Of a stretch of DNA of 64,000 nucleotides, positions 1 to 64,000 are shown one piece after another. Positions within the stretch are counted from its first letter, which is position 1. The number at the start of each line of letters is the position of its first letter. Origin of the DNA: Octopus vulgaris (taxonomy: Eukaryota). The position numbers were made by a program, and so were the translations under genes. The DNA is taken from positions 54,622,001-54,686,000 of the forward strand of contig OX597820.1 in assembly GCA_951406725.2 (NCBI GenBank). The letters are read 5' to 3'. The notes under the pieces are model-generated. The model was not told where the DNA came from, did not search any database, and worked only from the letters and a program-made list of their open reading frames with translations.

Positions 1-3000
1 AGTGTGATTTAAGCTAGTACAGAATTCATAATGTACAGAATTCATAATTTTTACGAAATATCAAATTGCTTTCGTTCTCACTGTTCGGCGGTGTACTTAG
101 GGCCAGTTAAAAGATAACTATTGTATAATAAATATCTACGTAACAATAAACAAAAAATAAACGGAAGACTTAAGTACAAAATACACCAAGAATTATTATG
201 CGGCCCATAATTATAAAGGTGCTATGTCTTTTCGTCCGGCGTCACATCGTCCAAAGTCACTTCGTGCAACATCACTTCGTCCACGTTTGCAGGCTGTTAC
301 AAAATACACAATACTGGGTACACCAGAAACAGAATGGTTAGTTCCTTTAATATAACATAGCATGCAAGTACAGTAAGAGTGGTTAAGAAGTAGTGGTAAA
401 GAAGAATGAGACTAGAAGGGCTCAAACAATTAAGCAGATCAATCGACTTTAGAGGGAGTAATTTAGATTGATCCTAGGTTATGTGCTATTATAGAGGTTA
501 CTTAAAGTCTAGCAGACTCCTATCTCACCCGAATCGCTAACATTAAATATCATATTACACACTTTCACAAACTACATTCTTGCCCACAACAGCCAACTTT
601 GTTGGTCATTTTCCCATTTCATATTTAGCCTCGACAGACCTCAGCCACGGTTTTTTGTAAAGAAGTAATGTTCTTATTCTTCTATTAAAAAATGCGTAAG
701 ATACAGCTGTAATGACCTGACATTTATCCATTGTCTGTTATTCATTTGATTGTGTGTGTGTGTACATGTATGTATGTATGTATGTATGTATGTATGCGAG
801 GTGTTTCTATACAGTTGCCTTCTCCCAAACCAATTCGGGAGGCTTTGGTTGACCCGGAGTTATAGTAGAAGACACTTGCTCAAGATTCCACGCAGTGAGA
901 CTGAACCCGAAACCATGTGATTGCGAAGAAAACTTCTTACTTTATGGCCCTGCCTGCGTCGAGTTATAATTTTTGTTTGTTTTTTTTTCTGTAAGTGTCC
1001 AAAGACCATTACAATAATTCTTAATTCTGAAGGAATTATGGTCCAGAAAACAGAAAAAATATTTTTCACTCAAGTAAGAACTGGAAGGACTGAATAAAGA
1101 CCCTTCCAAATATAAACCTGACAGTGCTCATTTACAAGAGTTTTATGAAGTTACGTATGTGATATATGTTTAACTAGATAGAGACTAGTTAATTATCATG
1201 CTATTAAAGAATCACAGCTGGCTCAGACCACATAATGTTGGATTGTTGAGCGAAAAATCAATGGCTTGCAATTGTGTTTGCAATGGCTTGCAAACACAGT
1301 GTTGTGTGTGCTTGCCAAAGTTCACCAAGTTATAAATAGACTTCCTACAAAGGTAAAGTTTGCTGCTGAAACTAGGAAACTAGAAGAGACAATAGAAATG
1401 TTTCATTTATCTTGTGGTTTTGAGTTCAAATACAACCAGGAATATAGATTCGAGACAGGCGTACTAAGATTTTTGCGCGGTAAGAAATTTACCTCCTAAC
1501 CACATGGTTCCGAGTTCAGTCCTACAGTGTGACACCTTGGGCAAGTGTCTTCTACTATAGGCTCAGGATGACCTAAGCCATGTGGGTGGATTTGGTGTAC
1601 GAAAAGTGAAAGAATCCAGTCGTGTGTGTGTGTGAGTGTATGTGTGTGTGTATTTGTCTTTGTGTTTACGTTTGTCCCCTACTACTACTTGTCGGTTCGG
1701 CAAAAAAAAGACCAATAGAATAAGTACCTGACTTAAAAATAGTAAATACTGGTGTCGACTTGTTCTATTAAACCTTTCAAGGTGGTGCCCCAGCATGGCC
1801 ACAATCCAATAATTGAAACAAGTTATATAAAAAGGTAGTAAGTACTGGAGAGTATTGAACAAGTCTGCTGCGCAATGTATCACCGCTGACCTCAGTCTTT
1901 TGTCATTTCCTCGGTAAAACCCTGTAATCTAAAATCTGACCTCATTTCTTCTTCGCATATCACTTTCAGTCCATCTCTTTCACACTTTTTCACCCAGAGC
2001 TTATCAAGGTCCATCACATGCCTCTTGTTAGCTTTTGTTAATGATTAACGGCATTTATCTCCAAGGTTACGCTCAATCTTTCATGCAAGTTAATAGTACT
2101 GACTCAATATATCAGGTGTGCCTCATTTTTTTTTTCAACTTTGCAGATCATCAACATTCAATTTGCTTCTAGTAAGCCATATAGTAATGGGTTATACTTC
2201 AGCCTTGTCGATCCGGTTTGTCTGTAAATAAAAGCTTACAGCTCATTGTAATTAACAGCTGGATAACGAACACATTACATCTAAAACATAAGGTAAGATC
2301 GTGTTTACCAAGATGAATGAATAAAACTAGGGAATATCCCAGAATTAAAGGGTTCACCGTCCACATCTTGTACAGAGTATGTTACGATAAAGAACACTGA
2401 TATCTGTTGAGATTATTTCTTCTTTTCGTAAACGAAAGCTTGTTACTACGAACGGCAAACCATCGAGAAAGTTTGAAAACAACTGTTCTTTGATTGGTGT
2501 AACTGAAGCAGCGATCAAAATGTTAGCTAGTCCTTATGTTGCCGTTGCAGTTTGTCCATTGTGGTTAGCTGCTGGTCGTGCTACTGTCTTTTGATGTCTC
2601 TTGTTCGCCGTCTGTCCATCGCTTTTGTGATGTTCTAGCACTTGTATCATCTGTTTTCAATGGAGTGGCTGTGCTGAATATACAGTGGTGCTTTGGCTCA
2701 GAAAGAAACGCGCCAAAGATGTTGGAGCCGGACTCACGCGAAGTCTTGATTGGTTAGATTTTTTTATGATGCACATAATATTCTAGCGAATCGTGACATC
2801 GGATATAGTGACCTGATTGTTAAATATACCTACTACAAGTACACTTTGTACACTCCTTAGCGCATTCTTTATACCAAAAGATGTATGTACATACATATAT
2901 ATATATATATAAGTAGCTAGTTCTAAAATCTCTAAAAGAGATATAAGCAGTGACAATACTAGACACTAACTTTTTTTAGCCACTATAACATGGCTGTTCT

Positions 3001-3310
3001 ATAAAGAACTATGTTACTACATTTTAACCACAGGAAAATTCTTTTCCAGCTTTTTAGCGACATACAACTTGTGTCCGATATATTTTGAGTAAGGGAGCGA
3101 ATCACTCCCCCCCCCCTCCAGCCTGGCAAGACCAGTAGACCATGTTTTCTGAGTCTTTGCCCTTCATCGGTAACTGGACACCTTGCCTGCTAGAGATGGC
3201 AGTCAATTGTCCCTATTCACTATATATAAACATACAGACAGACACGCGCGCGGCGTGCGTGCGCGCACACACATAAACACACAGATAAATACAAACACAC
3301 ATACACAAAC

Positions 3311-3360
<50 letters not shown>

Positions 3361-3368
3361 AAACACAA

Positions 3369-3399
<31 letters not shown>

Positions 3400-3910
3400 A
3401 CTGACCAATTGTCATAACACAGCTAAGGTCAATGCCTGCAAGAACTTACGCCACTCAGCTTCGGCTTCAGAATTCGACTACTTCAATAATCGCTATCATA
3501 CTGAAACCCATATTTCTCACGGACACGCACGAACTAGGTGTGAATATTTCTTTCCTGTCGTTCTTCACAATGAAGGCATTTTTCCTTTTGTCTTTTTGGG
3601 GTTTTTTTTTCGTTAACAAAACTTGTAAATTCACACAAATTTGTGAACCAACCAAAATATTCCTTTGTCTCACACACACACACACGTATGTACATACACA
3701 TGCATAATACACACATCTGTATGTATGTATGTATGTATGTATTTTGCCTACTGACCTGAAACCTCTAAGTATATCATATATGAACAAGTATTAAATTTTG
3801 ACGATAAACCTAGATACGTATAACAACCTACATTCCTTTTCTTTCCAAGTTTGTAGTAACTTTACATATAACCACGCATGCGTACACCCATAATTCTTTT
3901 ATTTTTATTA

Positions 3911-4476
3911 GTGGGTTGTCCAGAAAGTTCGTGCCGATTTATAGTAGCTTACCTTTCGACTTATTTTAGAATGTGGTTGAATCCATAGAATAGGATTTGA
4001 CTACACCTCCATTTAGAGCACAGTTTAAGCTATCTTTTCGTGGAAGAAGATTTATGTTCCTATAACCTGTGTTAATTCTGTAACCCTTTAAAATGGAATA
4101 TAAGACAGTTCATTTTCGGCACTTGATGCTTTGGGAACCAGACAGAAATTACTGCAGCTCGGCTGGGATGTGTTACTCCACCCTCCATATTCACCAGATA
4201 TTGATCCTTCGGATTTCCACTTATTCAGGTCTCTGCAGAATAGTCTTAATGGTAAAAATTTCAATTTCTTGGATGACGTCAAAAGATACCTCGATGAATT
4301 CTTTGCCATGAAACCACTTCAATTCTGGGAAGTGAGTATTTTCAAGTTAAAGGGAAAATGGAGACGCATTGTGCAACAAAATGGTTCATATTTAGTTGAT
4401 TAAAAATGTAACGGCAAGTATTTATTGACCTTTTTCTTTCCTTTAAAAATCGGCACGAACTTTCCGGACAACCCAA
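3911..4476 (+). mobile_element. Internally deleted mariner element (C-terminal transposase fragment between TIRs)
   Basis: TIRs GGGTTGTCC(A/G)GAAAGTTCGTGCCGATTT at both ends with TA flanks; ORF 4131-4403 contains the mariner motif WDVLLHPPYSPDIDPSDFHLFRSLQNSL. Confidence 0.9.
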
Positions 4477-4493
4477 TATATTGTAGATGCTAA

Positions 4494-4695
4494 GGCGTCG
4501 AGCTGGCAGAATTGTTAGCACGCGGGACGAAATGCTTAGCGGTATTTCGTCCGTCGCTATGTTCTGAGTTCAAATTCCGCCGAGCTCGACTTTGCCTTTC
4601 ATCCTTTTGGGGTCGATAAAAAAAGTACCAGTTGAACGATTTAACCGACTTATCCTCACCTACCCCAAGCTGCCCTTGTGGTAAAAATTTGAAAT
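4494..4695 (+). mobile_element. tRNA-derived SINE, family B (GGCG..GAGCTGGCAGAA..GTTAGCACG..TCTGAGTTCAAATTCCGCC)
   Basis: A-box/B-box-like head; near-identical copies at about 10724, 11279, 27655, 29006, 31820-32880, 35230(-), 55625(-), 57465(-). Confidence 0.8.
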
Positions 4696-4696
4696 A

Positions 4697-4894
4697 GGCG
4701 TAGGAGTGGCTGCGTGGTAAGTAGCTTGCTTACCAACCACGTGGTTCCGGGTTCAGTCCCACTGCGTGGCACCTTCGGTATGTGTCTTCTACTATAGTCT
4801 CGGGCTGATCAAAGCCTTGTGAGTGGGTTTGCTAGACGAAAACTGAAAGAAGCTCGTAGTATATATGCATACACACACACACACAGACACACAC

Positions 4895-4941
<47 letters not shown>

Positions 4942-5384
4942 ATAAGAAAATGGAGAAATAAATCTAAATCAAATATCAATTACCAGATAATACTCAATCA
5001 CATACTTTATTAAACCACTACATAAGAGACTGTAGGGTTCACTCTTTTATGTACACTTTTTATGTACATTCCTTTATGTACACTGATTTGTTCTGCTTTT
5101 TTATGTTTAACCCTACAATCTCTTATGTGGTGGTTTAATAAAGTATGGGATTGAGTATTATCTGGTAATTGATATTTGATTTAGATGTATTTCTCCATTT
5201 TCTTATCTTGTATTAGTAATTTGTGGTAAATCATTTTACCTTCGCCCATATAATACAGTAAATGAATTGATTGCATCGCAATCCTTAACATTTATGTATT
5301 AACTTTATTGGGTACTTCACTAGCAGTATATTGGATATATGTTATCCCATGGAGGGTTGCATTTACAACCCCTATCTCAATTTG

Positions 5385-5431
<47 letters not shown>

Positions 5432-5636
5432 GTGTGTATATGTTTGTGTGTTTGTGTTTGTCCCCCCAACATCGCTTGACAACCGATGCTGGTGTGTTTA
5501 CGTCCCCGTAACGGCAAAAGAAGACGGATTGAATAAGTACTAGGCTTACAAAGAATAAGTCCTGGGGTCGATTTGCTCGACTAAGGGTGGTGCTCCAGCA
5601 TGGCCACAGTCACATGACTGAAACAATTAAAAAGAG
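4697..5636 (+). mobile_element. tRNA-derived SINE, family A (AGGCG.AGGAGTGGCTG.GTGGTAAGTAGC..GGTTCAGTCCC), interrupted at its internal (TA)n by a ~445 bp insert
   Basis: Head and tail match the intact copy at 20820-21270; the extra segment 4939-5383 sits between TA runs. Confidence 0.8.
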
Positions 5637-5909
5637 TATTGTAGCTACTAGTTTTTACACTGCCCTAAATTTAATAACACCGTCACGAACATCACTTGAT
5701 CTTAGCTGTCTTTAACGGTCATCACTATGTTTCAACGGGTTCACTGTTTCCTCGTCGCTTACATTCACTTGCAAATGTTGAAAGTTGACATCAGTCTCAT
5801 CAGTCTCGGAATTTGAACTCAGAACATAGCGACGGACGAAATACCGCTAAGCATTTCGTCCCGCGTGCTAACAATTCTGCCAGCTCGCCGCCTTAGCATC
5901 TACAATATA

Positions 5910-6476
5910 TTAGGTTGTCCGGAAAGTTCGTGCCGATTTTTAAAGGAAAGAAAAAAGTCAATAAATACTTGCCGTTACATTTTTAATCAACCAAATATGA
6001 ACCATTTTGTTGCCCAATGCGTCTCCATTTTTTCCTTTAACTTGAAAATACCCACTTCCCAGAATTGAGGTGGTTTCATGGCAAAGAATTCATCGAGGTA
6101 TCTTTTTACGTCATCCAAGAAATTGAAATTTTTACCATTAAGACTATTCTGCAGAGACATGAATAAGTGGAAATCCGAAGGAGCAATATCTGGTGAATAT
6201 GGAGGGTGGGGTAACACATCCCAACCGAGTTGCACCAATTTTTGTCTGGTTCCCAAAGCATCAAGTGCCGAAAATGAACTTTCTCATCTTCCATTTTAAA
6301 GGGTTACAGAATTAACACAGGTTATAGGAACATAAATCTTCTTCCACGAAAAGATAGCTTAAACTGTGCTCTAAATGGAGGTGTAGTCAAATCCTATTTT
6401 ATGGATTCAACCATGTTCTCAAATAAGTCGAAAGGTAAGCTACTATAAATCGGCACGAACTTTCTGGACAACCCAC
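5910..6476 (-). mobile_element. Internally deleted mariner element, inverted duplicate of 3911-4476
   Basis: Same TIRs; ORF 5987-6256 contains WDVLPHPPYSPDIAPSDFHLF. Confidence 0.9.
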
Positions 6477-6978
6477 TAATAACAATAAAAGAATTATGGG
6501 TGTACGCATGCGTGGTTATATGTATGGGCACAACTTCTTCAAGCCACACTGACTTACATAAAAACAATGTGCAGTCGTTGATGTTTTGTTGCTGTTTGTT
6601 GAGGTTGCCGTCACCGCCGTCGTCGTATTTTTAGCTTTAGGTCAGACTTGAGTGAGCAAACCTCAAAAACGCTTCAGTTACGATTGAAAACTTTCCAGCT
6701 GTCACGTTTTGTTCAGACAAGACATGACTTTTTTCCACCGTGTTTCTGGGGTTTTTTGTTTTTTGTTTTTTGTTTTTTTTTTTAAGGCGGTCGAATGTTA
6801 AGAGACTTTGAGTAACTATTGAGGTGATCATGAGATGTGTTAAAAATAACAGCTAAATAGGCCTTAAATCAAACACAATTTTTTTTTTTTGTTTTGTTTG
6901 GATTTTGCATAATCGTATGAATTCCCGTATGTAGAATACAAATTCGCAAAACTTTTTGAAAATTCTAAGTTATAATAT

Positions 6979-7143
6979 AGGCGTAGGAGTTGCTGTGTAG
7001 TAAGTAGCTTGCTTACCAACCACATGGTTCCGGGTTCAGTCCCATTGCGTGGCGCCTTGGGCAAGTGTCTTCTACTATAGCCTCGGGCCAACCAAAGCCT
7101 TGTGAGTGGATTTGGTAGACGGAAACTGAGAGAAGTCCGTCGT

Positions 7144-7195
<52 letters not shown>

Positions 7196-7385
7196 CTATG
7201 TTTGCGTGTCTGTTTGTCTCCCCCTCCCCCCGCCAACATCGCTTGACAACCGATGCTGGTGTATTTACGTTCCCGTAACTTAGCGGTTCGGCAAAAGAAT
7301 AAGTCCTGAGGTCGATTTGTTCGACTAAAGGCGGTGCTCCAGCATGGCTGCAATCAAATGACTGAAACAAGTAAAAGAGTAAAAG
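6979..7385 (+). mobile_element. SINE family A copy
   Basis: Matches 20820-21270, including the internal (TA)n/(TG)n and the TGACTGAAACAAGTAAAAGAGT tail. Confidence 0.85.
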
Positions 7386-7789
7386 ATTGTATGGAATGCG
7401 TAAAGCAGAATCCCGCCAATATTTCATTTGTTTACGGTTGACAACATGCGCTGTCTGTGTAAAAATTATCAAACTTTAAACCACTGTAACTCTTTTAAAA
7501 AAAGTTTCTGGAAAAAGTTAATTATTTCCTGAGATTCAGCTTGGAAAATTACATCAATACACCGAATTTTAAAATTTTCACTAAACTTTAAAATGTCCAC
7601 AGGAGCAACCAAACAGAAAAGATCCGTTGCTTGGTCATCTACAGCTATCTCAAGCTCTACGGTATAGGTTTCCCACAAGCAGAGCTGACTATAAAGAGAT
7701 TATACAACGGCAACCTTAAACACTCACACTGTTTAACTAGATTTTAGTTATACTAGGCCAACGCAATGAAAGACTATCAACTGCGACCA

Positions 7790-8690
7790 CTGGCGTGAAT
7801 CGCCAGCGAGTGGACAGCTTCTCAATCTGTAAGCTTGCTGCACATTTGAACTGAATCAAAGTGGATTATAAGATTATGAAAGGTGATAGAATGCTTTGGA
7901 CTTCAGAAAGTATATACAAAGTTGATACCTCGGTTGTTGACACCTGATTTAAAAGAGAGAGGGGTGGAAGTCTGCTCTTTTCTACTGGAAACGTTTGAAG
8001 CCAATGGAGACACTTTTTTTTCTTATCTGAGAGGGATGAAATGTAACCACTCCTTTAAGATCTGGAAAGGAAGGCTCCATCCTTGGAATGTCGTTCCATT
8101 TCTTCTCCAATGCCGAGGAAGTTCAAGAGCTAAGGATCCGCATATAATGTCAAAGTAGCTGTTTTGGGAGATGCCATGAGCATAATTCTCCTTATTTTCT
8201 GGAATGTGTCTAATGTGAACAGCGAGCGATACAATGAGACACTCGAGCAGCTTAGGGAATCCATTAGGAGGAAGAGACCGAACAAGAATTTGAAAACGAT
8301 CCACACTGACCTTGACAGTGTGTATATCTTTGTTAACAAATCAAGAAATTGGCAAATTAACCAAATCAGTAGCTCCCTCATCTACTGTTGTTACAACCCG
8401 AATCTGGCGCCCTCTGACTTCCATTTGTTCGGTCCTATGAAGAGTACTTCGGGGACAGCGATTTGGTGACACAGATGAGGCGAAAGCAGCTCTGAAAAGG
8501 TAAGTAAAACTGTGCACACCTGAAATTTTAACAAAAAGAATTCTGGAGCTAGATCCGATGATTGTACAAATGCATCAGTCGTGATGAGTAGTATAAAGGT
8601 GGTACTCAACATAGAGGAAAAGTTTCTCTATCAACATTTGAACGACCTGTGGTAATAAAACTGTTATGCACGCTTCTTTCGAGTCAACCG
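7790..8690 (+). pseudogene. Highly degenerate mariner transposase remnant
   Basis: Fragments KVYTKLIPRLLT, VNSERYNETLEQLRESIRRKRP and YNPNLAPSDFHLFGPMK lie in broken frames. Confidence 0.75.
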
Positions 8691-8969
8691 TTGTGTGAGT
8701 TCAGATATGCATACAAACACACACACATACACGCGCCCGCACACAGCTTGTGCGTGTATGCACGCGCGCGCGCGAGTTAGAAAAGAGATTTAAACAAAGG
8801 AAAAGCAGGTGAAAGAGAGACACAGAGGGAATTCGACCAACCGAGTCAAATAGAAAGGGAAAGTATGAAGGGTAATAATAAAAAAAAAAACAGAAAAAAA
8901 CACAGACCGAAGGAATGAAAGAATGAAGAGAAAAACAAAGACAAAATGAGGAAAAGTAAGAATGATCGA

Positions 8970-8988
8970 GCAAAGAGAAAGAAAGGAA

Positions 8989-9053
<65 letters not shown>

Positions 9054-9145
9054 GAAGGGAGAAAGAAAGAAAGAAAGAAAGAAAAGTGTGAAAGAAAGAA
9101 AGAAAGAAAGAAAGAAAGAAAAGTGTGAGAGAAAGAAAGAAAAGC
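8970..9145 (+). repeat. (GAAA)n microsatellite
   Basis: Direct tandem repeat. Confidence 0.95.
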
Positions 9146-9495
9146 GTGAGAGAAGAATAAAATCAGAATAAAAGATAATGGATGTGAGAAAAGAAAATAA
9201 GGCAGACACAAAAAACAGAACTCGTACTTTTGCCAACATGACAATACAACGACGTTGAAATCCGTGTGCTAGATACAGCAATCAATAATACTTTGTTCTC
9301 TGGCAATTCCAGCTGGATAATTGACAACTACCAAGGTCATTTTGTATCAGTGAAGTGGTTTCATGGGGAAGTAAAAAAAAAAAGAAGAAAAGAAGAATTA
9401 CAAGAACTGAACACCCACCTTTCGAAAGTATATTTCCGTTAGCTTTTCCAGATGTACATTTTGAATAGTAACAGTGACATCCGGGAGTTAGGACA

Positions 9496-9553
<58 letters not shown>

Positions 9554-9556
<3 letters not shown>

Positions 9557-9757
9557 ACCTCGTCTGTATCACTAGCGGTTTTTTTTCCTCTGTCTTCCCT
9601 TCTCGGGACCTTTCCTTCTCCTATGTTTCCGACGAAGAGCTCCGCTCGAAACGTCAAACCCTCCTTCTTCCCTTCTTTCCTGAGCGTCCAATAATACTTT
9701 ATTTGTTCCACGTCCTTGCGTTGTTGTCTTTTTGTTTTCTTGTTTGGATTAACTTTA
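9554..9757 (+). mobile_element. Short non-coding Penelope/retrozyme-like element flanked by (TA)n
   Basis: Bounded by TA runs; contains a hammerhead fold; organisation is shared with 39965-40156. Confidence 0.6.
9625..9659 (+). ncRNA. Minimal type I hammerhead ribozyme motif (U4C core variant)
   Basis: GTTT-CCGACGA-A-GAGC(TCC)GCTC-GAA-ACGT-C-AAAC: stem I, core, stem II, palindromic stem III, GUC site. Confidence 0.7.
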
Positions 9758-9892
9758 TATATATATATATATATATATATGAGGGAATACTATTCCAAAC
9801 TTACAGGGAAAAATTCAATTTAGAAATACTAAATCAAATTTCACAAAATATATTTTTCATTATTGAATTGATAAAAGGTGGGGTTTTCTAAA

Positions 9893-9954
<62 letters not shown>

Positions 9955-10081
9955 TGTGTCTCTGTGTGTGTGTATCTGTTTGTGTGTGTGTGTTTTCTTT
10001 ATTCACCACTAAGGGTTCATAAAAAAATCACTGGGGACGGTACAGGACAATACAGTGTGGAGTCACATAAATCTAATCGTG

Positions 10082-10490
10082 TTAACAGTAAAAAGAAAAA
10101 AACAATAATATAAATTTTAACAACGAAAATTTCCCAAAAGCGGGAGGCCTTTTTGACTGCTCGTGGAGACTCCACAAAACCGTCACCCTGACCACTAGGG
10201 CAAGTGTCCTCTCCACATTAACTTCCTTGAACCTACAGACGCATGCTTGGAGTTCACTCGGATCATTATTGTCATATTCAATAAAAATGTTGGGATGCAG
10301 CACCTCCCTCTCTGCCCTCTTCTTCCTTTCCAAAGAAAACTTGAAAAAATTTACGAGGGCTTGACCAAAAAGGAAGGTATGTGTCTTCGGCCCTTTCAAT
10401 CTGGTCCACCACACAACCTCTTTCGCTAAGGTCACCAGACAAAGAATGTGGCTGGACAATTTTTTCACAATAGACTCGGTTTGACAATGA
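10082..10490 (-). mobile_element. Possible Tx1/L1-like LINE ORF2 C-terminal fragment
   Basis: The translation LCLVTLAKEVVWWTRLKG...FFKFSLERKKRAEREVL resembles the C-terminus of Tx1-type ORF2; no catalytic motif is visible. Confidence 0.4.
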
Positions 10491-10959
10491 ATATCAACAA
10501 ATAACTTTTTTTTTATTGTTAGTTTCTAGAGGAAGGAGGCGAGCAGATAGAATCGTTAGCACCCCGGACAAAATGTTAAACAGCATTTCATCCGTCTTTC
10601 ATCCCATTCGAGAGTGGATGAAATAAGAACCAGTTGAGCAGTGAAGTCAATGTAATAGACTAACCACCTCCTGCGAAATTTCAGGCCTTCTGCTTATAGT
10701 AGAAAGGATTATTAATAGGGGAAAGGCGACGAGCTGGCGGAATCGTTAGCATGCTGGACAAATGCTTAGCGGCATTTCGTCCGTCTTTATGTTCTGAGTT
10801 CAAATTCTGCAGAGGTTGACTTTACCTTTCATTCTATCAGAGTCGATAACATAAGTACCAATAGAGCACTGGGGTCATTGTAATCGATTTGACCCTTCCC
10901 CCTAAAATTGCTGGCCTTGTGCCATCATTTGAAAACATTAATTTCAAGAGAAAGTTGAG

Positions 10960-11262
10960 GAACATGGCCTAGCGGCTAGAGCAGCGGACTCGCGGTCGAG
11001 GGATCACGGGTTCGAATCTAAGATCGAGCGATGTGTGTTTATGAGCGAAACGCCTAAGCTCCACGCGGCTCCGGCAGAAGGTAATGGCGAACTTCTGCTG
11101 ACTCTTTCGCCACAACTTTCTCTCACTCTTTCCTCCTGCATCTTACAGCTCACCTGCGACGGACCGGCATTCCGTCCAGGTGGGGAACCTATACGCCAAG
11201 GAAACCGGGAAACCGGCCTTTGTGAGCCAGACGTGGCTCGAGAAGGAACAAACAAACAACAA
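10960..11262 (+). mobile_element. tRNA-derived SINE, family C-type, with (AAAC)n tail
   Basis: Head TGGCCTAGCGGCTAGAGCAGCGGACTCGCGG..GGTTCGAAT; related to 34746-35050. Confidence 0.75.
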
Positions 11263-13575
11263 AACAATTTCAAGAGAAAGGCGACGAGTTGGCAAAATCG
11301 TGAGTCCGTCGGATAAAATACTTAGCGGCATTTCTTCCGGCTCTTTACGTTCTGAGTTCAAGTTCCGCCGAGGTCGACTTTACCTTTTATTCTTTCGGGG
11401 TCGATAAAATAAGTGCTGCTTGAGCGCTGGGGCCGATGTAATTGAATTGATCCCTTCCCCTAAAACTGCTGGCCTTGAGCCAAAATTGTAAACCACTATC
11501 TCGAGAAAATTATGTGATTTTCGTCATCAGCTAGCAAAACTACAATAATGTAGAAGTTGTTTTTTTTTAAATCTAATGGTGCGAAGAAATTTGAAAAGAT
11601 GCCACCATTCACGTATAGTATAAGGCATTATTATACTGTTGGCTAATGGTTATGAAATTCACTTCATAATCACGAAGTTCTAGGTTCAGTTCAATAGCGA
11701 GGCATCTTTGGCTCGTATCTTTTAACTGTAGTTTTGAGTGTCCTAAGCCTTATAAGTGAAACTATACATGGAAACTGTACAGAAACCTGTCGAGTGATTA
11801 TACCCATATTTTAAGGAGTCAGTTTTGTCACACAGTTTCACGCTGATTCTGCCCGAGAATTTTCTGAAGGGTAGATGTGTCTGTAGAATTTTTTAACAAT
11901 TTACATGCTACTTCAGCGAGTGGGCAGTTCAGCTGATCAAACAACTGTATACTGATCGTCGAAACTGGCAAAGATCCATTTACTTAGCCATTTCTTTGCG
12001 TGCGTGCGTGTGTGTGTTTATGTGAGTGTGTGCAGAAACGGTATCTAATGTTTTGCGACAGCCTCTTCGTCAGAGAGAGAAATAAGGGGAAAAAGTATTT
12101 ATTCAGAGTCCTACTTCATAATTTTCGATGTGTAAATCTGGAATCACTAACGTAGAGAGCATGTATGTACGTGGTAGCTTGAACAGCAGCAATAGCAGTC
12201 AAAGCTCCACCTAACGAAACCCTAACGTCTTGAAAATGGAAGGACATGTTGGATTATGTAGTCTTAGATACACTATGACTGAGCTAAAACGAGTTGGTAA
12301 GAATGGAATTACTTTGATCAACGTATGGAAACTCGATCAATACAAGTCTAGTGGTGATACACACACACACACACACAAATATGCACACACAGTTTGACGT
12401 CACACAAACTTACTGCCACTATCATCATTATAACTCTCCTCCTTGTCTTTCTCTCAACTTGCGTCTCCCTGTCTCTTAATGAGTGCCTCTATTCCACAGA
12501 GATACAGAGACGGAAGTAGAGAGAGAGAATATGATGGCAACTATTATTATTTTGCTCACTATCTCTTTTGTTTATTAGGAATATGCATATCATTCGAAAT
12601 GTGACGTTACGTAACTGCCAAGAGCCCAAAGGAAAATTAAGTTCCCGTTGATGTTAGTATCCTTCTAAAGTTAACGGGAAGCATAACCTTCAAGGCGGTG
12701 TCCCGTGTAAAATATCATTTACAATCATTCTGCTTTCAGTTACAGATATAAAAAATACTGACGAAGTTTTTGCGAGCTTTTTTTCAATTGGAAAAACCTG
12801 AGAAGCGGGTAATTTTATCGAAAGCATGTGACTACGGGAAACAATGGCTGGGAAAAAAAAAATCAGACGCCTTTGTCTAATCAAATCGTACTGTTACGAA
12901 ATTTCTGAGGTGTTTCCTCAATTCAAACAATGCTAGATTAGTCATCAAATATTTTTCGTAACATGTCCACGCTCTTTTCTTTCAAATTATCCGCCCATCA
13001 ATCGCTTACTTGTTGAACTCGCTTTCATACTAGAACAAAGACGTGAGAGAGTATGTGTAAAATTTGTTCTTAAAGTTGCACATAATAGTATACATATTTA
13101 TGCATTACGGGAATGCATATTATGCATGCATGTGCATATGTGCATATTGAGTATGTATCTTTGTTTTATGTATGTATGTATGTATGTATGTACGTATGTA
13201 GGAAGGTAGGTATCTATGTGTATGTATAACTGTCTGTATATGTACGTATGTGCATATATACATGCGTGTATGTATGTACGAATGTGTGTATGTATCTATG
13301 TGCATATATACATGTATGTATGTATATGTACGTGTATATGTATGTGTCAGTATGTGTATATGCATATGTTATCCAGTTTTATTTCTAAATTTTCTCGCCA
13401 ATGAAGGAAAAACCGGTTTCTAACCCAGAAACAAGATTCGTTCAGTACACACTTATGTATGTATGTATGTATGTATGTATGTATGTATGTATGTATGTAT
13501 GTATGTATGTATGTATGTAGACATATGTATGTGTCCAAGTATGCATGTCATTTCATGTGTGAGTCTGTGTTCTAA

Positions 13576-13632
<57 letters not shown>

Positions 13633-13963
13633 CATACGTATCAATCGCAAGCGAAATTTCTGGAATGTTCAACATAACTTTGCTTAACTAATTAATGGCT
13701 TTCATTGCAATTCCTTTCTACAGAATGCACTGGATACTGTTTTGGGCCAAGACAAAACTGTCTCATAGAACAGCGGACTGTGTAGTACACACTCTGTGCC
13801 CCTCTCCCTTAACGATGAATTGTGATGGATAAATAAAATCTGTGAGAATTTACTTTTTTCTGTTATTTCATTTGGTGCGTATCACACTGGCCTACGGAGT
13901 TTTTAAAGTAAGCTGCTGTCAGCTATGGCTTTGTTAAGCTATACGCAAACAAGCTAACACGCT

Positions 13964-14150
13964 AATGGAGGCGAGAATACATTTATCAAAGGTTTATTAC
14001 TTTACGTACATCGGGACTTAAGTCGCCAGTTACTTCTGTTTAGTTCATTCAGATTCGTTTAACACTTACTGCTGACATTCTTTCGCTGCTAACCAACTTC
14101 CCAGCTAGCCCGCAGCGAAGTTCCTGTTTACAGTTCGTCTGTCATGAATC
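13964..14150 (-). repeat. 3' LTR of the Gypsy element (slightly truncated)
   Basis: Direct repeat of 17017-17232. Confidence 0.85.
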
Positions 14151-17016
14151 CGGTTACAGTCTATCGATGGAGACTATGTGTTGTTGTCCGCCAATTAGGA
14201 GTTGGAATGTTTTAACTCTCGGATTTATGACTTGATATGGACCATCGTAGGGTGACTGGAGGGATTTTCGTCGTGTGTCACGTCGAACGAACACAAAGTT
14301 AGCCGTGCGGAGGTCATCTGGTATGGATGACCTGGGTGTACCGTGTGTTGACATGGGAACAGAGCGCAACTGGCCCACGCTGTTTCTCAGTTGAGCGAGG
14401 TACCTTTTGACATCCGGGTCTGACTTCGTATTCGGAAGGAACTCTCCTGGCACTGTAAGAGAGGTACCGTACACCATTTCCGCGGAAGAAGTGTTGAGAT
14501 TTTCTTTTGGGGCGGTGCGGATTCCCATCATCACCCATGGGAGTTGGTCAATAGAATTTGGCCCATTAAGTCTGGTTGTCAAGGATTCCTTCAGGCGGCA
14601 GTAAAATCTCTCCACTAATCCGTTGGCCTGTGGGTGGTAGGCTGCTGTGTGGTTCATTGTGATTTCAAACAGGTCACACATGTCATTCCATAGCTTTGAG
14701 GTGAATTGTGGACCCCGACTGGATGAGATGCTGTCTGGGACACCGAAACTGGCGACTCAGTTTGCGATGAAGGCTCTGCTGACTTCTTGTGTTTCCATGC
14801 TGCAGAGAAGGATAGCCTCAGGCCAACTGGTGTACCAAGATCAGTAGTTACGAGCAACCCTGTGAAGGTGGTAGGAGGCCGACAAGGTCGATGTTGACAT
14901 AGTTGAATCCAGCCTGAGGTGGTTCATAGTTGCCAAGGGGTGTTTTGGTCTGTTGATGAACCTTGGCTTGTTGACAGGGGATGCAGGTCCTGATCCAGTC
15001 CCCGGTTTGCTTGGCCATACCGTGCCAGATAAATTTGCTTGACAGCAGCTGCTGTGTGGCTTTGGTACATGAGTGGGAAAGTCTGTGAATGACGTCGAAA
15101 ACTTTCTTGCGCCAGGCTGATGGGACGATCGGTCGTGACTTCCCAGTGGATACGTCACACAGTAGGGATGTGCCGTTAGAGCCAAAGTGTACGTCCTGCA
15201 AGGCAAGTGATGTGATGGCAGTGCGGTATGCCCTGATCTTGTCATCTGTCTGTTGAGTTGCAGCCATATCTTCGTAATCCAAGCCTTCCGTTATTGGTGC
15301 TAGGTAGGTGTGAGAGCAGGTAGGAGCACGAGAATCGGCAACTGGGTTGCTCTTGCCGGCTATGTGTTGGATGTCTGTAGTGTACTCAGAAATGGTCGAC
15401 AGCTGTCGTTGCTGACGTGCAGACCAAGGCTCCGCGAGCTTGCTCATAGCAAAGGTGAGTGGTTTGTGATCCGTGAATACTGTAAATATGTGGCCTTCAA
15501 GGAAATAGCGAAAGTGGCGGACACCTAGATGGACAGCCAGTAGTTCCCTGTCAAAAGCACTCTATTTCTGTTCAGGGGGTCATAGTTATCGGCTGAAGAA
15601 AGCGAGCGGTCGCTACTGGCTGATGATATGTTGTTCCAAAATGCCTCAATGGCTGTGTCGGATGCATCACCTGTGAGTGCCGTCTATGTTGACATATGAT
15701 GATGGGACAGCATGGTTGCGTGAGCCAGGGCTTGTTTTGTGGATTCAAAGGCTGAAGTCATTGTACTATCCCACTCTACCTGTCTTTCTGAGCCCTCTTT
15801 CGACAGTGATTTATTTAGGAGTCTCATTACTCTTGCTGCAGAAGGGATGAAGCGATGGTAAAAGTTTACCATGCCCACAAATTAGTGTAGAGCCTTGCTT
15901 GTGATCGGATATGGAAAGGATAGGATAGTTTTCACTTTTCTGGCTGGGATGTAGCGCCGGCACTTGTGATTCGATGTCCCAAGATGTCGATTTCTGTCGC
16001 ACCAAAAACGCACTTGGTGGAGTTGATTACTAAACCATACTGTTCCAGCCTATCAAAAAGAGTCACTAGGTACTTCTTATGTAGCTCCGCGTTTTGGCTT
16101 GCAATAAGGATATCATCTAAGTATGCAAAGACAAAATCGAGACCTCTGCACACAGTGTCCATCAGGTGTTGGAAGGATTGTGCTGCGTTTTTCAATCCAA
16201 AGAGTGTACATAGGAATTCGTACAAACCGAAAGGAGCGATCACAGCGGTTTTCGGTACATCGTCGTCTTGTACTGTATTTGGTGGTATCCCCGGATGAGG
16301 TCAACCTTCGAGAAAACCGAGCACCCGGCTAGCTGGACTAAGAAATCCTGTATGGGTGGAGAGGGGTAGCAGCTAGGTGTCGTATCTGCGTTGAGGCGGC
16401 GGTAATCTCCCCGGGGTCGATAACCTCAGTTGGATTTGGGGGCCACATGCAGGGGTGACGACCAAGGACTGCTTGATCGGCGAACTATGCCCAATGCTTC
16501 CATATTGTCGGACTTGGCCTTCGCGATTGTAAGTTTGGTAATAGACGACGTGCGCGGCTGTACACAGGGGCGGTGGTGGAGGTGTGGTGTGTCACTCTGT
16601 AGAGGGCTGTAGGTTTGGAGAGTGTCGGAGTGGTGAGATTGGGACGACTTACAAGAAGATTCAAGAATTCGTTCTTGGTCTGTGGGACGGTTGCTATGCT
16701 GGGGGGCGGCATGTGTAGATGTTGCAAGAGACACGGAAGCGTATGTGCTGTTGTCGAGGAAAGTCTGCACCGATTATGGGCTGATGGACATCGGCGATGG
16801 TGAATACCCATGTTCATTTTGCGATCCGATGTTGAGAGAAAGGATGTGACGACCGTATGCCTCGATTGTGGACCCGTTGGCGGCTGTTAAAGTTTGGCTC
16901 CGCTTTCCGTGACGGAGATCCACTGCCGACGCCGGAATCACCCTACTTCTGCTCCTGTGTCGATTAGGAACCTGCGTCCGGAGCTCCGATCGCGGACATA
17001 GAAGAGCAAACAAACT

Positions 17017-17242
17017 AGTGGAGACGAGAATACATTTATCAAAGGTTTATTGCTTTACGTACATTGGGGCTTAGGTCGCCAGTTACTTCTGTTTAGTTCA
17101 TTCAGATTCGTTTCACACTCACTGTTGACATTCTTTTGTTGTTCTTCTCTCACCGGAAGTCCCTTTCGCTGCTGACCAACTTCCTAGGCCGCCCGCAGCG
17201 ATGTTCCTGTCTACAGTTCGTCTGTCATGAATCTTGCCCTAC
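17017..17242 (-). repeat. 5' LTR of the Gypsy element
   Basis: Begins TGTAGG on -; contains AATAAA; repeat of 13964-14150. Confidence 0.85.
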
Positions 17243-17764
17243 ACAATACTAATAACCACTACATTCATTACATATACCAGTAACATAGAACTGGTACATA
17301 TGTCTCTGTGTATGCGCGCGTGCGTCTGTGGGATAGAGGTCCTGGCCACCCGTCACTTCGACAAATGAGATTCCAACAAGTCAACAGTACAGTACTCTTT
17401 ACTGGACTTAAGTGCGATGGTGACGGGATTGGTGCTGGTGTTTTAGTTTGTTGAACAACCTGCACAATGAATCATCGATAATGGGGGGAGGGATGGTTTG
17501 TGCAGATCCAGTCCCATTGTCGCATCCTTCGGGCTTGTATTGGTCCTGATTCAGCGAGTGTCACTAGAGCGTCACTAGCCCTGTAGTTATCTGGATGCAG
17601 GATTTGCATGGAGTTATCTTCTCTTAGATGATTAGCTAAAGAGCTGTAGGATCGTGTCTGCCCTGGGTACGTTGAGATTCTGTGAGTAATCCCCTTCTGG
17701 AGATCACTCATTTGTGTGTGTGTGTCTGTGTGTGTGTGACTGAGTGAGTATGTGCGTGCTTGTG

Positions 17765-17872
<108 letters not shown>

Positions 17873-17900
17873 TGTGTCTGTGTAACAAGAGTTCTTTATG

Positions 17901-18995
17901 TATTGGGGTTGTCAACTAAGTTCCCGCCGTTTTATAAAATTTTGGAATTTATAGCGTTTTTTTAATTGGAATCTATTTTTTTCGAAAATTCCTTTTTGAA
18001 TCATTTTGGAATCTATTTTGTTTTGTTTTGTTTTTTTTGTTTTTTTCTGGTTAATTTTAGTTAATTTTTGTTTATTTTTCAGATCATTAAAATGGAATGT
18101 TAACTTAAGAAAAACGAACGTTTTCGACTCCTCCTTTTTGCTTTTAATCAAGGTTCTAAGGTCGCAAAAGCTGCTCGTCACATTTGTGCTATGAATGGAG
18201 AGGGTGCCATAGCTGAAATCACCACTTGTGATTGATATGCCTAGTTCAAAAATGGCAATTTTGACCTCAAAGACGCACCTCGTTCTGGTCGTCCAGTTGA
18301 GTTCGATGAAGAGCGATTAAACCAACTTTTGCACGAAAATTCTCGTCAAATAACAAGGGAAATAGCAGATAAAATGAAATGCCCCCACACTGCTATAGAG
18401 AAACATCTTCACTCGATGGGAAAGGTTCAGAAGTATGGAGCATGGGTTTCGGATGCTTTAAGTGACAACAACAAAAACCAACGAGCCACAGTCTCCGCTG
18501 GTTTGCTTACTCGTCACCGCTCAACTCATGGACACAAGCGATGTTCAACAGATGGAACGACTCAACACGGCTATTCAAGAGAAAAAAACCTAATCGGCAG
18601 CATGGAGTTCTTCTGCTGCATGACAACGCCCCCCTTCATATCGCCAATATGACCAATGAAGCCATTGAAACGCATGGCTGGGAAGTGCTGCCACACTCGC
18701 CGTACTCTCCTGATTTGGCACCAACGGATTCCCACCTCTTCCGATCTCTTTCAAATGCTATATGCGGAGTTTCGTTCAATACTGATGCAGAATTGAGAGC
18801 TTAGTTGGATCAATTTTTCGAGTCGAAATCGGATGATTTCTACCAACGATGTATTGAAAATCTTGTTGAACGTTGGAAAGAAGTTGTAAACAACAAGGGT
18901 GAATACATTACTGATTAATTAGTTGTTATTTTTTATTAAACCTTTTTAAAAATTTTAATTTTTAAAAACGGCGGGAACTTACTTGCCAACCCAAT
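17901..18995 (+). mobile_element. Mariner element with internal deletion and stops
   Basis: TIRs TATTGGGGTTGTCAACTAAGTTCCCGCCGTTTT / AAAACGGCGGGAACTTACTTGCCAACCCAATA; motifs KYGAWV, LLLHDNAPLH, HSPYSPDLAPTDSHLFRSL. Confidence 0.93.
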
Positions 18996-19042
18996 ATTAG
19001 AACATAATTTATGTGTTTCATTAATAGGAAAGGTGTTCATGC

Positions 19043-19245
19043 AATACTCTTTTACTTGTTTCAGTCATTTGACTGCGGCCATGCTGGAGCACCGCCTTTA
19101 GTCGAGCAAGTCGACCCCGGGACTTATTCTTTGTAAGCCCAGTACTTATTCTATCGGTCTCTTTTTGCCGAACCGCTAAGTGACGGGGACGTAAACACAC
19201 CAGCATCGGTTGTCAAGCAATGCTAGGGGGACAAACACAGACACA

Positions 19246-19284
<39 letters not shown>

Positions 19285-19420
19285 ATATATATACATATAT
19301 ACGACAGGCTTCTTTCAGTTTCCGTCTACCACTCACAAGGCATTGGTCGGCCCGGGGCTATAGCAGAACACACTTGCCCAAGATGCCACGCAGTGGGACT
19401 GAACCCGGAACCATGTGGTT
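19043..19420 (-). mobile_element. SINE family A copy (5'-truncated)
   Basis: Reverse complement of 20865-21255. Confidence 0.85.
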
Positions 19421-19583
19421 GAAACTGCGTAATATGACACACAAAAAAAATGTTTGGACTGGTATTTACTTATAAACATTGAAGTGAATGGATGTCTCAG
19501 TGGAGACGTATCGGCGTTATTTGCGTCAGGAGTGCTCATACTCACTGAAAGATCGTTTTTTATAAATTAGAAGTAAACTAAAC

Positions 19584-20003
19584 GGATCTTTTCGGTTTGA
19601 ACGGCAGTTTTTTCTAGCGGTGTCATATGAAATTGTCACCCATAATTATGACCCTAGTATCGATCTATTGCATTTCAATCTGTTTTAGGGTTAGTTAGGG
19701 TTAGGGGTGGGGGGGGAGTGTATCTTTTTTCTTCAGAAATGTAAATAAACCCAATCTGTTTCTTAAACGAGGGACATATTCATACGGCACAATGTTTTCA
19801 CCTCAATAGACGTCATTGATTGGTTGAAATTGCAGAAATTGAAGAAAAAAAAACAACAAATTTCTCACAAACTATAGAATTTTCTCAATAAAGCCAAGAG
19901 AAAAAAATGTTTTATAAACACATTCTACCAGTATACAAAGTTTAAAAGTGTTTAGTTACGTGGAAATTATTTTAAAAAACTGCCGTTCAAACCGAAAAGA
20001 TCC
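19584..20003. mobile_element. MITE with ~29 bp TIRs and 8 bp TSD (Merlin-like)
   Basis: GGATCTTTTCGGTTTGAACGGCAGTTTTT ... AAAAACTGCCGTTCAAACCGAAAAGATCC; perfect TSD AACTAAAC at 19576-19583 and 20004-20011. Confidence 0.9.
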
Positions 20004-20011
20004 AACTAAAC

Positions 20012-20330
20012 TGGTACTCCGTCGGTTACGCCGACGAGAGTTTCAGTTGATCCGGTCAACGGAACAACCTGCTCGTGAAATTAACGAGAATGTGGTTGAA
20101 CACTCCACAGACACATGTTCCCTTAAAGTAGTTCTCAGGTAGATTCAGCATGACATAAAGTGACAAAGCTGGCCCTTTGAAATACAGGTACTACTCATTT
20201 TTTCCAGCTAAGTGAACAGGAGCAACATGAAATAAAGTGTCTTGCTCAAGGACACAACGCGTCGTCGGGAATCGAACTCATGACCTCGCGATCATGAGCC
20301 GAATAGCCTAACCACGAAGCCACGCGCATT
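20012..20330 (-). mobile_element. tRNA-derived SINE family C
   Basis: Reverse complement of the 29775-30075 family (TGTGTCCTTGAGCAAGACACTTTATTTCA core). Confidence 0.8.
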
Positions 20331-20819
20331 CACAGATTGGGAGTATATACAACGCATTAAGGAAGTATGTCAAAGACTGAGGCGATACGTTTCATTGGTT
20401 AGTAGTGAGATGATCATGTACCATTAAAACAGTTTTGTAATGGCTTAGAGTGAATTGGAGAAACGCCCATTACCTTCTGATGACCTACAGAACTAGTTGT
20501 TGGAAAGGAGAAAATTAGCGTGTGACCGGAGATTTTGTCGATTTCTAGCAACAGAATGAACTCCTCTAAATCCTCGAATGGCCAAGTTGTGGATTTAACA
20601 CTTTTGTTAGCATATTTCTGTTGAATTACACTGTCTTTGCTTCAGTTAATCTTTAAAATAACGAAAAATTTAGTTAAATAACTTTGTTATTATTAAACTA
20701 GTGTTTGTAACAAATCTTAATATGATATTTAGATGGAATGTTTTAAATTTAGATCACTTTCACTTTAAAGCAGGAAGTTTTTTATCATAAAATCAAGAGT
20801 GGCTACTTTAAGGGAACAT

Positions 20820-20982
20820 AGGCGCAGGAGTGGCTGTGTGGTAAGTAGCTTGCTAACCAGCCACATGGTTCCGGGTTCAGTCCCACTGCGTGGCATCTTG
20901 GGCAAGTGTCGTCTGCTATAGCCCCGGGCCGACCAATGCCTTGTGAGTGGATTTGGTAGACGGAAACTGAAAGAAGCCTGTC

Positions 20983-21057
<75 letters not shown>

Positions 21058-21270
21058 TGTGTCTGTGTTTGTCCCCCTAGCATTGCTTGACAACCGATGC
21101 TGGTGTGTTTACGTCCCCGTCACTTAGCGGTTCGGCAAAAGAGGCCGATAGAATAAGTACTGGGCTTACAAAGAATAAGTCCCGGGGTCGATTTGCTCGA
21201 CTAAAGGCGGTGCTCCAGCATGGCCGCAGTCAAATGACTGAAACAAGTAAAAAGAGTAAAAAAAGAGTAA
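20820..21270 (+). mobile_element. Full-length SINE family A
   Basis: tRNA-like head with A/B boxes, internal microsatellite and AAAAGAGT tail repeats; more than 12 related copies in the window. Confidence 0.9.
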
Positions 21271-21496
21271 AGAGAGTGGTCTCAGGTGGGTCGCGAGGTT
21301 CAAGTTTACAACTTCGGTAAATATATTACAATCTTGTGAACATATGAAAATGGACAACTGTCTGAAAGATAGCTTTCCTTGCCTAAACTAAAGGAAAAGG
21401 TGGGGAAATGATCCTACAGATTTGAGAGAGGACATAATTATAATTACTTATTATAATGCATATTCATTTCAACTCTTCCGCTTTACGTTACAAGTG

Positions 21497-21644
21497 GAGG
21501 CGCGTGGCTTAGTGGTTAGGGTGTCAGCATCATGATCGTAAGATGGTGGCTTCGATTCCTTGACCGGGCGATGCGTTGTGTTCTTGAGCAAAACACTTCA
21601 TTTCACGTTGCTCCAGTCCATTCAGTTGGCAAAAATGAGTAACG
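21497..21644 (+). mobile_element. SINE family C head/core
   Basis: GGCGCGTGGCTTAGTGGTTAGG...TTCGATTCC...TGTGTTCTTGAGCAA. Confidence 0.8.
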
Positions 21645-21912
21645 CTGCGGGGTCATTCCGGAAAGCTCTATCTGCGACGATTTCATCTCAATCGAAGGAG
21701 AGGGGCTTTCTCCGTCCGGGTTACGAATCCGTGGAATAAGCTGCCGGACGTGATGGTGAAGATGCCGACGACCGCTCGGTTCAAAGTATCTCTTGACCAC
21801 AAGTGGCCTGAACTCTTTACATGAACACCACCCTGTACATAACTCCACGTTCCCCTACATGGCCTTGCTTTTTGCTTTTTGAGCCAAAAAATTAAGTAAC
21901 TAACTAACTAAC
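21645..21912 (+). mobile_element. 3' end of a CR1-type LINE with (TAAC)n tail
   Basis: Translates LRGHSGKLYLRRFHLNRRRGAFSVRVTNPWNKLP...FKVSLD, the typical CR1 ORF2 C-terminus, followed by a short 3'UTR and TAAC repeats. Confidence 0.85.
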
Positions 21913-22259
21913 TGCTACAATTTCATCATAATCAAAATTTTCCCGAAAATGTGACTGTGTTAAAGGAAAAATCGTGTCGTTTTTAAGTATTAAAATATTT
22001 TTTGCTCAATTTTTAGTTTCAATAAGTAATAATACCAACAAAAAAATCCATGATTTTATTCGTGCATATTTATATTGCATAATGAATAAACTGTTTTTGT
22101 AAGTTTTTTTTTTAATATTAAATTATTTTCATAAAATATTTTACTAGAATAGTATCAAAATGGTTTTCTGTTGAATGCCAAGAGCCTTAATATAGTTTAT
22201 TAGGCCAACAAGTCAACAACCTAATCAGTCTGACTTAATATTTCAGAAAACATTTGAAG

Positions 22260-24420
22260 TCATTATGGAACGCAGAGAACGCTATGAAGTTTACAATGGA
22301 AGATACGAGAGGAAAAAAATTGAGCCACATAAGTCGGCCATGATAAAGTAACAAAGTAACAAGACCTCTTTTTCCAAATTAGATAAAGTGATAGAAATTT
22401 GCTTTTTTTTTTTGTTTGTTTTTTTAGAGAAACAATTGGAAAAATCGTCACGACCATTTGCTGAAGTTAAGGAAATCGTCTGCCCGGAGAAAAAGAAACT
22501 ATTTGAGTGTCGCGAGTTGCAGTGTTATTGTTGTTGGCTGGTCTGAGGTTAGGTTTGTTGAATGAAAATTTATTTCTCAGTCTGCGCGAAAAAGTAACTG
22601 ACAACAACGCGAACAATTAGCGGAAGATTTTATTATTGCACATAGAGTTTTAGCCAGAGTTTTGACTGCATTGGTCTTTTACAAACACTAACAGTAATAA
22701 TTACATTCTGAGAGAAACATACTGCCTAGAGTTTACGACACGCTTACTGAAGCAGCAATCTGTGGTAGGCCCATCACAATTGGAAAACAATTGAGCTGTA
22801 TCCGTGGCGATAAAAATTCCTGTCAACCAAAGGCCATCTGTTTTAACCGGCTGGATGTGGCGAGAATAGAATCACAACGCATGGCTACCTCAACATTCTG
22901 TAATTACTGCCAATAAACCACCTTTTACTATAGTGCACAAGAAGTATAGAAATATATAGTGCACAAGAAGAAGATTGAATCATGCAATGGCTTGACGCTT
23001 ATTAGATCGATCACATTGTGATGCTTGACCGGCTACCTAACGGTTCGGTTTCGAATCACCGCTACAAGAGTATTAGCTTCTCAGTAAATACTGTTCCTCG
23101 CCGCATCATTTATTTAGCAAGCAATCCATATCAGCATCTGGATACTACTGCGATAGATTTTGAAAAAAAATGTTCCCCTTGCGCTTGATGTAGACACTTC
23201 TTATTGCGCTGACTTTATCTGCGGAGTTGGCAAAAACTGTAAAGTTACTGACAAATTACAAGATTTACTATCAACGAAAATAACAATAGTAGGGTGAGAC
23301 GTATCTAGTGCTCTGGAAATGTGCATTGAACATACCGGATTGAATTGGTTAAAATTTCGAATCGGTGGCAACAGACAGTGTACCTTCTAATATGTTCTGA
23401 ACGGGTGTGCATAGTTAGACTTCTCTAAAACAAACTGAACAGCCTTGATGTCATCTGTCTCTACTATATATTGTATTATGCATTAAGAGGATCTGTGTGG
23501 AAAGTAGTTCAGGTGAAGAGTGTTATAGCTATAGCTGTGAAAATTGCTAACTTTATTTGAGCACAGGCTCTCAACAACAGACAGTTTACTTCTTTTCAAG
23601 CCACCATTGATAAAGTATTCGAAGAATCATTGCATAATACTGAAGAAAGGTGGCTCAGTCGAAGAATTGTTCTGAATTTTTTTTTTTTTTTTTGTTCAAC
23701 GCAATGAAAGACAATAATGTTCCTGAACTTAGTAATCCCTCTTTCATATCTAATCTGGTGTTCCTCACTATTCTGACAGAAGACTTTAGCACTTTAAACT
23801 TGAGCCTTCATGATCCATAGCAGGTTATTACGATGATGTACGAGTGAATGAGATCGTACAAGCGTAAACTTTCATTGTGGGCAAAACAGCTTGCACTCAG
23901 TAGCCTGATTCCCTCTATAGCTAAGCAGTCATCAGGCAAGGTCGACGCACTGCGCTTGAAAAAATATGCAAATATAATTTGAAATTTGCTAACAGAATTT
24001 GATCGGCGTTTTCAAGACCTTTTAGCGTTAGAAAAGGAAATTATGTTTATTATTACTCCACTGACCATGGACGTCGGTACTACTTCTGAGGAATGTCAAG
24101 TAAAGTTAGTGGAACTTCAGTGTGACACCATACTGAATCAGAAATATGCAATGATTAGAGTTTCAGAGTTCAACAAGTTTTCTTTTTTTCCATGTAACAG
24201 ATTTCCCTGTTTGCCTCGTCTCTGCGAATTATGGTCATATTTAGAAGTACATATGTTTATGGGCAGTTCTTTTCGACAATGAAAACAAATATATCTGCGT
24301 TTGCGGTCAAGACTCAGAGATGAACGTTTGCGATTTATTCTAAGACTTGCAAATTTACATGATTTGAAGCCAAATATAGAATCTCTGTTTGCTGCAAAAT
24401 GTTGCCAAAAATAATTTTCA
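22260..24420 (+). pseudogene. Degenerate hAT (Charlie/SPIN/GTF2IRD2-like) transposase
   Basis: Fragments EFDRRFQDL, VKLVELQCD, FSTMK...RSRLRDE and E.RWLS are recognisable across stops and frameshifts. Confidence 0.75.
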
Positions 24421-26323
24421 ACCTGAACTAACTGGCGTCAAAAATACTTCATTAGAGACAATAAAAACTGCATGTATATTTAGCCTTAGTTGTAAAACTA
24501 ACATTCAATATGTAAGATTTATACTAACAAAATTATTTTCCTAATAATGGTGGATCGGTCATGAATTAGACAAGGGCTTTGACAGTGTAAGTAAATGGAA
24601 AGTGTGTAACGGGAAAGGTGTAGCAAAAGATGTTGAGGTAGCAGATGAAATAGGCATGTGGACGACATCAAGGTAAAACAATGGAAAAGCATCGGATTGT
24701 GGTTTAAATAATTTATTTAATCGACACTTGCATTTACTTGTTGTATACACCAAAAAATTCACTTCATGACACTACCAACGTGCTTCGAGTTGGCGAAGAA
24801 GAAATAAACAGGGGAAATACTCTGTCGATATGATGAGTTAGAACCCGTCGTATTTTGTGTCTGTGTGTGCGTTGGTTATTCGGTGGTGTCTGTTTATGTT
24901 CTGCGACTGCTACTGTGTTGTGCCATACATGCTGAATATGTGGTTCTATGTTGGCTGCTTGACTGACGCAAGTTACTTGCTGGCTGTCTCTTGACAGTTC
25001 GCCTGGTGATGGCTATCTGTCTCTGTCGTATGTCTGACTGTCGTATGTCGCATATTCATGATAGCTAGAAGGACAGATATACCACAAGAGTAATTTCTAT
25101 CTATGTAGGTCGCCTCCTGTCCACTTGAACCTTGAATGACACGAGTCAGGTCGTAGGTCGAAGGGAAATCCATCCATCACTTTTTGACAGGACAAAAAAT
25201 TTCTTTCGCGTCTGTTTGGCCAGTGGTGGATCAGACGAGCGAGAATCCTTAGATTCGATTTCGATTCGCAGCTCGGAAAAAGGAAGTGTTAGTTTTTACA
25301 ATGTATCGAGGATAACATTATCAGAAGTATCCTTCCCAATTTTTTTTTCTTATTCAGTTGTGCGATGGTTCTCCACCTTTTGCATTTCATCGAATAGTGT
25401 TTTACAAAAGCCTCCTCATATTCTACAATAAATAAATAACAGAAGATTGTTTAAGCAAACAGAAGTTAATTATTGTAACGCTTTATCATCCATGTTTTCT
25501 TAAACTGTCTGCTCAAGCATGTACTCCTTTTTTAGACATTTGGGTAGCCCAGCACCCCGTGCTAAATATTTTTAAAAAAGCGAAAATATATAATGAAACT
25601 ATATTTGACTTGGCACAACATCCGTCCTGTTTCTATCCAAATATATCTTTTGAAATTATCTTTAAAGTATAAATATCGTATTTAGTTCAAATATTTTATT
25701 TCTATAAGATAAAATCAAGAAAACTTCTAATCGATCAAGGGGCGTCAGAGAGTTCCCTTGACATTTATTACCCCCTTTATGAGCTTAAAACGTCTCAAAG
25801 AGAGTACTACTGCCCAGCCTAGAACCTACAACAGTAAGGTATGATTTGACTGTTATTTCTAGCATATCGAGTGACCAGCTAAGCGACCCCTAGTTTGCTG
25901 GCAAAAGTTTCGATCTGAACCTTGTTGGGAATAAAAATTGGCAGTGCGGAGCGATAAATTGATGCTGCAGTGTTCTGGTTATTAGACAAAAAAATATATA
26001 AAAATGAACTGGCAAATTATCAAAACCTAATCTACTAATTGACATGACGCTGAATTAACTGCGTTTTAATTACAATGTGTGAGATAACTTGGTAATAAAA
26101 CCGACATAGACTAGAGGTGGGGAGAGTATTTACACAAAGAGAGCGAGAGTGATATACATAAGAGAGAGAATGAGAGACGATTGACGTCTGGGGATTAATC
26201 AATGCGAATTGAGAGAAACAGAAAGTTGAAAGACACGTAGATGTCGAGTATAACAGACAGATATGAATCAATTCATTTGAATTAACACTATTATCAAATA
26301 TATTTCTCAAATTTTAATTATTA

Positions 26324-26830
26324 CCGTAAATCCTCGAGTATAGTCCGCCCTTGAGTATAATACGCAGGGGATTTTTAGGGGTCTGTACCTCTGAAAAACC
26401 TAAACCTTGTGTATAATACGCGCCTTTTCTCTATAGTCAAGGAGGTCTTTATAACGTCCTTGGTTTGTAAAAATGTATACGGTAACGTCCTTTATTATTA
26501 TTGTATATATTACATAATGCAAGCGTCTAGCTTTTTGTGCATTTTGTTCGCAGAAAATAAAGAAAGAACAGTAATAATGCTTAATAAATGTTGCTTACTG
26601 CAAGTTATGGATGATTCTTTTATGACTTCATTGCTTTCAGGCTTAGCTTAAGGTATTTTCGCGCCCGACATCACAAAATGCGTCTGAATAAACATTGCCG
26701 GACAGCAAATAGAGACTCGGACATTGCTTAGAAAATATTTTTCATTTTCAACCTCGTATATAGTACGCACTAGGGATTTTGACCTTTAAAATTTGGGGGG
26801 AAAATGCGGATTATACTCGAGGATTTACGG
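26324..26830. mobile_element. Tc1/pogo-like MITE (CCGTA TIRs, TA flanks)
   Basis: CCGTAAATCCTCGAGTATAGTCCGC ... GCGGATTATACTCGAGGATTTACGG; partial copy at 62252-62440. Confidence 0.85.
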
Positions 26831-26867
26831 TATATTGTGATTGTATTTCACAAAACACACACACGAC

Positions 26868-27530
26868 CAGTGGCGGCTCGTAGATAAAATTAGTTGGGGT
26901 ACTACTTCAGAAAATTTTTAGCCGTTGTTTTAATATTGTGTTAAAGAAACAAACATATAAAAAGAAAATTTATACATAAACTTGATCGGTTCGCGTTTTC
27001 GCCATTGCCGGGTAGTGTGCTTAATTTGCTCACTGAACATCGCCGCGAATTCCCCCTAAATCACAAAATAAGGGTGGAAATCTCTTTTTCAAATCCTGGT
27101 AGCAACACTGAAGCTGGAAGCAGGATAATAATCTAATTCTACACTTTATCATATTCAAGAATATAAACACGTTTTTAAGCTGAACACACGCGGAGTCAAA
27201 AAGAAACACTACCTTTCACCCGGCACTGCGTGAACGACAGTGTTGTCTCTCCGTAGTGTGAGGCTTCCTATCTCGGACATGTGAGCATGCACGCAACAGC
27301 CGAACAACGCGTCGCTGGAACTGCGAAGCCCGCAGTTTTATACAAGGATTTTTGTATTTTTTCATAAACTAGGGGATGGCTACTGACGTTAAGCTTAAGG
27401 ATTATATAATATACAAATATAAAGAAAGAATTAAAGAAAAGAGGACTCATTATATTAAGTGTTATCGATAATATCGAGTGGAAATGGAGGGTGCTACAGT
27501 TCCGCAATGCCTATATACGAGCCGCCACTG
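26868..27530. mobile_element. hAT-type MITE
   Basis: TIRs CAGTGGCGGCTCGTA / TACGAGCCGCCACTG; 8 bp TSD CACACGAC/CACACGAT. Confidence 0.88.
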
Positions 27531-28302
27531 CACACGATATATGTATTGTTTTACTTTGAGCCTTGAGGTATCTTTGAGCAATTGCCCGCCAGCCTCACGT
27601 GTCTGGAGGCATAATGCTAATCGTACGTATGATTTGATTGTATGATTCGGTTAACTGTCAGAATTGTTAGCACGCCGGGCAAAATCTTAGCGGTATTTCG
27701 TCCGTCTTCACGTCCTGATTTCAAATTCTGCCGAGGTCGACTTTGCCTTTCATCCTTTCAGGGTCGATAAAATAAGTACCAGTTGAACACTGGAATCGAT
27801 TTAATCGGCTTAGCCCCGCTCCAAAGCTGCTGGCCTTGTGTCAAAATTTAAAACCAATATGTAGGAGCCGCAGTGAATTGCTTTGCACGGAGGCTTGTGA
27901 TGCTTTTAAGACGACCCTGATTCCGACCCCAGGTCGTTGATGAATTCGTGGCGACTCCACCACGACTTACAGCATGATGGGAGCATTTAAGCCAGGTGAA
28001 AGCCATCTCTGTTCAAATTTGAACATAGTCAATTTCTTCCAACATAGAAAGGGAGAGAGAGAGAAAGGGAAGGAGAGAGAGAGACGGGCAGATAGAAAGA
28101 GAGGATAAACTAAATCAAATATAAAAAATAAAATATATTTTAAAATATATAATAAGTATACTTATTATATATTGTTTATTTATTTTTGTACTTTTTGTGA
28201 TCCAGTTATGTTTTTAAATATATCTTATTTTTTATTTATGATTTGGTTTATGTCTATCATTGTTTGTATTGCATAATAGTGGTTTTTCTCTAATTTGTAT
28301 AT

Positions 28303-28365
<63 letters not shown>

Positions 28366-29005
28366 TGCGGTAGAAAGGTCGCCCCGATTTCAAAGGTTAA
28401 TGAAAAACAATTGTGACAACCTTTCTGCCGCACCCTGTATATAATATATTTATGCTCTCCGATTCGCGGAGTGAAGACGGATATCATAGCTTGTCACAGC
28501 CTAACTGATTTATCGACCAGTAGGAAATGTGAATAAAATCATTTAAACAGTTATCGTGTCTTTTCTTTCTCTTTCCCCTTCCTTTATGGACTTTAATATT
28601 CTCTAAAATGAGATGACCACTATCGGACAACTGCTTGGTTAGAACTCACTTGAAAATAAGCAACAATAGTTACGAGAGATTCTAACATAATACGTAGTTG
28701 TATTTTTAATGTGTATTATGTAACAAAGGCACTTCAATAATATTTACTTATCTGCACTACCTTGCATGCAATAAGATAACCTATATATTATGATCGATCG
28801 ATCTGCTTTCCAGATCACTCCATACCATCTTAAACAAGGAGAGACATTATGGATAATCTATGCTACATATCCTTAAAACAGTGGGGTGATTACATACAAT
28901 GAGCTTATAATATGGGCTCCGATTTCAACATCAAGAATATAGTATGTGTAAGGTGGATATTACAGGTATACTCAAAAAGCAATGATTCTGAGAGTGTTTG
29001 TGTAT

Positions 29006-29256
29006 GCGAGCTGGCAGAAACGTTAGCGCGCAGGGCGAAATGCTTAGCGGTATTTCGTCTGTCGTTATGTTCTGAGTTCGAATTCCGCCGAGGTTGACTT
29101 TGTCTTTCATCCTTTCGGGGTCGATAAATAAAGTACCAGTTTCGCACTGGGGTCGATGTAATCGACTTAATCCCTTTGTCTGTCCTTGTTTGTCCCCTCT
29201 ATGTTTAGCCCCTTGTGGGTAGTAAAGAAATATATATGTATGCATGTGTGTGTAGT

Positions 29257-29328
<72 letters not shown>

Positions 29329-30075
29329 AGGCACATGGCTCAGTGGTTAGAACATCGAGCTCACAATCATAAGGTAATGAGTTCGATTCCCGGGGACCGG
29401 GCAGTGTGTTGTGTTCTTGAGCAAGACATTTTATTTCACATTGCTCCAATTCACTTAGCTGTAGTAATGAGTCGCAACGTCACTGGTGCCGGGCTGTATC
29501 GAAATTTGTCTTTCCCTTGGATAACATTGGTGGCGTAGAGAGGGGAGACGGATATGCATGGGCAACTGTTGGTCTTCCATAAACAACCTTGCATAGACTT
29601 GTATCTCGGAGGGGAACTTTCTAGGCGCATCCCTTGGACATTCATGACCAAAGGTGAGGTCAACATGTATGTTTGTGTGTGTATCTGTGTGTGTGTGTAT
29701 GTGTATGTGTGTGTGTGTGTATTATATATACGCACATATAAAATATATGATACATATACATGTGCATCATGTGAAGGCGCGGGGTCAGGGCATTTAGCTC
29801 ACGATCGTGAGTTCGATTCCCGGCGATGCGTTGTGTCCTTGAGCAAGACACTTTATTTCACGTTGCTCCAGTCCCCTCAGCTGGCAAAAATGAGTTGTAC
29901 CTGTATTTCAAAGGGCCAGCATTGTCACTTTATGTCACGCTGAACCTCTCTGAGAACTACGTTAAGGGTACATTGTGTCTGTGGATTGCTCAGCCACTTG
30001 CACGCTAATTTCACGAGCAAGCTGTTCCGTTGATCGTATCAGCTGGACCCTCGTCGTCGTAACTGACGGAGAACT
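29006..30075 (+). mobile_element. Cluster of three SINEs (family B 29006-29230; family C types 29328-29660 and 29775-30075) separated by microsatellites
   Basis: Heads and cores match other copies in the window. Confidence 0.8.
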
Positions 30076-30512
30076 CCTATTACATGTGCATGCATTCATA
30101 CATATGTATATGCATATATATACATATATACATGCAGATACATGTACGTGTGCGTGCGTGCGCGCGTGTGTGAGTGAGTGAGTGAGTGAGTGTGTGTGTA
30201 CTGCTTGTACTTCGTAGCGAGTCGACTAACGAACTCAGAGAACGTTAAAACATTAAAACAGGCATGTGTAAGTGGGCGTTTGCGCAAGGAGTTTGTATAA
30301 ATATAGAGAACATACTCTCTATGTGCGCAAAATGCAAGTGGGTCTGCATCACATGTAACATATAGGCAAATCTGAAGGACGGATATGCCTTCGTGCAAGT
30401 GAGTCTGAAGAAAGTTCACTACATGCAACCTAACAAAAAAAATGTCACACGCGTAATAGTTACTGAAGCTGCAACGTGTATGCATAATAAACGTTATATG
30501 TGTAAGTATAGC

Positions 30513-30812
30513 CTGTTGTGTCTGGGGAAAGTCATTTTCTTTTTGTGCCTTATAATTTAATACACTCACCGGTAAAATTTTCACTTATTTCTTATTTTTA
30601 TTTTCCTAAAATTTTCGTTGCGTCTTGCAACTTTTTCAATAGTCTTGAAGGAATCTATACGTAGTTGCTTGATGTGCTAAAAATTTTACCAGTGAGTGTG
30701 TTAAATTATAAGGCACAAAAAGAAAATGACTCTCCCCAGACACAACAGAATATGCTTCAATACACGAACTCACATAAAGAATCTTGCAAACCAAATCCAA
30801 AAACGAAATGCA
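30513..30812. mobile_element. Penelope-like terminal element with inverted arms (30513-30581 / 30680-30748) plus a tail
   Basis: Arms are directly visible; a second copy with the same layout is at 52061-52318. Confidence 0.65.
30606..30642 (-). ncRNA. Hammerhead-like motif with U3:A8 compensatory core
   Basis: Minus strand reads CTA-TTGAAAA-A-GTTGC(AAGAC)GCAAC-GAA-AATT-T-TAG. Confidence 0.45.
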
Positions 30813-31819
30813 AGTATAACGTTATATACATGCATGTATATTTATCTTTCTTTTCTTTTCTTTTCTTTTACTTGTTTCAGTCATTTGACTGCGGCCATGC
30901 TGGAGCACCGCCTTTAGTCGAGCAAATCGACCCCGGGACTTATTCTTTGTAAGCCCAGTACTTATTCTATCGGTCTCTTTTGCCGAACCGCTAAGTGACG
31001 GGGACAGGCAGTACACACACACTCACTCACTCACACACGCGCGCACGCACACGCACATATATCTGCATGTATATATTAACTTTTTAGTATAGATGTGTAA
31101 AAGTTTATAATTCCCGGAGATGTTCTCTGGTGAAAAGTGGGCCGGTTTATAAAGTAAAACATTGTACATGCTGCAAAAGGTTTTGGCAGCTATGTTGAGC
31201 ATGTGAGTTCGCGGTATTTTTTTTTTTTTTTTTTTTTTACTAGGGCTGATACTTCCTCTTTTCTTGCCCTACCTATTGCAACGATCGACGACTACCAGTT
31301 ACACTACTGGTTCTGGGTAACGTCGATAGCTGCATTGATGAGTCGTAGCACAGCCAATCTCAGCTTCACTGCAAGCCTGGCAGCTACCGCCGACAATGCC
31401 AGTTGCTAAGCTTGTAATGATTCATCGATGTTTGTTCATTTAATATCGGTCTAATTTACTGATTGGTTAGAAAAAAAAATTATGTAGTAAGCTCGTATTT
31501 GTGCCGAAATGATGCACCACTTAACTGGTCCAAAACGTTAACTGATTGATCGAGAAAGCTGCATAATCAGCTCTCGTCTTTTAAATAGTACAATTGTTTT
31601 TGTTATTGCTATTGTTGTTCGAACCTGGATCAACCGTGACAATCTCCCCTTTTTTTCTTCTTTTTGGGGAACTGTGTATCTAAGTGTACATTATTCAGCA
31701 TATTAGACACTACATTGTTCAATGTGTTATTCCTTTTTTTAAGATAGTACAGTGTTACTTAACTGCTATTTCTAGCACATCAAGCAGTTACGTATAGATT
31801 CCTTCTTTGCATCGTATAA

Positions 31820-33102
31820 CTGGTACTTATTTCATCGATCCCGAGAGGATAAAAGGCAAAGTCGACCCCGATGGAATTTGAACCCAGAAAGCGAAGCCAT
31901 GAGAAATGTTGCTAAACATTTTGTCCGACGCACTAATAATTCTACCAGCTTGCCGTCTTAAAGAATCCTTTCTATTTATAGGCACGATGGATGGGATTGG
32001 GGTGGGGCGGGACTTGTTGATTACTTCGACTCCAGTCTTCAAGCGGTACTTATTTTATCGACCCTCAAATGGTGAAAGGTAAAATCGACCTTGGCAGAAT
32101 TTGAACTCAGAATGAAGAGATGGACGAAATGCCGTTAAACATTCTGCCGGGCGTGCTCGCCGCCTTGAGCTCTTAATATTGGTTTCAAATTTTGGCACAA
32201 GGCAGTAAGTTCTGGGAACAGGGAAGTCTATTACTTTGACTTATTTTATCGACCCAAGAAGGGTGAAAGGCAAAGTCGACCTCGGCAGAATCTGAACTCA
32301 AAGCACAAAGGCGGACGAAATGCCGCTATGCATTTTGCCCGGCGCGCTAACGATTCTGCCAGCTCACCGCTTTAAGCCCTTAATCTTGATAATCCTTCCT
32401 GTTATAGGCACAAGGCCTGAAATTTGGGGAAGGGAGATAGTCGATTACATCGATCCCAGTACTCAACTGGTACTTAATTTATCGACCCCGAAAGGATGAA
32501 AGGCAAAGTCGACCTCGGCGGAATTTGAACTCAGAACGCAACAGCAGACGAAATACCTATTTCTTTACTACCCACAAGGGGCAAAACATAGAGAGGACAA
32601 ACAAACGGATTAAGTCGATTATATCGACTCCAGTGCGTAACTGGTATTTATTTAATCGACCCCGAAAGGATAAAAGGCAAAGTCGACCTCGGCGGAATTT
32701 GAACTCAGAACGCAACAGCAGACGAAAGGGTCGGCGAGCTGGCTGAATCGTTACCATACCGGGCAAAGGGCTTAGCGATATTTCGTCCGTCTTCACGTTC
32801 TAAGTTCAAATTCCACTGAGGTCGACTAAGCCTTTCATCCTTCCATGGTCGATAAAATAAGTAGTTGTTGAACACTGAGGTCTTCACTCCTCCGAGCGCG
32901 GTCCCAGGAATTTTTCGAAAGGAGGGCACAAGGTCAGACGGGAATACAATTCCAGAAGAAAAGGGCGTAATAACATTATTTAGAAGGGGGTACACTTCTT
33001 TTCTTGAGGGGGGGGGCACGTGCCCCCTCAGGATCCCCTCCTCTTGGGTCCACCCCTGCCCTCCCCGAAATTGCTGGCCTTGTACCAAAATTTGAAACCA
33101 AT
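31820..33102. mobile_element. Dense stack of nested/tandem SINE family B copies (mostly -, last one +)
   Basis: Repeated CGACCCCGAAAGGAT.AAAGGCAAAGTCGACCTCGGCGGAATTTGAACTCAGAAC units. Confidence 0.85.
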
Positions 33103-34745
33103 ATTACGTAAGATTACATGAAGCGACAGCCAGTGTATTTTTTTGACGTAAGCGAAATTGTGATTTTTCCCGTCTATTTATAGAAATTATTATCGAGTTT
33201 ATATTTGCCGAGGAGAGATAAATGGCGATAGACATCAAGTAGACTGGGATGTATTGACAGAGGAAGTCACGAGAATTACTGACGTAAAAAGAGAGAGGCG
33301 CAGAGAGAGAAAGAGAGGGGGAAAGAGAGGAGAGAAGAACTATAGTTTCTTACAGTCGTTCTCGTAGCCGTTGACGCTGTTGTAACAAATACAAACATGT
33401 AGTGGCATTCGTTTTTGTGTTGATGTGGGGATGGTTAAGTATTACTGCTGGTTATGTGTATTTTTTTTTTTTTTAGTTTGTTGTTCGGTCTTTGTATTAA
33501 TCAGAACGTACTGCGTGAACTAAAACTGACCCGTTCACTTCGTTTACACTCAGTGCAAATGTCATGACATGGCGAGAATTCATAGCAAATAAAATGTGGA
33601 TTTTGACAAAGAAAATGTGGATTTGATCCGACCACAAAGCAGAAACTTTTTGTTGTAAGAGTTGTTTTGTCTTTGGTTTTGGTTGTCTTCTTCTTACTTG
33701 TTTTTCCTCCGTTTTTTTTTTTGTTTGTTTTTTTTTGAGGGGTGGGGTACTCGTTTCAGTCTTTAGACTACGGCTATGCTGGGGCACAGCCATGAAAGGT
33801 GTTAGTCGAACAAATTGACACCAGTACGTAATTCTTCGAGTCTGAGTCTGGTGCTTATTCTATCGGTTTTTTTGATGAACTGATAACTTGCGGGGACGTA
33901 ACCAAACCAACACTGGTTGTCAAAGGCCATGGAGGACATCACAGACACTAAGACATATACATACATACATACATACATAGGTATGCACGTACGTGTGTGT
34001 GTGAGAGAGAGAAAGAGAGAGAGAGAGAGAGAATAAGGAATAGCTTTCGAATTCCTAAGTCAGGATTCGAAACCGAATCTACATTTTTCTACACGTTTTC
34101 TGCCTCCTGTTTTCGCCTGTTGCACTAGGAAATTTATAAAAGTAAATTGGCCTCAACCTTTTCGAGACATGCATGGGTCAAAACTGATACACTGTTTAAC
34201 CTGACCTGCTTCAGTTAGAGAAAATACAAATGCGTAACGAAAAATCGGTTCTCTATCTTTGGTCCCTTGGCCTCTCTGATTAGAGAGCATCCCTCTTCTT
34301 TCTTCTTTATCCCGACGCCAATGGAGGAAGCACCTTTATGCGAGGGACAACACAGCTCTGACTTTTTTCTATCTGCCTTCATTCTTTTGCTCTTTCTCTC
34401 TCTCCGGGAGAGACCTACAGATGAAATTTATCAACGGAGTGGACTAAAATAATTTGTGTTCCTCAACTCAGACAACTCGAAGTAGTTGTAATTTACATTG
34501 TAACGATGACGATAATAAATAAAGAGCCATTTCAACTAAGAATTAAAATATCTTTCACTCATTTATTCGGTACATAATATCGTAACACATAATCATTATA
34601 ATTGGTGACCTTTGATGTTTATTAACTATTAAAATTAGATCTTACAACTCTAACTGTTACGAAATTGGTGACTTCCAACGTTCATTGATCGTTACACTTA
34701 CCAGTTTTACACAAACACACACACACACACACACGTGTGTGTGTG

Positions 34746-35050
34746 GAGGCGCAAAGGCCCAGTGGTTAGGGCAGCGGACTCGCGGTCGCAGGATCGCGGT
34801 TCGATTTCCTGACCGGGCGTTGTGAGTGATTATTGAGCGAAAACACCTAAAGCTCCACGAGGCTCCGGCAGGGGGTGGTGGTGATCCCTGCTGTACTCTT
34901 TCGCCACAACTTTCCCTCACTCTGTCTTCCGTTAGCCTGCTCGCTTAGCCAGCGGGGTAGCGTCATTTGAAGGCTAAAACAATGCGAAGCGCATTGTGAC
35001 CAGCGATGTGTAGCAACATCTGATAGCCTGGTCGGTCACGGTGATCACGA
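34746..35050 (+). mobile_element. tRNA-derived SINE, family C-type
   Basis: Head GGCCCAGTGGTTAGGGCAGCGGACTCGCGG..GGTTCGATT; tail shared with 54852-55110. Confidence 0.8.
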
Positions 35051-35092
<42 letters not shown>

Positions 35093-36135
35093 AGTAAATA
35101 AAACTTAACCTAATTATTATGTTGTTTTTCCATCCATTACTCCATTTTGGTCACCCATTATCATCCCCACTTTTCTTTAGCCACCCCATTCCCCCACTGG
35201 GTCTTCCTACCGCCCCTAGAAAGAACAGTACCTATTTCTTTACTACCCACAAGGGGCTAAACACAGAGAGGACAAACAAGGACAGACAAACGGATTAAGC
35301 CGATTATATCGACCCCAGTGCGTAACTGGTACTTATTTAATCGACCCCGAAAGGATGAAAGGCAAAGTCGACCTCAGCGGAATATGAACTCAGAACGTAA
35401 CGGCAGACGAAGTACTGCAAAGCATTGTGCCCGGCGTGCTAACGTTTCTGCCAGCTCGCTCGCCGCAGAAAGAGCAGTACCGACCACTTGGGAAACCACT
35501 GAGATAGAGAATGAATAAGCGTGCGCTTGTATGTGTGTGTGTGTGTACACGGCGGGCTTCCACACAGTTTCCGACTACCAAATTCGCTCACACGGTGTTG
35601 GTCGACCCAGGGACATAATAGCAAAAGACAGTTGCCCGGTGTGCCGCACAGTGGGGCTGAACCTGAAACTGTGTGTTATGCATAAATGTTTATTATTTAA
35701 TCACACCACGGACGAACACTGCCTGCAAATTAGTCTAGCCATATTACAACTAACTTCTGGTTTGTGCTTGCTTTAAATAGCGATTTACTCCAAATTTTTT
35801 TCGTAGGCAGAACGATGAGTAGGATACTTGAGTTGTGTTGATTGATCAACGAACCTTGAGTCAATTTCCTTTATTTTTCTGTATGCGAAGAAAATAACAA
35901 AATGATTTGCACCCGTTAAAGTTTCGCAATATGCAAAGAAAAAAAAAAGAGAGAGAGAAAACTATAGTCTAACTACTTCAAATTTATCTCAAATTGTTAA
36001 AGAAATTAAATAATAGCTGAATGTTATGAATACCTACAGACTGACTTCTCCAAACTTCTTAACAGCTTAATAAACAATCACAAATATATGAAGCAATTAA
36101 TTGGACAGCTGAAAAAAATACAAAAACTATAGCCG

Positions 36136-36507
36136 ACTAGCAGTATCGCCCGGCGTTGCTCGGGTTTGTAAGGGAAATAACTATAAAGCATTTTTAGAGA
36201 GTTATAGCCAAAAAATGGAAAAAAAATTATGGTAATTTTTTTTTAGTTAAAAAGGTCGAGTTGCGTCCCCTAGACAGTCTGTGGTTTGTGTTTCTGATTC
36301 TCGACCCCATGTCGAATTTATCGATTTTTTTCAGAACTGGGGGAACTTTTCAAAATTTTCGCTGCGTTAGTTTTGAATTATGACATTGGGCTATGTGTAT
36401 GTCAAGTTTCATCAGAATTGGTTGAAAGCCGTGGTCAGGGTGAGGGTACAACCTAACAGACACACAGACACACACACAGACAAACTGCCGTTTATATATA
36501 GAGAGAT
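36136..36507 (+). mobile_element. Non-autonomous Helentron/HINE (DINE-1-like) element
   Basis: Starts ACTAGCAG..CGCCCGGCGTTGCTCGGG; contains AAGTTTCATCAGAATTGG, an (ACAG/AC)n tract and a TTTATATATAGAGAGAT end; a similar 3' part is at 63060-63330. Confidence 0.6.
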
Positions 36508-36916
36508 TAAGCCATGTGTGTGTACGTGTGCGTATGTGCGTGCATGCGTACGTACGTGTATGTATATGTTTGTGTGAGTGTATGTGTTTGCGTGCGTGTG
36601 TGTGTGTGTGCGCGCATTCTGTCAATGCACAGATACATTTCGAACCTTTACAAAAAAAAAATGATGTGTATCTGTTGAATTATGTCTGATTTTTAAAGGC
36701 TACAAAAACATCTTTTGACATCAAATGGAAAATTTTATATCTTGTAAAAGTATAAGGCCTAACCTCAAGGCGCATGGCCAACTCAAGATCATATAGTCGT
36801 GAGTTCAATTCCTGGACTGGGATGTGCTCTGTGTCCTTGAGCACGGTACATGATTTCATGTTGCTCCAATCAATTCGGCCGAAAACTAGCCCTAGCCAAT
36901 TGCTTGTACTCATTGC

Positions 36917-36977
<61 letters not shown>

Positions 36978-37293
36978 CTCTCTCTATCTATCTATCTATC
37001 TATCTATCCGAAATCATCATAGTTACAGACTTCGATATACACAGCTCCATGATATTATGGCCTTCTCACACCGAGCTACTGTCGCAGTTCCCGAATCGTT
37101 TATATTTTGTACTGACTGCATAAATTATTAACTGGTGCTACCTACCCGTGTTCCTGACATACACCCGACACACCAAATACCTTTTGTCTATTTTCCACCT
37201 CCAAATTCAGCCTTTAAACACACCTCACTGTCTCCGTTCCTGCAGTCCCCAATCTGAATCGCATTGTCACCCTTTCGATGAAATTCACAGCTT

Positions 37294-37325
<32 letters not shown>

Positions 37326-37451
37326 TTAGCGTCCGCTTTCCATGCTAGCATGGGTTGGACGGTTCAACTGGGGTCTGGGAAGCCTGAAGGCTGCACCAGG
37401 CCCAGTCTGATCTGGCAGTGTTTCTACGGCTGGATGCCCTTCCTAACGCCA
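37294..37451 (-). mobile_element. RTE-type LINE/SINE 3' tail ending in (TGA)n
   Basis: ..CCATGCTAGCATGGAAAGCGGACG.TAAA(TGA)n; copies at 49065, 49491, 53470, 53860, 58080-58550. Confidence 0.65.
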
Positions 37452-39118
37452 CGTTAGATTAATTTTGAAATGATGAATGCTTTATTCAAGAGGGGCTTGG
37501 AACATAAATTTACGAGGAATTTTGATGGAAGGTTACAGTTTAGATCAGTCTAAGACAGGAAGTTTGTATCATAGAACCAGAAGCGATATCGGCTGGTTGC
37601 TTTCAAAGGGGTAAATACACTCCACTTTCTTCTATCATACAATCCCAACTATTTGATATTTCAATTTAGCTGACTAATCGTAGATCCACCAGTTTTGTAA
37701 CGGCGTTGCCCGACACAAATACGTTTCATCTACTACTCTTCAACGGCGGCTCTGCACAAGGCCGGATTTAGATTTGTTGACGCCCTGGGCAAGCTAAACT
37801 TCCTCTTTACATTTTTTACAAAAATGAAAAACTACAAATGTAAGAATGAAATGTTTATTACAAAAAAAAAATAAGCAAAAAAGTTTAGCCAACAGCCAAG
37901 AGATATTGTCGTATTTTTAAGATAAAAAGTTATTTAGGATTTTGGTGGGAACCAGCAGATTTTCTGAACTAGACGAGCCAGGTTAAGAATCTATGCCATA
38001 ATTGAGGGGCAAACTGCAAATGTATGAGTACCTGTGGAACTAAAGCTATGTTGAGAAAAATAATAAATTTTTTATTTTAAGAATTCACCTGCCAATAATT
38101 TACAATGGTTTACAGGCCCGACATAATTATTCGGGACTGAAAAGAAAATTTGTGCACAGTTATAGACGTTAATTGCCCTGCATATGTGACCATCTCTTCC
38201 GAAATTAACGAGAAGGGAGAATAACTGTGGATAGTTACTTCGAAACCTGAAACTTCTCGACCTTGCGTATAAATTTACATTTATAACAATATGAATGTGC
38301 ACTCAGTTATGTAAATACCTATGTCAGAATTTGAAGAAGCTACGATTTTCAAGCAAAGAAAGAGAACAGCTACCAAGAACTTCACAGATATAATCTGTAA
38401 GTGGAATAGCAAAAATATGTAAGACTTTCTGAAAGTTCGATATGTAACAATTATCGTTATTGTTATCCAAATTCCAATGGTGAGATTTTCGTCTCATTCT
38501 AGAAAAAATACTAACATACATACATATATACATACATACATACATACATACATACATACATACATACATACATGCATGCACAAACAAATATGCATAAATA
38601 CACATATACATACATAGGTATACAGACATACATATCGCTTTTATCTTCTGCTTGTTTCACTCATTGGACTACGGCCATACTGAGACACCACATTGAAGGT
38701 TTTTGTCGAAAAGATCAACCCTTGGCACTTATTCTATCAGTTTTTGCCGAACCGCTAAATTACAAGGTCATAAGCCAACAGATGTCAAGCAGTGGGGGAA
38801 CACACACACACAAACACATATACATCGGGATTCTTTTAGTTTCCATCCACCAACTCTATTTACAAGGCTTTGGTGGGCCCGGGTCTATAATAGAAGACAC
38901 TAGTCCAAGTTGCCACGCAGTGGGACTGAACCAAAACCTATGTGGTTGAAAATCAAGCTTCTTAACCAGACAGCCACACATACATGCATGCATACATACA
39001 TACATACATACATACATACATACATACATACATACACACACATACACACACACATACATACATACATACATACATACATACATACATACATACATACATA
39101 CATACATACATACATACA

Positions 39119-39781
39119 TTTGTGTAACTTTATCCGTTTATTTCCGTACTTGTTTTTTGTATACATTCGCTGCTTTCTTCCAAGGAATCTAATGCTCATA
39201 GCTTAGTTTTCCCTTGGGGCTGGCCAGATTGGAGCAATCTCAAGTATAATCAGCCGAAATTGCGAAGATAATCTGGTACTTGACTGAGGAAAGAAAACTT
39301 CGAATGAGCCGTCCTTGTTTTTTTTTGTATCGTTGTTGTCCCAACTGTCCAGATGTTTTGCGTTCTTGTCCCATTTTGTATTTTTCATATACATACATAC
39401 ATACATACACAAACACGTACGTAAGTACATACATACACACTCACATAGATACATACATACATGTCCTGTTATTATTTTTATTGCATTTGTGTAACCTTGT
39501 CCGTTTATTTTCGTACTTGTTTTTATATACATTCGCTGCTTTCTTCCAAGGAATCTAATGCTCATAGCTTAGTTTTCCCTTGGGACTGGCCAGATTGGAG
39601 CAATCTCAAGTATAATAAGCCGAAATTGTGAAGATAATCTGGTGCTTGACTGAGGAAAGAAAACTTCGAATGAGCCGTCCATGTTTTCTTTGTATCGTCT
39701 ATCTGGATATTTTGTTGTCCCATTTTTGTATCACCTAACTGTCCGGATATTTTGCGTTCTTGTCCCATTTTGCATTTTTTA
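39119..39781. repeat. Two tandem copies (39119-39385, 39463-39781) of a ~270-320 bp non-coding element embedded in (TACA)n arrays
   Basis: Directly visible near-identical repeats, each bounded by TACA runs. Confidence 0.9.
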
Positions 39782-39964
39782 TATACATGCATACATACAT
39801 ACATACATACATACATACATACATACATACATACATACATACATACATACATACATACATACATACATACATACATACATACATACATACATACATACAT
39901 ACATACATACATACATACATACATACATACATACATACATACATACATACATACATACATACAT

Positions 39965-40156
39965 TCGCCATGTTGATTCGCTAGCCTCTGCACGCATTTT
40001 TTTTCTCTCCTTGTTTCTTTCTGTGTTTCTTTTCTGTGTATCTTTCTGTTGAAGAGCGTAGGCTCGAAACGTAAAAGACTTGTTTTATTTATATTCCTGA
40101 ACGCCATACTAATACAATTGTTTGTTTGTATTCCACCTGCCTTCGTCTTTTGTTTA
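39965..40156 (+). mobile_element. Short non-coding Penelope/retrozyme-like element flanked by (TACA)n
   Basis: Bounded by TACA runs; contains a hammerhead fold; homologous layout to 9554-9757. Confidence 0.6.
40041..40078 (+). ncRNA. Minimal type I hammerhead-like motif (A6U core variant)
   Basis: TCTTT-CTGTTGA-A-GAGC(GTAG)GCTC-GAA-ACGT-A-AAAGA. Confidence 0.6.
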
Positions 40157-40762
40157 TTTTCATAAAGCTTCCCGTTACATACATACATACATACATACAT
40201 GCATGCATGCATGCATGCATACATACATACATACATACATACATACATACATACATACATACATACATACATACATGACTGGCTAAGCGTCAGACCGAAC
40301 ACTTGAAAGTATTTACTTACAGTTTTTTAAACATTTGGGGCGGTGGGGTTGACTTTGTTTTTCATCTATCCTAGGTCGATAAAATATGTATCAGTCGATG
40401 ACTGGTATCGATACAATAGATTATTCTCTCCCTCAAATCAATAAGAAATCGATAAAACTAACCAGCTGCTGACACATACCACTGATCACTGGAGGAAAAT
40501 CAGGCTGTAAATTTAATCTACAGTGGTTTATAGGCGTATAAATGAAAATAGATTTTTCCAGTAGTCTTTTTGCGTATCAATAGATAGTAGCAACCACATA
40601 GTTCCGGGTTCAGTTCCACTGCATGGCACCTTTGGCAAGTGTCTTCTACTGTAGCTTCGGACCCGACCAAAGACTTGTCAGTGGATTTGGTTGACGGAAG
40701 CTAAAAGAAGTCTGTCGTGTGTGTGTGTGTGTGTGTGTGTGACGGAAGCTAAAAGAAGCCTG

Positions 40763-40795
<33 letters not shown>

Positions 40796-41052
40796 TGTGT
40801 GTGCGTACATGTGTGCGTATGTGTCGCTCCAACAATGCTAGGCAACCGGTGTTGGTGCGTCTAGGTCCCACCGCAACTTGGTGGTTTGGCAAAGGAGATG
40901 GATAAAATAAGTGCCAGTCTTTTAAGAAAAAGAAAAATAAGTACTGGGATCGATTCGTTCGACTATAATTCTTCAAGGCGCTGCAGTCTATATATATATA
41001 ATTGTCATCTCGGTTCTATTTATATAGAGAGAGATTGTCATCTCGGTTCTAT

Positions 41053-41111
41053 TTTAACAAAACTGTCCGACGAACGGGAACGTGAAACTCCGAGTAACAG
41101 TTTTTGTTAAA
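41053..41111 (+). ncRNA. Type I hammerhead ribozyme motif (U4C core variant) with long stem I
   Basis: TTTAACAAAACTGT-CCGACGA-ACG(GGAA)CGT-GAA-ACTC(C)GAGT-A-ACAGTTTTTGTTAAA; GUA site at 41094-41096. Confidence 0.75.
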
Positions 41112-41132
41112 TTTCTGCTGCTTTTAAATAAA

Positions 41133-41184
<52 letters not shown>

Positions 41185-41426
41185 TTATATATGTATATAT
41201 AATGCATGTATATACATATATACTAAAATTAATAATCATATATATAAATTATATAATTATACTAAAGGGATCAGGAAATAAACTGCTCCAACATGCTATA
41301 AGGCGCCAAAAGGCGCTATAAGCCACTCGATATCATTAACATGATTTTATCCTGGTTTCTATGAAGTATATATGAAGTTTTATCACGGCTACTGAACAAT
41401 TGTCACATGTTATATTTACAGATATA

Positions 41427-41462
<36 letters not shown>

Positions 41463-41510
41463 TGTATATGTATATATACATACATACATCCATACATACA
41501 CTCACATAGG

Positions 41511-41591
<81 letters not shown>

Positions 41592-41992
41592 GTTCATGAT
41601 ATAACATGTTCTATAATGAATCCTGACGTTAGGCCAAGCGATATTCGTACAGGAAATAAAATATGTTGTATGTGTGTAGATAGAAAGAAAGAAAGAAAGA
41701 GAAAAGAAAAAAAGAAGGAAAGAAAGAAAGAAAGAAAATGAATGAGAAAATGTAGACAGAGTATGAAGAATGAATAATAGAAGAATGCCAGAATAAGAAA
41801 AACATTAGCGCGAAAAATTATGAGGATAGAAAGGATATGTGTGTGCGTGTGCGAGTGTGTGTAAGTGTCATAAATTAACACCCACTTACATGTTCCCTAA
41901 ACAAACACACACACACACGTACACACACACACATACACATACACACATGTATATCACATAAGTATGTATAAATTTTATTTTTGGGTGAGACA

Positions 41993-42035
41993 CCAATTGG
42001 CCAATCAGTTAAAAGGCTTTCATGTTATTGCATCA
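41993..42035 (+). promoter_or_regulatory. ATF4 proximal promoter elements: CCAAT cluster and C/EBP-ATF response element (CARE/AARE)
   Basis: CCAATTGGCCAAT at 41993-42005; ATTGCATCA at 42027-42035 (TGATGCAAT on -). Confidence 0.55.
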
Positions 42036-42222
42036 GCCTGCATACATAACACCGATATAAACACGCGAAAACAAATAGTGCCAAATATATTACTCTATTT
42101 TACAACTTAAAAACTTGTACTTTTGTTGTTATTTTGTAATTATAATAATTGATTAGTTAATTTTTGAGAAATTTTGGTGTCTTTTGTAGAAATTTTCAAT
42201 ATCACGAAAATTTGGATCTAGC

Positions 42223-42229
42223 TATATAA
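42223..42229 (+). promoter_or_regulatory. TATA box of the predicted ATF4 promoter
   Basis: TATATAA about 30 nt upstream of an Inr-like TTCACT (~42256) and the uORF-bearing exon. Confidence 0.55.
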
Positions 42230-42254
42230 GTAAGACGTCGCACTAATTTCACCA

Positions 42255-42356
42255 CTTCACTGCCTACATTGTCATTAACAAGTTTGCTCCAAAGATGTCT
42301 CACTAATTTCTTCTGTAGCAACTTTCTAGTTGCGAAGTTTAGCTTTGCACAATGGC
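42255..42356 (+). other. ATF4: Predicted ATF4 5' leader exon 1, carrying uORF1 and the start of uORF2
   Basis: ATG TCT CAC TAA at 42295-42306; acaATGGC at 42352-42356 followed by donor GTAAGT at 42357; the transcription start is approximate. Confidence 0.7.
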
Positions 42357-45300
42357 GTAAGTAGTTTTTTATTATTATTTTTCACACTCATATGTTGTAT
42401 TATGAACAAAAGGCGATAATAATACATTAAAATTGAATATTTTGCTTCGTTGATCTTCCTGTTCGGCGATCTTAAACATAGTATAATCTCATTACCACCC
42501 GAGCGCGCTATTGTAATTAAGACATTACGTGGCAGAATCTATAGAACAAAGGACGAAATGCCTCGCGATATTCTTTTAATGTATTTTGATTTCAAATTCT
42601 ACCGTTTGATCTAGATATTAACCCTGTGATCATATTTGCCTCTGCTATTGATTCGCTCCACCCCCACCCTATCGTTGTTCACAGCAACCAATGTCCGATT
42701 AAATTTATGAACATCCAGAGTAGATTTCTTGGACGAGAACTTAACAAATACGATGACCTATATAAATCGCCTTTTAATATATAATAAAAATGATCAAGAA
42801 TTATCGATTTGTCTACTTTGACATTTTCATTTTCACCTCGAAATCGTTTTCTAGTACAGTTAAAATGTATGGTCCTTATGATTCTGAAATCAAACAAACT
42901 CGCCCCGCCAAAAAATGCTTTGCTTATTTTATTTTCCTTCCTTAAAATGGTTGTATATTTACAGGTTCGAAAATCTATGTAAAAAAAAAAAAAAAAAACA
43001 ACTTCCTAATTTCATAAAATATCTCTTCAGCATTCCGATGTTCCTTCTTACATTCCCGTGTTTCTCCGTCTTTTTTTTATTTCTTTATTAATTCTAATTC
43101 TCGAGAAATTCTCTATAGTATTTTCATTAAATTTCTTCATATCTCTGTGTGTGTGCGCGTGTGGAAAATCGTGTGAAACGTACAGGTTAATGTCCTGTGA
43201 TACTGGCTTTCAGTAATGCAGACGAGCTGATTTGGGTTAAACTGGTAGAGTTACTTGCTTTGCACACGTGTCGTTCCTGCGAAGTTAATGACTTCATTGC
43301 GGCTATCGCTTTGTTAGCCATGCGCATGATTTTTTTTTTTTTTTTTGTGGTTGGGGGCTCAATAAATTAATCTAGTTGTCGATAAAATCTAAGAATGGTT
43401 ATCAATATTCGTTTAATGTTCAGCTAGTGCTTGTCTGGATGATTTTTGAGGAAGCTTTTTATATTCTGTTTGTGTGTATGGGATTGGCCTTTCTGGGTTA
43501 TAAATGCGTTTTAATCTCCTGTTCATAAAAATCCAAGAATAGACGTAAATAATGGCCTGAAAATATGGATTTTAATATAAAGCACCTAGGATCTGAGGGA
43601 GCCTCTTGAGGGTCATTCGACTTGCTTGAAATAACCAAATCTCGCTCAGCCGTTTAAAAAAAGGGGACATACTGAATGGTGTGGTTTTGATCTATGCTCT
43701 GTTCGATTAAGGTTTAATCTACAAAGTCTTTAGGTGATCATTTGATCTGCTAGAAATAATAGCCAACGCTATTATTTCTATCATACTTAAAAATCGGAAT
43801 GACAATTTGCTTGAACCCTTTGAAAAGATAGTTTCGAATGGACTGCTTTTAGTCTTCGCATTTACTGAGCCGAATTAACTAGGCTAATACAACTATAGTC
43901 TTTGGTTTTTATTATACATGATGTGCTTATATAATGAATGCTGAATTAAGATAATTTTAAAACAATGTGTAATTACTATAAAAGGGAAACAAAGTGGAAT
44001 GCGAAGCCCGCCTAGTGGTATGTCAGTATGAAATCGCGTACCGCCATTTTTTTTTTTTTTATTCTGATTTAATCGTAATCTACTGCATCTTAAAGTTATT
44101 GTCGGAAATTTCATCTAAAAAATAGCAATTTTTTTCTAAAAGAAAGTCGAGGGACACACTTGTATGGATATACCATACCTGTATTATATGTGGCTACGTC
44201 ACATGCGGTAGGACAGGCTCCATGACCTTTGCAAAAGAAGCTCAGTTCATTGATTATATACTCGAAGCGGAGAGGCCTGATACATAGTGCTTGCAATTAG
44301 AGTATATTCCGCCGAAGCTATTCCAAGTAGCAGTGTTAAGCCGGGCGACGGACTAAATCTGACACTTACGAGCAATTTAAGATTTCTTCTGAATGCGATC
44401 AAACCTGGAACAACACAATTGGGAAGCATACTAATTAAACGATACAGTCATGCTTGTATCTATTTTGCACTTTGTAAAGACAGTCAATTTCATTAGATAT
44501 TGTTATTCAGTTGCAGTCAACGAGCACACCTTATCTTAAAAACGGAAATATATATTGGACGTCATCTTGAATAGCATTTCTGAAAATTTAGCTTGGATGA
44601 AATACTAAGGCATATGTCTACTTAAGGAGATAAGTAATCTGGGACCAAACTAAAGTAATAAAGTACAATAAATGAAATGAAACAATCTTAATTCCGATCT
44701 TCGCATGTATAATAAATGTTATGATCGCCTCCCTCTCTCATTACACTTGAGAATATATTTAGACACGTGTAATTGTATAATATCTAGTGTGTGATTTAGG
44801 CCAACTAGCTCAAATAACGTTGGATATCATCTAATAATACCAAAAAGCTGTTTGGTTCTGAAAATAATGGGTTCTCTGACTTGAATGGAATGTTTTGTTC
44901 ATCATTCAATATGGAGATGGCGGGGGAGGTAGTACGCGTGTTTGGTTTATATTTAACTTTACTGACAAGATAGCGTGTGTGTGTGTTTCGCCAATGATAA
45001 GGTAGCCTACGCTGTGAAATAATGTTAAAAAGCTCACTTTGCGACCACGTAGTTCCGGGTTCAGTCCCTCTGCCCGCTACCTTGGGAAAGTGTCTTCTGC
45101 TACAGAGTGAATTTGGTAGACGGAAACTGTATGGAAGCTCGTGAATAGATGCATATGCTTGCTTACCCCCTGCCGCTTGAAAACCGGTGTTGGTTTGTTT
45201 ACGTCTCCTTAACTTGGCGGTTCGGCAAAAAATCGATAGAATAATTACTGGGGTCGATTTATTGGATTAAAAAAATATATCTTCAAAGTGCTCCATGTCA

Positions 45301-45576
45301 GATAATTTCGTAGCAATGATGCTGATATTTCTCTCAATAGTGTCGTTGATATATAAGCGGTGTATCATGACGTTGACTGCTGACTATCGACGTGTCTTTT
45401 TAATTATTCCTTACCGTATTGTGACGACGCTTGCAACGTGTTGATATGTCTTTTAACGAAGACACTACGTTAGCAAAAAACACTTTTGACTAAAAACAAA
45501 AATCCAACAAAGGAACCTTGACGTGGCTCCCGTTAATAAGCGTAAGACATCACCGTATTTTGTGTTTAGCTTGCAG

Positions 45577-45806
45577 GACTCTTCTCAAGAGTAGCTTCCC
45601 TTTGGCCATATTGTTAATTACATTGCATCTGCTTCCAATCGAGAAAAATTGTTCCGTTGCAAACCACTCTTTGAAGATTTGCCGATTCTTTATAGAACTT
45701 CCCTCCCCATCTGATATTGTTGTTTCCTAAATAGTGATTCGAACATGTTTCCCAATTGCAATGTTAGCTGGTTTAGTAAAATATTTCCCGTCTGGCATCA
45801 CTGGAG
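45577..45806 (+). other. Candidate alternative 5' leader exon of ATF4
   Basis: Acceptor TTGCAG at 45571-45576 and strong donor GAG|GTGAGT at 45807; contains uATGs at 45745 and 45761. Confidence 0.4.
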
Positions 45807-46048
45807 GTGAGTACATTCATTAAACTTGTGTAATTGTATTGGTTTTTATTTATTAGTGTTCTTAGGAAACTCTGTAAATCTTCATAGGTAAAATGTTTGC
45901 AGGATCGGATTGCAAGAGAAAGATTTTCTTTTTAATGTTGTCATTGCATTGTTTTATATCATGGTTTATTCAGACTGACTTTTTCTCTGTTGCAGGTCTC
46001 TCCAATATGTTTGCGTTTTGGCATTTGCCACCGAAATATCTCATATAG

Positions 46049-46220
46049 ATGATAACCGAAAGAAACATGGATATGGAACTGAACGATTCCGGACTCGACT
46101 GGTTGGGCGAGGGAAGACAGGGTATGAGTTTGATGAAAGGTGACGTAATGGACATCGGTACTTTTGTTGATTCTTTGTCAGATCCAAAATCCTTTCCTGA
46201 CGAAAGGGCGAATGACTTAG
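46049..46220 (+). CDS. ATF4: ATF4, first coding exon (exon begins at 45996)
   Basis: Acceptor TTTTCTCTGTTGCAG ends at 45995; MITERNMDMELNDSGLDWLG...; donor TTAG|GTAAGT at 46221; phase 1 joins the next exon in frame (G+AT=Asp). Confidence 0.8.
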
Positions 46221-46794
46221 GTAAGTTCTTTAGACCAACTGCTCAACTGTTGTAACAAACAATGCAAGAAATTCAGACTTTGACATAATTGTTTTGGCTT
46301 AAAAGATGTTAATTATAATTGTGAATTTTTTGTCTTCTGTTAATGTAATAAAATTTACAGCTCACTTAAAATAATTTGAGATAGGATAATTGCACATAGC
46401 TTGAATGCTATTGAATTTGGCATGATAGTTTAAAAGATAATTGCATTGATCATTCAGGGAAGAGTTTTCAGTTTAGCTAGACTTTCAGCAAAGCTTACTT
46501 GCAAACATTAGTTGGGTTAAATAGAATTTATAGAAAAGCACTAAAGCGATTAAAATACAGTTAAGTATCTGCTAACATAGTATATTCTTTACTTAGTTTC
46601 TTAAACAAGATCGAGTTGTATTCATAGAAGCTTTGCTTTATTGGTCAGTACTGATGCTATTCATTCCTCTATATGGATACTTGTCTAGCTGTCAGTCTCT
46701 TAATTAGTATTAGGTTCTTATCTTTAAATAAAATTGCTCTTTTATTCACTGTAATGTTACATGCTCTCACACTCTTTTCTTTCTTTCTTTACAG

Positions 46795-47741
46795 ATATAT
46801 TTCTTTATGATAAAGAAACTTTACCGTCTGATTTTACTGCCTCTGTCAACAATGTCAGTGGCAGAAATATGTATCCTCTGGGTGATTCTTTCCTTGACTA
46901 CTCATCTCTTCAACTGAGCCAGGATGTGGAAACATTTGCATCCTTTGATCACCAAAGCTATGAAGAACTTATGTCTTCACCATTATCATGCCATGATTTA
47001 GAAAGCGTGCTTAATCCTGATGTGACAACAAATGACCTTCAGGCCAAGCCAGTACAGCCCTGCACAGATTTGCCACATCAAGTCAGTGAAGATGGGCTGT
47101 TGGCAAGCAGCGTGGGATTAGTGAAAAGTGACAGTGACAGTTCAGATGCCTTTTCATCTTCACTTGGCCATTCAGGAATTGCAAATACTCTTTCACCTTC
47201 ATCTAGCGATTCTGGAACTGACTCCTATTATCTTGATAGTTCTCCTTCAAGCACCACTGGCTTCTCATCTCAGCCTGGCTCTCCCTTTTCACTAGAGATA
47301 CTTCCCTCTCCCTTCCCACAACCAGAGATACTCTCAGACTCTCCACAGCCAGAAAAGTTTCAGGGAAAAGTTAAGGGATCTAAGTCGTGTCGTACAAAGA
47401 ATAACAACCGCCACAGTCCATATAATTCAGACAGCAAAAGTACCGAGTCACCATCATTACCGCCATCATCACCGTTGCCGTACGATAGCACTGCAGGGGT
47501 AGAACAGCAACAGCTCAGCAAGAAAGAACGGAAGAGGCTCCAGAACAAAAACGCTGCCATTCGGTATCGGCAGAAGATGAAAGCTGAGGCCAAGGTAAGA
47601 CTTGGTGAAGAGGAAGAACTGTTAAAAGAGAACGCAAAATTGAAAGAAAAGGTTGAAGACTTGGAAAGAGAGATCAGGTATGTGGCTAACTTGATGGAAG
47701 AGGTGAAGAAAGCAAGGTCAAAATCATCTCAGCACTGTTAG
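46795..47741 (+). CDS. ATF4: ATF4 bZIP transcription factor, last coding exon
   Basis: Acceptor TTCTTTACAG; Ser/Pro-rich region, DSGTDS degron-like motif and C-terminal bZIP KKERKRLQNKNAAIRYRQK...EIRYVANLMEEVKKAR closely matching ATF4/ATF5. Confidence 0.93.
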
Positions 47742-48096
47742 AGCTTTCTGCCATCACAACCAACAGCCACTGCACCCTGCGCTGTGCTAGAAACTACTAT
47801 GATCACATTAGTTTGGTGTATTTGTTGTTTTTATTATTATTATTATTTATGTGAAACTTTGCTTTGTTAAAATAAATTAGTAGTCATTGTGAACATTACA
47901 TATATGCTAGTGGACCATTTTATTTTGTTTTCATCTCCTTTTGGTAACGGTTCAACTAATTCACACCAATACTAATGTGCATTGTAAGAACTGAACATTA
48001 TACCCATTACTTAGTGAATTAAATTTTTTTTTCTCTCTCTCATCACTACTTAATATTCTATATTATTCATTTGTGTACTATGATATCATAAATAGG

Positions 48097-48102
48097 AATA
48101 AA
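48097..48102 (+). terminator. Probable ATF4 polyadenylation signal (alternative AATAAA at 47871-47876)
   Basis: AATAAA followed by a GT/T-rich tract at 48122-48142. Confidence 0.5.
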
Positions 48103-48226
48103 AGGCATTTATGTTAACAGATTGGCTGTCGTGGTTTTTTTGATAGCTGTTGAAAATCTTCATGTATTTGATGTTGGAAATAGAGCTTCAAAGGACAAAT
48201 TGTTATCTACGTTCTATGTGTTGTGT

Positions 48227-48545
48227 AGGCATAGGAGGGGATGTGTGGTAAGTAGCTTGCTGACGAACCACATGTTTCCGGGTTCAGTTCCACTGCGTGG
48301 CATCTTTGGCAAGTGTCTTCTACTATAGCCTTAGGCTGACCAAAGCCTTGTGAGTGAATTTGGTAGACAAACTGAAAGAAGCCTGTCATATATGTGTGTC
48401 TGTGTATGTCCACCCAACATCGCTTGACAACCGATGGTGGTGTGTTTACGTCCCCGTAACTTGGCAGTTCAGCAAAAGAGACCGATAGAATAAGTACTAG
48501 GCTTACAAAGAATGTCTCAGGGCCGATTTGCTCGACCAAAGGCTG
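48227..48545 (+). mobile_element. SINE family A copy
   Basis: Matches 20820-21270. Confidence 0.8.
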
Positions 48546-50959
48546 TTTACAACGATTGTTGTAAACAAGTGTCACAGTCATGTAAACTTTTTCGCTTCCA
48601 ATCTTCCATGAAAAAATGTCTAGTCATGGGGGATTAATACCTTACTCGGAAATGGGTAAGGGTTGGTGGCTGGAAGGGAATATGGCTGTGAAAATCCATC
48701 TTGACAAATTTGATCTGACCCATGCAAGTGTAGAAAAGTGGACATTTAAATGACGAAATGCTTGGTTTTCTTCCCTGGTTCGGACAGGGACCTGTATGAG
48801 GCAAGATTTTACTGCTGGGTGCTCTTACTGTCATCAGCTTATGTTTTTCAGTCAGTCATGTGAATGAACATTCAGACATGGATATACAACAGAATTTTCA
48901 TGTACCAAATTCACTCCAGGCATTTGTGCAGTACTATAGAAGACACCCAAAAAGTTGTGCAATGTGGTGACCTGAAACCATTTAGCTAAAAGGCAAATTT
49001 CTTAACCATTCAGCTATGCTAGATGTTCCAGTCTTTTTTGTATATCAGGGACTGTTGTCTAGTGTCATCATTTAACATCCACTTTCCATGTTGGCATGGG
49101 TTGGACAGTTTGACTGAGGACTGGCAAGCTAGAAGGGTGCACCGGGTTCCAGTCTGGCATGGTTTCTACAGTAGGATGCCTTTCCTAACGCCAAGAGTGT
49201 AGTGGGTGCTTGGAGAGGCATCAAGCTGTAGAAACCTTGCCAGATCAGATTGAAGCCTAGTACAGCCTTCTGGCTTGCCAGTCCTCTGTCTTAATTCAGT
49301 GGTGAGATTTGACTTTTTTTCCAGCAGGTCAGGGCACCTACATAAAGACTTACACTTTGGCCTCTGAGCTGATGTCATATTAACTGTCAGGAAAATTAAA
49401 GATTTCACCAGTTTGTGAAAGCCTACAAATTATGAGCATTGATCCAACTGAATTTTTTTTTAATTACTTGTTTTTTAAAAAGTAGGTACTTCATCATCAT
49501 CGTTTAACGTCCGCTTTCCGCGCTAGCACGGGTTGGATGGTTCGACCGGGGTCTGGGAAGCCAGGGGCTGCACCAGGCTCCAGTCTGATCTGGCAGTGTT
49601 TCTACAGCTGGATGCCCTTCCTAATGCCAACCACTCTGCGAGTGTAGTGGGTGCTTTTTACATGCCAAAAATGAATATTATAAATTACAAAGCAATATTT
49701 CCATTTTGGGATGATTTATGTTTATCTTAGAGGCAAATCAACCCTCACTGAGCAGAGCTGTGATCAAAATTATTTTTGCCATAACCAACCCATCTTTTTC
49801 GAGGTATGTTGGACATAATGTTATGTCTAGCAGATTGAATAACTGTAAAAGCTTCCGCCATTTGCTGCTAATCAGGAATGATTCTGTTTTTGTTCAGTCA
49901 CATTGGAACAAAGTAAGCTAGGTTGCTTGTTCCTCAGCACAGGTAAAGTTAAATATGATCACCAAGGCATCATGCTAAAACATAGCAGTGTACTATAAAT
50001 CAAGATCTTGAAAATGCTATCAATATCTCAATGCAAGGCAATTCTTGTGGCCTCAGACAAGATGCTTTGCTGTATTTCTGCTCGCCAATTATGCTCTGAG
50101 CTCAAATTCTGCTATGGTTGACTTTACCTTTCATGCTTTTGGGAGCAATAAAACAAGTAGCAGATGAGTCGAGTACTGGGGTAGGTGTGATCAACTAACA
50201 CTCCCACCACTAAAATTTCTGGCCTTTTGCCAAAATTTGAAACCATTATCAATGTCCCACTGCCCCTTGGTTTGTAGTAACATGAGTCATTGGGAAAGCT
50301 TCTTCAGTCATGGGCAATCTGTGGTCCATGGGAATTGATGAACAACACCTGTAATGAAAAATTACCTTGAATATTTTTGGTAGTTAATCTGCCTGATAAT
50401 GAACCAGGTCTCATGCAACCTTTTTCTTGGAGAAAGGGTTACCTGCGCTTGTTCTCTATAGTCACTCGACCTGCTAGAAATAACAGCTAAATCTCCTTCA
50501 AATTACGCCTTAACTGCAAAGATGGGATGGTCATGGCTGGTAAAGCTAATTAGACCGGGTAACCTTTTTTTTAACGGCTAGAAACTGACTGTGTAGTAGA
50601 AAAGTTTACTTCCTTATGCAATTTCGTCGACAGGTGTTCTCTACTATAGCTCCAGTCTACCAAATGCCTGATGAATGGATTTCATAAAAGAAACCTATTG
50701 TGTGTATATATATAAATATGCGTGTAGGTGCGTCAGCATTTTACAACAGTTGTCAACATACGTCACTGTGGTGTCATTCAATTGAAATATGAAACGTGTA
50801 TCTGACTACTGTGCGATTCATGTTCCAAAGATTAAGTAAAATATCTTGCTTAGCAAACTAGTGAAGGTTAGCGATATGAAAAGCGTCCGGCTGATGAAAA
50901 TATGCCTCAAAAAATTTCATAACTTGTACAGGCCTGGAGAAGTGAAAGTTAAGATAATA

Positions 50960-51298
50960 CTCTTTTACTTGTTTCAGTCATTTGACTGTGGCCATGCTGG
51001 AGCACCGCCTTTAGTCGAGCAAATCGACCCCAGGACTTATTCTTTGTAAGCCTAGTATTTATGAGCCGCTAAGTTACGGGGACATAAACACATTACCATC
51101 GGTTGTCAAGCGATGTTGGAGGAACAAACACATACATATATATACGACGGGTTTCCGTCTACCAAATCCACTCACAAGGCTTCGGTCGACTCCAGGCAAT
51201 ATTAGAAGACACTTGCCCAAGGTGCCACGCAGTGGGACTGAACCAGAAACCATACGGTTGGTAAGAAAGCTACTTACCACACAGCCACTCCTACACCT
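50960..51298 (-). mobile_element. SINE family A copy
   Basis: Reverse complement of the family consensus. Confidence 0.8.
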
Positions 51299-52060
51299 AT
51301 CATCGCAATGATGATTATGTAACTAATAATCTCATCTTGAAAGATTGAAATTTTTTTCTTACATCGACACAGCATTTCGGTTTCTGATCATCCGACCGAT
51401 ATTTCTTATTCCTCCATATTGTTTCTAGTACGAAAATGTAACCGTATCAAAAGAACAGCTATTTTTCATGGATTTAAGTTTCTGTGGCTATGAACCACAC
51501 TGGAGCACTGTTTTCAAGGGTTTTCCTAAATGATGTCGATCAAGTACTGACGTTCATTTTTAACGAGTTGACATTTTAGAGTTACCTCCCTTTAGTCGTG
51601 TGACCACTATATTTTCCATGGGTGATATCTGTAGTTTCGTATAATATACTGCTTTCACAGTGTATAGTTAAAAGAGGCATTTGCTCAAAGTGCTCTGGAG
51701 TGATATTGAACCAGGAAGCAGACTTTTAAACTACACAGTCATGTAGGGATTTGGGAGATAAATCTAGCTACTGTATTTGCAAGTTCAAGGAATATGGATG
51801 GCCGATTTAGTAGTACACTACACAACTATACAAGGACTTGTAGCTCAAACCCTAATTGAAGTGCATGATCAAACAGCTGGTACTCAATGGCTAAATCCAC
51901 GTAACTAAGATTACAGGATGTTTGGGCTAAATTTGATGTATTGGTGAACAGTCAGTGACATGGGAGAACATACAGATTAAAGTTGTAGTTGAAAAAAAGT
52001 TACCTGATATGAAGGACTGGAAACTATCTGAATATTGATAGTTATCCTGTATCATGATGT

Positions 52061-52318
52061 TGTATCTGGGGAGAGTCATTTGCTTTTTGTGCCTTATAAT
52101 TTAACACACTCACCGGTAAAATTTCCACTTATTTCTTATTTTTATTTTCGTTGTGTCTTGCAACCTTTTCAATTGACTAATAAGTGGAAATTTTACCAGT
52201 GAGTGTGTTACATTACAAGGCACAAAAAGAAAATGACTCTCCCCAGACACAAAAGAATATGCTTCAACACACGAACTCATATAAAGAATCTTGCAAACCA
52301 AATCCAAAAACGAAATGT
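52061..52318. mobile_element. Second copy of the Penelope-like inverted-arm element
   Basis: Arms ~52061-52132 / 52179-52251; homologous to 30513-30812. Confidence 0.65.
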
Positions 52319-55300
52319 ATCAAGATAATTCACACCAGTAACATAGCTTGTAATTTAGTCTCAGGTCAGCCCCAATTGAGCAAATTCAATTCCTCAAAAT
52401 GGTTACATCCCATATTATATTCAAGTGCAATATATCTTAGGTTACTCAATGCTTTCAAGGCAGCAATCTGACAATCATTAGCATGCCAGACAAAATGCTT
52501 AATGGAATTTCGTCTGTCTTTTCATTTTGATGAGGTCAACTTTGCCATTATCCTTTCAAGGTCAATGAAATAAGTACCAGTTAATCAATAACTTGAGTTG
52601 ATGTAACTGACCAGCCTCAAAATTCCAGGCCTTGTTCCTGTAGTAGGAAGTTATTTAATTCTGCCTTTTGCTCCCTCTCTCTTTGTTCTAGAGCAAGAGA
52701 ATGTGGTTTGAAAATGAACTTTGCCATCACTTCTCACAAATCAAGCAACTCTGTAGACTTGAAAACATAAATACCATTCCAGGCTGGTGTAATTCAAACT
52801 ACACTGTTATACCCAGATCAAACCCAATTCAATACATTCCAGCTGTGACTATCTACATAGTTGTTTTACGGACGTATCCAAATTCATTATTCAATGTGTG
52901 TCTCATTTCAGACTGAATGGTGAGATTTGAGTTTTACTGTAGTTCTAGCAGGTTTGAGCAACCACAAAGAGATCATCATAGATTTCTGCTAAACCAGAGG
53001 CCAAAAAAGTGTGTAACACTAAGTTGTTGTGCAGCCCCAGGTCAGCCCTGACATTGTGTAGTAGTCAGGCATGATTGCATTGTTAAAAAGTTCACTTTGC
53101 AACACATTTCAGGTTCAGTCCCATTGTGCAACTCCTTGGGCAAGTTTCTTCTTCTATAGACCCAGGTTGACTAATGCCGTGTAAGTGAATTTGGTAGAAG
53201 GAAACTGTGTGGAAGCCCATTATGTAAGTATATATGTGTATACATCATCAGCTTAATCCCAAGGAAACCTGAAATAAGAACCAGGAATTTTTCTGGACTC
53301 AGAAACTATTATCTTTATCCAATATTATATACAGTAAGCACATACACACACACTGAACCAACTTTCACACTGCTTGCTATTTTCAATTCTAACTGAACCA
53401 CTAAACAATGCTTTGAGAAATGCATGAATGCCACAAATTCCATTGAGCCCTGCACATGAAAAGATATCTGCGTTAGGAAGGGCATCCAGCTGTAGAAACA
53501 TTGCCAGATAAGACTGGAGCCTGGTGCAGCCTTCTGGCTTCCCAGATCCCCGGTCGAACCGTCCAACCCATGCTAGCATGGAGAACGGACGTTAAACGAT
53601 GATGATGATGTAATTTTTGCAGTAAGTTTAGTCATATACTGGTTGGCTAACCTTTTTGTTACCATATGAACATAAATTTACATGAAATTTTGATGGGAGG
53701 CTTTAATTTAGGTCACTTTAAAACAGGAAGTTTATATCAGAGCCAGGGGCAGTTTCAGGTAGGATGGTATCAAAAAAGTTAACCTAGGTCAGCAGTGATA
53801 CAAGAAACATGATCAAAGGTATGCCAGCAATGATTATGCTGTTATCTTAAAATTGTATGTGCTGCCTGACTGGTCCCATGCTGGTGGCACATAAAAAGCA
53901 CCATTTGAGCATGGTTGATGCCAGACTGGTCTTGTGCCAGTGGCACGTAAAAAGTGCCCACTACACTCTTGGAGTGGTTGACGTTAGAAAGGGCATCTAG
54001 CTGTAGAAACCTTGTCAGATCAGATAGGAGCCTGGTGCAGCCTTCTGGCTTACCAGTCCGACCGACCAATACCAGCATGGAAAGCGGACGTTAAACGATG
54101 ATGACATTAATGTGTTCTTTCCTATTTAAGATAGAAGAATGCAATTTCAAAACGATTTTGTTGCTACTTCCAGTAAGTGAAGAGCCTGTTACAGTTGATA
54201 TGAGAGTAACTATATTAGACAAGAAAAACAAAAAAAAAAAAAAAGCAAAGAGGACATATATTTATAAAATATCCAGTTCTTTCCCCACTTACAGGAGTAT
54301 AATGACAGAAATAGTTATAGATTGGGTAACCTTTTGTGAAACTGCCATAACACCTAAAATAGAGAAGTTCTAACATTCCAGTCATTCCGAAATATATTTA
54401 TAAAAATAAAAAACCCATAGCTGTCTCTAGCCAGTGAGACTGACCTAGTAGAATATTCCAAGCTATTGTTAATAATTGTAGGAGGTGCTTATGTAGTCAC
54501 AAGTAGACATTGACACCCTCTTAGCCAACCTATCTATTGACCCAGCAGGATGTAACAAGTGGAAGGTAAGAGCTACACCAGCATTAGTGCTGGTACTCAT
54601 TTTCAGCTAAGTAAACTCGAGTGGTGTAAAGAAAGTGCTTGCTCAAGGACAACGCACCACCAGGCCCAGGAATCAAACCCTCAACATTATGATCATGTGC
54701 CCAACACCTTAAACACTATACTAACAGTACAAGTGAAGGGTTTCTAATCAGAAAATGGACTCAGATAATTTCTGAGATAATTTCTAATAACTGATCAGAT
54801 AATTTGTCCAGCAAGAACAAATTGCCAGAGACTTCAAGTAAAGGTAATTCAGTGGCCTAGTGGTTTGGGTGCTGCACATATGACTGCAAAATCATGGTTT
54901 CAATTCACCGAGAAGTGGTACATTGTATCCTTGAGCAAGACACTTCATTTCATGCTGCTCCAGTTTAATCAGCTTTAAATGCGTAACCCTGCAACATACT
55001 GAGGTCCCATTCAGAGGGAATGTTGGCCTGCCCACCAAGCCAGTCGAGTGGCATCATTTGAAAACTACAACAATGCAAAGAAGCACATTGTGACCAGTGG
55101 TATATAACATCAGACATAATATGAAGAACATTATTAGAGAAATATTTTTATTTTGTGAAGATTTAATCAGATGGGGAATGTTAGGGTTACCCCCAGAAAA
55201 TATATAAATCACATTGAAGAATTTATTAAGGGAGGCAAGTCCTATAAACATTTTCATAGTTGAAAACTATAAAAAAATAAAAATCTAATTCTCAGAGTCT

Positions 55301-55336
55301 TGTCAGCAAATCACTTCATGGTCGTTAACATCAATA

Positions 55337-55367
55337 TCATTCAGGGATGTCCAACACAGCACGGATG
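55337..55367 (-). CDS. ADH5: Class III alcohol dehydrogenase, terminal coding exon
   Basis: Acceptor TTTTCTTTTAG; AG+C ATC CGT GCT GTG... = SIRAVLDIPE*; phase matches the previous exon. Confidence 0.85.
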
Positions 55368-55859
55368 CTAAAAGAAAAAATGCAAATGTAAGGCCTTAGT
55401 CAAAAGATATTGGTCTGTAGACTGTAGAAACAAATTTAAAGGAAAGAGCATGAAAGAGATGGCTAGATGTTAATTATCTCATAAATAGCTGATATAAATG
55501 TTAGCTAGTTGATTTGTGCCAGTGCCATGCAGGTAGACACCCGTGCCGTCTTGATTATTTCATAATTTTCACATTGTCATTTTGTGAAATCAGTCATTGA
55601 TTCTAATGGCATTATCGATAATATTCTTTTCTACTCTAGGCACAAGGCCCGAAATTTGGAGGGGGGAGAAGCAGTTGATTAGATCAACCCCAATACACAA
55701 CTGGTACTTAATCGACCCCCGAAAGGATGAAAGGCAAAGTCGATCTCAGCGGAATTTGAACTCAGAACATAAAGACAGATGAAATACCGCTAAGCATTTC
55801 GCTCGACATGCTAATGTTTCTGCCAATTCACCACTTTGGCATTATCAATAATATTGACA

Positions 55860-57278
55860 GGGTGAGTTGACCTCTACCAGCTGCAATGAGTGAGCATTAC
55901 TGATCAGCATTAATTTCCTATATGAAATTAACATGCTAATTTAATGCATTTCGCTCTGAGTGGGAAGGGTTTTCTCTCCTATCAATACAAAGAGACCATG
56001 TGTTTTTGTTGCTAAGGAGTCTACAACTATTTCTAGCAATGCTGAAGCTCACTGCACTCTTAGTGATGGTGAATTATTTCACTGTTGGTTTTAAATTGCT
56101 CCTAGCAATGGAGGGTATTGAGGATGTGGACCTGGACATAGATCCCAAGGCTAGGGATGTGGACAAAGTTGAGTACATCTTTGTTGATGTCATCCTTGAC
56201 GAGTCCAGCAGCCTGGACCTAAACCTACCAGTGCACAGCCCATACTTTGAACTTGGTAGCCACTGTGGATGCTGAAAAGGCTTTTGACAGGGCTTTGTTC
56301 AAGTTGGCCTACAGGAAGGCCATGTCCAAGGCACAGTGGCTGTGGAATCTGCAGAGCTGCAGTACGGTGGTGGCAGACAGCATTCTGGGTGTATTGAAGA
56401 GGAGGCTGGTGGTCCCCGCAGCACCAGATGGAACTCTACCTATGACTGCTATTGTCCTTAACAACATGTTGGAGAAGAATAGGGGAGCTATCCACAGGAT
56501 GATGACATAGCTGAAGCTGCAAAACTTCACTGATTCTGATGTCAGCTTCCTGATTGAGTATGCCCAGGTGATGTCTAACGTTGCCAAGGCCAGGGGTGGG
56601 CATCTCAAAGGAAGTCCTGACTGAAGTTACCTTTTTGGGTAAGCAGGTCTTGATTGAGCTGTTTATCAAGTATAACACTGCCATCCCATCCAGTGCTGCA
56701 GTTGAGCACCTAAACTCTATAGGCAAAGATATTTTGAGGGCCAATAAAGCCACCCTGTCAGATGGTAACTGAGAGGCTGATGTTTATGAAGGGCAACCAA
56801 CATCACATCCAGGCAATGGAGAAGGCCCAGCCAGAGTAGTACACCTTGATCATCATCATCTGATCTTGGCATGATACCTACACTATACTATACCATTTTG
56901 ATTCGTTTAATACTTTTTGTACAGTAAATAAAGTGTATGTTGACTGAAAAACTAATGTTAAATTTCATTTGTTCATTTAATTATTTGCACACACGTTGAT
57001 CATCATCTGATCTTGGCATGCTATACCTTTTTGGAAAACTTTATGTCTAAGCTAAAGCATGAAAATTTCAGCTCTCTAGGTCTATTTTTAGGGGTTTTAG
57101 AGCAAAAAAAAAAGAAAATCAAACCAAACCTAAATTCATATGGTAAAAGTTAGCAGTTATCATTTAGTGTTAACTTCTGCCAATTTTTCTTTTACTTGTT
57201 TAGCAGTTTAGCGTTTGTGAAGGTAACTTTATTAGTTAGTGGCTAAGCTAACTTTTTGGTTAGCTGTGCCCACCACTG
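55860..57278 (+). mobile_element. Degenerate hAT transposon inside the last ADH5 intron
   Basis: hATC dimerisation motif LFIKYNTAIPSSAAVEHLNSIGKDIL...LSDGN; the right end reads CAGTGGTGGGCACAGCTAAC on - with GTTAG/CTAAC subterminal repeats; left end uncertain. Confidence 0.75.
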
Positions 57279-57724
57279 ATAGCAAGCAAGCCTGCTAGTA
57301 GGATACCATTACAAAATAAAACAAAAGTTAATAAAATGATGTGCGTTTGTGATTTAAATAGCTCTTATGACTATTTCATGATGTAAATGTTTCGGTTTGA
57401 ACACAATCTCAGATCAATACATTAGAATTTAAAAAAAGAAAAAAGGAAAAAAAGAATGAGATAGCTATTTCTTCACCAACCACAAGGGGCTAAACACAGA
57501 GGGGACAAACAAAGACAGACAAACAGAGTAAGTCGATTATATTGACCCCAGTGCGTAACTGGTACTTATTTAATCAACCCCGAAAGGATGAAAGGCAAAG
57601 TCGACCTCGGCAGAATTTGAACTCAGAACGTAACTGCAGGCGAAATACCGCTAAGCATTTCGTCCGACGTGCTAACGTTTCTGCCAGCTCGCCGCCCTTA
57701 ATGAAAAGAATGAGATAGCACTCA

Positions 57725-57943
<219 letters not shown>

Positions 57944-59665
57944 TTAACAGTAATTTTTTTTTTATACAAGCTAAAGTAGCTTTATGCAACCTACTGAAAA
58001 TAGCAGCCAAATCTCCTTTCAGTCACATCATTCTGTCTTTAACTTTCGATACCAGCCTACCTGAAACCACCTTTGGTTCATCATCATCATCATCATTGTT
58101 TAACATCCACCTTCCATGTTGGCATGGGCGAAACAGTTTGACAAGAGCCTTCACCAGACTTCTGTTTATTTTGGCAGGGTTTTTAAGGCTATATGCTCTT
58201 CCTATTGCTAACCACCCAGCAGAGGTTCAATGATAAAAATTCTGTTTTAAAGTGAATCTAAATTAAAACCTTCCATCAAAATCTTGTGTTAATTTATATT
58301 CTAAACACTATCTTAATGACAAAGTTATTTTTATAAATTCATCATTTTAACATCCATTTTTCCATGCTTGTTGGTCGGATGGAGTTTATTTACATGCCGG
58401 TGTCAAGTAAAAGCACCCATTATACTGAGTGGTTGACGTTAGGAAGGGCATCCAGCCAAATCAGACTGTAGTCTATTGCAGCCCCTCAGCTTACCAGCCC
58501 TGGTCAAACCATCCAACCCATACCAGCATGGACAACAAACACTAAATGATGAGGCTTCTTTCAATTTCCCTCTCCCAAATCTACCTACAATGCTTTGGTC
58601 AGCTTGTAATTGTAATATAAAATACTTGCCCGAGATGCCAGACAGTGAGATTGAACCCAAAACCATGTGGTTAGGAAGCATACCTCTTAATCACACAGTC
58701 ACTCGTGTCTCATTATTTCCCTTATTTTCAAAATCAATTGCAACAAAAGCAGTATATTTCAATATAAATATAGTAACAAAAAATGGTTAGAAATATCAAG
58801 GACACACTGAGAAATGTTGCCCAATTTAGGGATCATGGTTGCAACACTTGTAATCATACATCTGCTTGGTTAGGATTCGCTTGGATATAAAACACTTTTT
58901 AGCTTACTGATATATTGGAGTTTACATCTTTCAAGTTCTAGCACCAAATTTTAACATTTGTATTGGTATGGGCACTAGTTTCATCTTCAATTTTCCCAGT
59001 TAGCTATGTACACTTTAAAAACTGATGGATGTGTTATGACCATCCCATAATTTTGTATATTAGACTACATTGAATAATGTATCTTTCTTTAATATGATAG
59101 GATATGATTTAACCCTTTTATGTTTAAACCAGCCATATCCAGCCCAAATTTTCTACATATCTTACATTCAAACTGGCCATATCTACCTTCTCACACCTAA
59201 CCTACAATGGCATTCTAAAAATAAACAATCACATCATTGAAACTTCAAAGGTATAAGATAATGATGCATGGTTAATTGAAAACAATGTGAATAAGTAGTA
59301 CACTTAACAGAGTAAACTGAACACTAAAGGGTTAAGGGAGACTTGGCTATTTCTCCTTCATGGGCTTGTAAAAAGAAAAAAATATTTGTATTTCAAATTT
59401 TCAACTAGCAATAGCCTTGCCTCAGATTAACTTCATTGATTATATTTAGTAAGGAGGCTAAACTAAGACCGTTGTAGTTGATGTTTGACTCCAAATTTTT
59501 ATAGCACTGAACGCAAGACAAACTGCCCATTGGATAATACTCAGCCTGTATACTACTAGGACAACCAAGGAGATAGTGATAAAGACAGAACACTAATTGT
59601 AGAGGGACAAAATGCAAGTACTTTAGAAAGAGATTTTGACTAAAAGTTGTCCTCCCACCAAACTA

Positions 59666-59875
<210 letters not shown>

Positions 59876-60260
59876 TTAAAACTTATGGCAATCACCATGC
59901 AATGACTAAGGAAAATAGTCTAATAAAGGGGTATATAAGCCATTGACAAAAAAAACGGTTTTCCTATCCGCATGGAAGACAAATCCACATGCCTTTGTTA
60001 ACACGACTAAGTGCATTACCTTTACACCAGCAAATCAGCCTCCCTTTTCCTGTCAAATTTAAGAACTATTATGTTCTACAAAGAAAGACTTTACATGCAA
60101 AAATTATTAAAATTAATGTGTTTGCTACATACTTATAAGAATAAGTGTGTATTATAAGGTTAATAGTTGGCCAGCTAGTTAATCCTTTCTAGACCTCAAG
60201 AGTCTTTAGAGTCAGTGGCTGTACAACTATGTAATCCTTTCTGGAAGATGAAAACTTTAT

Positions 60261-61356
60261 ACAAGGTGTTATCAAAAAGTTCCTGGACAAGTTCTGTACC
60301 ATGCCAACAGACAGAAGCACAAATTTGCATGCACAATGAGAGCTAATGGTGACCTTCATGGCATCGCTGTGTTTACTTTGCAAATTGTGAAATTTGCTTT
60401 TTTGTGATCACCTGTAGACTGTAGTCTACAATTTTGTCATGGATAGGAACAAAGAGCCAACATGAAATTTTGCATTAAACTTGGGAAGTCTGCTACAGAG
60501 ACATTGAGCATTCTTTGGCAAGCTTACAGTGACAAGGCAATGAGTCATATGCAAGGTTTTGAGTGACACAGGTACTTCCAAAGCAGAAGAACAACCCTGG
60601 AAGATCGGCCACGAGTGTCACACCTGGAAATGTGGCATTGTCCATAGAGAATTCGCTCCCCAGGGTCAGACCGTCAACCAAAAGTTCTACCACAACGTTT
60701 TGAAGCTTTTAAGGAAAGACATTTGACAAAAGCAACCAGATCTGTGGGCCGCGAAGAATTGGATTGTTAACAACAACGCACCTTGTCACTGAGCTCTCCT
60801 CACTCGTGAGTTTCTTGTTAAAAACAACATGGTTGATTTTTTATTACCCACAAGGGGCGAACAAAGAGGGGACAACACAATCTGATTTTGGGGTCAGATT
60901 AGCAGATGATTTTACATATATGATGAATTAAAAAATTTTAATACAATAAAATCGAAAAAATCGGATGATAGGACAGACCAGAAGACATTACGGATGGAGG
61001 GGGGGGGTTAGCTCGGACCCCACGAGCCCCGCCTCGCCACTGATACCTTAGTTTCATCCTGTCCCACATTTATGTGGTACCATTCATGGTATTGCTTCCA
61101 CACCTGCCCTAGTCACCAGAATTAGCACCTACAGACTTTCATCTAAGGTTGCCATTGTTGAAAGCAAGAGTGAATCACAGAAGGTCCTCAACTCACAAAA
61201 AGATGACTTCCAGGCCAGATTCTAAAAGTGACAGGAACACTGGGATTGGTGTATGTTGTACAAGGTGACTACTTTGAAGGAGATGTTAAAATTTAGGTAA
61301 ATAAGTTATTTTTTTATTAAACATAACTAGTCCGGGAACTTTTTGATACCACCTTG
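60261..61356 (+). mobile_element. Degenerate mariner element in an ADH5 intron, interrupted by an insert (~60832-61085)
   Basis: TIRs CAAGGTGTTATCAAAAAGTTCCTGGAC / GTCCGGGAACTTTTTGATACCACCTTG; fragments PQGQTVNQKFY, NNNAPCH, GDYFEGD. Confidence 0.75.
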
Positions 61357-61964
61357 CAGTTTGTGGCTAGTCTGCTAGCTAATCCTTTCTTCATCACAAA
61401 GGATCTATAGGAAACATTAGCCAGCTGGTCAGCTAACTAATATTTTCTGAAAGACAATTATACATAAGACTGGTGCTTCTCTGGGTTTTCTGTAACATTA
61501 CTTAAATGAGAAGTGAATATCTCCCTGGATAAGACTATTACATGCATTTTCTATGGAAACTTGCCAGACTTAGTATTCATGATAACAAACCACAGGACTA
61601 CCTACAGCCTATAACAATGAACTATACTATCAGCAGCACATATATATAGCTAGAAATAGCAGACAAATGTCCTTCAAATCACAAGAGACACACTGAATAA
61701 CATGATCTTGAGATCACAGGGCCTAGGAAAAAAACAGGATAATTACAGACAAAGTATCTGACCATAGATCACCTCGGAGCTATGCTAGAGCTAAACAATA
61801 ATTCAGAAGTAGATAGTCTGTTATTAAGTGCCTTCCTGTGTTCACAAAATACTAGTAGCAGGGCTTGAATTTCTGACTTTTCCAGTTGCTATTACAATCA
61901 TGGATAGACTCATATGTGAAATATTATCTCAACTGGCTCGTATTTCATTCTCTTCACTACATCA

Positions 61965-62186
<222 letters not shown>

Positions 62187-62470
62187 TTATAGTCAAAAAT
62201 GAAAATTGGAAAGATATAAAGGATGAAGAACTGAAAAAAGAAATTAAACTTTTAGCTTAAGGTATTTTCGCACCTGAAATCACAAAATGTGTCTGAATAA
62301 ACATTGCCAGACAGCAAATACAGACTCGGACATTGCTTAGAAAATAATTTCATTTTTAACTTCGTATATAGTACGCACTAGGGATTTTGACCTTTAAATT
62401 TTTGGGGGAAAATGCGGATTATACTTGAGGATTTACGATACACCTGATAAACAACAAAGACAAGTGTCTA

Positions 62471-62659
<189 letters not shown>

Positions 62660-63941
62660 TTAAGAGAGATGACTTTGACATTTATCTTTTACTTGTTTCA
62701 GTCATTGAACTGCAGCCATGCTGGGGCAATACTTTGAAAGATTTAGTCGAAATTACCCCCTGCCCCCAGTACTTATTTTTAAGTCTGATATTTGTTCTTT
62801 CAGTTTCTTTTGCCAAACCACTAAGTTACAGAGATGTAAACAAACCAACACCAGTTGTCAAGAGGAGTGGGGAGATAAAGACTAAGAACCATATATATAT
62901 ATATATACATACACACACATACATACACGACCAAAACGCCTCCCATCCAATGGACGATGCTGAGTTGTCAAACATTTAAAACAAATTTTCTCAAAACAAC
63001 TTGTCTGACCATTCCATAGGCCTCCCCTTTGAGAAACACTGATTTAACCTAAATTTGAGACACCGTGCATTTTTCTTGCATACGCATAGTATTGATCAAA
63101 ACAGCTGATGTAAATGCACGTACAAATGCACGGTCCCACGGTTTTATCGATCGCATTCTCAGCTGGAATCGATTTTTGTAATTTTTTCAAGACTTATACC
63201 TGCCCTGATACCGTCGGTATCTACATATCAAATTTGAGCACAATTGGATGGAGAATGCCCAAGATCCTAGAAGACACACACACAGACAGACAGAACAAAT
63301 TTTATATAATATATATATATATATATATATAGGACAAGCTATAAATAATAGTCATTACATATTTGTACTTTATTGGAGTAAGTTTTTTCCTTTATTTGAA
63401 TAAAAGGTACTTTTGTTAGATCCATTTCTGGATCCATTTCAGCAGAACACTGAAAGACCACAAATGGCTCTGATAAAAGTAGCATTAACCCTTTTGTTAC
63501 TGTATTTATTTTGAGATGCTCTGTGTTTCTTTCAATTACTTTAAAATATAACAAAGAATTTAGTAAAATAACTTAGTTATCATTAAGCTAGTGTTAGGAA
63601 CATAAATTGTAACTAAGGTTTGGTGGAAGATTTTAATTCAGAACTTTTGAAAACAAGACATTTGTACTACAGAGCCAGAGCCGAAAGGGTTAAGTCATTC
63701 AACTTTTCTCAACTGGCCAATAGACTAATTAAGAAACCTATCAATAATGAACCTATAATGACAACTGGAAACAGTGGTAAGCCAAATTTACTCTAATAAA
63801 GGAAAAATATGTAATGACCATTATTTACAACTTGTATATCACAATGTAAAAAACAGTTTGACTGGAGTGCAACCACAGATTTACAATATAGAATGGAGAT
63901 GAACAACAAACTAGGACTCTGCTATAAGAATACTTGAAGTT

Positions 63942-64000
63942 AGGCACAGGAGTGGCTGTGTGGTAAGTAGCTTGCTTACCAACCACATGGTTCTGGGTTC
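63942..64000 (+). mobile_element. SINE family A head, truncated by the window end
   Basis: AGGCACAGGAGTGGCTGTGTGGTAAGTAGC. Confidence 0.8.

What the first reader, a model, noticed from the sequence alone, without database searches (positions are those of the whole stretch)
42295..46143. Vertebrate-style ATF4 uORF switch reconstructed across a 3.6 kb intron
Seen: uORF1 is ATG TCT CAC TAA (42295-42306). A second ATG in good context (42352) is followed by GC|GTAAGT. Splicing to 45996 gives a 50-aa uORF2 (MASLQYVCVLAFATEISHIDDNRKKHGYGTERFRTRLVGRGKTGYEFDER*) that overlaps the ATF4 start out of frame and ends at 46141-46143. Known: a 3-codon uORF1 plus an overlapping inhibitory uORF2 is the eIF2alpha-P delayed-reinitiation mechanism of mammalian ATF4. 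Inference: the integrated stress response switch is conserved here. None of this appears in the ORF track.
Basis: partly seen in the sequence, partly recalled or inferred. Interest (0 to 1): 0.7.

Follow-up and report, generated by a model that had tools for sequence, protein, structure and literature searches.

The report
Octopus ATF4 stress-switch leader, ancient intron
The octopus gene for the stress factor ATF4 is spliced into an mRNA whose leader carries the same pair of small upstream reading frames that let animal cells make ATF4 under stress, so it likely works the same way; this is a known animal-wide switch, and the one fresh detail is an intron right after the second frame's start codon, where mammals have one too.

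Summary
Observation confirmed. The gene is Octopus vulgaris ATF4. The 42356>45996 GT-AG splice appears in 4 of 4 RNA-like runs from 4 studies. It builds a 3-codon uORF1 and a 50-codon uORF2 that overlaps the ATF4 start in the -1 frame. The likely mechanism is eIF2alpha-P delayed reinitiation; this is inferred, not measured. 'Vertebrate-style' is wrong: the paired uORFs are published as pan-metazoan, including Aplysia and Hydra (PMC4176352), and 6 of 6 other ATF4-like loci fetched here have them. The detail not found in my searches: intron 1 cuts uORF2 at ATG GC|GT. A distant animal's genomic contig (L002) has a predicted donor at the same place, and mammalian intron 1 is reported immediately after the uORF2 start codon (PMC3479206). 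That points to common descent of the whole switch. The vertebrate SL3 hairpin, start-stop element and GCG codon in uORF1 are absent. New member of a known kind; interest low to moderate.

The parts
41993..42005 (+). Clustered CCAAT boxes upstream of the likely promoter
   Evidence: sequence; function not tested
42027..42035 (-). C/EBP-ATF (CARE/AARE)-type site TGATGCAAT; possible autoregulation
   Evidence: only match in the window, where 3.5 are expected by chance; similar site beside a CCAAT box in L002; consensus recalled; lead only
42223..42229 (+). TATA-like box TATATAA
   Evidence: sequence
42252..42258 (+). Initiator-like element; predicted main start A42254, 31 nt after the first base of the TATA box
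   Evidence: sequence; X8's joined contig begins at 42254, but contigs cannot show a start and X1's contig runs upstream past 41956
42254..42356 (+). Exon 1 (5' end predicted, 3' end shown)
42295..42306 (+). uORF1, 3 codons (Met-Ser-His), -3 A context; predicted reinitiation-permissive
42307..42351 (+). 45-nt uORF1-uORF2 spacer
   Evidence: 45-54 nt in 6 other ATF4-like loci
42352..42356 (+). uORF2 first part: ATG GC, strong context (-3 A, +4 G), directly before the donor
42357..45995 (+). Intron 1, 3639 nt, GT..AG, phase 2 of uORF2 codon 2; holds 72 ATGs and a high-copy repeat near 44940-45260; if retained, uORF2 reads Met-Ala-stop
45996..46143 (+). uORF2 second part; 50 codons in all; -1 frame to ATF4; covers in-frame ATF4 ATGs 46049, 46067, 46073, 46124 and 46133
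46007..46048 (+). uORF3, 13 codons, nested in uORF2, in the ATF4 frame, -3 A context; stop abuts ATG 46049
   Evidence: nested ATF4-frame uORFs also in L002, L004 and L007
46049..46220 (+). ATF4 coding part of exon 2; annotated start 46049 has weak context, 46067 and 46073 strong context
46221..46794 (+). Intron 2, 574 nt, phase 1; junction 77 nt after the uORF2 stop
46795..47741 (+). ATF4 coding part of exon 3, with C-terminal bZIP at about 47517-47681; full protein 372 aa

Best explanation
This is the 5' leader of Octopus vulgaris ATF4, and splicing of a 3639-nt intron joins a 3-codon uORF1 and a 50-codon uORF2 that overlaps the ATF4 start out of frame, which likely makes ATF4 translation rise when eIF2alpha is phosphorylated. 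Shown: the gene, the splice, the three uORFs and their frames. Inferred from the mammalian mechanism (PMC2172506): ribosomes translate uORF1 and the 40S subunit resumes scanning. With plenty of ternary complex it reinitiates 45 nt later at uORF2 (or 61 nt later at uORF3) and runs past the ATF4 starts. With eIF2alpha-P and scarce ternary complex it scans past both and reinitiates 103-127 nt after uORF1, most likely at the strong-context ATG 46067. uORF3 would be a second trap that raises the stress threshold. Also inferred: termination at uORF2, 77 nt upstream of junction 2, or at uORF1, 50 nt upstream of junction 1, could mark the resting mRNA for nonsense-mediated decay, as proposed for mammals. 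The architecture, including the intron right after the uORF2 start codon, is most simply inherited from a common bilaterian ancestor.
For: Gene: 100% match to annotated O. vulgaris ATF4. Splice in 4 of 4 runs from 4 studies; uORF1 on the same contig in 3 of 4. Leader architecture arises in 1.8% of shuffles, and the -1 frame stays open this far in 6% of synonymous recodings; 6 codon positions avoid a stop-creating T, P = 0.025 by codon usage. 6 of 6 other ATF4-like loci (L001-L005, L007) have a 3-codon uORF plus a -1-frame overlapping uORF, with spacers of 45-54 nt; the seventh locus, L006, is a non-ATF4-like bZIP without this pattern. Published as conserved across metazoa except nematodes, with a third short uORF often overlapping uORF2 (PMC4176352). 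Mutational proof in mouse (PMC2172506). Mammalian intron 1 lies immediately after the uORF2 start codon (PMC3479206), and uORF2 begins ATG GCG in 8 of 8 mammals shown. A PERK protein is listed for Octopus bimaculoides (PMC9680061).
Against: No translation data: no ribosome profiling or reporter, and no test of eIF2alpha kinases in this species (no genome held). The 5' end is not fixed. X1's contig runs upstream past 41956, which would add a weak-context 12-codon uORF at 42022. In L001 and L002, further ATGs lie upstream of the 3-codon uORF. The spacer is half the mammalian one (45 versus 87 nt by my count). Vertebrate add-ons are absent: no SL3-like hairpin in the overlap (z +0.26), no start-stop, no GCG codon in uORF1. 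In human cells delayed reinitiation is not the sole control (10.1101/2023.07.12.548609). The two chance tests are modest (1.8%, 6%).
Confidence: 0.85

Rival explanations
1. The uORFs are real and conserved, but in octopus they mainly set a low constant ATF4 level by leaky scanning past three uATGs, or respond to another input such as eIF5-mimic 5MP, termination efficiency or NMD, rather than to eIF2alpha-P.
For: Short 45-nt spacer and extra uORF3 trap; no SL3, start-stop or GCG codon; 5MP and eRF3 routes are published (PMC4176352, PMC3479206).
Against: The same geometry and frame recur in 6 of 6 other ATF4-like loci with similar spacers. uORF1 has -3 A and uORF2 full Kozak context, which argues against heavy leaking.
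Confidence: 0.08
2. Promoter choice is the main switch: a longer leader from an upstream start adds the 12-codon uORF at 42022, or a shorter one lacks uORF1, so the two-uORF logic applies to only some transcripts.
For: X1's joined contig runs upstream to 41956 and beyond, while others begin at 42254, 42270 and about 42315.
Against: TATA box and initiator-like element are correctly spaced to give a start at 42254; 42022 has weak context; contig ends cannot show starts.
Confidence: 0.05
3. The arrangement is chance or an artefact of a hand-picked splice or a processed copy.
For: Short uORFs are common in AT-rich leaders; the shuffle tests give only 1.8% and 6%.
Against: The joint is seen in 4 studies; DNA-like runs read through the splice sites; the pattern recurs in 6 of 6 ATF4-like loci and in the literature.
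Confidence: 0.02

Closest known systems
Mammalian ATF4 uORF1/uORF2 delayed-reinitiation leader (PMC2172506; 10.1101/2023.07.12.548609; PMC3479206)
   Same: 3-codon uORF1; long uORF2 beginning ATG GCG and overlapping ATF4 in the -1 frame; several in-frame ATF4 AUGs inside the overlap; intron 1 directly after the uORF2 start codon; uORF1 in frame with uORF2 with an intervening stop.
   Different: Spacer 45 versus 87 nt; uORF2 50 versus 59 codons; extra nested uORF3; no start-stop, no SL3-like hairpin, no GCG codon in uORF1; uORF1 stop lies 50 nt, not about 90 nt, from junction 1; intron 1 is 3.6 kb.
Invertebrate ATF4 paired uORFs: Aplysia, Hydra, Tribolium, Drosophila crc (PMC4176352)
   Same: Short uORF1 plus long overlapping uORF2; a third short uORF overlapping uORF2 is reported as often found outside arthropods.
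   Different: No cephalopod appears in the passages I read (the figure and accession list were not visible), and the word intron does not occur in the main text. The second in-frame AUG in uORF2 seen in arthropods is absent here.
Yeast GCN4 uORF control (recalled; mentioned in PMC2172506)
   Same: Reinitiation after a short permissive uORF1, gated by ternary complex.
   Different: GCN4 uses four short non-overlapping uORFs and has no leader intron (recalled); the gene here is ATF4 by sequence.

Membership tests
ATF4 paired-uORF delayed-reinitiation leader | Main ORF is an ATF4 ortholog | tested here: met
   100% to annotated O. vulgaris ATF4; named hits are ATF4 of molluscs and fish; bZIP by Pfam, below the curated cut-off
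ATF4 paired-uORF delayed-reinitiation leader | uORF1 of 2-3 codons | tested here: met
   42295-42306
ATF4 paired-uORF delayed-reinitiation leader | uORF1 is the first efficient AUG on the mRNA | tested here: inconclusive
   True if the start is near 42254; X1's contig extends past weak-context ATG 42022
ATF4 paired-uORF delayed-reinitiation leader | uORF2 overlaps the ATF4 start out of frame (-1) | tested here: met
   95-nt overlap from 46049, 77 nt from 46067, on the RNA-supported splice
ATF4 paired-uORF delayed-reinitiation leader | Both uORFs and the ATF4 start lie on one spliced transcript | tested here: met
   3 of 4 joined contigs (X1, X8, X11) span uORF1 through exon 2
ATF4 paired-uORF delayed-reinitiation leader | Ribosomes reinitiate after uORF1, and ATF4 translation rises with eIF2alpha phosphorylation | not testable with these tools
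   Needs a reporter or ribosome profiling
ATF4 paired-uORF delayed-reinitiation leader | eIF2alpha kinases present in the organism | not tested
   No genome held; a PERK is listed for O. bimaculoides (PMC9680061)
Vertebrate-type ATF4 leader (human add-ons) | SL3 stem-loop in the uORF2/ATF4 overlap | tested here: not met
   Overlap folds no better than shuffles, z +0.26 and +0.35
Vertebrate-type ATF4 leader (human add-ons) | Start-stop element upstream of uORF1 | tested here: not met
   No ATG between 42023 and 42294
Vertebrate-type ATF4 leader (human add-ons) | DENR-dependent GCG codon in the 3-codon uORF (PMC7494916) | tested here: not met
   Codons are TCT CAC
Vertebrate-type ATF4 leader (human add-ons) | Intron 1 immediately after the uORF2 start codon (PMC3479206) | tested here: met
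   ATG GC|GTAAGT; the exact mammalian nucleotide was not visible in what I read

The most novel reading that the evidence does not exclude
The ATF4 switch has come down as one intact exon-intron unit from the common ancestor of molluscs and mammals. An intron at ATG GC|GT inside uORF2 has been held in place because it ties splicing and exon-junction-dependent decay to uORF translation. In both invertebrate genomic loci seen here the junction sits exactly 50 nt after the uORF1 stop, on the edge of the NMD rule. A TTTGC motif 30-39 nt after the uORF1 stop may be an unrecognised reinitiation element shared with mammals.
Probability: 0.3. Interest if true: 0.55.

Novelty: new member of a known kind. 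Interest (0 to 1): 0.3.

Why it matters
It confirms that octopus has the core cis-element of the integrated stress response and gives exact, RNA-supported coordinates for a reporter or ribosome-profiling test in a cephalopod. My searches for cephalopod ATF4 uORFs found no such description. The mechanism is not news. What would interest an evolution or translation specialist is the shared intron site inside uORF2 in octopus, a distant animal and mammals: it argues for descent rather than convergence of the switch, and it makes the proposed NMD coupling testable outside vertebrates.

Tried and rejected
No whole genome was held, so eIF2alpha kinases, 5MP and DENR were not looked up. No run was on record as RNA (no RNA holder listed); RNA status rests on the tool's guess and the spliced joints. 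A conserved hairpin in the uORF1-uORF2 spacer looked plausible by eye but was not significant: z -1.6 to +0.5 in 6 spacers, summed stem length P = 0.07. An SL3-like hairpin in the octopus overlap was rejected; L002 (z -2.8) and L001 (z -1.9) do fold there, L004 does not. No A-to-G or other difference was seen in exons 1-2 in the joined contigs of X1, X8 and X11 or in X19's exon-2 piece; contigs drop rare variants, so RNA editing of the uORFs is not excluded. One search was meant to show uORF conservation in runs labelled with other organisms, but these were about 99% alike and the difference table was cut, so it gave nothing on that. X19's contig starts at 46002 and did not test junction 1. 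No Rfam match in 41500-48500. No ATF4 relative in viral contigs. The metagenome scan covered 6 of 64 parts. L006 was left out of the ATF4 count as a non-ATF4-like bZIP. The animal group of L002 could not be fixed: atlas hits were arthropod-rich ATF4 clusters, the bZIP tree put it with teleosts (97/95), rejected cephalopod (p-AU 0.026) and did not reject mollusc (0.06). Earlier scan findings: nothing by words, place or sequence. Paper searches showed no listing on invertebrate conservation of the intron site; the library is open-access only.

Full report
OBSERVATION. Every coordinate in the finding is correct. uORF1 is 42295-42306. ATG 42352 is followed by GC|GTAAGT. Joined to the acceptor at 45996, the frame runs 50 codons to TGA 46141-46143. 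The splice is not just a reading of consensus sites: contigs from 4 of 4 runs, from 4 studies, join 42356 to 45996 with GT..AG ends, and all four also join intron 2, 46221-46794. In 3 of the 4 (X1, X8, X11) the joined contig also carries uORF1. These runs are RNA by the tool's guess. Three DNA-like runs have contigs that read unspliced through the donor (X16, X17) or the acceptor (X15, X16, X17), though that call's joint table was cut. The fourth run of that call, X19, joined intron 2 but began at 46002.

WHAT THE GENE IS. The last exon matches annotated Octopus vulgaris ATF4 at 100% (P0003, 372 aa), and the spliced frame from 46049 reproduces that protein. Pfam finds a C-terminal bZIP, below its curated cut-off. 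Five in-frame ATGs lie under uORF2. The annotated one, 46049, has weak context (-3 T, +4 A); 46067 and 46073 have strong context. Of four other full-length cephalopod-like proteins, two begin at the MITER position and two at the MDMEL position, so the true start is open; I favour 46067.

A third uATG at 46007 (-3 A) opens a 13-codon ORF nested in uORF2 but in the ATF4 frame; its TAG directly abuts ATG 46049. The promoter side shows TATATAA at 42223 and an initiator-like element with A at 42254, where X8's contig begins. Contigs cannot show starts, and X1's runs upstream past 41956, which would add a weak-context uORF at 42022.

CHANCE. In 20,000 dinucleotide shuffles of the 156-nt leader, 1.8% gave a short first uORF followed by an out-of-frame overlapping one. 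In 20,000 synonymous recodings of the ATF4 N-terminus, 6% kept the -1 frame open for 95 nt or more (median 17 nt), and six positions where a T-ending codon would close uORF2 all avoid it (P = 0.025). These are modest on their own; the comparative evidence is stronger.

RELATIVES. Scans with a 21-protein alignment returned 6 loci from metagenome contigs (6 of 64 parts scanned), 1 from prokaryote genomes and none from viral contigs. Six of the seven are ATF4-like; L006 is another bZIP and was left out. All 6 of 6 have a 3-codon uORF, a spacer of 45-54 nt and a longer uORF overlapping the main start in the -1 frame. In L001 and L002 further ATGs lie upstream of the 3-codon uORF, and their transcript starts are unknown. 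A nested uORF in the ATF4 frame occurs in 3 of 6 (L002, L004, L007). L002 is the only genomic locus. It has ATG GC|GTAAGT at its uORF2 start, the same 45-nt spacer, a predicted 776-nt intron, and a predicted phase-1 second intron as in octopus; its splices are predicted from sequence, not shown by RNA. Its protein matches octopus ATF4 only in the bZIP (52% over 69 aa). A 72-column bZIP tree groups it with teleosts (97/95), rejects a cephalopod placement (p-AU 0.026) and does not reject mollusc (0.06) (a larger tree also put it outside the molluscs). It is a distant animal of unresolved group.

MECHANISM. Shown: gene, splice, three uORFs, frames and distances. Inferred from mouse mutational work (PMC2172506, abstract and passages): after uORF1 the 40S subunit keeps scanning. 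With ample ternary complex it reinitiates at uORF2 (45 nt on) or uORF3 (61 nt on) and ATF4 is not made; under eIF2alpha phosphorylation it passes both and starts ATF4 103-127 nt after uORF1. uORF3 would be a second trap. Also inferred: the uORF2 stop lies 77 nt before junction 2 (101 nt in L002) and the uORF1 stop 50 nt before junction 1 (also 50 in L002), so the resting mRNA may be an NMD substrate as in mammals. Whether molluscan NMD depends on exon junctions is not known to me. If intron 1 were retained, uORF2 would shrink to Met-Ala-stop and 72 intronic ATGs would precede ATF4. I put the delayed-reinitiation reading at 0.85.

WHAT IS KNOWN. [quoted passage not shown] So the switch is not vertebrate-specific and uORF3 is of a known type. 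PMC3479206 (passages; supplementary file 4 read whole; file 1 not searchable) reports that mammalian intron 1 lies about 90 nt from the uORF1 stop, immediately downstream of the uORF2 initiation codon, and proposes it triggers NMD. Its alignment shows uORF2 starting ATG GCG in 8 of 8 mammals. The exact mammalian splice nucleotide was not visible; that it is the same phase is my recollection. PMC8933703 (passages and supplement passages) reports a weak intron-1 donor conserved in vertebrates and a regulated intron-retained form. 10.1101/2023.07.12.548609 (passages) gives the -1 frame, SL3 and the start-stop; PMC7494916 (passages) the DENR-dependent GCG codon. SL3, start-stop and GCG are all absent here. 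PMC6321046, PMC12839439, PMC13587735 and PMC9680061 were seen as passages only.

NOVELTY. The mechanism is known and this is a new member of that kind. Searches for ATF4 with uORF and octopus, or with cephalopod and integrated stress response, listed no paper describing it. Searches combining ATF4, uORF2 and intron terms listed none on invertebrate conservation of the intron site; the library holds open-access papers only and I judged most hits from listings. The shared intron site in octopus, L002 and mammals is therefore the one point that may be new. It rests on one RNA-confirmed locus, one predicted locus and one sentence in a paper. A weaker lead is TTTGC at +32 to +39 after the uORF1 stop in 4 of 6 spacers tested (null 1.5%, chosen after looking). 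It is absent from that position in L003 and L005, absent from L007, and visible at about +30 in the mammalian alignment. A shared spacer hairpin was tested and not supported.

VERDICT. Real, correctly read, and RNA-supported, but an expected feature of an animal ATF4 gene. Interest 0.3. The bolder reading, an ancestral intron held in place by coupling to uORF translation and NMD, has probability 0.3 and would deserve 0.55.

Noticed in passing
window 41993-42035; L002:545-553: A perfect C/EBP-ATF-type site near CCAAT boxes lies about 260 nt upstream of uORF1; L002 has a similar site beside a CCAAT box about 310 nt upstream. Possible conserved autoregulation of ATF4 transcription; single 9-mers are weak evidence.
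   Followed up: partly
window 42344-42348; L002:900-904; L004:82-86; L001:142-146: TTTGC lies 32-39 nt after the uORF1 stop in 4 of 6 spacers tested, and at about +30 in the mammalian alignment; post hoc null 1.5%.
   Followed up: partly
window 46046-46051: The uORF3 stop directly abuts the annotated ATF4 start (TAG ATG, same frame); readthrough would give an N-terminally extended ATF4.
   Followed up: no
L002:1820-1899; L001:215-282: These two distant animals have strong hairpins in the uORF2/ATF4 overlap (z -2.8 and -1.9), like human SL3, whereas octopus and L004 do not.
   Followed up: partly
L007:1-1029: A 1029-nt, low-coverage contig in an Alcanivorax quisquiliarum assembly is an intronless arthropod-like ATF4 sequence with paired uORFs; very likely animal contamination of a bacterial genome.
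   Followed up: partly
window 14154-16300 (-): Broken reading frames resembling LTR-retrotransposon pol (reverse transcriptase, RNase H, integrase), recognised by eye; not searched.
   Followed up: no
window 18245-18652 (+): Fragment resembling a mariner-type transposase, recognised by eye; not searched.
   Followed up: no
window 44940-45260 and 48200-48480: Copies of a very high-copy repeat, likely an octopus SINE, sit in intron 1 and downstream of the gene and dominate read depth there.
   Followed up: no
window 47871 and 48097: Two AATAAA signals after the stop codon; RNA-like contigs reach 48032-48119, so two 3' ends are possible.
   Followed up: no
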